This document shows, in pieces, positions 1 through 64,000 of a DNA stretch of 64,000 nucleotides (position 1 is the stretch's first letter; every line of letters begins with the position of its first letter). The stretch comes from Corallochytrium limacisporum Hawaii (taxonomy: Eukaryota > Protista > Pluriformea). The position numbers were made by a program, and so were the translations under genes. Under the pieces are notes generated by a model that saw only the letters and a list, made by a program, of their open reading frames with translations, did no database searches and was not told where the DNA came from. The stretch covers positions 62,001 through 126,000 of the forward strand of contig PDIP01000014.1 in NCBI GenBank assembly GCA_002811645.1, in the 5' to 3' direction.

Positions 1-263
1 AAATGGAAACGGAACTAGAGGGCAGCACTTCACAGCTAGGAGGATGTTACTGTGCTGGACAGCAAACATGACGTTTCACACCCCTTGTAGACTGCACAGG
101 TATGAGACGCCACTGTTCCTAGATCCACTGAGTTTGGATCGCTTCACTACGGCCGCACCTGACAACAAATGTGTGTGTGTGTGTGTGCATGAGCGTATAC
201 TTGAAAATGTAATCAACCGCGTAAGGCTTACAAATAGTTTCCGGGTTCTGACAGAACAGTGCC

Positions 264-2483
264 ATGGTCATGGAGAAATACACTGTGCTCAACCCTATTG
301 GCAAGGGTAGCTATGGCGAAGTGTTTCTCTGCAACCACAAGCGGCAGCCACACAAGAAGCTTGTGCTGAAGAAAATGTCCGCGCGTGGTACATCTCAAAA
401 GGAGCTACTAGCAGCCACCACAGAAATCAATTTGCTGAAGAGCCTCAACCACCCCAACATTGTTAAGTACTACGACTCCTTCGAGGACTCAGACGGTAGC
501 ATGTACATTGTGATGCGGTACTGTGAAGGTGGTGATATGTACAAGCGACTGCAAACCCAGAACGGGATTTATTTCGACGAGAAGCAAATTGTAATTTGGT
601 TTGTTCAGATAGCACTAGCTATGCAGCACTTGCACAGCCAGAACATTCTCCATCGGGATCTGAAGACGCAGAATATTTTTCTTACAGACAATGACATTAT
701 CAAACTGGGTGACTTTGGAATTGCAAGGACATTAGACAACAAAGAAGCTATGGCTTCCACACTGATTGGTACCCCGTATTACATGAGTCCTGAAATCTTC
801 GCCAACAAGCCATACAACCACAAGAGCGATATTTGGGCCCTCGGTTGCTGCCTCTTTGAAATGTGCGCGCTGAAGCATGCATTCAATGCCGGTGACTTCT
901 ACACTTTGATGCAAAAGATCAACAAGGGGCGCACTCCGTCTGTTCCTCAACAGTATAGTGACGAACTGCGGAGCTTGGTCAAGCGAATGTTGCAGCACAA
1001 CCCCGACGATCGTCCATCGGTTGATGAAGTACTGCGCGATCCTTACGTGCATTCAAGCATTAGGGAGTTCCTGGCCAAGAATGCCGACAGCAGTAAGCGA
1101 ATGAAAGAGTGCCCTCGCCGCCGACGGAACGAGCATGGATCAACGGGCAACGACAGCACTGGTCTAAGCGGAACACCTCGTGGAGAGATTATTACACCAC
1201 GGGGGGGACCCCTGAACGATGGCGAACAGCCTATACTTACACCTCGGTCAGTCCCCAGACCAAATGTAGATGTGGATGCACTGGGCAGTCCTCGAGGACG
1301 CCGGGCAGGCCCTCCAGCTCTGCGTCGCCGTCGACCGGGTTCTTCTGATAACCTGTATGCCGATCTAAAACAAGAGGATGCAGCGACTGCAGAGATAAAT
1401 CGCATGCGAAGTGCTCGTGGCGAAGGTAGCTTCATCGCAAGCAGATACACCGCGTCGCGATGGAATGGCGTGTCACCAAACCCACGGGGTGCGAATGAGT
1501 CTCCAACCCATGTGCGCAGGCAACTTGCCCAAAACTCTGGACCCGAAGAATTCGATGTCAATGCCAACGGCGGCCTCATCGAGGATCAATTTGCTCAAAT
1601 CACTCCGAGATCTCGCCGCGACCGCGCAAGTCGCGGTGACTTAAATCCAACTAGTCGGGCCAGTCGTCCGAGGCATCAATCATATGACCAGGATGAGGAG
1701 GTTCGGGAATTTGAGGGCTACTATTCCCGTTCAAATCTCGCCGATATCGACAGTGGCAGCAACTTTGGGCTCAACGCAGAACAACGTGCGGCCGCACGAA
1801 TGCGTCGTCGTCGCATGAAGGAGATTGCAGGAATCCAAGACAGTTCAAGCCAAGTCTCTGAACCGGAGCCCCTGAGGAGGCGTCGTCCTGTTCATTTGTC
1901 TAGCAACAACCTTCGAGGATCGAACTCTAGTATAGGCGGTGGCTCGTATGCATATCAGACGGACGAGTCATCTGATGCAGGACCAACCGAATTTATTGTT
2001 CGTGGCGAGTCCAGGAGTCGACGCCGTGCGGTAGAAGAGTCGGCCGTGAAAGTGGTGGCAGGTGCTCGTAAAGACTTTGTGAATGAGAAGGATCGGCAGA
2101 CGATGCTCAAAGAGATGATGAATACCTTGCATTTGAGAGCAAGTCAAGAGACGGAGAGCGGGCATGATTCCGGAATCGAAACCCAGGATAGCAGCAGTGG
2201 TCGGGAAGAGTACGGATTTGTGGGCGCAAGAAACCCGGGTCATCGTTCCCCCGATGAAGCTCGCGAAACGGCTCCGAGTAACGGGCTCAGTAAACGACAG
2301 ATGGGGCATCTACGTCAACGTGAAGACATACTGAAGTCCGAATGCATTCGACGGTTTGGTGATTCTCGTTTCCGTAAATACTGCCAAATGGACCCTGCGG
2401 ACTATTCCGTGATCCGTGACCTTACCCGGGAGGACGTCCGACTTCTCGAAGAGTACGTAATGACTTGTGATGCCCTGCATTGA
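264..2483 (+). CDS. NEK4: NIMA-related Ser/Thr kinase, NEK4-like
   Basis: 739-aa ORF. N-terminal kinase domain with GKGSYG, HRDLKTQNIFL, DFG and ASTLIGTPYYMSPE..KPYNHKSDIWALGCC..LKHAFNA (NEK4-type), followed by a long disordered R/S-rich tail. Confidence 0.85.
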   Translation: MVMEKYTVLNPIGKGSYGEVFLCNHKRQPHKKLVLKKMSARGTSQKELLAATTEINLLKSLNHPNIVKYYDSFEDSDGSMYIVMRYCEGGDMYKRLQTQNGIYFDEKQIVIWFVQIALAMQHLHSQNILHRDLKTQNIFLTDNDIIKLGDFGIARTLDNKEAMASTLIGTPYYMSPEIFANKPYNHKSDIWALGCCLFEMCALKHAFNAGDFYTLMQKINKGRTPSVPQQYSDELRSLVKRMLQHNPDDRPSVDEVLRDPYVHSSIREFLAKNADSSKRMKECPRRRRNEHGSTGNDSTGLSGTPRGEIITPRGGPLNDGEQPILTPRSVPRPNVDVDALGSPRGRRAGPPALRRRRPGSSDNLYADLKQEDAATAEINRMRSARGEGSFIASRYTASRWNGVSPNPRGANESPTHVRRQLAQNSGPEEFDVNANGGLIEDQFAQITPRSRRDRASRGDLNPTSRASRPRHQSYDQDEEVREFEGYYSRSNLADIDSGSNFGLNAEQRAAARMRRRRMKEIAGIQDSSSQVSEPEPLRRRRPVHLSSNNLRGSNSSIGGGSYAYQTDESSDAGPTEFIVRGESRSRRRAVEESAVKVVAGARKDFVNEKDRQTMLKEMMNTLHLRASQETESGHDSGIETQDSSSGREEYGFVGARNPGHRSPDEARETAPSNGLSKRQMGHLRQREDILKSECIRRFGDSRFRKYCQMDPADYSVIRDLTREDVRLLEEYVMTCDALH

Positions 2484-2571
2484 CCTCCCCCTGGCCCCAT
2501 AGTAAAGTACTTGATGTCATAGTATGAACTTCTATGTATGATAAAAATTTTACTGTGCCAACATTCCTTGC

Positions 2572-3438
2572 TTACGTCATGGCGTTATCTGTCGCGGTTG
2601 GATCGACGTTCAGACCCTTCTCTACCTTCAGTTCCTCAATCATTTGTTCCAACTCTGGATGGGCATTGTCTCCATACACCGCCTGGATGAATTGTAGGAT
2701 TCCCAGTTTTCCGATCTCTTGATGAGCTCGTTCGCCCCAGTGATAGAACACATTATGTTTGCTCTCTTCAATTCGCCGAATATATCTCTGGGCACGCCAA
2801 GATGTCAGCAGCCCTTTCAACTTGCCAATGAACAGGTCGGGTTGGTCCTTGGTGATGCCAAGATTTTCCAACTGACTGAACAGAGACTCCTCTTCAATAT
2901 CGTTACGATCGTTTTGTGCAAGGTAGATAATCGCTAGCACCGTGCACAATAGACCGAAGTTGGCTTGTTCGCGGTCATCATACTCGAAAACTTCATTGAT
3001 CTGCGAATAGTTGAATTGGTTCTTAAGGTAAAATTCGGTGTCACTGGACTTCCATCCTTTTGCTTTCACTCCATACTGGGTCATGTTCACAGTCTCTGGC
3101 ATCTGAGAAAGCTTCATCTGCAGCCCGAAAACATCCTGCAGATACTTATCGGCCTGGATCATACAGGCTTTCAAATCCATTTGGGTCGCTTGGGGGAGGT
3201 AGTGTGAAAGCACATGTTCCTTAATCTTGTTGCGTGTCACTGGGACACAGCGAGCTTCACAGGTAAGAAAGTATCGTGCAATTTTACCACCATATTCAAT
3301 TTGTTGCTGCTTCGAAAGATCACCAGAGTACTTCCACTCCGTTTCCTTTCTCGTGTCTTCGACTGCCTCATCATCGTCAATGTCCCGTTGGGTACTAGGC
3401 CCCGCCTGTGTAGTACCTGAACGGCCTTTCTTCCCCAT
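2572..3438 (-). CDS. NSE3: MAGE-domain protein, NSE3 subunit of Smc5/6
   Basis: MAGE signatures LQDVFGLQM, GLLCTVLAIIYL and YHWGERAHQEIGKLGILQFIQAVYG. Confidence 0.85.
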   Translation of the reverse strand: MGKKGRSGTTQAGPSTQRDIDDDEAVEDTRKETEWKYSGDLSKQQQIEYGGKIARYFLTCEARCVPVTRNKIKEHVLSHYLPQATQMDLKACMIQADKYLQDVFGLQMKLSQMPETVNMTQYGVKAKGWKSSDTEFYLKNQFNYSQINEVFEYDDREQANFGLLCTVLAIIYLAQNDRNDIEEESLFSQLENLGITKDQPDLFIGKLKGLLTSWRAQRYIRRIEESKHNVFYHWGERAHQEIGKLGILQFIQAVYGDNAHPELEQMIEELKVEKGLNVDPTATDNAMT

Positions 3439-3878
3439 TCTGTGGGCCTATTGCACAAATGTTTGCTTTACAAATTTGATCTCAGGCTCAAGATCCGTGT
3501 TGCGAAAGAGCTTAAATAGTTGGTGCGTGACCTTACGAGATGAGAAGCTTTGCCCCCTCCCCCGGGGGGAGGGGGTCCTTGAGGGAGCGCTTGGCTTGGC
3601 GCGAAGAACTTTGCCGCTGCAATTGATCAATATAGTTTAATCAATAAGTGGGAGGTCGTGAACGACTTTGAAGGTTTGGGGTTGTTCGGTGTGGAGGGAT
3701 AGATAAATCTTTAATGGTAGCCGATTGAGTCGATCTGGTTCTCTTTTGTTTTTTCTGGGCAAATCTTTCAGGTATTTTAAGTCGATATAGAGGATTGAGT
3801 CATCGCGTTGGAGTAGACATGCCAGTTAGGGACACCGCCACGATGGTCAACGGTTCCCCAACGAGCTAATGCGAACTC

Positions 3879-5042
3879 CTAAGCAGCATAGGCTGTATCC
3901 ACTGCCATCAGCATTTCATGAGTTTCATTGTAAGCCTGGTCGAGCATTTCTGACATGACCGCAGTGCCCTTTTTCAGCATGCCCTCCTTGCCCAAATGAT
4001 GTTGGAATTTTTCGTCAATAGCGTGCAGCTTCAGTTGTAACTTTCTGATATCATCTGGTGTGAAAGCATACTCCTGCTTTGTTGTTTCGATCTTGGCCAA
4101 CAGATCACGCAGATGGCGATGATCGGGCAGAATCTCCTGGTCTACCTCTCCAAGCAGCCTCTCACACTCATCAAGTAGATCATAGCAAGTCTCTCGCATC
4201 TGGGCCATGGCTGCTTGGCCTTTGGGGATCGGCTGCTCCGGATGGTACGCCGGCTGGAAGTAGCCACTCGGGCGCCAGTGGGCTTCGAGATCCAGCAGGA
4301 GCTTACGGAAAGGTGCCAGTCGTTGCTCCGTCACGGACTCTTCTTTCAAGATCTCTTCAAACTTGTCCTTGACGAAACCGTAGCGCTCAAAGTACGGATA
4401 GAGGTCCTGGTCGACCTTCTCTACTCCTTCCAAAAGCAAACGGCATCTCCTAAAGTTCTTGTTTAGCATTGCACTGAGGATCGCCTGGCCCTGAACCAGA
4501 TGCCCGTTCTGGTCTAGAAGTCCTTTCTTCTGGACATGTTCACGCTCGATCTCCATCAGGCGGGTCTGAAGAGGCTGCACATCGTCCTCTGTGCAACCAT
4601 CTTTTTCGTACTGGAGCAATTTCAAGCGGATATCGTCCAATTCCTTGATGATTGGAAATTCCTCCTCGGCAGGATGCAGGGTCATTTCCAACATGCCCCA
4701 GATCTCTTTGTAGGCACGTTCTAGGGACCAATCGAGTTGGCGACAGATGGCCAGTCGTTCATCGCCGAAGGCTTCGAAATCCTTGGCTCTCTCCTCGTAT
4801 TCTTCGCCCAAGACCACGCGTTGGATGTCATAGAGCGAAACGAGGTATGGTTCAATGTCACCGAGGAATACAACGCCGTCCTTACCCTTGCTCTTCTTGA
4901 TGGCATGAACCTTGTGCCTGATCAAGTGAACAAGTTCAACAGCTTCCTTTGGTGACAGCTTCTTGATGAAGTTTTCGTCCATCATGGACTCAAGATCAAC
5001 GTCTTTTCTTTGCATCATCTCGATGTTTCTTGGATTCAACAT
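3879..5042 (-). CDS. DUF2408/UPF0662 (Cub1/YPL260W-like) helical repeat protein
   Basis: 387 aa with three internal repeats (LQTRLMEI..GQAILSAML, FRKLLLDL..PKGQAAMAQMRETCYDL, LQLKLHAI..GTAVMSEMLDQAY), as recalled for the fungal DUF2408 family. Confidence 0.6.
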   Translation of the reverse strand: MLNPRNIEMMQRKDVDLESMMDENFIKKLSPKEAVELVHLIRHKVHAIKKSKGKDGVVFLGDIEPYLVSLYDIQRVVLGEEYEERAKDFEAFGDERLAICRQLDWSLERAYKEIWGMLEMTLHPAEEEFPIIKELDDIRLKLLQYEKDGCTEDDVQPLQTRLMEIEREHVQKKGLLDQNGHLVQGQAILSAMLNKNFRRCRLLLEGVEKVDQDLYPYFERYGFVKDKFEEILKEESVTEQRLAPFRKLLLDLEAHWRPSGYFQPAYHPEQPIPKGQAAMAQMRETCYDLLDECERLLGEVDQEILPDHRHLRDLLAKIETTKQEYAFTPDDIRKLQLKLHAIDEKFQHHLGKEGMLKKGTAVMSEMLDQAYNETHEMLMAVDTAYAA

Positions 5043-6496
5043 ATGACTCAGCTGTTTGGTACGCCACGCTCATGGCCCAATCACAGTTCGATCTGGCAAC
5101 CTCTTCTACCTGCCTGGTTGTACCAAACGATCAAATTAGCCTTTCCTTCGGCTAAATGATGGGTTATTCTGCAACACAGAAGCACCGATCCGAATGGACA
5201 TCTGTGAGTGTGGTTCCTGCGATATGCATCCTCTGCGATTCTTCGGTGTTTGCAGCCCACCCGCACTTCCTCCCCCCTTCCGACCTATCTCAATTGGAAT
5301 GTCACAATGGGTGCAGAATTCCCCTACGCAACCGGCCAGAGGAGATCGGCATGAGACTCACTGCGGAATAAAAAAATTCTCAAACCAAACTTGCCATACA
5401 TTCAAGACTAAATTCTCGAACGTTGAAGTTCCGAAGGCTTGCCCTCCCGGATTGGCTGTTGAAGTAAAATTGTTGGTGACACAGTGCTGGGGCCTCGGCA
5501 CGATTGGGGAGGGCCATAGTACATTACGTACTACCAGTCTGACCGGCTCGGGGGCAGTGCGGAGGAATTTTCCAACCGCCTCGGAGTGACCGTGATGTGG
5601 AGCTTTTCTTCGTTTGCGGATAGGTATGTCTGACAGCTCCATGCAATGGCCGACCAGCATCCACCGAAGCGCACGCCTGTCCATGGTCCGTGAAACGAAA
5701 GACACACAATGGCTCATGCATGCGTACACATTCGGAAACATAAGGAGGCTCTTGGATCGCAGCGCGGTGTACTTGATTGAAAATACGAGAAGAGATGGTC
5801 GCCGTAAGCCCCGTGCTAGGAATGAGTGCGAGGCTTTGAAGGCGTCAGGACGGGGAGGGAGCCCGGGTACACACACCCAGAGCCCAACCTTGTGGTAATT
5901 TGCATACACACCGAGGGTCCAAAAACTATGGAAAGACCCTCCCTCACCCCCGCCTCTTTTGCGTTATGCGAGCTGCGGGGTTCCCCCGTGACGCAAGTAG
6001 TAGGATACCAAAACACGAGAACAAAAAAAACATCCGCCAAAGTTGCGCGGGAGATCCCACAAGGCACTTCCCGCAGTTTCCGTGATGAATGAATGCAACG
6101 GATTGGTGGGTACAGGAATTGGAATGCGGTCAATTCCACTTTCGGCTTCAAAATATCATTCTGACGGCTTCTCCATTCCTCTAACGGATGGGTCCCCGAC
6201 AGGCAGCCGTCCCACCCGAAAAAGAAAAAAAAAACACCCTTGGACGAGAGATCAATTTTGAATATTGATCAAATTCCATTTTGTTGTCGAGGTTTGGTCC
6301 CGTCCGGACAGGTGTGGGCACGAGTACAATTTTATCTATACTTGTCCATCTCGCGCACAAGAAATAAACCTTGCACTACTGTGCGCGAATGGGTACAAGC
6401 GAACGGGTTCACGTCAAATTTGGGCCAGTGCACAGGCCACCTCAGCAGAGATCGGTGATAGAGACCGGATGACCAAGACGATCCGGTACATTTTCG

Positions 6497-7423
6497 ATGC
6501 AACCTTTACTTGTCCGGTTCCCGCAGTGGGAATGCTGTATCTACAACAACGTTGCTCGGGGTTGCTTCCACGGATGTCAAAGTTTGCGACAACTGCTACA
6601 AAAGATTCAGCAAAACGACCCCGGTATGCAATTTGATGAGACTACCCTAGGTGTCGCGAGAGCCGACCAGTTGGACATGGTCACCAAGTCCACTGACAGG
6701 ATTCAGGGTCTTCCTTTCGTTCTGAACAACGCACGAATGGCTGCCGAAATTTTAAAGGAGAGAAGGCCGTCAAAGTTATACATTCTAGGTGGTGGCTGTG
6801 GTATTGAGCCAACTCCTGTAGGGTATTTGAACGGCATGGTCCATGGGAAGCTGGGGGTAATCTGGTGCGACGCTCACGCCGATTTGAATACCCCCCACAC
6901 GAGCCCAAGTGGAAAGTATCATGGCATGCCTCTGCGGCATATCTGTGGAGAAGGTAACAAAGAGATTCACAAAATTGTTGAGTCCTGCGGTGGGAAGCCG
7001 GTGAGTCCATCTCAGATCGCATTGATTGGTACCCGAGAGTTTGACAAAGCGGAGGCAGAATTCGTGTCCGAGAATAGTGTCTACCATGCAACGGTTGACG
7101 AAGTTTCTTCCAGCCCGGAGAAGGCTGCACAGCGCTTGGCAGACCATTTCAAAGCCGCTGGTGTGACTGACCTGTACATCCACTTCGATCTGGACTGCAC
7201 TCTGCTTGCGGATGTTGCCGCAGTAAGGGTGCCAACAGAAGCTGGGGTTCCCAGCGGCAAGATGTGTGAATTTATCCATGACATTGCGAGGCTGCTGCCG
7301 GTTGCCGGTGTTAGTGTGGTCGAATTGTCTCACGAAGTCGACGAACCTCTAGATTCGACAACGACAAGCAACGTAAAACAAATTTTGTCTGCACAGTGGA
7401 AGGCTCTTACGGTCAATATGTAA
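6497..7423 (+). CDS. Arginase/ureohydrolase family protein, bacterial-like GGxC subtype
   Basis: Motifs LGGGCG, IWCDAHADLNTP..SPSG.YHGMPL, LIGTR.FD..E and YIHFDLD. Confidence 0.9.
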   Translation: MQPLLVRFPQWECCIYNNVARGCFHGCQSLRQLLQKIQQNDPGMQFDETTLGVARADQLDMVTKSTDRIQGLPFVLNNARMAAEILKERRPSKLYILGGGCGIEPTPVGYLNGMVHGKLGVIWCDAHADLNTPHTSPSGKYHGMPLRHICGEGNKEIHKIVESCGGKPVSPSQIALIGTREFDKAEAEFVSENSVYHATVDEVSSSPEKAAQRLADHFKAAGVTDLYIHFDLDCTLLADVAAVRVPTEAGVPSGKMCEFIHDIARLLPVAGVSVVELSHEVDEPLDSTTTSNVKQILSAQWKALTVNM

Positions 7424-7447
7424 ATATACTACTAGTTGTTTATGAGT

Positions 7448-7645
7448 TCACTCCAATTTGTCCTCGTCTGCGTCATCTTCGAATTTATTGAAAAATTCCT
7501 TGTGAATCACTTTGTCTCTGATGTCTATGTTGATAGAGCGGTCACCATCCACATCTATCTGCATGCGATCGCCGCCGCCGCGATCGCCTTCAAATTTTGA
7601 CCGCCATCCAAAACCTCCGGCGGAGCGTTTGCTTGTTCCCTGCAT
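7448..7645 (-). CDS. COPS9: COP9 signalosome subunit 9 (CSNAP/MYEOV2)
   Basis: 65-aa ORF ending IHKEFFNKFEDDADEDKLE, matching the CSNAP C-terminal motif (H.DFFNDFED.FD.DD). Confidence 0.75.
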   Translation of the reverse strand: MQGTSKRSAGGFGWRSKFEGDRGGGDRMQIDVDGDRSINIDIRDKVIHKEFFNKFEDDADEDKLE

Positions 7646-7994
7646 AGTTTTATGTGTCTACCGTACGGAATTGCTTGAAGTACTCATTCTCTATTCATGA
7701 TCGGAGAGTGTGGCCAAATTTTGTTTTGAAATACGTGCATCGGCGTTGACTCCATCGGTACGAGGCCAACCCGCTGACTGTCCCCACCCCCGGGGGGGGG
7801 GGAGGGGACCCTAAGGCCCCAAGCTCAGGAAATGAGAGTCCGCCATTCCGTCGTCGTGAAAGTACTTTAAACCAAGAATCTCTGTGTAGCCATGACCTAA
7901 TTTGCTGGTCCACTGGAATATCAGGCCCGAAAAGTTTTATGACCCAACCAGACATGGTTCTGAACTGGATACACGGGTCGCCATCTTTGGTGGT

Positions 7995-10322
7995 ATGGAT
8001 AGACCTGCCGTAGATGACGCATCAAGCGTCCGTACCGCGGCGGCAAGTGTTTTAGAGCTACTGCAACGGAAACGCAAGATACTGACACCAGAGGTTAATC
8101 AAGAGCTGGTGATATGTCCTGCATGCTCGTCTGAGGTTGCATCAAACAAGATCAATGATCACTTGGACAAACAATGCACATCTTTCTCAAAGTCCCCTTT
8201 AAGGCCTCAGACAAAGCGACTCTTAAACGTTGGTAATTATTGGAAGGAGACTGCCGCTGGAAGACGAGACTTCCCAGCGGGAGAAGAGAGAAGGAAAGGT
8301 ACGAGGATAATCGATATTTATGCCCAACCCCTTAGCAGAAGAGGCACAAACTTCACGGGGAAAAGACTGAAACTTGACGATGCGGCCGATGTTGATTGGA
8401 AGAGTCCAATTCACATAGACATCCCGAATCGCTGTCGATACTATCATCGGCATTTTCTCCAGATTTTGGAAGCGGTTTTTGCACATCGTCATAACTGTAA
8501 ACTTTTCACCAGTGGTGAACTCGATCACGTAAAAAAACTGCTCTCGGCTTCAGGGGTGGAACAACGCTTGTTCATACGCCTGATGGGTCGCAAGCCGACG
8601 TGGTTCCGACTTGACAACCTTAAATACGACGAACTCCTAGACCAAGAAAAGCTCGATGAGTCAGAGAAAGGGTTCGTATCAATCACCGGGATTGTGGAAC
8701 GTCTATGTGAGCGGGGACTTTTAAGTAAGTCATATTCCATAGACGACCTTGAGGACCTGCTCAAGACATTGAGCAAGAAAGAGATGGGCAAGCTTGCACA
8801 GGGTCGGAAACTGTCTCCAGGAGTCAATAAGGGCGAGCTTACGAGAGCACTAATCACTCATCATAGGAAACAAGGTACTTTCACGACTGGGTCCAGTCAG
8901 GTTCCACGTGACCTTGCATCCATGCTGGGCACGGTTGTGGCGATCCCGACTGAACTGAAGGATCTGTTCAGCAGAATACGCACACTCTTCTCCCTTAACT
9001 TTGAAAACGATGAATTGGCACCCAGCATCCTAGTGATGGAAATGAAGAATCGGGTTGTCTACCCTAAGTATGCCATCTCTCTGGGATCGGAGGGGATATT
9101 CTTGTCACGCTCCACATTTCGGGAGTACCATTCTGCTATGGTGAAACGACTGCAGATGGAGGCTTTCATCTTTGAAAAGAAGTTTGATGAGGCCCTCATC
9201 TTGTTGGCAGAAGCAAGAATGCAGCTATGGGATGGTAATGATCTTCGCTGCAGTTTGGTTGAAACTGTGCTCGAGAGCCCCTTTCTTCGCCGCTTTCATG
9301 CGGGAGAAGTCTACATGTCGATGCTGACAATAGGGGCCGAAGTGTTTGAGCGTTTACATCGGTGGAGTGACGCCTGTGATCTGTACGAGCAAATGATTAA
9401 GCAACACATCTTTGGACACAGTTATCGTGGAAAATGGTACGATCGCATTAGCATCAACCTTAAGGACCACCTCAACCATCACCATGAGTCCGCAATGGCA
9501 ATTGTGGCTGGCCTGCGCGACCCGGTGATCTGTACTTCGCGCAGGCTGGCCCTGCAGAAACGGCTACAGCGACTGCGCTCAAAGTATCCATTTGCGTCTG
9601 ATCTGTGCAAAGAAAACGAGTCCTTGTTTCTAGACATGAGGCCATATCGCAAACGTGAATTTATCGGAGAAGCGGTCCTTGGGAACATACGCTCTCTCAA
9701 AGCCAATTACATCTTCGATGATTGTCTGGGCTCGGTGGAAGAATTCGCTCTCTGGCAGTATGCCAGGGATGGATGGGCTGGCATCCACTGCGAGAATGCT
9801 TTGTTGCATCACCTCTTTTCTGTGGCGCTGTGGGATATTCTGTTCATGCCTGTCGACGGAGTGTTCATTTCAAAGTATCAGGTTGCACCGCTGGACCTTG
9901 CTACCGAAGCTTTCTATTTTGCGAGACAGGAAGCGATCGATGCTCGTCTCCGGCGTTTCCGAGAAGGTACAAACGAGATAAAGAAGGATATTGAAAGGCA
10001 GTTTCAGCTTTACTCAAGCCACAACGGTGCGTCTGCAAATTGGGATCGCTTCTCCTTGGAGTTCACATTGACGGCCGTAGATTGCATCGGTGCGGAGGTT
10101 CTGACTGGTGTCTTCACTGTTCTCTGCAGGGACTACCGTCATATGGCTGGCGGTCTTCCGGATCTGTTTCTGTGGAAGTCCAAGGAAAATGAGCACGTCT
10201 TTGTTGAAGTAAAAGGGCCTGGGGATCGTCTGAGTGAAAAGCAGCGCCTGTGGCTGGACATCCTAGCCGGTGCTGGAGGTACTGTCGAGGTCTGCTTAGT
10301 GAAGACGGTGGAAAGTCGGTAG
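7995..10322 (+). CDS. FAN1: Fanconi-associated nuclease 1
   Basis: UBZ4 finger CPAC..INDHLDKQC, TPR region and VRR-NUC motif GGLPDLFLW..FVEVKGPGDRLSEKQ..W. First in-frame ATG is 7995; the ORF track starts at a TTG at 7902. Confidence 0.95.
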   Translation: MDRPAVDDASSVRTAAASVLELLQRKRKILTPEVNQELVICPACSSEVASNKINDHLDKQCTSFSKSPLRPQTKRLLNVGNYWKETAAGRRDFPAGEERRKGTRIIDIYAQPLSRRGTNFTGKRLKLDDAADVDWKSPIHIDIPNRCRYYHRHFLQILEAVFAHRHNCKLFTSGELDHVKKLLSASGVEQRLFIRLMGRKPTWFRLDNLKYDELLDQEKLDESEKGFVSITGIVERLCERGLLSKSYSIDDLEDLLKTLSKKEMGKLAQGRKLSPGVNKGELTRALITHHRKQGTFTTGSSQVPRDLASMLGTVVAIPTELKDLFSRIRTLFSLNFENDELAPSILVMEMKNRVVYPKYAISLGSEGIFLSRSTFREYHSAMVKRLQMEAFIFEKKFDEALILLAEARMQLWDGNDLRCSLVETVLESPFLRRFHAGEVYMSMLTIGAEVFERLHRWSDACDLYEQMIKQHIFGHSYRGKWYDRISINLKDHLNHHHESAMAIVAGLRDPVICTSRRLALQKRLQRLRSKYPFASDLCKENESLFLDMRPYRKREFIGEAVLGNIRSLKANYIFDDCLGSVEEFALWQYARDGWAGIHCENALLHHLFSVALWDILFMPVDGVFISKYQVAPLDLATEAFYFARQEAIDARLRRFREGTNEIKKDIERQFQLYSSHNGASANWDRFSLEFTLTAVDCIGAEVLTGVFTVLCRDYRHMAGGLPDLFLWKSKENEHVFVEVKGPGDRLSEKQRLWLDILAGAGGTVEVCLVKTVESR

Positions 10323-13300
10323 GTCTTTCCTCACTACCCCGACAATCCATCATTCTGGATTCTGAGCACAATGAAATTATTATACATGATTCATCGAAGT
10401 GTGTGATTTTATTTGATGTTGAGGATTTGATAAAGACACAATGAGCACCCCTGTTGATTTTTGCAGACCACATTTCTTCAATGGGCTGGCGGGAGGTGCG
10501 ACCAAGCCTCCCTACAAATGAAATCCACAGCTGCCGATGTCTCGTGCCAAGCGTTCGGAACCACACTGTGTGGTACTGAGACAGCGGAGCAGAAACAGCG
10601 CTCTTGCAGGCCGTCGTGTTTTCGTACTCTATTCTCACCAATGCATTCGATCTTGACCTAAAGGTAAGCGGTGTGCGTTTCCTCAGTGCATCTGTACGGA
10701 CTTGGGGTTGCCTAGCGAAGTTTGATGCGTTTGCCAAGTACGCTCCGAGCCGCACGTCAACCCAGAGAAATCGGTTGGTACATTCCTGCACCCACACTGC
10801 CTGCAAGGAAAAAGGAAGAAATAAAGCGTACACAAGAAATTGATTCGGGATTATGTAAATCTGCGGCGCAAGTGCATTAGTGGACGCTAGCGTAACTGTA
10901 ACACCAATCGAGACGAGTTTGGTCCCTACGGAGGATGCTGGTACGATCCTTATACGCGTTCGTTTTGTATACGCGCTCGTTCGTGGGGGCAGAAGCCCAT
11001 GACTGGTACCTTCTTGTCCAGACAGAAGTCGAGCCCGTAGTAGAACGAGGGGGTTGGGGTGCGAGGGACCAAACAAGGAACGGACAACCGGATCGTCGCC
11101 TTGGGCGGCGACATCCATGGAAATGCGACATACACAGAGACGGACCCACATCAGCAGGCTCATCACCCTCATAAGTCGCATGAAGAGACTACACCAGAGC
11201 TCTGAACCGATGCATGTCTCGGATTGCAGCGCAACAGCACTTCAAAAATTGTGAGTCGCAGCATTCGACCTTGGCAATTGCTCTAGCTGCGCTGGTAGAT
11301 TTCGTCCTGATTTTTCTTGCCTTTTCAATGCTTCCGAAAATGTGGGTTCGTTTGCTATGCGATCTCAAACAAAGCAATTGCGTCATTAAGAAACCAGCTA
11401 TAGACTTATTGCTTCTACCCGGTCAGTTTTTTCCGTCACCCACAAGCCGATCAGAAAACGATGTGTTTACGACGGTAAATTCCAAAACAAGCTACCACGA
11501 GCACGGAGCAATCACCGCAAACCCGCAAGCAAAAGCGCCCATGGGATGTCTGGTGGACTTCCTATGTACTTGAGGCGGCCGCGCTCGTTCTGTTGGCATC
11601 AACCAAAAAGAATGACCAGATCGCAGTATCGCACATGGGGATATTCGCTCATGCATGGACAGTGTCTCGAGCAGTAAAAGTTTTAGCCAGCGATGATGAT
11701 GACCATGTCCTAGCGATCATCCCGCAGCACGGTACATGGATTCCCATTTGCTTCGGGCACTACAGATCGGTTGGTCACCAATCAATTTCTGCTTTTTCTC
11801 ATACCACCAGGGTGCTCTTTCCATTCATGTGCGTTGACATCCCGGCAGGGATCCAAAGGTACCTGGCCGTGAATCATCGCCGACTAGCTACACGATGGCA
11901 CATGTGATACCCACTAGAAATTCTAGACAGCTGTGGATGAGGAGCTCTTATCCTTCTCTGCAGTGAAGGCTAAGCGAGTGAACGCGCGAAGAACAAAGCA
12001 GGCTCCTACGATCGCGCATAAGAATGTGGTAGGACACGACAGGGTGTCGGCACGACAACTTGGGAAGACAATATGCTTCATCGACAGTCCCATTGAGAAG
12101 GATGTTCCATTTTTGAACCACACATTCTGAAGATCTTCCTCCTACGTCTTTTGGTGCTGGCTCTCCCTTACGGTGTCTGAAGCGGGGTATCCCTCGATAG
12201 AGCTCGAAAGAGGTGTGACGTGATTCATAATTATGCCAAACTACAAATGGGACTGCCCGGATGGGTGGACGGTGGGAAACATGTTACGCGCAGTGTACAC
12301 CGCACAGCAAGAAGGCACGGTCCGCAAAAGCCTCGCATTGGTCTGCGGTGGGACCATTGGAACGTTGAACTCTGTGCTCGTTTGCGTCTCTTTTGGGATT
12401 TGTACATCAAGCTGTCCCCTTACCATTCAGCTGTGAATATGTGAACAGTCGGGAGAAATGATCTGTTCATGTAAAAAGAAACCGCCGCAGGTCATTTCGC
12501 ATCTGGGATCTCTAGGGTCATTCAAAACGGATCGTCCTATCCCTTGAAATGGCACTCTGCCGCCGGAAAACTCCAGTATGCGCAGAACCTACCCACAAAT
12601 TTGCATACCTTAGTGGCAATGGCGGGCTGTGGATTTCGAGATGAACTGTGTTCCTCGCTCTGGCTGGCGGGACAGTCCCAACGGTTTCAAGTGAAATAAT
12701 ATCGCGGTAGTGAGGCATATTGGGAATGAGCCAGGAAGATCGCGAAGCAAGGGACGAAACAAGTTACCACCTTCTCTCGCCGTGTGCCGAAGCTCCTCTG
12801 TAGGCCCTCTGGCCGAGCAGAAAGCGATAGCGAACGCAAAAGTGGGATACACGGCATACTCAGTACTGAAACAGGAAAGATGCGGCACGGACTAGGAAAA
12901 TACCACACTGCAAAGGTGCGAGAAAGACCCTTCCCCTCGAAGGCCTCACTGCTGTGGCCGGACTTAAGCCGAAGGACTTCTTACGGGGTGTGGCGCGGTA
13001 AGGAAATACTTCCACTATGTTGATAGTCATACGCCGTACAAACCGCCTACAAACCGCGGATTGTTCGCAAACGCCTGTTTCCCACAAATGATGGTCCGAC
13101 GCCACACTCGTGAGGATCTCCCATTTATACCAAGGAATGCGCATGTAACAAATAGCAAAGCCATATAGACACCAGGAGAAACTATAGAGATTGTGTGTGC
13201 CTGTATTGGTTGCGAGTTGGAGCTCGGTCCTGTGTATCCGATCGCCGAAACGATGCGCGCATTGCACTACGACATAGCTTGTTGAGACTGCCGTGGAAGG

Positions 13301-14154
13301 TAGCCTTCCTAGGAAAGGAAGAAGACATCTGCCCCAGCAGGATGACCTGCTTGAATGGAAGACCCCAAAGTGAGAGATGTCCACCATGTTCACACCATAT
13401 CAGAGGATGGTGATGATTTGGGGTACTTTGCCGTCGCTCGGAAGAGTATGTGTCTTAAGCTTGCTCCGGCTGTCCAGGTCACGACTTTGTACACACTATT
13501 TCCTTAAATGTTCGGGATCGGCATATCGAAGAGGTTTTGGATGACACCATCCCTCAGATTGTCGGAAATTTAATTCTTGGATACAGTGATCTTGTGGTTG
13601 TCTTAGCGGATGAGACTCACTATTCAATTATTGATGAGAAGATAAATACCTTGGGCTTCTTGCTCATCTCCGGTTCGTCCACAGCAATCCCTCACTGTAC
13701 ACCGATAAGGGCCATCTTTGGATCCACGTCGAACATCTGACCGTAGCTATGCGGGGTCCGGTTTCCATCGTGCACCGAGGCTGCTGCTTTGTTCCGTTTC
13801 GTGTTCGTCACTGCAAGGTCGGGCGTTCCGAATAAGGACACACAAACAGAACTGGGATGGGCAACCTGCGCTTCAGGCTGGAGTGACACAGCTTCCTCAC
13901 TGCGTGAGATATGATGTGTTTCGGCTTCTGGGTGACTAACCATTGTGGAAGAAACTGGAACGCAATAGAAGATACTCTGCGCTGTAGTGCACTTCCAAGT
14001 CATTCACTTCTATGTGTCGCGCTACCTATTTCCCAACCACGTTTAGTGAAGTCACACATACTCTTGTCTGATAACTACCCAATCAAGCATCTCCCTAGAA
14101 GGGGCATTCAAGTAAGCCAAGGGAGAGATTAAGCAAATCGGAGACAGTAGCAGA

Positions 14155-17100
14155 CATTCCATTTCGGAGATCCTAGTATGGCGGTTTTGGGAAATCGATC
14201 GGTGAAACGTGGAGTTCATAAGGGGTGCTCTAGAATTCGCTTTAGTTACTTGCTATGAGAAAAGGGAGCATTACAGCTGCATAAACCTGAAGGGGGCGCG
14301 GTCGAGGTGCGCGCGCATTTCGCGCTTTCAAACAGAGGTGTTGGGGCCCCATCGTTACAAAATGGAATCTCGTAACGTGGTGTCTTTTTCCAATAGTTGG
14401 GTCAAACTATCATTTCTTCACATTCCGATCTGTTCCGAGTTTTGCATACAAGTGACCATCTTCCTGCATGCTACTGTCGTCCGCCTATCAAACCGAACAG
14501 CAACTTGCTGATTGGATTTAAGGATCGAGGCCAACTGTCTGCTCATTAGCGGTGAGTGTCTTATTTCTTTTCCGTTTCTGACTTGCGTAGCGAGCATCAA
14601 TCGTTGAAGCATACGAGTCGACGGATAATAGTATACACACGAGTTCACAAGCTGGAATACATAAGCCATGGTAAGAAGTCATCTATCATTCAGTAGAATC
14701 ATTCATGGAGAAAACTTCCAGGCACCTCACAGTGTTGACTTTTCGATTCAATGAAGTAGTGTACGAGTATTACACGTTTGTGTACTGCACCTCTGTGGTG
14801 TGTACGTCGATGAATTTATGAGTAGGACTTAACTGGTTCAGATGTTGACTTTCTCGCCAATAGCAACGTCTTCTGGGCTGCGGAGCCTCATAGCCACAAT
14901 CAACAAACGCCATCCATGATGTTCAGTACAAGAATGACTGTGAGTACCAGTACTGCAACTGTATTTTGAGTGCTAGGTTTTGTGGGGCACGGACAACGTG
15001 GCTGTGCGGAATTGGTATATGGTAGGGGTCTTGCCTTGACAGATTCTCTTCGGCACATTGCCAACAGTGCACGACCAGCGGGCACGCGGAATGCAAATCA
15101 ACGTGGTGGTACCGTATAAAGAGGTCCACAAGCAATTGATACACCGGCAGCATGACGTGGTAGGAGTGCGCTGGATTGACAGACAATTATGTCATCGGCA
15201 TGCTATGCCAACAATCACATTCCACAGTAGGCCGTGTTGGTAGAATTTCTATTCCTGCATCTTTCCCTAAAATTCACCCACGGCTGCCATTCCCCGTCCG
15301 TTGTCTACATCTTATGAATCTTTATATGCGCCCTCGAGGATGCCTCACACATTTCTTTCAGATAAAGAAGCAGTGCGAACCCCCTTTTCACGAAAACGGC
15401 GAATACAGCCCTCTTCTTCGGACCTATCCCTTGCGCTAATCATTTCCTTACATTCCTTTAACGGCTGCATGCGACGATCGCTTTCCACACTCTTTCTATT
15501 GCGCCATTTTTGCTCGTACCTTGTATCTGTGTGATACACTGTGGACGTTGTGATATCCATGGATGGAGACCGTGGTCCAATAACGGAATGCAATGGGTCA
15601 ATTGAAGACGTTGGCTTAGATAGTGATGAAATCTATGGTGAAGAGAGTCTGTTTCATGGGACAATTCCTCTGCTTCGACATTGCACTTTCCCATCGCGTC
15701 TGATGTCAATTTATGGTGAGGAATGTCGCCGTGAGCACACTAGAGAGACCCGACAACCATGAGTTTCCGGTTGTGGTCATGGACCAGTTTGTTGGCACGA
15801 CCTGATCAGATTTAAAACGATGCCAACTGACACCAAAGCCAACCCTTGACACCTCGTAACACTTCCTTAGTTTCGTAGTCTTGTGTCGTGGGGCCATGGT
15901 ATCGTGCCGTTGCCTTGCTCTGCAGGGAGGATAAACGCTGGTCACATGCATTGGTTCCACGGGCGAGCACTATTTGGGTTACTGTTGCTCCTTTTAGATC
16001 AATGTTGACTATTCTACTTTCCTGCCCAATGACGTTTATTCTGTGTTTGGACACATTCTTGGATTCTTTCCGTTTTCTATGATGTTGTGAAAACGGCACA
16101 AAGCAAGTAAAGATCCAACAGAAACTGAACCATTGTGTGACTAGGTCCTGGCAACACAAGTATTCCTATGATGGACACATTGATCAACAATATGAGAAAA
16201 TTCTGATGCAAGTGACAATATAGGGATGAGTGCACCCTATCACGTAAACTTCTAGTCCATGAACCTCGTGTAGAGTTCTCGAGCAGTACGCACAGAACCA
16301 AGGCGACTCTACCGAAGGGCTCGGGCTCATGTCCATTTCTTTCTCTCGTGTATTTTCCCTTCTGAGTGGATGCTGCTGCATACTTCTGTCGCAAGAATTT
16401 CAATGTTCTTTGCACGTTTTGCATACCGTGAGGAAGCAGTTGCTGTGCTCATGGGAATCTGCTGCATCCAATTGGAAGTAGTCGAGGTTGGGATCATCTG
16501 ACATTGTTGAGGGCGAAGACTGGATGTCGCTTTCCGCCGAGATGGTCGATGGAAGTGTGTACATGACCGTCAGTGAGAGAAAGGAAGACTCGCACCAATA
16601 CTTTCTAGGTTGATTGCAGTTTTCTCGTGGAGCACACCATTTGCGATCTCAACGAAGTTGTCAGGAATGTTTGCAAAAATTCTTAGAGTCCGCGCAGGGC
16701 CTTGTGTTCCATCCCAACACTCCTGCATCAATTTTCAGCAGATTATGTACATGGTCACAAATTTGTCGATCCCAGAATATGGAACCGGTCTACCCCCCAA
16801 AAACAAGGTGGGTGGCGCTTATTGACAACATTCACATGCAGCATAATCAAAAATAGACAGAGAGAAGAAATCGTGAGATAGGGGTCAGGACCTTCCAAAC
16901 CAGGCGGGCAACCAGCCAGCCCTACCGAATCATGTGCTGCTCCTTGCCCCCGAGAATTGAGTCATAGAAAAACTAAAAATTTCTTCTACCTTGCCTGCTT
17001 GCGTCGATGTATTGCAGTTATTCTGTTCTACACATACCAATCCCCAGCAAGATTGTAGCAACAAAAGCAGTACAGTCCCGATGGTGTGCTTCGTGCTCCG

Positions 17101-18738
17101 TCTCGACTGTCTTGGCCTGCGGACAATCCTGGAAAGACTTCAGGGGATCATATACATTGAGTTCGTACATTTTTCGTGCAATCTAGGTGGTGCGATTTCA
17201 TTCTTGTGTGCCGCAGTCATAGAGAAATTGCACCGAGAAATAGCACAGAACGTAAGTACTTCGCAGACTAATATTTCTGTACTGTTGGCCATCGTGGCAG
17301 AAAAACACAGGCTGGAATTGCATTCCTCCCATCATCACCACCCTGCCGATTTCCCTAAGAAGCAATAGAAGGATCTCCGGGGCAGGGGTAGTTCGTCAGG
17401 GAAGAGAGTGAATGGTTGGAAAACTGTGCTCCGAAAGCATCTTTTCTCCCAGGATTAGGTGAGCAAGTACTTGTCGATGGACACGACCAACCACTCAATT
17501 GCCAATGTTAGGTATTGGGGACAAGGGGAGTCATTTGTTTTCATCAGCATACATCATGGCCATCACATTGGGGCCTGGCATATGAATTATTCCCTGAACC
17601 CCATCAAGCCCCGACTAGATCTTTGCGCAATAGTCTCCACAATGTATCCAGATGTCGAAGGACGGGGCATGACAGCCATACACCTTAACATGGAATAGGG
17701 ATGGCACGCATGCAAAGGCTACTCCACCGCATTTTGCTCAATTTCTTACTCTGCGCTTGATACATACGAGCTGCCTCTATCCAAGACCAGTCCTCACATC
17801 GGAAACCAGGTCTTGTTCGTCCACAGGTCAGAGATCCCACAAATTGCTATCCAGCAGACTCCGCTTAAATTTCAGGCTCCACTACCATTCGCAAATGCTG
17901 AGAATAGGACCCCATCGACTCCACTTCAAGTAGAAGTCTGCTGTCAGGGGGTACGGGGTCCCCCCCCCCTCCCCTCGGAATTTATAGCACTTTCCTGGAG
18001 CGAAAACCCGGGTTCCCCTTATGTACCGATATGATGGAAGAACTTTTTCGAAATGTCGGGAATTGGCCGAATGGAAGTAGACAAGGCAAGGAGATATGAA
18101 CTTGAAGCCGAGCCCACACGATAGAGAGCGTCCTCTTTCCTACTAGTTCTAGTCCGCGTGCGGCAAGAAAACTTTTCTGCAGACGAGAACAGCCGAAGAC
18201 ATTCCATTTGTTCACTTCGGAATGCTGACCCGTGTCAGTTCTAGTCGACCATAACGAGCAGCGATGAACAGGAGACTGACACTCAACTCCAGTTTCATTC
18301 TTTTCCGACGGCTGATAACCAGCACACTCGACGAGCTGCTTAGTACCTATCGGCAACTGTGGAGCAGCGGAATGATATTATCGGGTGCATAAAGGAACAC
18401 AAGAGCGATAAACGGGTGGGTAGATGGGAAGAGTAGCTGTGGATGAGCACTAGAGTTAAAAACGCGAGAGCAGCAGCCTGGCAAGGCGATGGGAAACTGA
18501 GGAGGTGAGGAATGCAATGCCATTAGGGAACGACTCGTCTATCCTGCCTCCAGCGATAGATTTGTCCGTTGCAGGAATTTTTTTTGCATCCACAACATGT
18601 GTGTATCTCGTTCCGTGTCAGTGTGCCGTTAATGCGCTCACAGATCCATGGCTGGAAACGCATAGAAAAGAGGGAAAGGGAACGGGGACCGAAGCGTCTT
18701 CGCCCGGAGAGCCCCCGGGGAAGGGGAAAGGGGGAATG
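14155..18738. promoter_or_regulatory. Cluster of TEAD/MCAT-type sites (CATTCC/GGAATG) upstream of the Tondu-motif gene
   Basis: Hand count of 15 hexamers, starting at 14155, 14421, 15088, 15218, 15288, 15451, 15585, 15720, 16664, 17321, 18200, 18219, 18369, 18509 and 18733. About 2 are expected in 4.6 kb at equal base frequencies. Confidence 0.55.
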
Positions 18739-19145
18739 GGAAAGATGGGAAAATCGCAGATGTTATCGAAACCGGAAATTGGAAGTTAATTGGAGCTGGG
18801 GGGGGGGGGCGTTTGATAGGATTGGTCCCGTACCTTACACAGGCTTCGCAAGGGAGGGGTTCCATAGCTGCGAGAAACGGGAGTGCTCAAAAGCGATGGG
18901 GAAAGGCTGCAAGACCTGGAGAGTCAACTATTGTGCTGGCTGAGATGATCTGTGGTATTCTTTGGCAGCTTCCACTTCAAAACTAAGATGTTTAGTAGCG
19001 TCCACATAGATTCCATAAGTAAGTGTTTACAAAGGTATGCGAAATTAATAGCATCATAAGGTAAAAGGAAGGGTATTCTGCAATATGTGACCCAGCACTG
19101 TGCTAGTGCCCATAAATCATCACGTCACGGAAGAAATCCGAAAGT

Positions 19146-19418
19146 ATGAAGTCATCAGGACTTGACCTCTTGTGCGAAGTCGCGTTTACGCGATCCGAAT
19201 CTCCCTCTACCTCACAAAACCAGTCATCTCCCGGAACACCGTCTGTGCGCAGTGAATGTGCACGCAGTGAGGTCAGCGTGGACAGCACCATGAGCCTCAA
19301 TTCAAACGGTAGTGTCAGAGCGGTCCCTCAAGGCCCTTTCCAGGAGAAGACCTTCTTTTCCGCAGATGATCACTTTAAGCGCGCATTAGGTGAGGATTGG
19401 CAAAAGCTGTGCCAGTAA
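19146..19418 (+). CDS. Vestigial-like (VGLL4/Tgi-like) microprotein with a Tondu/TDU motif
   Basis: ATG..TAA, 90 aa. C-terminal SADDHFKRALGEDWQKL aligns to VGLL4 TDU2 SVDDHFAKALGDTWLQI. N-terminal GLDLLCEVA helix and S-rich disordered linker. Confidence 0.7.
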   Translation: MKSSGLDLLCEVAFTRSESPSTSQNQSSPGTPSVRSECARSEVSVDSTMSLNSNGSVRAVPQGPFQEKTFFSADDHFKRALGEDWQKLCQ

Positions 19419-19598
19419 ATCCTTGACTTAAAAACATCTTATCATCGACTTTCGCCCATTTTGCGAACATACAAAGCACACAAGCATTCACCATCAAAAC
19501 ACATTTGCTCATAGATATACATATGACGATTTTATTTATCTTGACTTTATGCTCATGACCATGTACAATGACAGACCATTAGAGGCCCATCCCATGCA

Positions 19599-20624
19599 CT
19601 AGTCGCCTCGGACATTGATGCGAATGTTGCGATTGTACACATCTGCGAAAGACGTACAAATCTGATAGTAGTGTTCGACACATGACCGTATGTAGATTTC
19701 AAGCATGAGCGCAGGATTTAGATGCAGTTTGGCCTTCCGATGGATGATGCCTGTCTTTGGACAAGATCCATGCCAGCAATGCTCGTGAATATCCTCTGTG
19801 GGCGCAACAACTTGCAAGACATAGTCAAGGCTTTCGGCCGGTTTGTAATCCTCCAAGATTGTCTGCAAACAACATTCCTTCAGCGAAAGCACGAGCGGTG
19901 TACCGCAGAGATGTGGTACAAATGGCTCAGTTTGGCACCCCAGTATGGCTGCCTCGCTGTAGGCGTCTGGCACAACGGCCGTCCTTGGAAGAATCAGCTC
20001 CAGCAGATGAGACATGCACAGGAGCTCCAACGATATACTGGTGATGGGGTTCCCATGTATTGCAAGGTTCTGCAGATACACCAGCTGAGATATATCGGGC
20101 AAAGACGTGAGTTTGTTGTTCGCAACAGACAGGACATGAAGGGTCTTCAACTCTGAGATTGCCGCGGGCAGCACTTCCAATCTGTTGCCACTTACGTCAA
20201 GGACGCGCAGCTCTTTGAGATTTGTAATATCCTCGGGGATTTGACTGATGTCGTTGCCGTCAAGGAGTAGAGTGAACAGCTTCGGCAGTTGGAAAACGAC
20301 GTCCGGGATATGTGTGAAGGAGCAGTTGTTGAGGTGTAATGAACTCAATTTTGAGCATTGAACCAGTGCTTTCGGTAGGGACTGAAGTCGATTGTATGAA
20401 AGATAAAGCTCCTCCAGATTTTGACAGCTACCGATCGCTTCCGGTAACGTTTCTATCTGGTTGTATGTGGCTACGATCATAATCAAGCTATCACACGCAC
20501 CAATTGTCTCTGGAATGGTGACGAGGTGTAGATGCCTCAAATCTATGCCATACTTTCGTCCAGCGAAAGTGCGCAGAATTATTGCCCGTGCCTGCAAATC
20601 CATAGCGCTGGAAGCTGATGACAC
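19599..20624 (-). CDS. Leucine-rich repeat protein with C-terminal BC-box-like and Cys/His segment
   Basis: About 8 LxxLxLxxNxLxxLP repeats, then SLKECCLQTI and C/H residues. Confidence 0.85.
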   Translation of the reverse strand: MSSASSAMDLQARAIILRTFAGRKYGIDLRHLHLVTIPETIGACDSLIMIVATYNQIETLPEAIGSCQNLEELYLSYNRLQSLPKALVQCSKLSSLHLNNCSFTHIPDVVFQLPKLFTLLLDGNDISQIPEDITNLKELRVLDVSGNRLEVLPAAISELKTLHVLSVANNKLTSLPDISQLVYLQNLAIHGNPITSISLELLCMSHLLELILPRTAVVPDAYSEAAILGCQTEPFVPHLCGTPLVLSLKECCLQTILEDYKPAESLDYVLQVVAPTEDIHEHCWHGSCPKTGIIHRKAKLHLNPALMLEIYIRSCVEHYYQICTSFADVYNRNIRINVRGD

Positions 20625-21555
20625 ATATGCAGCCGTGTTTCTGTTCCAATATTCTGGACAATTGACATTTTTTCAAGAAGCCGTGGAGTCTTCAATCTCT
20701 TAACAGTCCCACACACGAAATCCCAAAAATGCTGAACATGAGCAGAAAAGGCGGTAGGGACAAGTATTATCAACTTGGAAGGAACGTCGCTCTCAACTTT
20801 CAAATAGGCCTTTGGCAAACCCGCCTCCAATACATGGCTCCCAGGGCGCTCGAGCTCCGTCTCGAAAACCGGACCCGCTCAGGCTGGGTGCGTATTTGAC
20901 CTTTTTGGTTTACTAGGCCCCTAAAATTCTATGTTTGAATCCACAATTTAATCAATTTAATCAAATAGAAGAGGCTGTGGAGAATGTGAATGAGAGCTGC
21001 GGGACTGCGAACATCCAACAGGGAACAAAGAATCCATCACGTTGATAGCCATGGGCGGTGTTCTGATGTACATCGAAAGTCGGCACGAAGCGCCATAGAT
21101 TTGGCCATATTTGTACGTTCAGCTCGCCTTGGCCACCGGGAAACAAAAGTCCGCAATGCCCGGACCCCCGGGAGCCTGACCGGTGATGCCACTACATAAC
21201 TCGTATGCGTTCATCGCTTACCGGCAGGTCGAGGGATATGCAGAAGAGGAGCGAGTACATCGTAACCTTCCTCATACTTCGGCCAAAGACCCATCTTATG
21301 TGAAGTCCGTCGTGCACTTGTCCATCATTCAGCCCAACAACGAGGCCACAGTGAAGCACACGGGGGACTACTTACCCGTATCTAACGGGCTGGAAACTCT
21401 TCTGCGCAATGCTGCGCAACAATTGACCGAGTTTCCAAGAGGACGTGAGCGCCGCATACAATGAAATTAGTGAACGAGGGCATCAGTTATATATTTGGAG
21501 AATGTTGTGGAGTGGGGCTAGTCTTTGCCTGGGACCCCCATCCAAGCACACCAAA

Positions 21556-21586
21556 ACACACATACACACACGCACACACACACACA

Positions 21587-21625
<39 letters not shown>
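21556..21625. repeat. Compound (CA)n/(CT)n microsatellite
   Basis: Visible dinucleotide runs. Confidence 0.9.
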
Positions 21626-21629
<4 letters not shown>

Positions 21630-22163
21630 GCACCGACACTCAAACAAATTGTGTCTCTCCCAACTCATCATACACGCATTCGTCTTCCCAGCATCCCGTT
21701 CAGCACGGAAGCCCCAATCAGTGCTCACGGCACCAACTTGTACCACAACTAATCCGAACTCCCATCTTTCCCCTCCCTCAATTCTTCTCCTTGCCGTGAC
21801 TCTCTGCCAGGGATTTGCGATGAGCCTGCTTTGGCACGTACCCCCCCCCCTCTCCTTCGGACCGTCGGAGTTCCGAAAACTAAGTAAAAAAGCATGGGCC
21901 CGTAAAGGGGCGAAGAGTTTTTCTTCAGTCCTACTGCTTCCCCCTATACCAAGAGCACAGGCTGGCCCTCTCCGGAGTCCGCAGTGTCTCCCCCGTGGCA
22001 GGATCCAACTTCCCAAAGATCCATAATAATTGCATACGATTTTTCCGCCCGAAATTTCTCGAACTCTTTTCGGGATTTTACTTGTCGGACATGAGACACC
22101 CGAATGCGCCCTGCCAAGACAAAATGTATCGAGTATACCACGGTACCAACCTGGAGATGAGTG

Positions 22164-22380
22164 TCCCGGGCAATTACCGAGGATTTGCTCTACCGTCAGC
22201 ACGCGAAATATAGGGGACCCCACGGTGCGCGCCCATCGTTCTTATAGTCTTTGTTTGTGCTTTTTTTTCTTATCAATCTATCTTCTCCCGCTTGGGAGAC
22301 TCATGAGGTGATTTTTCGCCTGCTCCGTCGCTGGGACTTTTGTGCTGACGGTAGAGCAAATCCTCGGTAATTGCCCGGGA
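22164..22380. repeat. 39-bp perfect inverted repeat with 139-bp spacer (MITE-like or hairpin)
   Basis: 22164-22202 TCCCGGGCAATTACCGAGGATTTGCTCTACCGTCAGCAC is the exact reverse complement of 22342-22380. Confidence 0.9.
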
Positions 22381-24393
22381 GGCCACGGATCCGCCACATT
22401 CCCGCCCCTTAAGAGTAACCCACACCACCAATGCCAACACCAAGGCTCTCCCCCCCTCCCCCTTCCGGGAGGGCGGGGCGCGGGCAAACGTCAAAATCGT
22501 CGTCTCTTGCGTTCGGTGGTACTCCCCGGCTGTCCCAGAACTGCGGCTGGGGAAGGGGGGAGGGGTCGGTCGGCGGGTGGGTAGTAGGGGTGCGGCGGTG
22601 CGTGCAAAAGCCAAATGGCTTATCGAGAAGCAACCGCAAAAAAAATAGGAAAAAGGGCGGGTTGGGGAGAGAGAGAGAGAGAGAGAGTGTGTGTGAGAGG
22701 GGAGATGGGTGCTTTGTGGTGGCTTTGTGCAAACGCTGATCCCAGAGCCGCAGTTTCTCGCGCCATAATTTTCTTCTGACGACTGGCCACCAGAGCACGC
22801 ACACTTTTCGCACTCAATATCGATAATCGTATTTTCCGGTGACGTACATATTGAATTGAGTTTTTGATACAAAGTAGATTGAACTTTGTAGGGTAGGATA
22901 ATCCGAAAGCGTGGGGAGTGAGGTACCCCCCATGCTCCCCCGGTTTGCGGGCTGGTGATATGTGAATTTGTCGCAGAAAGCAGGGCGCGCTCCTTGGTAT
23001 ATTCAATACTGGATTTTGCCAAGACGCAACCGCCTGCGGGTGCTCAGACGTGGCAACGGGAGTCCACACCAAAAGTCTATTGGCATGACCCATTCCCTCC
23101 TAAAGAGCGCTATATTAAATGTACCGGAAAACTGGAGAGGAACGCTACCAGACCTCATAGGTGCACGCCGGCGGAAGCGGAAATCGGAGGGGCACGCCTT
23201 TCCCCCTCACGGCTCTGGTACCATTGCCTACTTGGCGTTGGCCGTATACTGGTGTAGGCACCAAAACAAAAAAAAGGAAAAAAGGGAAGGGAGAGTCGGG
23301 TGTTGGCGGTGTGTGCGACCGGGCTATCAAAAATCTTTCTCCCTCTCTCTCTCTCTCTCTCTCTCCCCACCCCGCGCCGCACACACCCGAGGGGAGGTGG
23401 AGGGGAAAGTTTGTTTGGCGTGAAAAGGTCATGAGCCAAGAGACTGAGGCAGGGAACGGTAGTACCCCATCGGGAACGGAACGGCGTGGTTCTCTTTCTT
23501 ATATAAAAACAGTAGTCTAGTTTCCAGTAAACTGTGTCAAAGACGCGTATACCAAGAATTGCACAGGTCCAAAAGTTTTGTTTGTTTCGGGTGATCCCAG
23601 ATCACTCGGAAGTCTTGCTTCGGCCGCTTCACGCCGAATGCAGCCAAAACATAGGTCTATCTCTGAATATATAGGTCATACTCATATAGAAGTGCCTGTT
23701 AGCATATTTAATATATTCTATTTCTTTCCAATATGTGACATTATTGTCAGTTTGTTGGTAAGTTTGTCAACGCGGGGGGACAGTGGAGTCCCGTGATTTG
23801 AAATTGTCGGCATGACTCTTCCGAACGGCACATGACAGTAACATCTCCCCACAGCAGTGGCTCTGTATACTCCTACCAGCACATTCAACGCGCCACACTC
23901 CTGGGAAACTCAATATCAAAAGTATGACACAAAAGAAATTGTGAACGGACCAGTACAACAAAAATATAACAAAAAAAATACTCTCAGGAAAGGCTTCCTG
24001 TCCTATCGCGTACATGCGGGAGGAACCGCGGAAGTTGCGTGCGTGTGCCGTGTACAGAGGGGGTACATGTGTCGCCAACTGTGCGGGTGTGAGTGGGTGG
24101 GTACGGTTCACCACGGGGTTTTGGAACCGAAAACGGTGGCGAAAACAAAACACTCACTCAGCCAAGGAGTGAACCAAGAGATAGACGAAGCAAACTGCTG
24201 TGGTTTTTTGTTAGTTTATAAAATTGGTGTTTTGTTTTGCAGTCGTCCGTGCGTACCATAGCCCAATCCTCGTTGTCAAATTGCGTGGGTATAAAATACA
24301 AGGCATAGACTCTTTCCCTCATAGAACTGATTCTATTCACCATAAATCGCATACGTTCGGGACGTTCATCCGTTAAAAATATACACAACAAAT

Positions 24394-24924
24394 ATGAAGT
24401 TGTTTGAAGCTACTCACACTTTCCTCCGTCCGTGGTCGGTTATGACTGCTGCAGCATGGCAGAAGTATCCTAATCCTCTGCGTCCCGATGTTGTTGCTGT
24501 AGATGTTTTGGACCGGCGAGTGACAGAGGACGGCAAGCTTTTAACACAGCGTTTGATCACGTACGAGGGAAAGCTGCCTGCATGGTTTTCTTCTCTCTTC
24601 GGGAATGAACCCCTGTGCTACTCTTTCGAAGAGAGCATCGTAGACCCCAAGACCCAAACCATGACTCAGACTACACGCAACCTTACGGGAAACAATGTAC
24701 TCAGTGTTAGCGAAATTTGCGAGTACAAGGCCGGAGAGTCAGGAAACACCGTCCAGGACCAGGTAGCAGAAATTCGTGCTTTTGCTGGTTTCAGTGCCTT
24801 GTGCCACCGCATTGAGAACCATGTCCACCAACAGTTTGACAAAAGCGCTCAGAAGGGTCGTGAGGCCATCGAGTGCGTTGCGGAGATGCTCCACCTTGAC
24901 CATATGGAGTCTCAGACAAACTAG
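24394..24924 (+). CDS. PRELID3B: PRELI/MSF1 family mitochondrial lipid-transfer protein (PRELID3/Ups2-like)
   Basis: HTF..PW..MTAAAWQKYPNP..VVAVDVLDRRV..G.LLTQRLI and EESIVDP. Confidence 0.9.
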   Translation: MKLFEATHTFLRPWSVMTAAAWQKYPNPLRPDVVAVDVLDRRVTEDGKLLTQRLITYEGKLPAWFSSLFGNEPLCYSFEESIVDPKTQTMTQTTRNLTGNNVLSVSEICEYKAGESGNTVQDQVAEIRAFAGFSALCHRIENHVHQQFDKSAQKGREAIECVAEMLHLDHMESQTN

Positions 24925-25276
24925 GCCCAGGTGTTGGATATTATTATTGTTCTCATAGTTTATTTTGCCGAAACTTTCGGCACCTTAAAGAATTTGTTCT
25001 GCATATCAACATACATACATTATGACGTCGAAATTTACACCATAGATAGTTCTGTATCGAAAATTCATTTGGTACTGGTACCGATAGCGATAATCCTGGA
25101 TTCTTCAACTCATGCCACCGAAAGGCTTGCCAACGCAGGAAAAATCAAGCATATCATATCATGTACAATTTTTGTATTGTGTTGTGCTTGGTCCCATACT
25201 TGGAACCGCAGAAGCATGTTTAGTTTAGCTTACAGGGTACGCATGTCAACTTGTGGCTCTGTTTTCGAAAGGATAC

Positions 25277-26104
25277 TTACTTTTCAGGTCCAGTCACAGC
25301 CCATCCTTGCTCCTTGGCGTCGTCGAAGCGGGTAGGCGACTGCATCTTCATGATCATGCCAATGCCGTAGAAGAGAATGCTAATACAAACGAAGGAAACG
25401 ATGAGACCGGACAGAATCGGGATGGTGAAGAAGATGTACACATATTCATCATCACCCTGCGATGGGTCTTCCTGGCGACGCATGGTTCCAGTATCGCTGT
25501 GTCCGCTAAGCATGACCAGGTAGTCCCTGTCGTATTGGGTCCTGAGATCACCCAGGACTTTGTCGACAGTCGCCTCGGAGGCCTTGCGATCCTCGTCGGC
25601 CAGAGATATTGTCAGGTAGACTGTCTCGCAGCCTTCCCGAGTGAGCTCATCAGTGCTGCATTCGCTACCGTTCAACTGCTTAGTGCACTGCTTGGATACA
25701 CGCGTCTTCAGTACCTTGAAAAACGTATCGCTGGCGTCCACAGCCTGGTTTTCCAAGCGTGACAATTGTACGCTGTTAGCACCAGCCTCAGAAACAAGCG
25801 ATCCAAAGCTTTTGAATGGAACATTTTCCCGGTTCATATAGTCAGTGACACGAAGACCCTCCTGTGTAAAAAGTACCACGGCCTTGGGCGAGTCCTCAGA
25901 CTCGTGGTTGCACTTGTACTTTGCCGATCCCGTCGCAATGGACGTGAACAGTGACTGCAGAGTACTGTGCTCAGCAGCATTCTTACAGCCGCTAAATGAA
26001 CCAGTACCACTAACGGCAAATGTCGGATAGTAATGAGAAACTTCAAGACCGGCGACAGCCTGGCCGGCCACAGCCAGGGTCGCGAACAGACAGGTGACCT
26101 TCAT
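25277..26104 (-). CDS. ATP6AP1: V-ATPase accessory subunit Ac45/Voa1-like
   Basis: Signal peptide plus C-terminal TM motif FFTIPILSGLIVS..YGIGMIMKMQSPTRFDD. Confidence 0.75.
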   Translation of the reverse strand: MKVTCLFATLAVAGQAVAGLEVSHYYPTFAVSGTGSFSGCKNAAEHSTLQSLFTSIATGSAKYKCNHESEDSPKAVVLFTQEGLRVTDYMNRENVPFKSFGSLVSEAGANSVQLSRLENQAVDASDTFFKVLKTRVSKQCTKQLNGSECSTDELTREGCETVYLTISLADEDRKASEATVDKVLGDLRTQYDRDYLVMLSGHSDTGTMRRQEDPSQGDDEYVYIFFTIPILSGLIVSFVCISILFYGIGMIMKMQSPTRFDDAKEQGWAVTGPEK

Positions 26105-26863
26105 TGCACCCGCAAGGCCATACTCTTTGTTTACCGTTGTCTATTACGATCGCCATATCATGTCCAATAACAGTAACCAGGGATCAATATATAGGTTTAC
26201 TACATTGAAACAATTTGTCCACTTTGCGTGTGTTCACCGTAGACTTTGCAGGGGTAGATCATTTCAAGCCATAGCCATCGGAAGGTTACGGTTAAAGATG
26301 ACACTCAACAGCCGGCGGAGGACACCTCCGCCCCTCGGAAGGGGGGGGAGGGGGGTGAGGGGCTTAAGGTACTGAGGCAGAGGTGGCAGCCCGTCCGTCC
26401 AAAACAAAACGGAAAAACTGGGCATTGTGGCTATCACCTTCCATTACCAAGCTTCTTACACATCATCAACTCGATTTCCCAGGCACGAAGCAAAACAACA
26501 GAATATAAAGGGAACGGCAAGAGAATGGCAACGTTCTCCCCAAGACCCCGAAGACCGTGCTCCGCTACTCACACAATGCATTTCGAGCACGCAAACCCTT
26601 TCTTAGCGCTCTCAGTTCCAGTGTGTGGGTCCGAAAGTGCGGCAGGGACCCACCGATCACTGGTTATGACTCAATTGGCAGAGAACGGGGGTATGGAGAG
26701 CAGCGGCTGATATGGTTCATTCACTATGAAACACAGACTGGAAGGGATACTAAACAAACGAGAATAATCAACAAATCCCTGACATTTCGTATACGTAAGT
26801 ATATTAATATCCGTCAAATATTGATCTACTTGCACCAAGGCAGTGTGAAAACCTGGAGCGCGC

Positions 26864-28489
26864 TTAGTCGTTTAGCATGCCATTGCGCTTGGCAGCCCAC
26901 ACTAGAGCAACCATAATGAGTCCCATGAAGCCGATGATAACAAAGAAGGGGCCCACACTGTCCACTTTGTCAGTCTGGAATGGCACGGTTACATTCATAC
27001 CAAAGATCTGTGATACCAAATTGAGAGGCAAAAGCACAGAAGCACCGATTGTAAGTCGACCGACCATGACGTTGAGCTTCCGTGAAGACCGGGCTACTTC
27101 AATACTAACCATGGAATAGTAGGCATCTTGTGCTGTACCCAGGGTGTCCTTGGAACCATGAATATCTTCAAGCATACTAATAATGTCATCAAGAACATCT
27201 CGGAGATATTGTTTGGTGAGGTCACCAAGCTTGAACTGCCTTCCCGGCCCCGACAGCACAGTCAGAATTTCTTTCTTAGGGCCCAAGAGTCGACGCGCCT
27301 GGGCCAAACGATTCCGTCCCCCGCCGATGCGCCTCAGCATATCTCCTTGTTCACCTTCGCTGATGATCAACACCAGATCGTCGATGGCCAGAATTTCGGC
27401 CTCAATGGCCTCTACCTGGGGAATGTAGACATCGATCATCTCGTCCATAAGGCAGTACATGACCCAGTCTGATCTGAATGTGGTTTTGCTGGCCTGAAGT
27501 CTTGCCACCGTAGAGTTGTAAAATGGGATGTCCTCATCATGGAAGGTAAGAATAATGCGATGATACACTGCAAGATAGATCGGTGAATACTCGAGGTGAC
27601 TCCCCTGACCCTGCATAAGGAAGTCCCAACAAATAAAGGCGTACCGATCAAAAAGTTCAAGCTTCTCGCGATCCTCCAGCTCTGTGATGTCTTCAAGGGA
27701 CAGCGAGTGAAGACCAAAAACTCTGTGCGCCATTTGGAGCATGCTGTCTGACGGATTATAAATGTCAATCCAAGCACAGTACTCCGTGTCAGCCAGGAAA
27801 TGCATATCAAATCGCATGACAAAATCTTCGAGGCTGTCAAACTTTTCCACTCCCTTCTCTTTTGACCAGACCCGCACAATGTCAAAAGGTTCAGTGGCAT
27901 TCTCACCCTCTGGGTGAGTAGCTCTCAGGCTGTCCATGGGCCTCAGCAGAGCATCTTCTTCACTGTGTTGAGTGACGGTATCCTGGCAGCTCCCTTGCCC
28001 GAAAGACCCCCTGAGTCCGTCCGTGACCTTTCGCAGATGCAATTGGCTCATCGCCGTCATAGTCTCGCGATAACGTCTAAAATCAGAGATGAAGTCGTAG
28101 ACATCAGCCTCTTCATTTTCATCATAGATAGCGCCAACGGCTTTCCTTGTGCGGCGGTTGGAGGCAGCGCCAGTCGTGACTACAGATTTCGTTTGGCCAC
28201 TTCTAATCCGCCCGGCAGTAGCAGCAGGTTGTCCTGGCGATGCATCCCGAGAAATTTGTGACTGCTGTTGCGCTAGCTCTCGTCGCTGGAGCCTCGGCGA
28301 GTTTGTAGCGGAGGCAGAGGCAAACCGTGCATGCAAACCCTTTGCCAACTTGGTGTTCACTGCTGGCAAAGGCGTGTCCCTGTCCTCGGGTCCCTGATGA
28401 GCAGGGACCGGCTCCGTTACCTCTTCCGCCCCATCCGAAAGTTCAATGCTTGGAAGATCCAAGATAGAACCAGACTGCTTCTCTGACAT
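26864..28489 (-). CDS. CorA-family Mg2+ transporter (Alr1/Mnr2-like)
   Basis: WIDI..P, FGLHSLSLEDI, REKLELF, YLRDV.D, two C-terminal TM helices with GMN (FGMNV). Confidence 0.92.
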   Translation of the reverse strand: MSEKQSGSILDLPSIELSDGAEEVTEPVPAHQGPEDRDTPLPAVNTKLAKGLHARFASASATNSPRLQRRELAQQQSQISRDASPGQPAATAGRIRSGQTKSVVTTGAASNRRTRKAVGAIYDENEEADVYDFISDFRRYRETMTAMSQLHLRKVTDGLRGSFGQGSCQDTVTQHSEEDALLRPMDSLRATHPEGENATEPFDIVRVWSKEKGVEKFDSLEDFVMRFDMHFLADTEYCAWIDIYNPSDSMLQMAHRVFGLHSLSLEDITELEDREKLELFDRYAFICWDFLMQGQGSHLEYSPIYLAVYHRIILTFHDEDIPFYNSTVARLQASKTTFRSDWVMYCLMDEMIDVYIPQVEAIEAEILAIDDLVLIISEGEQGDMLRRIGGGRNRLAQARRLLGPKKEILTVLSGPGRQFKLGDLTKQYLRDVLDDIISMLEDIHGSKDTLGTAQDAYYSMVSIEVARSSRKLNVMVGRLTIGASVLLPLNLVSQIFGMNVTVPFQTDKVDSVGPFFVIIGFMGLIMVALVWAAKRNGMLND

Positions 28490-29533
28490 GTTGATCAGAA
28501 CTTACGTTTGCGAACAAATTCCTACGAGCAGGTGTTGATCGGCCCTTTACATAATACTTTATGCGCCAAACCTTAAGCCACAGTTTAGCCCATGTTCCGC
28601 CTTGTACAACAAATGCATTGTGTTCCATTCATAACAGCATGATTGTACACACTATGGAGCATTGACAAGGGTACGCTGATGTACCTGCCATGCGCTGGCT
28701 TGTCCCCTGTCGCAACCTTACCCAAAACGGGAGAGGCAAACGGTGGCCAATTGTCCCCCTCTCTTTCGCTATGGTAGGCATAGTTCCCTTTGAACACACC
28801 ACCCTCTCCGCCTCGGCATGCGGGCCGGGGTGGGAGAAGACGGGCGATAAGTGTCAGTCGGTTGTTGCAGCTCCCACAGCAGCCCCAGTACTAAGGTTGG
28901 GGATATTACTAAAGGGAGGAAACGGGAAGAAAAAATGGGGAAACATGGCCAGAGTGCGGAAGGTCCTTCAGCAGAAAAGGGAACCGCCCGGGGTTGGGGG
29001 AGAAAAATGGGGGGTCTTGCAGACGGTTCGGCACACAGACCCGGCCGGCCGACCTCCGCCGGGGGTGGCAGGTGGGTTGGCCAGGAGGGTGCCATTTATT
29101 TCGTTGGGATTTGCTTGTGGTTCCGAATTCGGTCATGCTATCTGTATAGGGGAGGGGTTGTGACACGGCGATGATACTTTTCATATTACGCTTAAATCGG
29201 GAGATGTGCCCAAAGAAAACAATAAAAGAGGAGGTTGGGACGTTTGCGGGGCCCACCCTCCCAGCCGTTCTTTGCCAGTGACTGATGGGCGCAAGCGGGC
29301 ACAGAAATATTGATTTTTACGGGCCGGTCCCTCTCCCGCTCCCTGTGTTTGCTGTTCCATCCATCTCGAGGAGCCGATTCTATTCGGACCGAGTGGAATA
29401 AACCTACTTCAGGCCCACACGAGGCACATGAGAGGTAGAATTTTGGGAGCATGTGCTTTAAGGCCTTGTGGTTCATTGAGGAAGATAGTAAGAGTGTGAA
29501 GATCAGGGACCAGAAATGTAGGTGTTTTCCACC

Positions 29534-30103
29534 ATGGCAGAGACAAACCACCTTAGGACTGTATGGGCTGGCGTAGGTCGCTACCCATACTGGCCCGGTG
29601 TTGTGAAAGATCCGAGCTCACTACCTGAGAACGACCCAGTGCGCAACGAGGGCAAAGACGGACAAGTATTGGTTCACTTCTTTGGCACGTATGACTACTC
29701 GTGGGTTAATCCCACTCAAACTCTGGACTTCCGGGAAGCCTTCGACGACAAGAGCAAAAAGAATCGGGCAAAATCCTTCAAGAGGGCAATTGAGGAGGCA
29801 AATTCATATTTAGACAGTGGAGAGGTGCCCGAAGGCTTTAAGAATGATACCATTCCCGAAGACATTGATGAAGTGGAGGAGGAGCCAGTAGCTGCAGATG
29901 TGAAACCAACTGCAAAGCGGTCGAGGAGCAAGAAGCAGGTCACCCCAAAGCAAATGTCGTCCACAAAGGCGAAAAGCCGGAAGAAAATGACCCCTGAGGA
30001 AATTGTTGCCCTGGAGAAAGAGCAAAAGGCGGAACGTCGGCGAGAACGCATGAGGAAGCTTGGACTGATTGCACCGCTCCCATTCCTTGGAAAGCAAGTC
30101 TAG
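29534..30103 (+). CDS. PWWP-domain chromatin protein
   Basis: VWAGVGRYPYWPG..VHFFGTYDYSWV..FKRAIEEA followed by a basic tail. First ATG is 29534. Confidence 0.88.
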   Translation: MAETNHLRTVWAGVGRYPYWPGVVKDPSSLPENDPVRNEGKDGQVLVHFFGTYDYSWVNPTQTLDFREAFDDKSKKNRAKSFKRAIEEANSYLDSGEVPEGFKNDTIPEDIDEVEEEPVAADVKPTAKRSRSKKQVTPKQMSSTKAKSRKKMTPEEIVALEKEQKAERRRERMRKLGLIAPLPFLGKQV

Positions 30104-30144
30104 AGATAAATTTACAAACGTTTTAATTAGCACAGAGTCTGTCA

Positions 30145-31098
30145 CTAGTTCGAAGGGATGTCTGGCTTTTGTTTATGGGTCTGACAGAGTGCGTCAAGCA
30201 GCCCCTCTAAGACTTTGTTCCCACCGAACGCGGCGATTTGTGCCCGGAGCTTGGTTTCCAGATGATTCAAATACTCTCTTGTGTATTCAAAGGACCCGGC
30301 CTTTTCAAGCAGCTTGAGTGCGTACTTCTTCAGATCCACCTCCTCAGTCCGCTGTTTGAGAATGCTGTTGATCTGAGTCCCCTGCATGCTATTTCTGATA
30401 CCGTGGATAATCGGGAATGAGAACTTTCCTTCCGTAAAGTCCTCGCAGAAGCTCTTATTGTTCATATAGTCTGTCGATGTCAGGTTCACGTAGTCGTCTC
30501 TCACCTGATAATAAAGACCGAGGTCGTCTAGCAATTGGTTGTAATCCCGTTTGTCCTCACTGCATGCCTGCATAAGGCGTACGGCCAAGCGGAACAAACC
30601 GCCTGTTTTCTGTTTGACCATATTTCCATACTCTTCCTCGGTAGGACATGTGTTTGAATCGCGCCAGTAGATATCCATTCCTTGTCCCCTATGCAGCGTG
30701 CAGAGTTCCTCGCTAAACACCGTGATTGCATTCGCTGAGCTTAGTTCATTTACTTTCTCCATGGCAAGAAAATAGACGTAGTTGGCGGAGTTTATTGTCT
30801 GTGCGACGCCGAAAATCAAATGCGCAACGGGAACACCTCGGCGCAGTTTTGAGTTGTCCTGGATGTCGTCAATCATTAAACTCGCAGTGTGCAACATGGA
30901 AACCACTTCTCCAATGGCTTCTAACTTCTCTTGTGGAATCTGTAGATACTGCTGGAAAGCTAAGAGGAGCGTAGAACGGACTCCTTTTCCTGGTATGCCA
31001 GCGATGTGTTCATATGGCTCCAGGAGGATCTTCTCCTGTCCAGAGTGTACGTTTAGCGACATGGTGAATGTTGCAGCCCCACTGTCATTGCACGCCAT
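30145..31098 (-). CDS. GGPS1: Geranylgeranyl pyrophosphate synthase (type III)
   Basis: PGKGVR, HTASLMIDDIQDNSKLRRG, LHRGQGMDIYWRD, KTGGLF, QVRDDY and EDFTEGKFSFP. Start is either 31098 or 31062. Confidence 0.95.
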   Translation of the reverse strand: MACNDSGAATFTMSLNVHSGQEKILLEPYEHIAGIPGKGVRSTLLLAFQQYLQIPQEKLEAIGEVVSMLHTASLMIDDIQDNSKLRRGVPVAHLIFGVAQTINSANYVYFLAMEKVNELSSANAITVFSEELCTLHRGQGMDIYWRDSNTCPTEEEYGNMVKQKTGGLFRLAVRLMQACSEDKRDYNQLLDDLGLYYQVRDDYVNLTSTDYMNNKSFCEDFTEGKFSFPIIHGIRNSMQGTQINSILKQRTEEVDLKKYALKLLEKAGSFEYTREYLNHLETKLRAQIAAFGGNKVLEGLLDALCQTHKQKPDIPSN

Positions 31099-31718
31099 TG
31101 ATCCTCTCCTCACAACACATATCAATGCCGTAGATCGTGTGCCTGCGCCTCCGAACTACCTGTCCTGCACGACATATGCAATGGCGTCGCTGAATGAAAC
31201 GCAGCCCGTTTGTATCCATGGACTGATTCAACTTCCCTCTCCCGTTCCCCCGCTTCTTTGTCAGCGTTGCCTCTACCAACACCCCTGCTTTGTCAGCGTT
31301 ACCACCCTCCCAGGCCCCCCCCCCCGCCCTACTGCTGCCTCCAGGTCACAATGAGGACAGGGCTCCTTATTGATCTACTCATCCCTCACTGGGTTCCGAG
31401 CGCCCCCGGGCCAGCCACCACCACGGAGGGACGAAACGGACAGGGGCCAGAGAGTGTTGGGGACGGAGGACTTCGTTTTAGGAAGTGTGTACTGTATTGA
31501 GGGCAACTTTTCCATTGCGGACCACGGTCTCCCCGCTGGTACCTCGTCCTTCACGCATCCCAAGGAGTGACGGGAGCAGACAAGCTGAGGCGTCCGGCCG
31601 TTTTGGGGAACTTGGCCTAGCACCTAGCTATTCAAAGAGGAAGCCTTGGTATGACTGCATGGCTTAGCTTCATCGAACCGTAAAATGTCTGGCATCCAAT
31701 AGGACTATACCGAAGACT

Positions 31719-32816
31719 ATGTCATTGGGTTTGCTGAGAGCAGTTGGTACCACCTGGGTACCTCGAGTGGGCCGCCAGTCAGTGCGGTCACTGCCACTGA
31801 ATATGTGGCAGTCACGTTCCATGGGTAGTGTGGATCTGGCAGCAAAGAGAGTAGAACAGCATGGATCACTGGCGGTGAATGTACCGTGTTGTATCAAGAT
31901 TCGTCCCCTCCTGGCGGACGAATACAAGGTCAAAGTAACTGGAGAGTCTGACGCACTCGAATCCCTTGCAAATGCCATAGAGGTAACAGACGAGGACAAT
32001 CATCTCAATGTTGTCGTGCCTGATAGCAAAAGATCGAGCTTGGATCGGAGCCTGGAGCAGTGCTTCATAGAGGCTGAAGTCCCAATCAATTGGACAATGA
32101 CTTTAGAGTGCAACGGACATGTCGATGTTGACCAGATGGAAGCAGAATTGAAGGCAACCAGTGTTCGAGGCGACATCAATATCGGAAAGGTCAAGGGAGA
32201 AAACATTAATCTTCAGGCTTTGACTGGAAACATTTTTGCAGAGAGCATCAAAGGAGATGTCGCACTGAAGGTGCAAGGCAGTGGCAACGTCACCGTCGGA
32301 ATCATGGTGGGTAATGAGTTGGTTTGCAAAGCCGAGAACGGGCATACCAAATTGGACGCAATCTATATGCAAGAATCAGAAGTATACAGTTTGAGCGGTG
32401 ACCTAGAGCTCGGTGACTGCCACGGGGAGATGGATATCAACACCATTGACGGTGACATCGCCATCAAGACTTGGGATGGCCAACTTGGGGCGCGCACACA
32501 ACATGGCGATATTTCTTTGCACATTGCCCGTAGTGAGCCCAGAGTTGCACTGCTGGCGGAAGATGGCAATATTGACATCACAATATCTGATGAGATGTCT
32601 GCTGATCTCGATCTGAGGGGTGATGATATCGAGATCGATGAAAACATAGATGTTGAGGATTTGCACGCTCAAGAAGATTATGATCGCCCAATGACCACCG
32701 GAAAGATCAAAGGTGGTGGGCCGGCCATTATTGCTGAGGCGCATGATGGAACCATCACGCTTAAGGCCCTGGATTGGGGTGAGGCTATGCAGCGGGCAAT
32801 GGCAAAGAAGAAGTGA
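31719..32816 (+). CDS. FAM185A: DUF4097 beta-strand-repeat protein (FAM185A-like) with probable mitochondrial presequence
   Basis: Repeated ..xGdI.. beta-solenoid units. R/S/L-rich N-terminus without acidic residues. Confidence 0.7.
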   Translation: MSLGLLRAVGTTWVPRVGRQSVRSLPLNMWQSRSMGSVDLAAKRVEQHGSLAVNVPCCIKIRPLLADEYKVKVTGESDALESLANAIEVTDEDNHLNVVVPDSKRSSLDRSLEQCFIEAEVPINWTMTLECNGHVDVDQMEAELKATSVRGDINIGKVKGENINLQALTGNIFAESIKGDVALKVQGSGNVTVGIMVGNELVCKAENGHTKLDAIYMQESEVYSLSGDLELGDCHGEMDINTIDGDIAIKTWDGQLGARTQHGDISLHIARSEPRVALLAEDGNIDITISDEMSADLDLRGDDIEIDENIDVEDLHAQEDYDRPMTTGKIKGGGPAIIAEAHDGTITLKALDWGEAMQRAMAKKK

Positions 32817-33448
32817 TGGAATTGCAGAAAATAAAGAATCCTATGTAGTTTCTATTTCGACAAATACTTGATGCAGAGTGAGTGATGAACAAGACATCTA
32901 TTCTGCCGGCCCGCCAATATCTTCTGGTGGATCCCCCCCGGGGGGGCGTTGGGTGGGAGGGTATTGGGGAGAGAGATCAACAAAACGCAAAGAGCGCGCA
33001 GAGAAAGAAACAAGAAGCAAAAAAAAAAAGGGAAGGCGGAAAGGGGGGGGGAGGGAAGTACGCGGGATATTGACCGTGCCCAGCGTTGGCAAAGACGAGA
33101 GCGGAACTTTTTTCGCAAGCATTTGTTGTTCAGTCCCCCTTTCTGGTGTGAGTGCGTGAGTGTGTGGCTTTTTTTTAATTGTTTGCTCTCCCCCGCCCCC
33201 CCGCGGGGGGGGGGTCTCAGGGTGTGTGTGTGTGTGTGCATGTGTCACTGTGCACGGTGGCGCCGGTACCTCTTGCTGACATCAACGGTGTCTACAGACA
33301 GTTGTGCAGTCCAGGAACCACCAAGGCAAGCCATCTGTCGCACGACGGAGGACCATAGAGCTATGAAGAGTGCGATTATTCTATCAAATACATTGAGTTA
33401 TGGTGCCAGTTCATAGAGATTTGGCATTGACCGGCTCAGAATCATTAA

Positions 33449-34588
33449 ATGCAAGATTTAAGTATGGTAGCCTCTACAGATACCCCCGTGACCCTTTGGA
33501 TTCGCGCCGAGGTAAAGCCGAAGGAGTTCCGGACTTCCCTTACCCCTGACGTGTGCAAGCGTCTCATTGAAGACGAGGGCTACAAGATTTACGTCGAGAA
33601 GTGGTCAGAGCGTTGCCTACCCGACGAGGAGTACGAGAAGGTCGGTTGTCAGATAGTTGATGCCGGAACATGGAAGACTGAGGCCCCTGAGGGAGCATAT
33701 GTCGTCGGCCTTAAGGAGTTGCCCGAAGAGGACACCCCGATCACTCAGAAGCACATCTTCTTTGCCCATTGCTTCAAGGGTCAGGATGGCTGGAAGGATA
33801 TTCTAGGCCGCTTTGCCCGCGGCAACGGAACTATCCTAGATCTGGAGTTCCTGACCGACGACAAGGGCAGGCGTGTAGCTGCCTTTGGATACATGGCAGG
33901 CTTCTGTGGTATGGCTCTGGGTCTCTTGGAATGGGCCCACAAGTGCATGAACCCCGGAGTAGAGTTCCCCAAGGTGGTACCCTATCCCAATGAGGACGTC
34001 CTAATTGGCGAAGTGAAGAAGCGGCTCGACGAGGTGAAGCAGGCCTACCCCGACAAAGGGCTGCCTCGGGTTTTGGTAATTGGTGCCCTGGGCCGCTGTG
34101 GTACTGGTGCCTGTGACTTTGCCGTGAAGGCTGGACTCCCAGAGGAGAACATTAGCCGCTGGGACATGGAAGAAACCAAGGCGGGAGGTCCATTTGTTGA
34201 TATTGCAAAGCACGACCTATTTGTCAATTGTATTTATCTCACGACCAAGATACCTCCTTTCATCGACCTTGATACCATCCGAAACACTGCGGGCCGCAAA
34301 CTTCAGACAGTGGTGGATGTAAGCTGTGATCCGAATAACCCGAACAATCCAGTGCCAATCTACAATGCCATCACATTCTTTGACAGTCCAACCACCAAGG
34401 TTGATGTAGCTGATCCTCCTTTGACTGTCATTGCAATCGATCACTTGCCTTCTCTTCTGCCACTGGAGAGTTCACAACGCTTCTCCCAAGATCTCGAGGA
34501 GACCATGAAGGACTTGAAGAACTTCGACGACTCGCCTGTTTGGCAGCGGGCGATCAAGCTCTTCAACGAGAAGAAGGCCGAACTCTGA
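33449..34588 (+). CDS. LYS1: Saccharopine dehydrogenase (NAD+, L-lysine-forming)
   Basis: LWIRAEVKPKEFR, GLKELP, HIFFAHCFKGQ, DLEFL..GRRVAAFGY.AG, IGALGRCG.GA, DVSCD and IDHLPSLLP.E.S. Confidence 0.95.
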   Translation: MQDLSMVASTDTPVTLWIRAEVKPKEFRTSLTPDVCKRLIEDEGYKIYVEKWSERCLPDEEYEKVGCQIVDAGTWKTEAPEGAYVVGLKELPEEDTPITQKHIFFAHCFKGQDGWKDILGRFARGNGTILDLEFLTDDKGRRVAAFGYMAGFCGMALGLLEWAHKCMNPGVEFPKVVPYPNEDVLIGEVKKRLDEVKQAYPDKGLPRVLVIGALGRCGTGACDFAVKAGLPEENISRWDMEETKAGGPFVDIAKHDLFVNCIYLTTKIPPFIDLDTIRNTAGRKLQTVVDVSCDPNNPNNPVPIYNAITFFDSPTTKVDVADPPLTVIAIDHLPSLLPLESSQRFSQDLEETMKDLKNFDDSPVWQRAIKLFNEKKAEL

Positions 34589-34673
34589 GACACCAATGGT
34601 TAGCATAACGGCTGTCTGATAATAAAATCCCTCACACTTACCGGAGATTCTTGATAGTACGAGTGCAAAAGCT

Positions 34674-37574
34674 TCAGGAGGCGGTTGCAATTTCCGATCG
34701 CATACGATCCATCACCATGAGCGCACGGGCCTTTTGGGATTTAAGCTCGTCTTCTAGGCGTTGGTTCTCAACAACAAGCTCTCGAAGTTCTTCATCCCTT
34801 TCGCGAATAAGACTTTCGTAGTCCCCCTTTGCTTCGCGTAGCTGTGCTGTCTCTGCCGAGAATTGATCCCTTTCACGATGACTTTGCTGCAACTGTTCCC
34901 GTGCCTGCGCCAGGTCTGTGGTCAACGCCTCGATGCGCTGGTCCCGCTCGGCAATCTTAGCTGTGAGCGCTTCCTTCATGGTGGTTCTGATTTCGGTAAT
35001 CTCGCGCTCGGCATGACCCAGCTGCTCTTTCTGTTGTTGCACAGTCAAGGCCAGTTCCTTATTGGCGCTGGTGAAGGATTCGATGCGGGCCTCTGCCTTG
35101 TCACGCTGTCGCTTGGCATCATCGTACTTCTCACGGATTTGATCGTATGTGCCCTGCAGTTCGCCGTGTTGATTCACTTCTGATGACAGAGCCTCACGGA
35201 GATCCTTCTTTTCTGCCTCAAGCACATCCAGCCTTTCGGACAGAGTCAGAATCTTTCTGTGGTAGGTCTTTAAGGTGATCCGTTCCTCCTCAAGCGTCTC
35301 TTCAACCGTTTTTTTGCTCTCTTTGGATTCATATAGCAATTTTTCGAGTTCCTTGACCCGCTCTGCAGTGTAGTGCCCTTCTGCATTCCTCAACTTTGAC
35401 TTCAGAGTATCCATGTCGGCCTCAAGTTCGTTGATCCGCCGGGTCTTATCCTTCGCTTCGTTGCGAAGTGTCTCCTGATTCTGCAATTCTACCAAATAAG
35501 ACTGTACCTTGGCCTCTAGTATCTGGACCCTGTCGGTACCGGTCTTCAGTGCAAGTCTCCTAGCTTCCGACAAACCCTGTACTTCCAATACAGCCTCGCG
35601 TAGCTCCTCCTCTAGATTGTCATAGGCCAAGCGACCATTCATGACCTCCTTAGATAACTGACTGTTCGCTTCTTGCAATCTGAGCAGCTCGTTCTGCATT
35701 GCTTGAGCATGGTCCTGGTTAGCCAAAATCTCACGATGATGTATCTCCCGCAGCTGTGTCAACTCGAGCCTCAGTTTGGCAATCTCCCGCTCGTTCTGTG
35801 CTAGTTGCGTATTCCAGTCCTCACTAGCGGCTGTGTAGCGTTCATCATTAGCCTTCGTGACTTGCTGAATCCGATCTTCGATGGCCTTTGTCAGTTTGCA
35901 GCGGAACTCGTCTTTCAGTCGCTCCATATGCTGTTGATGACTGACATGAGCAGAGTCCAGCTGGTTGTGAAGGTCCTTGATGGCGCGCTCATGATCCAAG
36001 TGTAACCACTCCTTTTTCTGATGCTCCACCTGGATTGCTTCTTTCAGACGGTCGATCTCACGTGTCTTCTCCCCTGACAAGCTCTCTGCTTCCTTGACCC
36101 GCAGATCCAGCTGCGTGTACTCCTCGCGAAGTTGTCCAAGAGTCTTGGATTGCACGGAATTTTGCTGTCGCTGTGCCTCCAACTGCAACCTCACGTTCTC
36201 CACTTTGTCCTTGAGAAGCTGAACTTTCGACTCCAATGATTCCTTCTCTTGCTGTAGAAAATCTGATTGGGTTTCCAGTCGTTCGTAATCTTTTCGAAGC
36301 TCTTGCATCATGTTTTTCTGCAGTTTTACTATCTTGTTGGCCCCCTGAAGTCCTTTGACCTGTTTGCGCAAGGAGTTGTTCTCCTCTTCCAACCTTTGAA
36401 TAACTCCGATGACAAGTTCTTTGGTGTCCCGATCAGTTTCTTGTTGCGACAAATACATCGATTCATGGACATCGGATGGGCGAGCACGGGCCGAGGATGT
36501 CATGGACACAATTTGAGGCGTCGGTACTCGATAATATTGCATGGATTCAAGCACATGTCTGTCCCGAGATGCCGGCTCACGGGCACTGTGGTGTCCCCTC
36601 GTGCTGTAGCTTCGCTCAGGGATCACATCATCGAGGTCGTGCACAGTAAGTTGTGTACTCCGCTCCCCCATGGCCGAGTGCGGTCTTGTTCGCACTGTGG
36701 AACCCTCATCAATATTTTCGTGACCGTCAACTTGCGGTGAGGACCCATGATGCTTAGCCAGAAGTACGTCAAGAACTGGGTAGCTGCGTTGAATGATGTC
36801 CTTGGCCTCCCCTGTGACAGACTTTGCAGCCTGTGACTTATTGACCGTTGATGGTGGATCTCCCTCCTGAGTCTTCCCCAGTACCTGCTTCGTCTGTGAA
36901 GAATCTTCTTCTGTTGAGACCATAAACTTCCTGATTGTTTTCTCAAACGTTAAGTTTACTACAGCAGTGCTGAATGTGTCTGACTTGAAGCGATTGTTTC
37001 TGTCCCGGCCATTGACGAAGACGAGGCGGGAAGTCAAAATTCGGAAAAGAACAGTTTCAAGATCGGGCACAGCCTGTTCAACAGGGTTTCCTCTTACCCA
37101 TATTTCCTTCAGTGCACGGTATCCGTCCAGAGCCTGCAGGTCTGCTACAGTTTTGACCTTGTTGTCTCGAAGATCCAAGTAGCGCAGATTGCCGCGTAGG
37201 CTGCTCCCCGTCGATTTGAGAGCCCGGATGTCACTAATGTTGTTGTATCCAAAGTTTCCATACTGCAGCCGTGGCAATTTCTCTATGCCATTGAGATCCC
37301 GGAGTCTGTTGCAAGCGATGTTCAAGATCTTGAGTGCACTGAGGTGCCTCAGGCCGTCCAAACTTTGCAAACTGTTTGAGCTCACATCTAGGTACACAAT
37401 TTGGTCACCATATGCTCTAATGCCACGTAGACTTGTGATTGAATTTCCATGCAGCCTCAGGATCCATGTCTGGGCCGCGTTCCAGTCATCGGGATAAGGA
37501 ACCTCCCGATGTCCCTGGAGAGACAGGTTTACGTCCCGGCTGCCTTCTTCTTGGTCCTTCTGTTCCGCGACCAT
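34674..37574 (-). CDS. LRRCC1: LRR plus coiled-coil centriolar protein, LRRCC1/Vfl1-like
   Basis: N-terminal SDS22-type LRRs (LHGN, LDVSSN, LNIACN, YNNI, LRYLDL..GNPV) followed by a very long coiled coil. Orthology is inferred from motif resemblance. Confidence 0.6.
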   Translation of the reverse strand: MVAEQKDQEEGSRDVNLSLQGHREVPYPDDWNAAQTWILRLHGNSITSLRGIRAYGDQIVYLDVSSNSLQSLDGLRHLSALKILNIACNRLRDLNGIEKLPRLQYGNFGYNNISDIRALKSTGSSLRGNLRYLDLRDNKVKTVADLQALDGYRALKEIWVRGNPVEQAVPDLETVLFRILTSRLVFVNGRDRNNRFKSDTFSTAVVNLTFEKTIRKFMVSTEEDSSQTKQVLGKTQEGDPPSTVNKSQAAKSVTGEAKDIIQRSYPVLDVLLAKHHGSSPQVDGHENIDEGSTVRTRPHSAMGERSTQLTVHDLDDVIPERSYSTRGHHSAREPASRDRHVLESMQYYRVPTPQIVSMTSSARARPSDVHESMYLSQQETDRDTKELVIGVIQRLEEENNSLRKQVKGLQGANKIVKLQKNMMQELRKDYERLETQSDFLQQEKESLESKVQLLKDKVENVRLQLEAQRQQNSVQSKTLGQLREEYTQLDLRVKEAESLSGEKTREIDRLKEAIQVEHQKKEWLHLDHERAIKDLHNQLDSAHVSHQQHMERLKDEFRCKLTKAIEDRIQQVTKANDERYTAASEDWNTQLAQNEREIAKLRLELTQLREIHHREILANQDHAQAMQNELLRLQEANSQLSKEVMNGRLAYDNLEEELREAVLEVQGLSEARRLALKTGTDRVQILEAKVQSYLVELQNQETLRNEAKDKTRRINELEADMDTLKSKLRNAEGHYTAERVKELEKLLYESKESKKTVEETLEEERITLKTYHRKILTLSERLDVLEAEKKDLREALSSEVNQHGELQGTYDQIREKYDDAKRQRDKAEARIESFTSANKELALTVQQQKEQLGHAEREITEIRTTMKEALTAKIAERDQRIEALTTDLAQAREQLQQSHRERDQFSAETAQLREAKGDYESLIRERDEELRELVVENQRLEDELKSQKARALMVMDRMRSEIATAS

Positions 37575-37991
37575 GGTTGGTCCTCACATTTAGCTCTCGA
37601 TCATTGTAAACGAGTCACAATATTGGCGTTGTCCCTTCAGATCATCGTAGGGTACATTTTCCCGGACGTTCGTCAATGCTGCTGTTGCTTCAGTGTGAAA
37701 TACCAAGGCCGGCAAGAGACTCGCATCGCGGGAGGAAAAAAGTGCGGGAGGGAGGTGCTTGCAAACCTAGAGAGGCCCCCGATGAACTCTGCGCGCCAGA
37801 AAATGAGACTAGGAAGGGTGGCACGGGAGTCAATTTATGTAGCGTCCCGTTGAACGGGAACTCCCCCCGGGGGGGGGGGGAAATGAAGCTACTCGGATCA
37901 AATCAATACTCCGGCCCGATTGATGAGCAAGCGGAACACTGAGTTTGTGAACGACAGTATGGCGTGTATTGCAAGCCATGTGTGGTGGTGC

Positions 37992-39560
37992 TTATGACGA
38001 CATCGACAGAGAGGCAGGCCGAAAGGTGAGTGGAAGACCGCTAGCCTTGTAGCCTAAAGTGACAGAAAATGCTTCAACAAGCTCGGATTCATCCTTCCAA
38101 GCGGGTTCAATGTCAAAGGCACAAACGATGCGGCCAATCACAACGGCCATCTCTGTCAGGGCAAACTTAAATCCGATGCAACTCTGGGGCCCATGGCCGA
38201 AAGGGAAGAATGTGCCAGGAATCTTGGGCTGAGGATTCTTTTCGTCGAGCCACCGCTCGGGTAGGAACTCTCGGGGACGATCCCAGTATTTTTCGTTGTT
38301 GTGAACGCTCTGGAAGCAGAGCGCTGCTGTCGCACCGGCGGGCAGGACCCAGCCCGATGGCAAAGTCATGGTCTTTACAATCTCCCTGCCAGTGAATGGT
38401 GTGACGGAGAAACACCGTTGCGTTTCTTTGATGATGGCATCTATCCATTTGAGTCGAGATAGATCTTCCCACTGCAGTTCTCGGGTAAAGTCATCCGTGA
38501 CTTCGCGCATCTCCTCACGTACCTTTTGGACAAGGTGCGGACGTTCAGCAAGTGCCCTAAGAATGTAGCCCATGGTGTTGCCACTGGTTTCATGACCTGC
38601 GGCAAAGAACATTTGCGCCTCATCTACGATCTCATCAACGGTTGCGTTTTCAATGCGTGCCGAATGGATGAGGAGGCTGAGGACATCACGTCGTCGCTGA
38701 AGGGATTCGAGAACTTTTTCTTCATCTCCATTGGGCTTTTCATGGAGACCATTTGGAAAGTCCTGAGCAATGCGCTCATCGACGATGCGTTTGATCATAT
38801 TACGATACTCTGTCAACTCACGAAAACCTCGGTTACCATGAACCAGTGGCTGGGCCCATACAGGCAATCCAGTGCTGCGCATGACGCAGTGAACTACATC
38901 ATCCGACCGGCGGGCAAATTCAGTATCTGGATTATTCAGGGTGTCCAGTTTCCAGCCGAAGACGGTCTCTAGCATAGTATCCAGTGCAATTAAGCAAGTG
39001 TACTTGTGGGCATCGACAGTGACACTGGGTCTGCTTGAGTACACGACGTCCGCTTCCAATTTGTCGTTCATCAGTCATACAAAGCGACCAGAAACATCCT
39101 CCGCGGTGGCTAGGACCGGTTTCAGGGCGGTTACTGAGAATGCTGGCACCAACATTCTCCTGTGGCGCCGCCAGACGTCTGATTCTGCCATCAGAAGACC
39201 TGTTGGCGCAAACTTGGTGAATAAATACTTGATATCGTACAATCTGCGTGTGGGACCATCGCCTGCAACATTCTTAAGGACAAAGCAGATATCTTTTGGA
39301 TCTGACAGAAAGTAGCTTCGTCGGCCCCAAAACAACTGAAACCTGGCATGGTCTCCATACTTTTCGACGATTCTATGAATGAAGGTGTGGATCTGAAACT
39401 TAAGGGTGGCTCTTTGTGCTCTCTTGACGTAGATGTACCACGCACCCCAAGAGTCTGGTCCCCTCCACTTTGGCCCTGCTCTTTCCTGTGCGCGTTGCTC
39501 AAGCCATTGGCGGAAGAGGAAGGCAAAGACCACCCCACAGACCAAGACATACACGATCAT
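37992..39560 (-). pseudogene. Cytochrome P450 with a single in-frame TGA (pseudogene, readthrough or sequence error)
   Basis: ORFs 39075-39560 and 37992-39071 are in one frame: ..CGC TTT GTA TGA CTG ATG.. = RFV*LM. The TM anchor, WRRHRR, AGHET, ExxR, PERW and FGHGPQSCIG motifs are all intact. Confidence 0.85.
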
Positions 39561-40747
39561 GGCCGAAAGACAAAAAGGAAACCAATTCGATTGCAGTCTA
39601 TAGCCTTAGCATCTGGAGATAGAAGTGTATCCAAGCTGTCCTTGCTAATGCTGCCAGTCACTAGATACCTACCTGTTGTGCCCACTCTTTGGCGCCCGTG
39701 AGTGTTCGTTGTTCCACATCATTGTCTGCTGATGTGTTCCTGTCCAACTCCACTTGTAACCTACCCCGAGCCACACCCGAACCCGTCCATACGCAGATCC
39801 GCACTCCTCTGCGTTCCCATGTCAATCCCCAATTCGTCCAGCAATGGTATGTATTGTACGGTTATCCTTGAGGCGAAAAGTGCTCTCCGTATAAATGTAA
39901 CGCCGGCGGTGTCTTTGCCTTTGCCGGCACAGCCCTTCCATTTCCCCTCCTTTTCCCCCTTCTCTCCGGTAGTAGCGGAACCCTCTGGTTCAGCAGATCG
40001 AAGAAGCTATCCGAGGGCGGGCAGGGACAACCTCAGGCACAGCAGGGTACGCCGAGTAGAATTTGTACTGAAAGTAGCCCTCCCCCGTGTTCTTGGGCGG
40101 CCTTTGTGACACGTACGCAGCCCGTCCCGTTGAAACGGGAGAAGAGGAGGAGATACCGAAATGGACACCGCAGCAGCCCGAGGCGCCGAGAGGGAGCCCA
40201 GAGCTACTGGAAATTCTCGGTCCAACGGCAAGAGAACATTCCTGCAGCGGCACAGCACGGCAACGGGAGCGTACGCCGGTTTCGCGGTTTTTACCTGTGC
40301 GCAGTGTGGCCAGGTACCGAAGTATTTGGCCTACAAACTATTCATCCTGCTCAGGATTTCAATACAAGAAACTGCGTACCCCAGACAGAGCGGATGACGG
40401 TCCCACGGTCCATCAGTACGTGGAAATCATGTGGTTGGCAAGGATGATTTCGTGGCAATATTACCTGAAGGCGATGTCTAATATGCGGCACCTCAGCATG
40501 CCCACTTGGGCATTGGCCAGGTCAGCCCGGGGGTCTTTTTTTTTTATGAAGAGTAAACACAAACAATATGATCAATAATTGCAATTAATATTGATCTACA
40601 TACGCCTGCCAATCGCTCGGCGGGGAGAGGGGGCAGGACTAGGGGCATATCCAACCAGACTTGTATACACCCATGGCACTTGGAAAGTATTGTATTATCG
40701 TTTTGAATTGTACTCACTATAGCCACATTGAAACTAGGTGGTCATCT

Positions 40748-41728
40748 TCAGGCTTTGATTTCCTCACTATTGCTGGCATTGGCTTCGCCACCGTTGCCGT
40801 GCTCGGGGTACTGCCACAGGCCGTACGGTTGTCCGACATTGGTCTGCCACAGTCGGACCGTGCCATCTTCCGATCCAGATGCGTAAATCTCGCCGTCAGG
40901 AGAGAAGCGCACACAGTGAACCGGTCCATGATGCCCCTTGTAGACTTCCAGCTCTTCACCACTTTCGTAATCCATCACGTGGAGGTAGAAATCCTCGCCG
41001 CCCACAACAAACTTCTTGCCATTCGGGTGCCAGTCCGCTGAGTTCACAGGGCTCTTGATGTCGACAGTCTTGATGTGGGATAAATCTTGCGCACTATAGA
41101 ATCCAACAGAGTTACCGTGCGCAGCAAGGACAGTCTGACGATCCTGCGTGAGCGTGAGGCCCTTCACGGGTCCAGGCACTTCCACTGTCTTGACATTCTC
41201 GAGGGTGCCGGCATCCCAAAGTTTCAATGTTTTGTCTTCGCTGCCACTCAGCCAGAGCGCATCGTTTACAGTGTATATATTCTTTACCACTCCTGTGTGT
41301 CCCGCGACTTCGACAATAGGATTTTCAGGGTTGTCAAGGTCGAAAAGACGCATTTTTTTGTCTTGGCACGCAGTTACCACCTTAGAAGCATCGATTGTGA
41401 ATGAGACCGCCCGAACAATGTGTTTATGCGGAAGAGACATCATTTCTTCGCCAGTGACTGCGTTCCACACCTTACAGCTGAAGTCAGCACTGCCAGTGAC
41501 AGCCTTCGTAGCGGTGCGGTCCACCTTTGCCGACCATACTGCGCCCTTGTGACCCTGGAAGGTACCAACCCAGTCTCCGGTATCCCCTTTGCGGAGCATG
41601 GGCAGACCGTCCTTGCAAGCAGAAATAATGAAGAAGCCATCTTCGGTAGTGTCGCTGTAGTCCAGGTCCACCACAGGGCGAGTGTGACCGTGACATGTCA
41701 GAGGCGTTTGCCGAGCCGTTGCTGCCAT
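40748..41728 (-). CDS. STRAP: Serine-threonine kinase receptor-associated protein (STRAP/UNRIP), WD40
   Basis: QTPLTCHGHTRPVVDL, SACKDG.PMLR.GDTGDWVGTF.GHKGAVW and YASGSEDGTVRLWQT. Confidence 0.95.
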   Translation of the reverse strand: MAATARQTPLTCHGHTRPVVDLDYSDTTEDGFFIISACKDGLPMLRKGDTGDWVGTFQGHKGAVWSAKVDRTATKAVTGSADFSCKVWNAVTGEEMMSLPHKHIVRAVSFTIDASKVVTACQDKKMRLFDLDNPENPIVEVAGHTGVVKNIYTVNDALWLSGSEDKTLKLWDAGTLENVKTVEVPGPVKGLTLTQDRQTVLAAHGNSVGFYSAQDLSHIKTVDIKSPVNSADWHPNGKKFVVGGEDFYLHVMDYESGEELEVYKGHHGPVHCVRFSPDGEIYASGSEDGTVRLWQTNVGQPYGLWQYPEHGNGGEANASNSEEIKA

Positions 41729-42602
41729 GTTGCTATTTTAACTAGTTTTCCTTTCGAACGTGAATGGAATCTTTCATTGTTACCGTCATGCTCTGATCGC
41801 AAAATTCTAAATACCTATTCCACAGTGTCCGTTCTATTTTATTTCCTTTTGTTGGAATGTGTGGCCCTTGTCCGAGAACTCACTTCGTCTTCTCCACCAC
41901 ACTGTTGCGGTAAGAGATGTACCCCCCTGGCCCGTCGTCCTGTTGAATGCGGCGGCAGGTGCAAAATCATCGCCCTCTTTCGCCCACCCCATCATTGAAG
42001 ACCTGGTGGGTCCGGAGCACCCCACCCACCCCTTCCGGGCTTTCTCTGTCTGCAACCCCCCCCCCCTTCGTCTTGGCTGAGACGCCCCCCTTCTCCCATA
42101 GTCCCAGCCTGAACAGTCCCCACGTTCCCTTGCGGCGACTGGCACGGGCGTACTACGGGACACTGGCCAGCCCACCGAGCAAACAATCAAACATGGCCTT
42201 CCTCCCCACCTTTCGGCTTCACCCACAGCGGTCGCCGGGCATATGCTTGCGTGCAATGCACCTGGAAGAAAATGTTTGTTGCCCCTACCCCACTTGGGGA
42301 GTTTAACTTTTACCTTTTTTTTTTTGCATCGCCGCGACAAGCTGAATTTTCGGCAGGGGAACGATTAGATGCGAGTGGAAATAAAGGCATTACACTATGT
42401 GTTGCCCAAAAAGTTTAATCACCCTACACCGCACGCGCCCCCGGAGGAGGGCAAAGAATTGATCTATACCAGATGAGATATTGATTTATTGCGATGCAAC
42501 TAAGGAGGAAAAAAAAAAGAAAAAGCCATTGGCGTGGCCGGCTTTCATGCGTTCCGTGGTTAAAGGGACACTTTCCGTGGCCAGTTGAGCATTTCATCCA
42601 TG

Positions 42603-42605
<3 letters not shown>

Positions 42606-42638
<33 letters not shown>
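42606..42638. repeat. (TG)n microsatellite
   Basis: Visible dinucleotide run. Confidence 0.9.
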
Positions 42639-42643
<5 letters not shown>

Positions 42644-42800
42644 TATGTGCGTGTGTGATTCGCCGGAGAAACAGAAGGCTACAAAGGAAGGAGTGCCACC
42701 AAGGATCAACAGGCCACTGATATGGATCACTGAGGACCGCATACAGTCCAGACAGCAAGACAAAGGAAAACACAATGAGATTGAGAACTGAAGTAAAAAC

Positions 42801-43520
42801 ATGTCAACGCAGGATCACCAGCAACAGCCAGAGTTTCTGAAGGGACTCAAGGTGGAGCGACAGGGTGCAGAGGCGCGCTTGTATTTCACAACATTCGGCA
42901 ACAGAAAATGCGTGCTCAAAGAACGCCTGGCCAAACCTTGGCGGCACCCAGTGCTTGACCGCAAGATTCGCAAGGGACGACTCTTGCACGAGGCACGGTG
43001 CATCCTCAAGGCGAAAAAGGCCGGCGTGGCAGTGCCTGCCATTTTCCACGTCAGTCCGGCCGTGGGGTGCCTGTGGATTGAGTACATTGGTTGCCCGACG
43101 GTGCGGGACCACCTCCGACAATTCCAACACAGTGACACTCCGGAGACGGCGCAGGAGGTTGAGCGGGTTGGCAAGGCACTCGGGCGGGCTGTAGCCAAAC
43201 TACACGCCTTTGAGATCATGCACGGTGACCTGACGACATCAAATGCACTGTGGGATGCGGATACAGCAGATGTCATTATGATTGATTTCGGTCTCAGTGC
43301 CATCACAACCAGCGCAGAAGACAAAGGTGTGGACCTGTACGTCCTTGAACGCGCAATCCGCAGTACGCATCCCACCCTCGAACTGTTTGACCATGTTATT
43401 AGCGCATACTCCATGGCCAGTGAGGCCATGGATGACGTCAAGGCCGCGGAAGCCAAGACGGCCATTGCCCGCTTTGAGGAGGTGCGCTTACGCGGACGCA
43501 AGCGAACCATGGTGGGGTAG
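42801..43520 (+). CDS. TP53RK: KEOPS kinase Bud32/TP53RK
   Basis: QGAEA, K.WRHPVLD, HGDLTTSN, IDFGL, EDKGVDLYVLERA..STHP and EVRLRGRKRTMVG. Confidence 0.95.
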   Translation: MSTQDHQQQPEFLKGLKVERQGAEARLYFTTFGNRKCVLKERLAKPWRHPVLDRKIRKGRLLHEARCILKAKKAGVAVPAIFHVSPAVGCLWIEYIGCPTVRDHLRQFQHSDTPETAQEVERVGKALGRAVAKLHAFEIMHGDLTTSNALWDADTADVIMIDFGLSAITTSAEDKGVDLYVLERAIRSTHPTLELFDHVISAYSMASEAMDDVKAAEAKTAIARFEEVRLRGRKRTMVG

Positions 43521-43715
43521 AGCCAAACGGAGTGTAACGGCCACCACGCCTGCTTACCGGGCCCAAGGCAAAGAGGAAGGCCTTCTATAGATTACATTTA
43601 TATTTCTTTAACGCATGGTAATTCTTGTTCTTCTTCTTTATGATCATCAGTGTCCATTTCACATGATGATGCTCCAAAGAACCACACCCCCGAGGGCGGG
43701 GGGGCGCCAAGGTTC

Positions 43716-46322
43716 TTAGGTGGCAAGGTCATCATCGTTGGAACCAAAGAAGCGATCACCCGTCCGGGCGCTCATGTAATCGAGGACCGATTCAGGGTCG
43801 CGCGGCGCGGGGGCATCGCCTTGCAGAATGAGACTCGTCTGCAGCTGCTTAAGTGCGTAATTGTATCGCCGTAACAATCCTTCCGGCCAGGTGGCCGGCA
43901 GCAGGTCATCCAACCGGTGGAGACCGTGCGCGCTGACCTCGCGCGTCATGCGGCGCAGGGCCTTGGCCTTGGCACCACGCTCCACAATGGTATAGGCATG
44001 GCCGGACCGGCCGGCACGAGCAGTACGCCCGACGCGGTGCACGTAGGTCCGCACATTGGTCGGCGTGTCGTAGTTTATGACATGCTCAATGCCCGTCACG
44101 TCTAAACCGCGGCCTGCCGCGTCGGAACTGACGAGGACGGAGAATTCGCCTCCCTTGAAGCCGCGAATGAGGCGCCGCCGCTCGTCGCCGGACAGGGCCG
44201 ACGAGAACCCGGCCACAGTCTCGACGCCGAGGGCCCTGAGTAGGAGGCACAGGCGTTCCGTAGCTGACACGCTCGTGGTAAAGACTATGGTCCGCTGGCC
44301 GCGGCACCGATCCTGCAGAATTCTCAGTAGGGCCAACGGCTTCATATTCTCCCCCTCCACCGCAACGACGTACTCCCGCAACGACGCAGGCGTGGTCATC
44401 TTGTGGTGGTTCTGCTGCTGGGGAGCATTGTTCAAGGAGCTGAAGAACACGGGATGATGCAGGTCCATTACGCTCAGTTTCTCAATGTCGTTCGTCAGGG
44501 TTGCACTCAACAGAATTTTTTGCATCTGTGTTAAATGGATGAGAAAAAGGGAACCAGAGTGTTAGTTGGATCAGTTGGTCTTTGTCAGGGTGTCAGTTTT
44601 TAAAGTGTGGGATGGTCGGCACACAGGACGATCAGGGGAAACAGGATACAAGTCAGCGGGGATAGATAGCCACAACCGAGTGTTAAAACACCCTTCGGAA
44701 ACGAGGAATCCTTACCAGATTTCATCATTCAAGATCCCGTGTTGAGTCGTGTGTGTCCGCCATCCGGCCCCCATCGCTTTCCTCCAGGTCAGGGAAAAGC
44801 AGAGGCCCCGGGGGAAGAGAGGAGGGCCCCCGGGCGGGCAAAACCAAATAGCGTTACTTACCGATTGCAGGGTCGCAGTGCTCAAAAATTCACCAGGCTG
44901 GTCCTGTGCGCACCGCCGGTGGGCATGTGCACTCTTGAACGCCTTGGCTAGCCAGCCTTGGTACGACTGGTTCAGCACACGGTCTGCCTCGTCGACCACA
45001 AAGTACCGCAGATCGGCAAGCGAAAAGCCGTCCGTCTTGGTCAGGTGATCCACAAGGCGACCCGGTGTGCCAATCAGAATGTCGACCGCGGACGAAGGTG
45101 TGGCGGTGTCGGTGTTGTTCACCAAAGCCCTTTGTTCCTTCGCCAGCGTGTTGATGCCCGTAGCCATTCCAATCTGTTGGGTTTGTAAAAGAAAAACAGA
45201 GAAACAAGGGAGGGTACAGGGTTAATAAAGATTCTCTCGAGCCAAAACGGAAAACGGACAGGAACCAAAAAGAAAGGGAAAAGAACAAGGCATCTCTTTT
45301 TGCCCGTGTCATTCTCCTTCTCCTCCCAAAAAAACTGTGTGGGTTGTTTTGTGGTTGTTTGTCAGTCGTTGTGTAAATTTCTGGCACGATTTACCCAATG
45401 GGCTGGTGTGCCAGCAGAAGTTTTTCTTGATTCAAAAATGGAACCAAAGTCTTCATTCATAGCAACAACCACAAGCAAACAAAGCCAAAAAGGCAATAAA
45501 CGGATACTTACCCTTAGGGATGTGGACTGGGCGAGTGCGTCAAAGACTTCACGCGCTTGGGAAGCAAGTTCTTTGGTCGGAACCACAATGAGGGCCCGCA
45601 GCTTGCGCACCGTCGACTGTTTGACCAGTGCGCTCACAATGGGCGCAGCGTACGCCAGCGTTTTGCCCGAACCAGTCGGTGCAAGAATGCAAATGTCGTT
45701 GGGTGGATAGTACAGCTTGAAGCTCTGGAGCACTGCCGGTATGACCGCACGCTGGACCGGAAACAAGCCCTCAAAGCCACAGCCCACCTTCATGTTGTGC
45801 TCCACGGTCGGGTGCAGACCAAGGCCATCGTACGACTCGGCCCGGACCGAAGCGTCCTCAAGTGCCTCCAGTGAGCAGTCGACGAGGTGCGGATCCCGCA
45901 TCCATTGCGGTACCACGGCCGTCGCCGCCGCCAGGGATTCCTTTCTGGAAACTTTCTCATTCTCATCCTTCAACCGGCCCAGGGGCTTTGTTGTCGTCGC
46001 TGTGGTCCGCATTGGCATTTGCGGCGAGTCGTGGCCGTCACGGTGGTGGTGGTCGCCGTCGTCTTCGTCAAGTGCCATAGGGTCGCCTTTCGTTGGTCGA
46101 TCGGTGTGCTCTTCCTCCTCACTGGCTTCCGGGACAGTCTGTGGTCTGTCATGTGGCTCGACAACTACCACGCGCTGGTCCCGTTGCCGCCGCTGTTGGG
46201 CTTGTTGCACAAGGTCCCGCAAACGATTTTGTTTCACCGAAGGGTCCGGTTCTGTTTCCGGGTCCGACAGGTCCGCCGGCAGACCTGCATAATTCAATGC
46301 CGTGAAAACAACAGCGGTGGCA

Positions 46323-46359
<37 letters not shown>

Positions 46360-46501
46360 GTGGCGGCGGCGGCGGCAACACGTTATTTGTCTCGACTGCC
46401 CCGCGCGACGCATCAGCTGCATGGAGATCTTCTTGCTGTCGCCTGCGCGCTTGGCGCAGTAGGTGCTTTAACCGCCCGTACCGTGCCCGATCACGGTCCA
46501 T
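43716..46501 (-). CDS. DDX51: DEAD-box RNA helicase DDX51/Dbp6, three exons: join(46501..45512, 45173..44862, 44525..43716)
   Basis: FPVQ, APTGSGKT, PTKELA | TPGRLVDH, DEADR | SATL, RGLD, HRVGRTARAG. Two phase-0 GTAAGT..CAG introns restore SLR|IGMATG and LQS|MQKILLSAT, giving 703 aa. Confidence 0.92.
44526..44861 (-). other. Spliceosomal intron 2 of DDX51 (336 nt)
   Basis: GTAAGT donor at 44861, ACTAAC branch-point candidate, CAG acceptor ending at 44526. Removing it preserves the frame. Confidence 0.88.
44641..44740 (-). ncRNA. Intronic box C/D snoRNA, snR57-like (predicted guide for the 18S Gm1572 equivalent)
   Basis: Box C ATGATGA (44728-44722). Guide GGATTCCTCGTT (44711-44700) is complementary to 18S AACGAGGAAUUC, followed by T and D' CCGA. 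Second guide ATCTATCCCC followed by G and box D CTGA (44656-44653). External stem ACGGGAT/ATCCTGT. Confidence 0.75.
45174..45511 (-). other. Spliceosomal intron 1 of DDX51 (338 nt)
   Basis: GTAAGT donor at 45511, pyrimidine tract, CAG acceptor ending at 45174. Removing it preserves the frame. Confidence 0.88.
45349..45474 (-). ncRNA. Candidate intronic box C/D snoRNA, target unassigned
   Basis: 11-bp terminal stem TTGTGGTTGTT/AACAACCACAA encloses a variant C box (ATGAAGA, 45456-45450) and box D CTGA (45365-45362). Internal CTGGCAC/GTGCCAG hairpin. Confidence 0.5.
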
Positions 46502-46764
46502 GGCTGTCTTGTTTGCTGTGCTGCTTTGTCTTTACTACACTCTGGGAAGTATCTGACTTCCATGAAGCACCTTCAAGACCACCCCCCCAAACAAAACATT
46601 AAACAGGGGGTGGGGGCGCCCTGTGTGATTGGCCCCCCCCCCCTCTCCACATGGCGAAGCCGTGCAAACCAACTCTCCACACACACACACACATAGCTTC
46701 CCCCCCCCCCAACGCCTGCGTGTCCGGGTTCCCTTACTTCTCTCCCCATTCTCCCGGCTACGTA

Positions 46765-46868
46765 CCACACACTCCCGCTCGCAGCTCCTGCAACCATTGC
46801 TCCGGTTCAACCACACACTCCCGCTCGCAGCTCCTGCAACCATTGCTCCGGTTCAACCACACACTCCC
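46765..46868. repeat. Tandem repeat, 46-bp unit, about 2.3 copies
   Basis: CCACACACTCCCGCTCGCAGCTCCTGCAACCATTGCTCCGGTTCAA at 46765 and 46811, partial copy at 46857. Confidence 0.92.
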
Positions 46869-47022
46869 ACAACCCCTACCCCAACGGCTCAACCCCCTCC
46901 CCCACTCTGCCATGCAGCAGGCTCTCTGCCTGCCCACACTCACCCAACCCAAAAAAAACGGCTCCCCCAGCAGTATATAACACTATTTTCCAACCCCTCT
47001 ACACAACAACTTGTGATCGCCC

Positions 47023-47096
47023 GCCTCCGTGGCGCAATCGGCTAGCGCGTTCGGCTGTTAACCGAAAGGTTCCTGGTTCGAATCCAGGCGGGGGCG
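47023..47096 (+). tRNA. tRNA-Asn (GTT)
   Basis: Acceptor stem GCCTCCG/CGGGGGC, anticodon arm TTCGG-CTGTTAA-CCGAA, T-loop GGTTCGAATCC, downstream T-run. Confidence 0.96.
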
Positions 47097-48387
47097 TTTG
47101 CAAGCTTCTTTTTTTTGCACTTTTTTTGCATGTCACACTTCACACTTGACATGAACATGCATCCTGTGAAGTTTCAGCTCTCTATCATGACTTTTCATGT
47201 TCGAGATCGGCCCAGATCCATCCGCGCCATGCCCATAGTTTCACTATGGGGCGTCTCTCCCCCTCCACCTCGCCCGTACGTTTACTATAGTGCGGGGACG
47301 GAAACCAAAAAAAGAAACAAGATAAAAACAAGGGGGGAAGGTCGTCTGGCTCAATGCTCTTCCAGCGGACCAGCCCCGCGGTTTCTTGCGACTTTTGCAG
47401 GTTCGTATACTATGGGGTTCGGAGCCAAAAAGAAGACTCGAGCTTTGGGAACGCTAACGGACACGGAGCATCCAGCCACCCCACACGCACGCACACACAG
47501 AGGCACCACCTTTACTGATCTCTTTGGCATGCTCAGGACATTTGCAGCAGATACATTTCCGGCACCCACCTTATGAACCAAAGATCAGCTGGGCAGGGTA
47601 CATGCCATTGAGTCAACTATGGTCGTAGCGGGCATTAGCTGATCTCATTGGCACCGGTACATTCACATCCAAGCTATGCACTGACTGACCATCTGGCTCA
47701 AGAACGTTGCGCGCCTGAGAAACATCGTGTCATGCCTCGTTGCGTGTGTTGTGCTTTAACCGCCCATTTGCAGAGGACGTGAGTACAATCAACTCGGTGC
47801 TTTAAAACTGCACGACCCGATTTCACGTCCCAACTTTTCCCTTTCTTCCGCCTTGGGTGCGCCGCCCCCCTTTGGAACACAAACTCTTCGCGCGTTTTGG
47901 TGAAACGGGGACGGGGGGAAGGGCGGAAGGTTTTGGGCTGTGGAAACGCCCCTTCTCTAATTGATCAAATGCGGACAGAAAAAGGACCGGGTGGGTGTGT
48001 GCGTTCGGTTGGGCCTTTGGTGTGAAAAGGGGGGCAGCAAGACCGCGGGTCTTCATGATGGCACATCGTTGCACACACACACACCCACACTCACACACAC
48101 ACACCCACACCCACACTCACACACACACACATATATATATGCATACAGCTCACAAAGCTTTTCGAAAGCATGCCCATTGCATTGGACACTTATTTACAGG
48201 ACACGAGGATCAATAGGGAATTACTGCCAGGACGCAGACCCACGTTTCCTGAAACCAAGCCAAGGTACAAGAAAAAGAATTGGGCGCAAAGCAAGTGCAT
48301 TACACTCGTACCAAACGTTTTCTATTAAACTGACAAAATGTAGTCCTTTCAATTCTGAAAAAAAATAGAGAAAGAGACCACGCACAG

Positions 48388-50322
48388 ATGGGGATCGAAA
48401 TATTGCCCCTGGGTGCCGGGCAGGACGTGGGCCGCAGCTGCATCCTGGTGCGCTTCAACCGCTCGGTGCAGGGCGGCGGTAGACAGACATGGGCCCGGGA
48501 AGATCCGCCCCACCAGCACCAGCACCATTCCACCCAGTCATCCAGCACCGCCGCCCGTGTTGGTCGCCGGGAGAGCGCTTTTGACCGGCGGGTCACGACC
48601 GCGGGTCACAGCGAGCCGTACACTGTCCTCCTGGACTGCGGTGCACACCTGGGCCACTCTGGTGATGTGCGTACCTTTCCGGACCTGCGGCCGTACATTA
48701 ACGAGGTTGTGGCTGTCGTGGTCACGCATTTCCATCTGGACCACTGCGGCGCGCTCCCGGTCCTAGTGGGACACTACGGATATCGCGGGCCCATTTACAT
48801 GACCGCACCCACCAAGACGGTGCTGCCCATCCTGCTCAATGACTTTGCCAAAATCATGGCCCGCAAATCACGCAAGCAGTACCAGCAACACCAGCAGCCG
48901 GGTGGGCAGCACCAGGGACCACAGGCCGCTCAACAGTCGGGAACGCCCCGGGGCCGGGACCAAGATCTGCCCACATGCTTTACGCAGGAAGACATTCAAA
49001 GATGTATGGAACGCATCTCGTTGATTGGGCTGCATGAGACGGTCCAGGTACTTCCGGATTTGACCATCAAGGCCTACTACGCCGGGCACGTGCTAGGTGC
49101 GGCCATGTTCTTGGTCAAGTACCGTGGATCGGCCGAGAGCGTGCTCTACAGTGGGGACTACAACCTCACGCCAGAGCGGCACCTGGGCGCAACCGTGGTG
49201 GACCGGTGCCAGCCAACCGTGTTCATCACCGAGTCCACGTATGCCTCCACCATCCGGCGCAACCGATTTGCACGCGAGCACGACTTCCTCAGCAAGGTGG
49301 AACGGTGCATTCGGGCCCAGGGCATTGTACTGATTCCGTGCTTTGCCATTGGCCGCGCCCAGGAGCTGGTTCTGCTGCTGAGCCAGTGGTGGGACCGTCG
49401 AGGCATTGATGCCCCGATCCACGTCTCTTCCGACTTGATGGAAGTTGTCTTGGACTACTACCGCATGTACCAGCAATGGACCCTGGACGGCAATGGTAGC
49501 ACAACCCGAAGCCGCACGACGGGCAGTGGTGGTGGCGACGCCAGCAGCAAGTACGTGCGGCCGTTGGACCCGGACATGGAACTGAAGGGCCCGGCCGTAA
49601 TATTCGCGGCCCCAGGTATGCTGACGGCGGGCACGTCTCTGGCCATCTTCGCGGAGATTGCCGAAGATGAGCGCAACATGGTGGTGATCCCGGGCTACTG
49701 CGTTGCTCACACGGTCGGCGCCAAGTTGTTGCAGGGCCAGCGCGATATCACGCTCCCCGCGACCTTTGACGCGCACGGCCGCCTGGAGCAGCGCACGCTG
49801 AGCGTCAAGCTGAGCGTGGAGAATCTCGCCTTCTCGGCGCACGTGGACGCGCGCGGCATCCTGAGCACCATACGCACTGTGCAGCCGACCAACGTGGTGC
49901 TCGTGCACGGTGATCGCAAGGCCATGAAGTGGATCAAGGACCGGATCTTTCACCGGCTCGGTATCCCATGCTACAATCCACCCACAGGCGTAACCCTCTG
50001 CTTCAGCACCGATGATACCGCCCGCGTTTCCGTGCCGCGGCACCTGCTCTGTGGTCAGGGGAGCGTGCGCGGCCGGCTGGTCACTGGCTACGATGGAACT
50101 GTTGATGGTATCACTCTCATCCCCAATGGTAGTGTGGTACCGCCGTCGTCGATATCAACGACATCAACACCGGCACCAGGGTCAAAAGCAGAGCCACCTG
50201 TGCCGCCCAGAGCAGCAAGAAAGCGTCGCTTTGGTGATGCCAGGCCATCCGATCCACGGCAGCCAGCACCAAAGAAACCCGGAGGTGGTCTTCTCGGCAA
50301 AGCCCCGCCCGGTTACATGTAA
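48388..50322 (+). CDS. INTS11: Integrator endonuclease subunit 11 (CPSF3L), MBL/beta-CASP
   Basis: PLGAGQDVGRSCILV, HFHLDHCGALP, YYAGHVLGAAMF, GDYN..RHLG, ESTYA and FSAHVD, with low-complexity in-frame inserts. Confidence 0.93.
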   Translation: MGIEILPLGAGQDVGRSCILVRFNRSVQGGGRQTWAREDPPHQHQHHSTQSSSTAARVGRRESAFDRRVTTAGHSEPYTVLLDCGAHLGHSGDVRTFPDLRPYINEVVAVVVTHFHLDHCGALPVLVGHYGYRGPIYMTAPTKTVLPILLNDFAKIMARKSRKQYQQHQQPGGQHQGPQAAQQSGTPRGRDQDLPTCFTQEDIQRCMERISLIGLHETVQVLPDLTIKAYYAGHVLGAAMFLVKYRGSAESVLYSGDYNLTPERHLGATVVDRCQPTVFITESTYASTIRRNRFAREHDFLSKVERCIRAQGIVLIPCFAIGRAQELVLLLSQWWDRRGIDAPIHVSSDLMEVVLDYYRMYQQWTLDGNGSTTRSRTTGSGGGDASSKYVRPLDPDMELKGPAVIFAAPGMLTAGTSLAIFAEIAEDERNMVVIPGYCVAHTVGAKLLQGQRDITLPATFDAHGRLEQRTLSVKLSVENLAFSAHVDARGILSTIRTVQPTNVVLVHGDRKAMKWIKDRIFHRLGIPCYNPPTGVTLCFSTDDTARVSVPRHLLCGQGSVRGRLVTGYDGTVDGITLIPNGSVVPPSSISTTSTPAPGSKAEPPVPPRAARKRRFGDARPSDPRQPAPKKPGGGLLGKAPPGYM

Positions 50323-50507
50323 GGACTAAACTAATAGGAAAAGCCGATGGATCTCATCACATCACATCACACACACACACACACAACAACAACAACAGCA
50401 ACGTTAAAGAACCAGATTTGTTTTCAACTATTGAGTTGTTTCCTGCTTTTAAAGACCGAGATATCTCGAGCCCACACAACGGGTTGCTTCGACCACTCTG
50501 CACCGAC

Positions 50508-51053
50508 TCAGTAGCGATGCTGCATAAATGCCATGCCTTCTCCATTGAAGCCGCACTTCTCGTAAAAGCCAACGCGGTCCGTTTTGCAGTCCAGGGTTAC
50601 CTTGTAGGCACCGGCGCGGCGGCACACAATCTTCAGCTGCTCAATAATGATTTTGCCCAGGTACTTTCCGCGTTGTTCGCTGTCAACCACAATGTCCTCA
50701 ATGTGGCCACGCTTGGCAGCGCCGTGGATCAGCTTCTTTTCCACCACTACTGTGCCCATGGCCACCAGCTTACCCGTGGCGTTGTCCTCGAAGGCAATAA
50801 TGTAGTACGTGTCCGGCACCGCCTTCCACTCGTCGAAACGCTTCTCAAACTTTTCCTTATCCAGGTCACCAATGCTGGTCAGCTGTTTCAGCAAAGGGGC
50901 AAGACCGCGGTTAAAGTCATCACGCTTTAGCGGGCGAATGGTGAGGCCATCAATCTTGTGGATGGTCTTGCCCTCGGGGAGGGTAATGTCAATCTTCTCC
51001 TTTTCCAGATCAGCCAGCATGGCAGGATCGAACAGGTACTCTCCCTCACTCAT
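50508..51053 (-). CDS. GNA1: Glucosamine-6-phosphate N-acetyltransferase
   Basis: IRPL..DFNRG..LLKQLT, EKKLIH..GHIEDIVV..RGKYLG and YKVTLDC..FYEKCGF. ATG at 51053. Confidence 0.93.
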   Translation of the reverse strand: MSEGEYLFDPAMLADLEKEKIDITLPEGKTIHKIDGLTIRPLKRDDFNRGLAPLLKQLTSIGDLDKEKFEKRFDEWKAVPDTYYIIAFEDNATGKLVAMGTVVVEKKLIHGAAKRGHIEDIVVDSEQRGKYLGKIIIEQLKIVCRRAGAYKVTLDCKTDRVGFYEKCGFNGEGMAFMQHRY

Positions 51054-52516
51054 ATTTGCGTATGTGTATCGCTTATCGGTTAACACGTATATGGTGCTGT
51101 GCTGAAATGCGTGGCACCTGGTCTTTGGCTTGGTGTTGATCAAGTACCCGCGTTCCCGGCCCTTTCACGAGAGCTTCTCCATCGGACCCGATTTGGGGCC
51201 AGACAATACCACCAAACACGACCACTCCCCCCCCTCCCCCTTCCTCCTGATCGCGTTCTCTTCCTCCGCGGGTTTCCATCCGTACGAGCCTTCCCAATCC
51301 CTGACCAGCCTGCCGGTAGTCAATCAATGGCATTCGTGACTGGACACCTCCTTGTTTTTCCTATTTTTGTTTCCCTTTTCTCTTTCCCCCATTCCCTCCC
51401 AGCTGCTTGGGTGCTGCGTCCCAGAGATGGAAAGGAAGGGCAACTCCCCCCCCCGGGGGGGGGGTCCCAACCAAAGCGAAAAGATGAACGACAGGGACTC
51501 CGGGCTCAGTGGGGAGGTTGTGCGAGGAAAGCGTGGTGTGGGGCGGGTGAGGGAACGATGTGAAGGTGTCCCTACGCCCTCACCGAGGATCACCAAAGGG
51601 GAAAAAAAAAAAAGAAGGGGGGCCCCAGAGCAAAGAAAAAGAAAAGAAACACGGTCGCGCAATGCAGAAGTGCGAGCAAGGGTGGGTGGTGTAAATCCAT
51701 TACAAAATATTAAAGAGGAACACACCCCAGGCCCCGGCGGACGGGAAGCGCACACCACAAAAGACCACAACACAAAAGCCCGGGACTGGGGGACGAACAG
51801 CACCGAATTCCTGGCCGGCACGGCCCACACGCGCACCGACAAACACATCCCAAATCGCTCCAACCGAACTGAGGAACATGGGGGAAATTAGCATGGGTCG
51901 AAACCAAAGAGGATGACAATGACCTGCTCTCTATCTCTGTCTCTCTGTGTGTGTGTGTGCGTGTCTCTCTCTCACTCTGTCTCTTCCTCTAATCCATCTC
52001 CCACGTTCGTTTGTGCCGGAGTGTTGTATGCGTGCCCTTCTATATTCATCTCAATATTTTTATAATGGATTTGTACACCGCCACCCATCCTCCTTCCCCT
52101 TTTGCTCGCGCTTGCCCCTTGCGAAGGCCGAGGCCCGAGCACAAGTGTGTGCCCGTTGTACGTGAGTGAGAGAGTAGGCACACTAGCAACCGGCCCCCCC
52201 CCCCCTTTATTTCTTTTTCTTTTTTTTTTCTGGGTTAGCTTCTGTTTCCCCTCTGTGCCTCTCTCTCGCTCCCACTCTTACCCCATGGCACACCCCGCCC
52301 GCGATATAAATGAGGGCTTCGGGTATCCAATATTGATCATTATTATATTGATTTATATTGGCTGGAGCCCCCTTTCCCGGATGGGGCCCCTTCGGTCCCC
52401 CGCAGGCTCGCTGCCTGCCGCTGCTGCACACACACACACACACACACACAGAGAGCCACAGAGCCACAGCAATCTGTCCGCCCCAGGGGTGGGGGGGAAG
52501 GGACGAGGAGGTTGGG

Positions 52517-52823
52517 NNNNNNNNNNNNNNNNNNNNNNNNNNNNNNNNNNNNNNNNNNNNNNNNNNNNNNNNNNNNNNNNNNNNNNNNNNNNNNNNNNNN
52601 NNNNNNNNNNNNNNNNNNNNNNNNNNNNNNNNNNNNNNNNNNNNNNNNNNNNNNNNNNNNNNNNNNNNNNNNNNNNNNNNNNNNNNNNNNNNNNNNNNNN
52701 NNNNNNNNNNNNNNNNNNNNNNNNNNNNNNNNNNNNNNNNNNNNNNNNNNNNNNNNNNNNNNNNNNNNNNNNNNNNNNNNNNNNNNNNNNNNNNNNNNNN
52801 NNNNNNNNNNNNNNNNNNNNNNN
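52517..52823. other. Assembly gap (307 N)
   Basis: Run of N. Confidence 1.
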
Positions 52824-53020
52824 GAAGTTTCCGGTGCCCCGTGCGTTGGGCCTTGAGTGAGAAGGGGGTTTGTGCTCCCCCCCACCCCCCGGCCTTCCTT
52901 TCTTTTTTCCCTCTCCGAGTTTCTTTTCTCCACTGCGCTTCCCACTTTCTCGACTCAAAACACACATACCGCCGTCTCTCATTTCCACTGGGGTTCCGGG
53001 AGAGAAAACACGGAGCGCGC

Positions 53021-53051
<31 letters not shown>

Positions 53052-53415
53052 GAGAACCACTCCGTCTTCCTTCCTGGCTGGTCGGCGGTGATGCACGTTT
53101 GCCACAGGTCGGTGTCAAAGGAAGCCCCCGGGTGAACGATCCGTGTGTGGTGTGTTTAAGTCTGATTTCGTGCCGTCCTGGCTCTTGTGAGTATCTAGCA
53201 TGGAGTGCTGTCTAGTTAAGTTATGGTTGGTGGTTGTCTTATTTTCTTTTCACCGTAAGTGAGACTCACGTTAATGAATCTGCTTTGCGGAGCACCTGAG
53301 CAAGCGACTAGGACTGGTGTTTGAGCTGTGGTGCTCCAAGCCAGAGGTGTTCAACAATCTCAAACATTAACACACGTGGGGTTAGAACTGCACCAGTGAA
53401 GTGAATCCAAACATA

Positions 53416-55212
53416 ATGCCTACGGCCGCAGAGCTGAAGGACCTTGGCAACAAGGCATTCTCTGCCAAAAACTACGATGAGGCCGTGAACCACTACACGG
53501 CTGCCATTGAGCAGGACCCGTCCAACCATGTGTTGTACAGCAACCGCTCGGCGTGCTACGCTTCTCTGAAGCAGTACGATCAGGCCAAGTTGGATGCGGA
53601 GCAGTGCATCAGTATCAAACCTGACTGGCCCAAGGGCTACTCTCGTCTGGGCACTGCCAACGAGTTCCTGGGTGATATGGAGGGCGCCATCAAGGCCTAC
53701 GAGAAGGGTCTCGAAATTGATCCCAATAATGCCCAGCTCCGTCGGGAGGCTGAGGCCGCTGCATCCCGTGCCATGGGTGGCCCTGGAGGACAGGACCCGA
53801 TTGCGCAGATTTTCCAAGACCCAGAACTCTTTGCAAAGCTGAGCACCAACCCGCAGACCAGCGCGCTCATGGCGGACCCGACCTTTGTAGCACAGATTCA
53901 GCAGATCCAACAGAACCCCGCCATGGCTCGCAGTATCCTCCAAAGCAATCCAAATCTGGCCATGGCTGCCGTGGCATTGCTGGGTCTGAATATGCAACCT
54001 GGAGGTGCGCCAGGAGCACCGCCCAACGGTGGCGCTGGTGGTCCCATGATGACCGAAGAAGAGCGCCAGGAGCAGGAGAAGCGCATGCGGGAGGAAATGG
54101 AGCGTGAGCGTAGGAATCGCGAAGAGGACGAGCGCCGCCGCAAGGAACGAGAGGAGGAGCAAAAGGTCAAGGAAGACGAAGAAGCCCGCAAGAAGGCTGA
54201 AGCCGAGGCCCGCCTGGCCGCCAATCCGAACATTGGGCTGGCGGAGGAAGCCAAGGCCGAGGGCAACAAGCACTACAAGGCCAAGGAGTTTGAGCAGGCC
54301 ATTGCCTGCTACAGCAAAGCCATTGAACTCGATCCCGACACAATTAACTACTACAGCAACCGTGCGGCTGTCTATTTTGAAATGAAGGACTTTGACAATT
54401 GCATTGCCGACTGCCAGAAGGCTGTAGAAGTCGGCCGTGCCCACCGCGCCGACTACAAGCTGGTCTCCAAGGCGCTGACCCGCGAAGGTTGGGCCCTCAA
54501 GCAACAGGGCAAGCTAGAGGATGCCATCAATATCCTTAACAAGGCCCTCACTGAACACCGCAATCCAGACACCCTGGACAAACTGCGCAAGACCGAGAAG
54601 GAGCTGCGGGACCTCAAGGCTGCTGAGTACCAAAGCCCGGAGCTGGCCGAGAAGGCCCGCTCGGAGGGCAATGAGCTGTTCAAGGCCAAAAAATTCCCGG
54701 AGGCCATCAAGGCCTATGAGGAGGCTATCAAGCGCGCACCAGAGGACCCACGCGGTTACTCGAATCGCGCTGCAGCGTTCATGAAGATGGCCTACTGGCA
54801 CGACGCCATTAAGGACTGCGACGCCGCCATTGGCAAGGACGAGGCCTTCATCAAGGCCTACACGCGCAAAGCTCAGTCGCAGGTCGCGCTCAAGGAGTAC
54901 ACCAAGGCCCTGGAGACGCTGGAAGCCGCCAACAAGGTGAGCCCCGGCAACACTGAGATTGAGGAACAGATGCGCTGGGTTATGACCAAGTCGATGGAAG
55001 GCGCCCAGAACGAGAGCTTGGAGGAGCGTCAGAAGCGCGCCATGCAGGACCCCGAGGTGCAGGGGATCCTCGCCGACCCGGCCATGCAGCTTATTCTGCA
55101 GCAAATGAGCCAGGACCCGCAGGCTGCCCAAGATCATTTGCGCAATCCGCAGGTTATGGCCAAGGTCCAGAAATTGGCTGATGCCGGCATCATCCAATTC
55201 GGCCGCCAGTGA
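53416..55212 (+). CDS. STI1: Hsp70/Hsp90 organizing protein (STI1/HOP)
   Basis: TPR1-DP1-TPR2A-TPR2B-DP2 architecture, with NHVLYSNRSA, KALTEHR and DPEVQ.IL.DP.M..IL.QM..DP. Confidence 0.96.
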   Translation: MPTAAELKDLGNKAFSAKNYDEAVNHYTAAIEQDPSNHVLYSNRSACYASLKQYDQAKLDAEQCISIKPDWPKGYSRLGTANEFLGDMEGAIKAYEKGLEIDPNNAQLRREAEAAASRAMGGPGGQDPIAQIFQDPELFAKLSTNPQTSALMADPTFVAQIQQIQQNPAMARSILQSNPNLAMAAVALLGLNMQPGGAPGAPPNGGAGGPMMTEEERQEQEKRMREEMERERRNREEDERRRKEREEEQKVKEDEEARKKAEAEARLAANPNIGLAEEAKAEGNKHYKAKEFEQAIACYSKAIELDPDTINYYSNRAAVYFEMKDFDNCIADCQKAVEVGRAHRADYKLVSKALTREGWALKQQGKLEDAINILNKALTEHRNPDTLDKLRKTEKELRDLKAAEYQSPELAEKARSEGNELFKAKKFPEAIKAYEEAIKRAPEDPRGYSNRAAAFMKMAYWHDAIKDCDAAIGKDEAFIKAYTRKAQSQVALKEYTKALETLEAANKVSPGNTEIEEQMRWVMTKSMEGAQNESLEERQKRAMQDPEVQGILADPAMQLILQQMSQDPQAAQDHLRNPQVMAKVQKLADAGIIQFGRQ

Positions 55213-55409
55213 GTATGTCCTATGCGCGGCCCCGAGTCATAGGCCCACACACACGGCACCAATTAAAAGAAAATTAGAACTTCATAGGTATCGATAAGTT
55301 TATCTTCGACAGCATCGACTGTCCAAGCGAACTTTTTTCTCGTGCCTCTCTCAGAAGGCACATGAATCGGCATGTACTTTAGGTTTTTCATATATTTGAT
55401 TCACAGACG

Positions 55410-57761
55410 TCACAGCCCGGCCGGGGGATTACGGAATGATGACGCAAATTGATTGTTGGTCCCGCTGTGCTCCATCGTCTGACTGAGATTGAGCAAGGCT
55501 GCCCTCATGTGGTCGAAACTGTCATTGCGGTGTGTGTTCGCGACGTCGAGGCGTTGTAGTGTACCGGTGAGGACGTGGGAGAGCTCACCGAAATCAGACT
55601 TGAGGCGGCGGTATTTGCGGCGAATGCGGGCCATTTCCGCCTCCATCTCCCCGGCGCTGTGTGTGCCACGATACGTCGGTGCAAGCACAGGCTGGTGGCT
55701 GTGTTGATAGTGACCACCGCAGCAGTGGGGGGTCTGCACCATGGGCTGATGCTGTGCCCTGACCTGGTAGGGACGATCATCCACTTCTTGGCACAGGCGT
55801 GTGCACTTGTCTTCCAGAGCACGAATCTGGGTTTCCTTGGCGGCGAGAGTATTGTCGATGGTGTGCAACTGAGCCGCCTGGTTCGCCTCCGCGCTCCTGA
55901 GCTTGTCCAGCGCCTGTACCTTAATCTCGCGGACCAGTCGGTACAGCTCTTGCTCTACATCCGCAAAGCGCATGTGGTCTTCATCCACAGCCCTCATCGT
56001 CTGACTGTCGCTGTTGCCAATCTCGGCATTGAGACGGTTCACCATGTGGACCAGGCGACTCTTGCACTGTTTCAGCGCCCTGGCATATTTCTTGATCTTT
56101 TCGGCCAGGTGTTCACGCTCCCGCCGCAGTTCTTCCATTTCCTGACGCAATTGGCGATCACCGTCATTGGCAGCAGCTGCCTCTGCCTCGGAGAATGCCT
56201 TTTGCTGCATCGCCGCATCCAGTGCACGTTGCAGCTCTTGCATTTCTTTCCGCACAGTGTCCACCTCAACCACCAACCGCGCGTTGGCAGCTTGAAGCTG
56301 ACGGGCCTCTGTCTCGTGGCCACTCCTGAGCTCCGTTTCCCTGGCGTTGATCTCCGCTTCCAGTTGCTCGCGGATCTGGGCTTCCTGGGTCCGAAGGGTC
56401 TCTTCGCGAGCGTGGGTCTCGGCATTTGCCTCACTGAGTTTCGTCTCCTGCTCACGGATTGTCACCTCAGCTACGTGTAGCTTTGTTTGCAGCGACAACG
56501 TCTGAGCCCGCTCCTCGGCCAAGGCGGTCTGCATGGACTGATTGCCGGTCCTAAGGATACCCAGTTCGTCGAGCAAGGAAGCCAGTTCCCTCTGGGTGGA
56601 TGACTGCTGCTCCTGACTTGATTGTTCGGTGGCTGATTGCTGTTGCTGTAGCGTGTTCAGCTCCTGAGCCAACTGCTGCCGGTTGGTACGCAACATATCG
56701 TTCTCGGTCTCGAGTTCCTGCACGGCCGTGGCCATGGTGTCATAGTCCAGTTGCAGAGCCTCCATCCGGCTCTTCAAAGTCCGAACCTGCACGAACGGAT
56801 CTGCTTCCGTCTGCTGAGCATAGTCTACGCAAACGGGCGTGTTTTGTGTCGTGCCGCTGTGCTCTGCTCGCAGTTCTGTGAGTTCTTGGTGCAGCACAGT
56901 TGTCTCCTGCCGCAGCTCGGCCTCCAGCTCGTCAAATGTCGCCCGCTCGTCCATAATGGTTTGCCGAAGCATGGTATTGGAATCCTGCAGCTTGGCAACA
57001 ACATCCTCAAGGTTCGCATAGCTCTGCTGCAGCGTGCGCAGCTCGCCCTTGGTCGGCGTCACGTATTCGTTGAAGGCATCTTCAGTGTTCCGGGTCCCGA
57101 CGGAACGGTCTGTGGTCACTGTCCTTGGATGGATGTGAATGTTGTCGTCTGTGTTGCACGCGCGCGAGCTGGTCTCGGGGGGAGTCGGCATGGCTGCGAC
57201 AGCCTTGCGTACCTCCTGCAACTCCTGTTCCAGACGATCCTTTTCCAGGTATACAGCCTCAAGTTCATCGCGTGCTATGGCCTCAGCCTCGTCATGTTGG
57301 AGATTTACCATTTTGAGCCGGTTGGTCAGCTCAATAATTTGTTTCTGCGCGCCGTCCCGCTCTTGTTTCAGGTCTTCGTTGAGTTCGTGGTCATGCTTCA
57401 GAGACTCAAGTTTCACCTTAAGTGCTATATTTTCTGTGAGCAGTTCCTGCTTAGAAAGATCCCGGCCACCCCGAGCACCCAAATGTTCTTCAAGGTAGTG
57501 GATGCGAAGTTTGAGATCAAAGTTTTCCTTACGTACCGCAACCACGAAATCTTGCTGCTGTTTCAAAGTCCATTGCTGTTGTTGGTGGTTTTGACTGGCC
57601 GACTTTCCCAGTGGATCTCTGTTACTAGTGGTTGACTGTGCCATCAAATCGGCTTCCCGAGACCGGTTTAACTCGTTTAGACTCAAAGCTGCCTCAGCCT
57701 CGGGGCTCAACTTCATCAAGTTGGCCCGGTCCTGCAAAGGCGTTGACAACGCGATTGGCAT
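55410..57761 (-). CDS. Centrosomin-motif 1 (CM1) coiled-coil gamma-tubulin complex anchor (Mto1/Pcp1/CDK5RAP2-like)
   Basis: TLKQQQ..RKENFDLKLRIHYLEE (Cnn_1N) followed by a long coiled coil. Confidence 0.82.
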   Translation of the reverse strand: MPIALSTPLQDRANLMKLSPEAEAALSLNELNRSREADLMAQSTTSNRDPLGKSASQNHQQQQWTLKQQQDFVVAVRKENFDLKLRIHYLEEHLGARGGRDLSKQELLTENIALKVKLESLKHDHELNEDLKQERDGAQKQIIELTNRLKMVNLQHDEAEAIARDELEAVYLEKDRLEQELQEVRKAVAAMPTPPETSSRACNTDDNIHIHPRTVTTDRSVGTRNTEDAFNEYVTPTKGELRTLQQSYANLEDVVAKLQDSNTMLRQTIMDERATFDELEAELRQETTVLHQELTELRAEHSGTTQNTPVCVDYAQQTEADPFVQVRTLKSRMEALQLDYDTMATAVQELETENDMLRTNRQQLAQELNTLQQQQSATEQSSQEQQSSTQRELASLLDELGILRTGNQSMQTALAEERAQTLSLQTKLHVAEVTIREQETKLSEANAETHAREETLRTQEAQIREQLEAEINARETELRSGHETEARQLQAANARLVVEVDTVRKEMQELQRALDAAMQQKAFSEAEAAAANDGDRQLRQEMEELRREREHLAEKIKKYARALKQCKSRLVHMVNRLNAEIGNSDSQTMRAVDEDHMRFADVEQELYRLVREIKVQALDKLRSAEANQAAQLHTIDNTLAAKETQIRALEDKCTRLCQEVDDRPYQVRAQHQPMVQTPHCCGGHYQHSHQPVLAPTYRGTHSAGEMEAEMARIRRKYRRLKSDFGELSHVLTGTLQRLDVANTHRNDSFDHMRAALLNLSQTMEHSGTNNQFASSFRNPPAGL

Positions 57762-58227
57762 TTTTATTTTTGTTGTTGATGAGTTTCGAAGATCGCCTGT
57801 GATACATGGACTGCCAAGTCTACTTCAGACGTTTGTGTAGCTGTGCAGTAGGTCCTTTGCACCCAATATCTCAATCGTACTCTCTGTCTGCCGCCTTCTC
57901 CCCCCGCCCCGCGAGCCACCCGCCTTCTCTGGGGCTGCGCTCAAATCTCCCGCGCCAAAAATTGGCTCGGTCACACCGCCGCGCAGCATTCCCAATAAAT
58001 ATGTATCTGCTGAATAACCAAGGAGAGAGATGCGCTCCTATACTGAATGTACTGGATCCATCGAATTCGGTACATTCACTGCTGGCCTCGTCCGGGGAGG
58101 AATTACACTGCGAGCGTTGCGGCGCCCGAACTGACTTGCCCAGTACTATATATATTAAATTTTTTCACATTTCTTTCAGGAAGGAGCAGCAACTCTCAGG
58201 TAATCTGAAGGATTGGTTCCTGACCAA

Positions 58228-58299
58228 TCCGCCATGGTCTAGTGGCTAGGATTTGTGGCTCTCACCCACACGGCCCGGGTTCGATTCCCGGTGGCGGAG
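58228..58299 (+). tRNA. tRNA-Glu (CTC)
   Basis: Acceptor stem TCCGCCA/TGGCGGA, anticodon arm TGTGG-CTCTCAC-CCACA, T-loop GGTTCGATTCC, downstream T-run. Confidence 0.96.
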
Positions 58300-58694
58300 T
58301 ACTACCATGGCTTCTTGCCCAACTTTTTTTTTTCCTTTTTTTCTTGTCCCCTCCCGACGCCCCTGTGCGCAAACCTACTGCTTGGATGGAGCATTTTCTT
58401 TTTTTTGGATCCTGCTCATGATGTTCCAAGAGTAATCGCAGTGGAAGATGTGCTCCCTCATTCGTGGCTCGGGAAGGGGGAGGCGGACAGAGCCTGCGAA
58501 CGATCAATTTCATGAGCGGGCGCGAAGACCGGGGGCAGGGAGACACCCCGGGCAATTACGCCACAACCTCGCTAGATTGCTCGATGCGCGCGGTATTACG
58601 CTATAAAATTATGAGGAAATTTAGCTGATGAGCAACTCGAATATGCGAAACATGACACGGAAGTACGAAATTTTCAATTAACTTTTGCATTAGG

Positions 58695-58907
58695 ATGGAA
58701 CGAGGAAACGAAATTTTCCTTTCCAAGGCGGCAAAGGATGCGCAGCGGATAAACCAACCGATCGACCTGCATGAACATTTGGAAACGAAGGAACTCATTG
58801 AAACAATGGCGAAGCATGCGGCTGCACACATTGAAGACACGGAATGGATGTACTTACCTCTTGCAAGCCGAAACGGGGGAACTAGTTCAGGGCCCAGAGG
58901 AGCCTGA
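58695..58907 (+). CDS. Small protein, possibly APC/C subunit Apc16-like
   Basis: 70-aa helical ORF ending IEDTEWMYLPL, resembling the APC16 C-terminal LEADEWRFKPI. Sits in a gene-sized slot convergent on the next gene. Confidence 0.4.
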   Translation: MERGNEIFLSKAAKDAQRINQPIDLHEHLETKELIETMAKHAAAHIEDTEWMYLPLASRNGGTSSGPRGA

Positions 58908-58986
58908 TAAGTTTGGAGCTATGAGTCTAAATGTACTATAAACATACTATTGCGAACATGAGATCGCCACTGCAGATACTATTGGT

Positions 58987-60321
58987 TCAACCCTCCTGTT
59001 TTTCATGGTCAGGAAAATAGTTAATGCCAACGTCTTGCTTCTTCGCTGGCTGGTATTCAAGTCCAGATGGAAGATGTAGAGATTCGGCAAGTGAGTTGAT
59101 GCTCAGTCTGTGCACGCGCTGCAACCGCGGGAAGAAGAATATACTAAATATGCAGCTAAAGAAACAGATGACCGCGTAGCCCGCGAATGTGGCACCGCCT
59201 CCGACTGCCTGAAGGATTGGCGAGATCGACTGTGTTACCGCGAAGGCAAGCAACCAATTGAAAACTGTAGAAGTCGTCGCACCAAAACCGGCTGGTTCAA
59301 AGTACTCACCCACCACAGACCAAGGGATGGGCCCCAGACCCAAGTTAAAGGCCGCAATGTATATGAAGACGGCAGCCAGGGCCAGACCAGTGTACTTTGC
59401 GTCGACATCATCAGTGCTACCCTCACCCAGACTGCCTTGAATTAGCTCTTCGTCCTGAACGAAGAAGAATGTTGAGAGCATCACCAGGCTGACCATCATA
59501 CCGGCAGAGGAAGACAAGAGGAGCACCTGTTTTCCTACTCGATCAACAATGAAAAGACTAACCACGCTTGCCACCACAAGCACCAAAAAGGTATAGCACG
59601 AAATCACATCGGGCTCCCCGAATCCTGCAATGTCCGCCAGTGGGCCAATAAAGAATACTACGACATTGATACCGGACAGCTGTTGGAAAAACATAAGAGT
59701 GTAGCTGATAATGTACGGCGCCTTGGAGTCCACCGCCTTCAACAGCCTCGGAGAGGAAGGGTTACGATTACGCTCTGGATTGCGGACAATAGCCATCAGA
59801 ATGACACCCGCCGCGCCTGAGACACACGCACTGATCCATGCCAGGTCTCGCCATCCAGCAAAGAGTCCAAAAACATTGACCAAAAGGATCCCGCTGCTAA
59901 TGCCCACTTGGGTTATTGACCCAAACGCCCCCTCTGTGCCCGGAGTTGCCATCTCGTTGAGGAAAAGGGGGGCGCAAACTGTTGTGGCGCCTAATGCTAA
60001 GCCAGTGATGATCCTGCCCAGAAGAAGGACTCCAAAGTCCTGGGCCACAGCCTGGATCACCCAGCCCAGGCTCATAGTCACACATTCTAAAATAAGACCC
60101 CTGTAGGCACCTTGAAATCGAACGAAAAACCCGAAGAGACCTGCACCCACAGCCGCAGCAAGAGATAAAACCCCTGAATAAGTGCTGCTCTCGAAGTCAC
60201 TGAGACCGAGCTCATCCGTAATTTCTGTTAAACTTGGTGAGGTGTACGAAAGAGAGAACCCGGCCACTACAGTGGCCAGACCCCCCACAAGCGCAGAGAG
60301 AAGAACCGACGGTTCAATCAT
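58987..60321 (-). CDS. MFS sugar porter, GLUT6/8-ERD6-Tret1-like
   Basis: 12-TM pattern with SYTSP, GRIITG, FLNEMA, QQLSGINVVVFF, VDRVGK and LGLGPIPW..GE.F. First ATG is 60321. Confidence 0.9.
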   Translation of the reverse strand: MIEPSVLLSALVGGLATVVAGFSLSYTSPSLTEITDELGLSDFESSTYSGVLSLAAAVGAGLFGFFVRFQGAYRGLILECVTMSLGWVIQAVAQDFGVLLLGRIITGLALGATTVCAPLFLNEMATPGTEGAFGSITQVGISSGILLVNVFGLFAGWRDLAWISACVSGAAGVILMAIVRNPERNRNPSSPRLLKAVDSKAPYIISYTLMFFQQLSGINVVVFFIGPLADIAGFGEPDVISCYTFLVLVVASVVSLFIVDRVGKQVLLLSSSAGMMVSLVMLSTFFFVQDEELIQGSLGEGSTDDVDAKYTGLALAAVFIYIAAFNLGLGPIPWSVVGEYFEPAGFGATTSTVFNWLLAFAVTQSISPILQAVGGGATFAGYAVICFFSCIFSIFFFPRLQRVHRLSINSLAESLHLPSGLEYQPAKKQDVGINYFPDHEKQEG

Positions 60322-61592
60322 TGTCACCTGTCTAGAATTCGGGACGACAGTCTTACCAATTCCCAAAGATCACTCACATGACCATGCTGTCGTCAAGTAC
60401 GTAACGGGATAGCGTTGTGCGTATGTGGGCCTACAAGCCGTCGCGGGCTTGCACCAAAGGCGCCTACTGTTCCTCTACCCTGCAATCACTCGGGAGGGAA
60501 TGCTGTCCACCCAGCCGATTTCTAAGATACCGGGTTACCCCTCCCCTCGTTCACTCTGCGTTCGTACGTGCTAAGTTCCACCTAGGATTGCAACAGTAAA
60601 GAGGAAGACGGTGTAATATACTGCGTCAGCGCGGACCCACTTCAATACCGCCCGCCTCCCACCCCCACTGCTCCTTCCTTCTTCAATACGCACTCGCGCC
60701 CGGCTTGGGCCCCCCTTCCACTTTTGGCCCTCCAGCCAGGTCCCGCACCGAATGTACGTGACTCAGGCAGGAGTCTATTATTAAGTCTTGTGCCGGCGGG
60801 GACTCGAACGCTTTGGCGCAGATATTTGTGGAATCATAGAATATTAAGTACTTGTGGATTTCGGCCCAGGGGATGGGCGTTTGGTATCCAATGTATTGTA
60901 AGTTGGGAGTTCAGAAGTGAAATAACCCCCCCCCCTTCTATCCGCAGTTCCCAACCTACTGCCGTCCCTAGGGGTTTTCTTTTGTAATACATTGATTATG
61001 GAGGTGGCCGGACTCGGGGGCATTTGTTATGGCTTTTCGGGTTCGCCAGTACTCAGCGAAACCTCAGGCCGTTCCCGAGGGCGCTCACTCGCAATTGGCT
61101 GTTGCACAGAGAGACATTACCACAACACCTCACGAAACACACAGGACACCACGGGTACTGCACTCCCTCTCCGTTCGGATCGTCTTCCCTACGGTGTATA
61201 ACACATTAAGGAAGCAGGAGGTTTGTGCCGCTTTTTTTTTTTTTGTTTTTCGTTGTGGTCTCGGTTCGGAGTAAGGGAGGGAGTCCATTGTTTTGACTTT
61301 CAAAGGGTGGGGAGGGAGAGCCCAGGAGTGCGACCAAGAGATTTCCAGCCAATGGGGGGTTTTTCGGGGCAGTTAGAGCGAGCATATAAACCGTTTGGTT
61401 TTCATGCAGGCGATCATTGTTGTAACTGAAGTGTTGTATGCTTCCGGACGGTTGATCCAGGATTGACACTACACACCAGGAGAGATCGTATAAAAGTGAA
61501 GCGTCTCTGGAAATGAAGACGCTGGTCCGTTACGCGCAGGATAGCGGGAAGAGGATACCGAATAGAACGCACGTCCAAAGAACCTTTCAGTC

Positions 61593-62693
61593 ATGTCTCA
61601 GGTTTTTCCATTAGCACAGAATCCGGTGAAGCCGGTTGTGTGCCATGCATGGAATGGTGATTTTACAAAGATTGCCATCTGCCCAAACACACCGACAGTG
61701 CAGATCTTTGAGCTAAAGAATGGTGCATGGGTACTTGAGACTGAGTTGGATAAACACACTGATATTGTGACTGGTATGGATTGGGGAAAGAAGAACAACA
61801 AGCTGATTACTTGCAGCCAGGATAGGGATGCACATGTGTGGAGCCCTGGTGAGTGGAATCCTACTTTGGTGGTTCTCAAGTTTTCTCGAGCGGCGACCGG
61901 AGTGCGTTGGAGCCCAAACGAAGACAAGGTGGCTGTGACATCAGCGTCTAAGCAAATTGGAGTTTGTTACTATGAAGAGCACAACGACTGGTGGGTCAGT
62001 CGCAATGTGAAGAAAGAGATCGACTCCACCGTGCTTTGTGTAGACTGGCATCCGAACAATTGGGTCATCGCTGCCGGCTCTGCAGATTTCAAGGTGCGGA
62101 TTTTTAGTGCTTATCTGAAGGAACGTGAAGAGCGGCCAGAGAAGGGTGAATGGGGAGGCGGTAACTTTGGCTCTGTTCTCACTGAGTTCAGTACCGGGGG
62201 CTGGATTAATGAGGTGTCATTCTCTCCTGATGGCACCCAGCTTGCATGGTGCACTCATGACTCGAGCGTGACGGTGGTGGATGCTAAGAAGGGCTTGGAA
62301 GCCGCATCTGCCACCCAGACTGTGCGCATGCCGATCTTGCCATTGAATTCCATCTTCTTCTTCTCAGAAGACCACATTGTTGGCGCAGGGCACGACTTCC
62401 AGCCGTATCTTTTGACTTCTGCTGCTGGTAAGTGGCAGCTCACTGGTAAGCTTGACAAGACCGAACAGCCCAAGGCTGCTTCTGCAAACAGCGCCATGGC
62501 GAAATTTAAACAGATGGATTCCCGTGGCCAGGAGCGAAAGGACACCGAGGCCTTGACTCAGCACAAGAACACCGTCAACGAGATTCGTCGCTACAAGAAA
62601 GATCAGTTCTCTACTGTGGCCAGCGATGGCAAGCTGGTCATCTGGGACTCCATGTCCACGCTCGAGAGCAAGATGGAACGCCTAAAGGTCTGA
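61593..62693 (+). CDS. ARPC1: Arp2/3 complex WD40 subunit p41
   Basis: CHAWNGD..IAICPN, TCSQDR.A.VW, PTLV.L, CYYEE.NDWWVS, DWHPN and HKNTV. Confidence 0.95.
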   Translation: MSQVFPLAQNPVKPVVCHAWNGDFTKIAICPNTPTVQIFELKNGAWVLETELDKHTDIVTGMDWGKKNNKLITCSQDRDAHVWSPGEWNPTLVVLKFSRAATGVRWSPNEDKVAVTSASKQIGVCYYEEHNDWWVSRNVKKEIDSTVLCVDWHPNNWVIAAGSADFKVRIFSAYLKEREERPEKGEWGGGNFGSVLTEFSTGGWINEVSFSPDGTQLAWCTHDSSVTVVDAKKGLEAASATQTVRMPILPLNSIFFFSEDHIVGAGHDFQPYLLTSAAGKWQLTGKLDKTEQPKAASANSAMAKFKQMDSRGQERKDTEALTQHKNTVNEIRRYKKDQFSTVASDGKLVIWDSMSTLESKMERLKV

Positions 62694-62804
62694 GTTACAA
62701 CAGCAACCGTCACGCTATAAGCTTGATCAGCAGTAGGGGAATAAAAAAAAACACAGATGACGTTCTCAACTAGGATCACTTATAGTGATCGCAGTAATAC
62801 AATA

Positions 62805-63983
62805 TCATGCTTCGGGCCTGCTTCGCATAAACTCATCAGAATTATCTAAGACCTTCCCCACAAAGAAGCGCTCACTCACGAAGGCCACCCGCGGCCTACC
62901 ACCGTTCGGGTTCTCGGCTCGTTTGTGCACTTGGGTCGCAGCTTCCTTGTATCTTTTCACTTTGAAATGACTTTCACTAGCTATGATAATGATGCCATGA
63001 ATGCTGGAGACCGATGGCATTTCGTCTTCCAGGGCAGGGTTTACCCACGACATCGTTTTTCCCAGATCTCGAAAAACGTCAATGATGGGGTCTGTCGCTC
63101 CCAGAAGGACATACCGATACTTGGTCAAGACGTGGGGAGCGTATTGCTTACAGCACTGTCCAATCCGTTCATTGAACAGGTCTCTTCTGTGAATGACAAC
63201 TTTACCCTGTAGCAGCATTTTGATGAGGTGGACCCTCCCGATTTCCGTCTCCACGTCATCTACGATCACAACATCGTATTCCAACCTGTGTACCTCAGGA
63301 CAGAAAGCAACGAGTCCCAACTCCCTGGCTCTCTCTTTCTCTCTGTCGCTAAGGCGGCTTGCCCCGTTCAGGAACTCGTGATAAACCAGTCCGCTAAGTG
63401 TACGTTCCAACCGCAGTCGTTTTGGCTCCCTTGTCTCTTTGGGACCGTCATCTTGTGGCACAGCCTCGAAGGGACGCTTGGCTGGAGACTGGATGGAGAC
63501 TACAGTTCTCGCATTTGACAAAATGCCACTAGCAACCAATTCTTTAAAAAACTCTCGAGAGCATATGTCACCGGCTGTGAGGATTGATGAGCCGTATTGT
63601 GCACTGCATTCTTGTGGCTTGTGTCCGTGTTTAAGATCTTCATTCTCCGCAAAGAGATACTCCAGCAGACCCTTGTTTGAATTCACGATGCATTGGAGAA
63701 GGTTGGCTCGGTGAAGTGCCTGCTGGTACTTGCGCGACATACTGCTATCCCTGGTGTCGCCCCCCTGAGAAGCATTCCGATCCTTGTCACCAACAGAAGA
63801 CGACAAGGATGCGCATGGTGAAGTATGGTCCAAAAGACCCATTGTTTCATCCCTAATTCCGTTTTTGATTATGTCTATCAATATGTCACGCAATTTAAGA
63901 ACATGGAGATAGGTATGCGCAACGTCTCGACAAGATATGTAATCTGTACGCGCCCTGCCCTCCGTGTCTTCACCAGCTTTCAT
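62805..63983 (-). CDS. Hypothetical protein, possibly degenerate tandem BRCT C-terminus; may extend beyond the window
   Basis: 392-aa ORF with protein-like composition, open to the window edge upstream of ATG 63983. LIKMLLQGKVVI and VAFVSERFF resemble BRCT helix/strand ends only weakly. Confidence 0.6.
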   Translation of the reverse strand: MKAGEDTEGRARTDYISCRDVAHTYLHVLKLRDILIDIIKNGIRDETMGLLDHTSPCASLSSSVGDKDRNASQGGDTRDSSMSRKYQQALHRANLLQCIVNSNKGLLEYLFAENEDLKHGHKPQECSAQYGSSILTAGDICSREFFKELVASGILSNARTVVSIQSPAKRPFEAVPQDDGPKETREPKRLRLERTLSGLVYHEFLNGASRLSDREKERARELGLVAFCPEVHRLEYDVVIVDDVETEIGRVHLIKMLLQGKVVIHRRDLFNERIGQCCKQYAPHVLTKYRYVLLGATDPIIDVFRDLGKTMSWVNPALEDEMPSVSSIHGIIIIASESHFKVKRYKEAATQVHKRAENPNGGRPRVAFVSERFFVGKVLDNSDEFMRSRPEA

Positions 63984-64000
63984 CTCACTTCTAGCATGAT

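Follow-up and report, generated by a model that had tools for sequence, protein, structure and literature searches.

Predicted TEAD sites at the Tondu-like gene

Unicellular relatives of animals have Hippo-pathway proteins, whose direct target DNA is almost wholly uncharacterized. The 64,000-nucleotide window of Corallochytrium limacisporum analyzed here raises the question of whether TEAD controls the gene of its own Tondu partner in such an organism. FAN1 points into a long gap and a gene for a 90-aa Tondu-like protein points away from it, making the latter the sole coding gene with its 5′ side toward the CATTCC cluster (Table 1).

Table 1. Features of the gap and of the Tondu-like gene (window coordinates)
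Positions	Strand	Feature	Remarks
10323-19145		Gap without detectable protein-coding gene	FAN1 stop (+) to Tondu-gene start (+); single copy in genome
11293-13945		RNA-like contig, 2653 nt, no coding signal (candidate lncRNA)	Run X3, depth 115; right end 13945 observed
14155-14426	+	Two ACATTCC sites	
14221-14667		Weak RNA-like contig, 447 nt	Depth 13.5, run X3 only
15088-15725		Distal cluster	Six CATTCC, five purine-preceded; 3.4-4.1 kb from ATG
16664-17326		Two single RCATTCC sites	16664 on -, 17321 on +
18200-18738		Proximal cluster	Five CATTCC <1 kb from ATG, three purine-preceded; includes inverted pair 18200/18219
19103-19492	+ (strand from ORF)	RNA-like contig, separate; minimal Tondu-gene transcript	Run X6
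19146-19418	+	90-aa gene, single-Tondu VGLL4-like protein	Disorder predicted between two helices
19161-19184	+	N-terminal amphipathic helix LDLLCEVA, residues 6-13	Candidate cofactor-docking motif
19359-19409	+	Tondu-like helix, residues 72-88	AxxHF replaces VxxHF; H, F, A, L, G, W common to VGLL4 TDU2

The original prediction counted 18 CATTCC/GGAATG hexamers in the gap, and an exact recount agrees (10781, 12723, 13134, 14155, 14421, 15088, 15218, 15288, 15451, 15585, 15720, 16664, 17321, 18200, 18219, 18369, 18509 and 18733), as it does for the 15 within 14155-18738, the groups of six and five, and the inverted pair. The accompanying expectation of about four was too low: the genome-wide rate (14,886 hexamers in 24.11 Mb) gives 5.4 at this length and other non-coding DNA gives 6.1, the background being about 260 kb of sampled DNA together with genome-wide pattern counts. 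Relative to non-coding DNA the enrichment is about 3-fold (Poisson P = 7e-5 for the whole interval), and the purine-preceded form, RCATTCC, occurs 14 times against 3.4 expected. Nor is this density, as would have counted against the original prediction, ordinary for non-coding DNA of this genome, since 13 other gaps of at least 3 kb (76 kb) carry 0.72 sites/kb, against 2.0/kb in the interval and 3.2/kb in its core (P = 4e-4 for CATTCC and 2e-5 for RCATTCC). When a 10-kb locus that overlaps the interval was dinucleotide-shuffled 200 times, no shuffle contained as many as 14 RCATTCC (mean 3.2, largest 8). The expectation climbs to 9.6 if an order-3 model is fitted to the interval sequence, but such a model absorbs the signal.

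Genome-wide, there are 134 three-site RCATTCC clusters, seven of which hold five sites; the distal cluster is the tightest of these seven (639 bp) and alone has a second cluster close by. The six others lie at C88:219.8k, C79:9.8k, C284:49.9k, C242:158.6k, C90:24.3k and C50:135.4k. The five sites of the proximal cluster compare with a maximum of 4 in the 1 kb upstream of 70 other genes. Under a Poisson model, the simulated genome maximum came to 12 purine-preceded sites per 4.4 kb in 2-5 of 300 runs; for 15 CATTCC per 4584 bp the tally was 18 of 500. Overall, a Poisson genome is as dense as this in about 1-4% of simulations, with window sizes chosen afterwards. Seven five-site clusters, some apparently in coding DNA, stand against 2-4 expected; the genome, having more clusters than Poisson predicts, is therefore overdispersed, which makes the Poisson figures too favorable. 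On these counts, the 5 kb upstream of the Tondu-like gene contains a cluster of predicted TEAD sites that is among the densest in the genome.

The surplus of clusters also lends weight to a chance or compositional origin, by which this would be one of many long gaps rich in GGAA/TTCC-type words and its Tondu-like neighbor a coincidence. The unrelated word AGAAAT is equally enriched (19 versus 6.3), CTTTCC is up 2-fold and TTCC words 1.3-fold, and the flanking preferences are marginal before the site (a purine at 14 of 18; P = 0.05 versus non-coding sites and 0.007 versus all sites compared) and not significant after it, where a +1 base other than C might have been favored; the TEAD consensus has a purine in front and A/T behind. 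However, CATTCC was predicted beforehand from the neighboring gene and ranks second of 2080 hexamers against the non-coding background, the matched long gaps are ordinary, and the locus tops the genome. Most single-base variants also fail to rise with it, with no clear enrichment of CATTCT (8 versus 7.3), CATTCA or CATTCG. We consider a chance cluster unlikely, though it is an explanation to be taken seriously. No enrichment was seen for heat-shock, MEF2, CArG, Runx, T-box or E-box words.

Transcription and length of the gap

The interval was put forward as about 8.8 kb with no recognizable gene and as an animal-style gene desert. The first description stands as far as protein-coding genes are concerned: a hidden one is ruled out by the codon-phase model, which found no gene-like signal, by a number of open frames at chance level, and by Pfam, Atlas and homologue searches of the interval, all without a match. 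Structured RNA, tRNA, repeats and transposons were likewise discarded as candidates, as Pfam, Rfam, tRNA and repeat searches gave zero matches. At the left edge, a 355-codon antisense frame (10114-11181) exceeds 99% of simulated maxima. The interval is, however, not silent, as two RNA-like contigs lie in it. The second description is not supported, both because the left part is transcribed and because other regulator genes here are preceded by deserts of 10-18.5 kb, which show ordinary CATTCC density. The 200 kb sampled includes other long gaps of 18.5, 10.1, 7.3 and 6.3 kb, so a gap of this size is not rare, and by length alone this desert is unremarkable among those of regulator genes here. 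The 18.5-kb desert precedes the TEAD gene itself; its 14 sites are an ordinary number, and autoregulation of TEAD was rejected.

RNA data, suggested at the outset as a check for lncRNAs or spliced genes, yielded a candidate lncRNA in the left part. Reads were mapped over 13700-19699, which places the portion of the 2653-nt contig left of 13700 outside the direct RNA map, and its left end, 11293, follows from its size on the assumption that it is unspliced. The contig is present in run X3 and, over the mapped part, absent from X6. Because the left part carries this 2.65-kb contig, the silent, site-rich part of the desert is only about 5 kb.

The position of the contig suggests that the locus could be split, with the proximal cluster alone serving the Tondu gene, as an ordinary promoter, while the 14155-15725 sites would drive a non-coding transcript that starts near 13945 and runs leftwards. 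The sites at 14155, the first of the dense zone, and 14421 stand 210 and 476 bp to the right of the contig end, the distal cluster is 1.1-1.8 kb from that end and nearer to it than to the Tondu gene, and there is an AATAAA on the minus strand at 10408. Yet the contigs show neither strand nor start, the RNA might equally run rightwards and end at 13945, and its absence from the mapped part of X6 also counts against such a promoter. We regard a split locus as distinctly improbable; it would still require TEAD binding, and under it the proximal cluster could still control the Tondu gene.

The Tondu-like protein, TEAD and Yorkie

The identification of the downstream ORF as a Tondu gene was supported, in that an RNA-like contig covers it and its product matches the VGLL4 Tondu helix. 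The X6 contig differs from the genome at two positions, 19209 (T22A) and 19238 (silent). In the comparison to TDU2, 9 of 18 residues are identical, alanine replaces valine, and a helix is predicted at residues 73-88. The PDB matches of the protein are to VGLL4 only (4LN0_C, E 8.4e-5, and 6SBA_B), and the three best Atlas clusters are VGLL4 (score 0.85, a lead only). A Pfam search of the protein made no Tondu call, PF15245 being without a match, and homologue searches were blank or gave weak matches to the serine-rich middle only; no homologous locus was found in relatives, and the contigs of other samples fell outside the two clusters. The 90 residues contain one copy of the motif, where VGLL4/Tgi proteins are recognized by two or more. 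Taken together, the sequence comparisons indicate that the product is a probable TEAD-binding (VGLL4-like) protein.

The genome encodes a single TEAD of animal type, with a TEA domain and a YAP-binding domain (YBD), and its recognition helix 3 is conserved and near-human (RSRKQVSSHIQVLAR versus RTRKQVSSHIQVLAR in human). The Yorkie half of the proposed TEAD-Yki drive fared less well. None of the 15 WW matches in the genome is Yki-like, as all of them fall in HECT ligases or in further proteins that are not Yki. An omega-loop family search of the genome gave no match (best TEADIR3, E 2.4), and interface 3 of TEAD has changed in part; but PMC7035326 lists Yorkie for C. limacisporum and calls its Yorkie/Scalloped pair complete. 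A WW-less Yki may be present in this genome.

A proposed cofactor feedback loop

We lean toward the view that the upstream 5 kb is a long regulatory region, whose cluster would be bound by the single TEAD and would place TEAD's own Tondu partner under its control in a cofactor feedback loop. In such a loop, TEAD would bind the CATTCC clusters, the C-terminal helix of the 90-aa protein would dock in interface 2 of TEAD, and the N-terminal helix may recruit a corepressor, much as short motifs do in Tgi and VGLL4. The TEAD-Tondu complex would then dampen TEAD targets, its own gene included. Negative feedback is the likelier sign of the loop, as VGLL4/Tgi and the YAP-TEAD-VGLL3 axis suggest by analogy. 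Such a loop does not call for a classical WW-domain Yorkie as its activating partner, nor would the proximal cluster require a distal enhancer mechanism. A more ambitious form of this model, a pre-animal TEAD circuit that is built on a Tondu microprotein, lacks a WW-type Yorkie and has TEAD act at a distance through the cluster 3.4-4 kb upstream, strikes us as improbable.

The same binding step could also serve a loop of opposite sign, in which the single-Tondu protein, as a Vestigial-like co-activator, and TEAD would keep the Tondu gene on and form a bistable switch for a life-cycle stage. In Drosophila, vg is autoregulated by Scalloped and Vestigial, Vg/VGLL1-3 also have one Tondu motif, and no Yorkie was found to supply activation. 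We nevertheless think positive autoregulation very unlikely, since the motif is like VGLL4 TDU2 (ALG-x-x-W) and unlike the longer Vg-type domain, and a protein of only 90 aa has no evident activation region. A further reading, that the gap is a decayed gene, transposon or viral insertion and the words are its remnants, could draw on the long antisense frame and is largely refuted, as the interval is single copy, has no repeat families, resembles the rest in GC, and was blank in the codon-phase analysis and the Pfam, Atlas and homologue searches.

Earlier papers describe Tondu domains as premetazoan (PMC12922143) and report that YAP-TEAD induces VGLL3; none of the papers searched describes this locus. 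If TEAD binds here, animals would share a concrete link from TEAD to a Tondu partner with a lineage that branched off before filastereans, and this would bear on the idea of Tondu-type repression as TEAD's older partnership. Were the Yorkie-less distal circuit true, cofactor feedback would predate the Yorkie arm, and distal regulation would exist in a transfectable unicellular holozoan. Stable transfection of C. limacisporum has been published, as cited by PMC10959527. With this and two short clusters, the loop, its sign and distal regulation outside animals are therefore directly testable.

Comparison to known systems

The protein resembles VGLL4 and Drosophila Tgi in being mostly disordered with a TDU2-like HF-x-x-ALG-x-x-W helix near the C terminus. 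It differs in having one motif rather than two, with A for V at the first pocket position, and in carrying an N-terminal LDLLCEVA helix and no PxDLS-type or PPxY motif. The locus is reminiscent of the Drosophila vestigial enhancers, which are intronic, bound by Scalloped and part of a positive loop, in that clustered TEA sites, predicted here, occur at the gene of TEAD's own Tondu partner. Fungal long promoters such as FLO11 and brlA likewise span several kb and hold multiple CATTC-type sites for TEA proteins (Tec1/AbaA), in compact unicellular genomes, and work without animal-type enhancers. They differ in their consensus, CATTCY, which would also cover CATTCT, a word that shows no enrichment in our interval, and the target here is a TEAD cofactor. 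Among unicellular relatives of animals, animal-type distal enhancers are reported to be absent in Capsaspora (PMC4877666). In human cells, YAP-TEAD directly induces VGLL3, whose 5.5-kb promoter reporter responds, and VGLL3 in turn competes at TEAD and represses through the corepressor NCOR2 (PMC8881512). Whereas no YAP was found in C. limacisporum and its protein is a 90-aa chain with a single TDU2-like helix, the two cases are alike in a Tondu-domain gene with several kb of upstream DNA under TEAD control, established by ChIP and reporter assays in human cells and predicted from sequence here.

Results

A recount confirmed the positions of the 18 CATTCC/GGAATG words (the TEA-domain site, counted on both strands) and of both sub-clusters in the interval 10323–19145. 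The original prediction had put the chance expectation at about 4, which is too low: with 14,886 copies genome-wide, or one per 1620 bp, 5.4 would be expected in 8823 bp, and other non-coding DNA sampled from the genome gives 6.1. Density exceeds that of ordinary non-coding DNA 2.9-fold (P 7e-5), with RCATTCC up 4.1-fold and RCATTCCW 5.5-fold. Relative to non-coding DNA, CATTCT, CATTCG and CATACC stay at background in the interval, CATTCA shows no significant rise, and the one-mismatch words pooled number 119 against 98 expected. CATTCC ranks second among 2080 hexamers by enrichment, behind AGAAAT. Its frequency per kb is 2.0 in the interval and 3.2 in 14100–18800, against 0.72 in 13 other gaps of at least 3 kb, and each of 70 other genes compared has fewer than the five copies found in the 1 kb before the downstream ATG. 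Within 14100–19145, ACGTGG (5 vs 0.9 expected; three in 14997–15151, one as TGACGTGG) and AGAAAT (12 vs 3.6) also recur; beside the distal cluster they are possibly sites of a second and third factor, or chance.

The assembly comprises 24,109,830 bases in 286 contigs (the window is 62001–126000 of contig C55) with genes mostly lacking introns; the published figures are 24.1 Mb and 0.0 introns per CDS kb (PMC5560861). A genome scan with four patterns, covering every orientation of three RCATTCC sites with gaps up to 450 bp, returned 175 matches in 134 clusters, seven of which hold five sites. Spanning 639 bp, the distal cluster is the tightest of these seven, and none of the others has a second cluster nearby; together the two extend over 3.4 kb. 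When Poisson genomes were simulated, 2–5 runs out of 300 held a 4.4-kb stretch with 12 or more RCATTCC sites, and 18 out of 500 held 4584 bp with 15 or more CATTCC; these figures are optimistic because the windows were picked post hoc and five-site clusters are about 2–3 times commoner than Poisson. The locus tops the ranking by a modest margin only. Some of the other four- and five-site clusters are in apparently non-coding sequence. That the cluster arose by chance in a TTCC-rich gap is unlikely in our estimation, and the stronger argument than rank is that the enriched word is the one word predicted by the neighbouring gene.

Features of the locus and of other parts of the same genome (C, contig)
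Feature	Location	Observation
Distal CATTCC cluster	15088–15725	Five RCATTCC sites
Proximal CATTCC cluster	18200–18738	RCATTCC cluster at 18200–18515
Antisense frame (−)	10114–11181	355 codons, across FAN1 end
Next-largest gap in window (3.8 kb)	20604–24393	Non-coding by codon-phase model; just 2 CATTCC
Gap upstream of TEAD gene	C171:72256–90721	Non-coding, simple-repeat-rich; 14 CATTCC, ordinary density
7.3-kb gap near the preceding	C171	Ordinary CATTCC density
C2H2 zinc-finger gene	C1:8851–19998	7 CATTCC in upstream flank; 6.3 kb non-coding downstream
Tandem array	C1:26000–51200	About 8 paralogous genes of 360–390 aa; local CATTCC counts inflated
3.7-kb gap	C55:19416–23158	7 CATTCC, most without purine flank; four in 330 bp directly upstream of a 648-aa gene (−), a second candidate TEAD target on this contig
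Other four-/five-site RCATTCC cluster	C177:184732–185150	Genome pattern scan
Other four-/five-site RCATTCC cluster	C284:49865–50534	Genome pattern scan
Other four-/five-site RCATTCC cluster	C242:158632–159555	Genome pattern scan
Other four-/five-site RCATTCC cluster	C50:135414–136522	Genome pattern scan
Other four-/five-site RCATTCC cluster	C90:24252–25226	Genome pattern scan

As predicted, the interval contains no recognisable protein-coding gene: the codon-phase model gave no gene-like signal, and the 20 open frames of at least 95 codons (20.6 by chance) include none with a Pfam match. The antisense frame exceeds 99% of simulated maxima; its negative coding score, lack of Pfam or Atlas matches and internal minus-strand AATAAA (10408) mean that it is probably not a gene. 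The notion of an exceptional gene desert fails, since the TEAD gene has 18.5 kb and a C2H2 gene 10.1 kb of non-coding sequence upstream in 200 kb sampled; transcription-factor genes of this genome seem typically to have long flanks. Nor is the interval silent. In X3, a read run that we guess, like X6, to be RNA, a 2653-nt contig has its right end at 13945 and would extend leftward to ~11293 if unspliced (the contigs give neither strand nor start), and a weak contig covers 14221–14667. Because the left part has such contigs, the site-rich, apparently untranscribed part is reduced to ~5 kb; 14668–19102 has no contig in X3 or X6, a hole that by itself proves nothing. The distal sites might instead serve a non-coding transcript, splitting the locus, which we rate below chance clustering; the stretch inferred to be transcribed has an ordinary 0.75 CATTCC per kb.

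Both RNA-like runs have contigs over the downstream 90-codon ORF, the one in X6 being a separate contig (19103–19492). For the last 30 residues of its product, VGLL4 is the sole PDB match (4LN0_C; the E value is 8.4e-5 over the full sequence and 0.12 for the best single stretch, in which 9/18 residues are identical to TDU2), and the three top Atlas clusters are VGLL4-family at a score of 0.85, the level of a lead. A single-sequence structure model has helices at 6–13 and 73–88 with disorder between (mean pLDDT 59). The motif reads AxxHF against VxxHF in the family and occurs once, and the protein is therefore Tondu-cofactor-like at best and not filed as VGLL4. The Tondu domain has already been described as premetazoan in origin (PMC12922143); a literature search for Corallochytrium and Tondu found no paper. 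In X3, a 102-nt contig links position 19221 to the upstream position 19150. The resulting loop of 72 nt is in frame, contains the LDLLCEVA codons and is flanked by the 7-nt repeat AGTCATC; the join is absent from DNA run X2, and an artefact of template switching, a circular RNA and a duplicated allele are all possible sources.

The genome encodes one TEA protein (584 aa, with YAP-binding domain), whose recognition helix is nearly identical to that of human TEAD and which therefore very likely has CATTCC specificity. In an alignment to TEAD4, with our own numbering anchored on residues named in PMC10146773, the interface-2 positions F337, K376 and V389 are kept, as is the acylated Cys. These are better preserved than interface 3, where E263 and W299 are kept and the residues that the YAP omega loop contacts are partly altered: D272, which pairs with YAP R89, is G, K297 is S and E391 is C. 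This pattern would fit a TEAD with mainly Tondu-type helices as partners. The proposed Yki driver found no support in these searches: the 15 WW matches in the genome, identified by us from translations, are HECT ligases, a SETD2-like protein and other non-Yki proteins, and the omega-loop family search gave a best E of 2.4. One paper gives the Yorkie/Scalloped pair as complete in this species (PMC7035326), and a 2026 paper places the origin of Yorkie in the filozoan ancestor (PMC13366479). A WW-less Yorkie may exist in the genome.

Discussion

The predicted TEAD–Tondu feedback thus retains its enriched sites, Tondu-like gene and TEAD, and loses the special desert; the Yki driver is unsupported by our searches. 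We lean slightly towards TEAD control of its own Tondu partner in a negative loop, with the sign taken by analogy. TEAD would bind the distal and proximal clusters, a candidate enhancer, and set the level of the partner, which would dock on interface 2 and, through an N-terminal helix that probably recruits a corepressor, close the loop. Positive autoregulation of the Vestigial-like kind would share the sites and reverse the sign, and appears improbable. A decayed element is least credible, the interval being single-copy and free of recognised repeat families. Searches of the interval for known RNAs and tRNAs were also negative.

Long promoters with TEA sites also occur in fungi. Capsaspora reportedly lacks distal enhancers (PMC4877666), so action of the distal cluster on a gene 3.4–4 kb away would be surprising; it is the least tested step of the negative-loop proposal. 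In animals, VGLL3 is induced by YAP–TEAD and then represses via NCOR2 (PMC8881512), a direct precedent, and Tgi/VGLL4 are default repressors acting with short corepressor motifs. Read from its sequence, the locus described here would work in the same way as the TEAD-to-VGLL feedback of animals.

Follow-up and report, generated by a model that had tools for sequence, protein, structure and literature searches.

A 90-residue candidate TEAD cofactor with a single VGLL4/Tgi-type TDU motif in Corallochytrium limacisporum

Corallochytrium limacisporum is a holozoan outside Filozoa with a genome of 24.1 Mb (PMC5560861). In the stretch of its DNA analysed here (64,000 nucleotides, referred to as the window), we found a short open reading frame (ORF) of 90 codons that ends in a TDU motif of the VGLL4/Tgi TDU2 type. 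It is quite probable that this ORF is a real, unannotated gene whose product binds TEAD. Our best reading, which we favour somewhat, is that it encodes a minimal VGLL4/Tgi-type TEAD cofactor that acts as a repressor by default repression and is itself under TEAD feedback. If the gene is real and its product binds TEAD, a repressor role is probable, the sign of regulation being the weakest step.

The ORF and its motif

The ORF extends on the plus strand from the ATG at 19146 to the TAA at 19418 in a single exon. It has one copy in the genome (24,109,830 bases in 286 contigs), the genes of which are intronless. The first-pass annotation had claimed a 90-aa ATG-to-TAA ORF with a C-terminal TDU-like motif, and its coordinates and translation are borne out. 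The motif, SADDHFKRALGEDWQKL, occupies residues 72–88 (19359–19409, plus strand), after which two residues precede the stop. Near the other end, GLDLLCEVA (residues 5–13) lies in a predicted N-terminal helix of the pattern L-D-L-L-x-x-x-A (19158–19190, plus), a candidate co-repressor docking helix. The two are joined by a Ser/Thr/Pro-rich linker that is predicted to be disordered (19191–19358, plus). In the AlphaFold model, based on an 11-row alignment, helices are predicted at 73–81 and 83–89 (pLDDT 86–89), together with a weak helix at 6–15 and a disordered middle; Foldseek with this mostly disordered model returned no match. Within 19185–19245 of the window, the linker encodes F-x-R-x-x-S19 and Ser/Thr-Pro sites at S19, S29 and T32, all possible kinase sites, and no true HxRxxS was found in it.

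The motif was scored with HMMs whose source was 28 metagenome loci fetched by TDU pattern. The all-motif animal TDU HMM matched only this ORF in the genome (E 1.3e-5). The animal second-TDU HMM, built from TDUs outside the pattern selection to limit circularity, also had it as the only match in 24.1 Mb (E 5.3e-4). The check with TDU, VGLL4 and Vg_Tdu models that had been proposed earlier is divided in outcome: the custom animal TDU HMMs recover the ORF, while Pfam misses it, both when the ORF is scanned directly and when the genome is searched with PF15245 (VGLL4) and PF07545 (Vg_Tdu). With a matrix from 144 distinct animal motifs, the ORF motif reaches 34.7 bits, for which 1.4e-4 occurrences are expected per six-frame genome; the second-highest score among 630,000 positions is 9 bits. 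For the TDU motif, hhalign gave 97%. The only two matches of the ORF in a PDB sequence search were VGLL4 TDU peptides; in the ESM Atlas, the three best clusters were VGLL4, with 183–192 of 256 features in common and a score of 0.85, to be read as a lead only. Judged by these sequence comparisons, the motif is beyond chance.

All invariant positions of the animal TDU are matched except the first, and S, DDHF, ALG and W stand in register as the first-pass annotation had it. Its caveat that Ala replaces the Val of VxxHF is real: Ala73 stands where 144 of 144 animal motifs have Val or Ile and none has Ala. Lys78 is likewise found in none of the 144, and the matrix score of the motif is just under those of all 144. 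An HMM search found no second TDU in the ORF, and the stretch upstream of it holds an in-frame stop inside the transcript contig described below.

At the N-terminus, the pattern L-D-x-L-x-x-x-A also occurs in three invertebrate Tgi proteins, and the likeness to VGLL4 PLDVLSRAA noticed earlier is partial: 4 of 8 positions are identical to LDVLSRAA, in a comparison limited to these three closely similar fetched proteins. The pattern is rare here: among 924 ORFs of the genome, it turned up in two, and one of these is the 90-aa ORF. Elsewhere in the genome, G000:C279:143608-143630 (minus) encodes VDLFCEVA, near LDLLCEVA; total pattern matches equal the control, and this one may be chance. Several of the Tgi proteins fetched carry PxDLS (CtBP) and PPxY (Yorkie WW) motifs; the 90-aa protein has neither. 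Sin3 is present in the genome and IRF2BP was not found in a genome search; to name Sin3 as the candidate partner of the N-terminal helix is a guess.

Homologue searches

Single-sequence searches with the 90-aa protein gave nothing or Ser-rich noise. Two profile searches each returned at least 120 matches, and the set inspected consisted of animal-type fragments with two or three TDUs; no EukProt entry was among the matches listed in either, a blank that length limits also make weak. The metagenome scan by TDU pattern gave 28 loci with canonical animal-type motifs in all, one of which (L044) looks fish-like and none of which was taken for human. No unicellular homologue was retrieved by single-sequence, pattern or profile searches.

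Evidence that the ORF is a gene

Two runs from 2015, X1 and X2, were used; both are guessed to be RNA, and their contigs are unstranded. In X2, a contig of 390 nt spans 19103–19492, begins 43 nt before the ATG and is apart from the contig of the neighbouring LRR gene (19603–20749); there is no X2 coverage at 17000–19100. We list it as a probable unspliced transcript, assigned to the plus strand. It supports a transcribed short gene, as far as an unstranded contig of guessed RNA status can. The contig includes an in-frame TAA (19113–19115), which shows the ORF to be whole rather than a terminal exon. The ORF and the LRR gene, a convergent neighbour outside the system (19599–20603, minus), share a contig in X1, as expected of convergent genes in unstranded data. 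X1 also has a contig in which 19221 is linked back to 19150 (an in-frame step of 72 nt) via the 7-nt microhomology AGTCATC, which is probably a template switch and possibly a tandem duplication or circle. The reading frame is intact in both runs. X2 shows two differences in the ORF, both in the linker (T22A and a silent change at G31), too few to measure selection.

An AATAAA on the minus strand (19536–19531), 62 nt past the stop of the LRR gene, places the end of that gene near 19510. It argues against an LRR 3' UTR that overruns the ORF, with the reservation that few genes of this genome use AATAAA. By synonymous codon score, the ORF outranks 97% of a set of 97 intergenic ORFs and stands at the 36th percentile of real genes; by full-codon score, it stands at the 8th percentile of genes. 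The start context is gene-like, with A at −3 as in most genes of the window. The exact protein is absent among 15 billion predicted proteins, and EukProt does contain the protein of a neighbour. This would suit an overlooked gene, but weakly, as the TEAD and LRR sequences had no exact matches either.

The TEAD of the host

The proposal presupposes a TEAD in the genome, and there is one, with a conserved helix pocket. It has 584 aa with TEA and YAP-binding domains, is the only TEA-domain factor, and is encoded at L001:1492-3246 (G000:C171, minus). Its residues were mapped on human TEAD4, with energies from the mutational table of PMC5400505. Of the four helix-pocket residues worth >1 kcal/mol, the host TEAD shares F337, K376 and V389 and has Ile for L380. 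At other helix-pocket positions, Y369 is Phe, L377 is Ala and F373, of negligible energy, is Val. The host TEAD keeps S336, V389 and the lipidated C367; in the alignment, S336 and V389 stand at the places of two Scalloped residues that form hydrogen bonds with the histidine of the TDU (PMC7566471). In the omega-loop pocket, E263, V414 and Y429 are kept, and D272 is replaced by Gly, K273 by Met and K297 by Ser. In TEAD4, D272 is worth >3.5 kcal/mol for YAP (PMC5400505). The register at D272 is anchored by Q269 and F274-P275, after which four residues are deleted. A single-sequence model of the host TEAD was poor (pLDDT 46) and was not used.

The 15 WW matches over the cut-off are accounted for by HECT ligases (four), a Set2-type protein, Pin1 and two proteins that we take, from domain content, to be Cwc2-like and CEP164-like. 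There is no Yorkie among these 15 in an assembly of 83.4% BUSCO, and the candidates read had no omega-loop motif in any credible frame. One Yorkie candidate remains, a 382-aa frame with a weak match to half a WW domain (E 0.005; G000:C247:202876-202926, minus). The literature is in conflict: PMC7035326 reports Yorkie in Corallochytrium from TBLASTN, with Yorkie/Scalloped complete there, and PMC12132279 treats Yorkie as Filozoa-specific. Unicellular Yorkies are also divergent (PMC7784741). Because of the half-WW match, the 83% assembly and the two conflicting papers, absence of Yorkie from this genome is likely, not proven. Among the HECT ligases, one carries the unusual string C1, C2, WW, FN3, CCCH zinc finger and HECT (L068:2577-5609, plus; G000:C173), and another combines leucine-rich repeats with four WW domains (L096:2297-5992, minus; G000:C48).

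TEAD sites upstream of the ORF

The 8.8 kb upstream of the ORF (10323–19145) have no recognisable gene and are rich in TEAD (MCAT) sites. They contain 18 CATTCC, compared with about 6 in shuffles, and CATTCC is the top 6-mer of 1,990. The full site RCATTCCW occurs 10 times (at 10780, 13133, 14154, 15217, 15450, 15719, 16663, 17320, 18199 and 18508) against 1.5 expected. The genome-wide count of 3,968 in 24.1 Mb leads to 1.45 expected upstream, with a Poisson probability of about 3e-6, or about 0.008 over 2,733 windows, which clumping would weaken. Non-coding DNA taken from other loci has 0.19 MCAT sites per kb. No repeats, Rfam families or Pfam domains that explain the stretch were found. The surplus is independent of the protein motif and, as a count of predicted sites, ties the locus to the sole TEA-domain factor. 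Another stretch with no long ORF (L085:1-2389; G000:C176:116900-119288) has a similar density, with 5 CATTCC in 2.4 kb and no full MCAT site; it is possibly a further TEAD target or chance. Across the genome, the 3,968 RCATTCCW compare with 1,736 for a reversed control, which may be plain base composition.

Proposed mechanism and alternatives

In our best reading, the C-terminal TDU would fold on binding, with His76 and Phe77 docked in the helix pocket of TEAD. The disordered linker would leave the N-terminal amphipathic helix free to recruit a co-repressor, perhaps Sin3, and TEAD targets would be kept low by default. TEAD would in turn drive the 90-aa gene, closing a feedback loop. A single motif may be adequate for this: TDU2 alone is enough in zebrafish Vgll4b (PMC13110368). 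TEAD4 multimerisation changes little with one TDU (PMC13247214), and the complex is therefore expected to be a simple 1:1 one. With no Yorkie found and the omega-loop hot spot missing from the host TEAD, relief of repression would depend on how much of the small protein is present or on its phosphorylation, and not on displacement by Yorkie. Several points count against this reading: Ala73 and Lys78, the single TDU, the lack of PxDLS, PPxY and IRF2BP, the failure to retrieve a unicellular homologue, the Yorkie listed for Corallochytrium in PMC7035326, and the activator role of the single-TDU VGLL1-3.

It is important to consider the opposite sign of regulation. VGLL1-3 are bilaterian activators with a single TDU, and short hydrophobic-acidic helices can act as activation motifs. 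The 90-aa protein might therefore be an activator like VGLL1-3/Vestigial, a stand-in for Yorkie with the upstream TEAD sites forming a positive loop. It has one TDU and no PxDLS, and with no Yorkie found TEAD needs some activator. The motif is nevertheless of the VGLL4 TDU2 type, Vg_Tdu gives it no score and the N-terminal helix resembles that of Tgi, so that we regard an activator as unlikely.

Somewhat less likely still is the competition with Yorkie that the first-pass annotation had in mind, in which the organism has a Yorkie that is divergent or missing from the assembly, and the 90-aa protein simply keeps it out of the helix pocket. The report of a complete Yorkie/Scalloped pair (PMC7035326), the divergence of unicellular Yorkies (PMC7784741), the incomplete assembly (83.4% BUSCO) and the half-WW match at C247:202876 would accommodate it. 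Against this, no strong WW protein is Yorkie-like, D272 of the host TEAD is Gly, and Yorkie is Filozoa-specific according to PMC12132279.

Alternatively, a longer Tgi-like gene may have decayed to this remnant, which would bind TEAD poorly, or the motif may have arisen by chance in an untranslated or antisense part of the 3' UTR of the LRR gene. The Ala for Val, the linker without homologue, the X1 contig that joins both genes and the low full-codon score (8th percentile) would suit such an origin. But the motif is significant genome-wide, the frame is intact in both runs, X2 has a separate contig from 43 nt before the ATG, AATAAA ends the LRR gene near 19510 and the MCAT surplus is independent; we judge this improbable. 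Contamination or transfer from an animal is very improbable, for although all homologous motifs retrieved look animal-derived, the ORF is embedded in a contig of an intronless genome, is joined with its neighbour in a probable RNA contig, has a neighbour whose protein is in EukProt, shows host-like codon use and has a motif more divergent than every animal motif.

Novelty and significance

PMC12922143 (2026), citing Koontz 2013, gives the TDU domain a premetazoan origin; a TDU in a unicellular organism is therefore not wholly new as far as that source goes, and the earlier view of Vestigial-like proteins as animal-only is overstated. Conservation of TDUs of the VGLL4 type extends from sponges to mammals (PMC12922143). 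In a full-text literature search for Capsaspora and VGLL, the one match concerned YAP. A one-TDU form of 90 aa together with a host outside Filozoa, an apparent lack of Yorkie, the loss of D272 and a cluster of TEAD sites was found nowhere else.

A bolder generalisation, conceivable and on balance doubtful, is that TEAD outside Filozoa is served by a repressor microprotein with one TDU, itself subject to TEAD feedback, while Yorkie and a working omega-loop pocket are both missing. If true, TDU default repression would be the older use of the 'YAP-binding' domain and Yorkie would have been added later as a de-repressor; the presumed brake of TEAD may predate its accelerator. Fly and mouse genetics suggest that YAP/Yorkie mainly relieves default repression of TEAD by VGLL4/Tgi (PMC9851404; PMC13110368), and the repressor could therefore be the older partner. 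Seen in one genome, the one-TDU form may be ancestral or may have arisen by secondary reduction. Here a TDU protein outside Filozoa accompanies a TEAD that has kept its helix pocket but not the omega-loop hot spot, so that the order of events can be tested, and Corallochytrium is stably transfectable (10.1101/2020.11.12.379420). More generally, short motif-only regulators can escape gene-content surveys of animal origins.

Comparison with known systems

YAP/TAZ/Yorkie and FAM181 use the helix pocket of TEAD, the site proposed for the 90-aa protein, with LxxLF at the position of VxxHF; the 90-aa protein differs in having no WW domain, omega-loop or HxRxxS, and His instead of Leu. Vestigial/VGLL1-3 (PF07545) have a single TDU with the xxHF core, and the same helix pocket is expected to be used. 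In contrast to them, the 24-aa Vg_Tdu domain is not scored in the 90-aa protein, an omega-loop is missing and the tail of the motif is VGLL4-like.

The closest likeness in sequence parts is to VGLL4/Tgi (PF15245; PDB 4LN0, 6SBA): a TDU2-type motif near the C-terminus with S, DDHF, ALG, W and L in register, a predicted helix-turn-helix, a possibly comparable N-terminal L-D-x-L-x-x-x-A helix and a Ser-rich disordered body. The differences are the length (90 aa, whereas the fetched invertebrate proteins of full length have about 340–480 aa), one TDU where VGLL4/Tgi have two or three, Ala in place of Val/Ile, the lack of PxDLS, PPxY and RPSVI, a score below Pfam detection, and a host apparently without Yorkie. 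As it lacks a second TDU, the Val, PxDLS, PPxY and a Pfam match, the protein is, on its sequence, a variant of VGLL4/Tgi and not a member.
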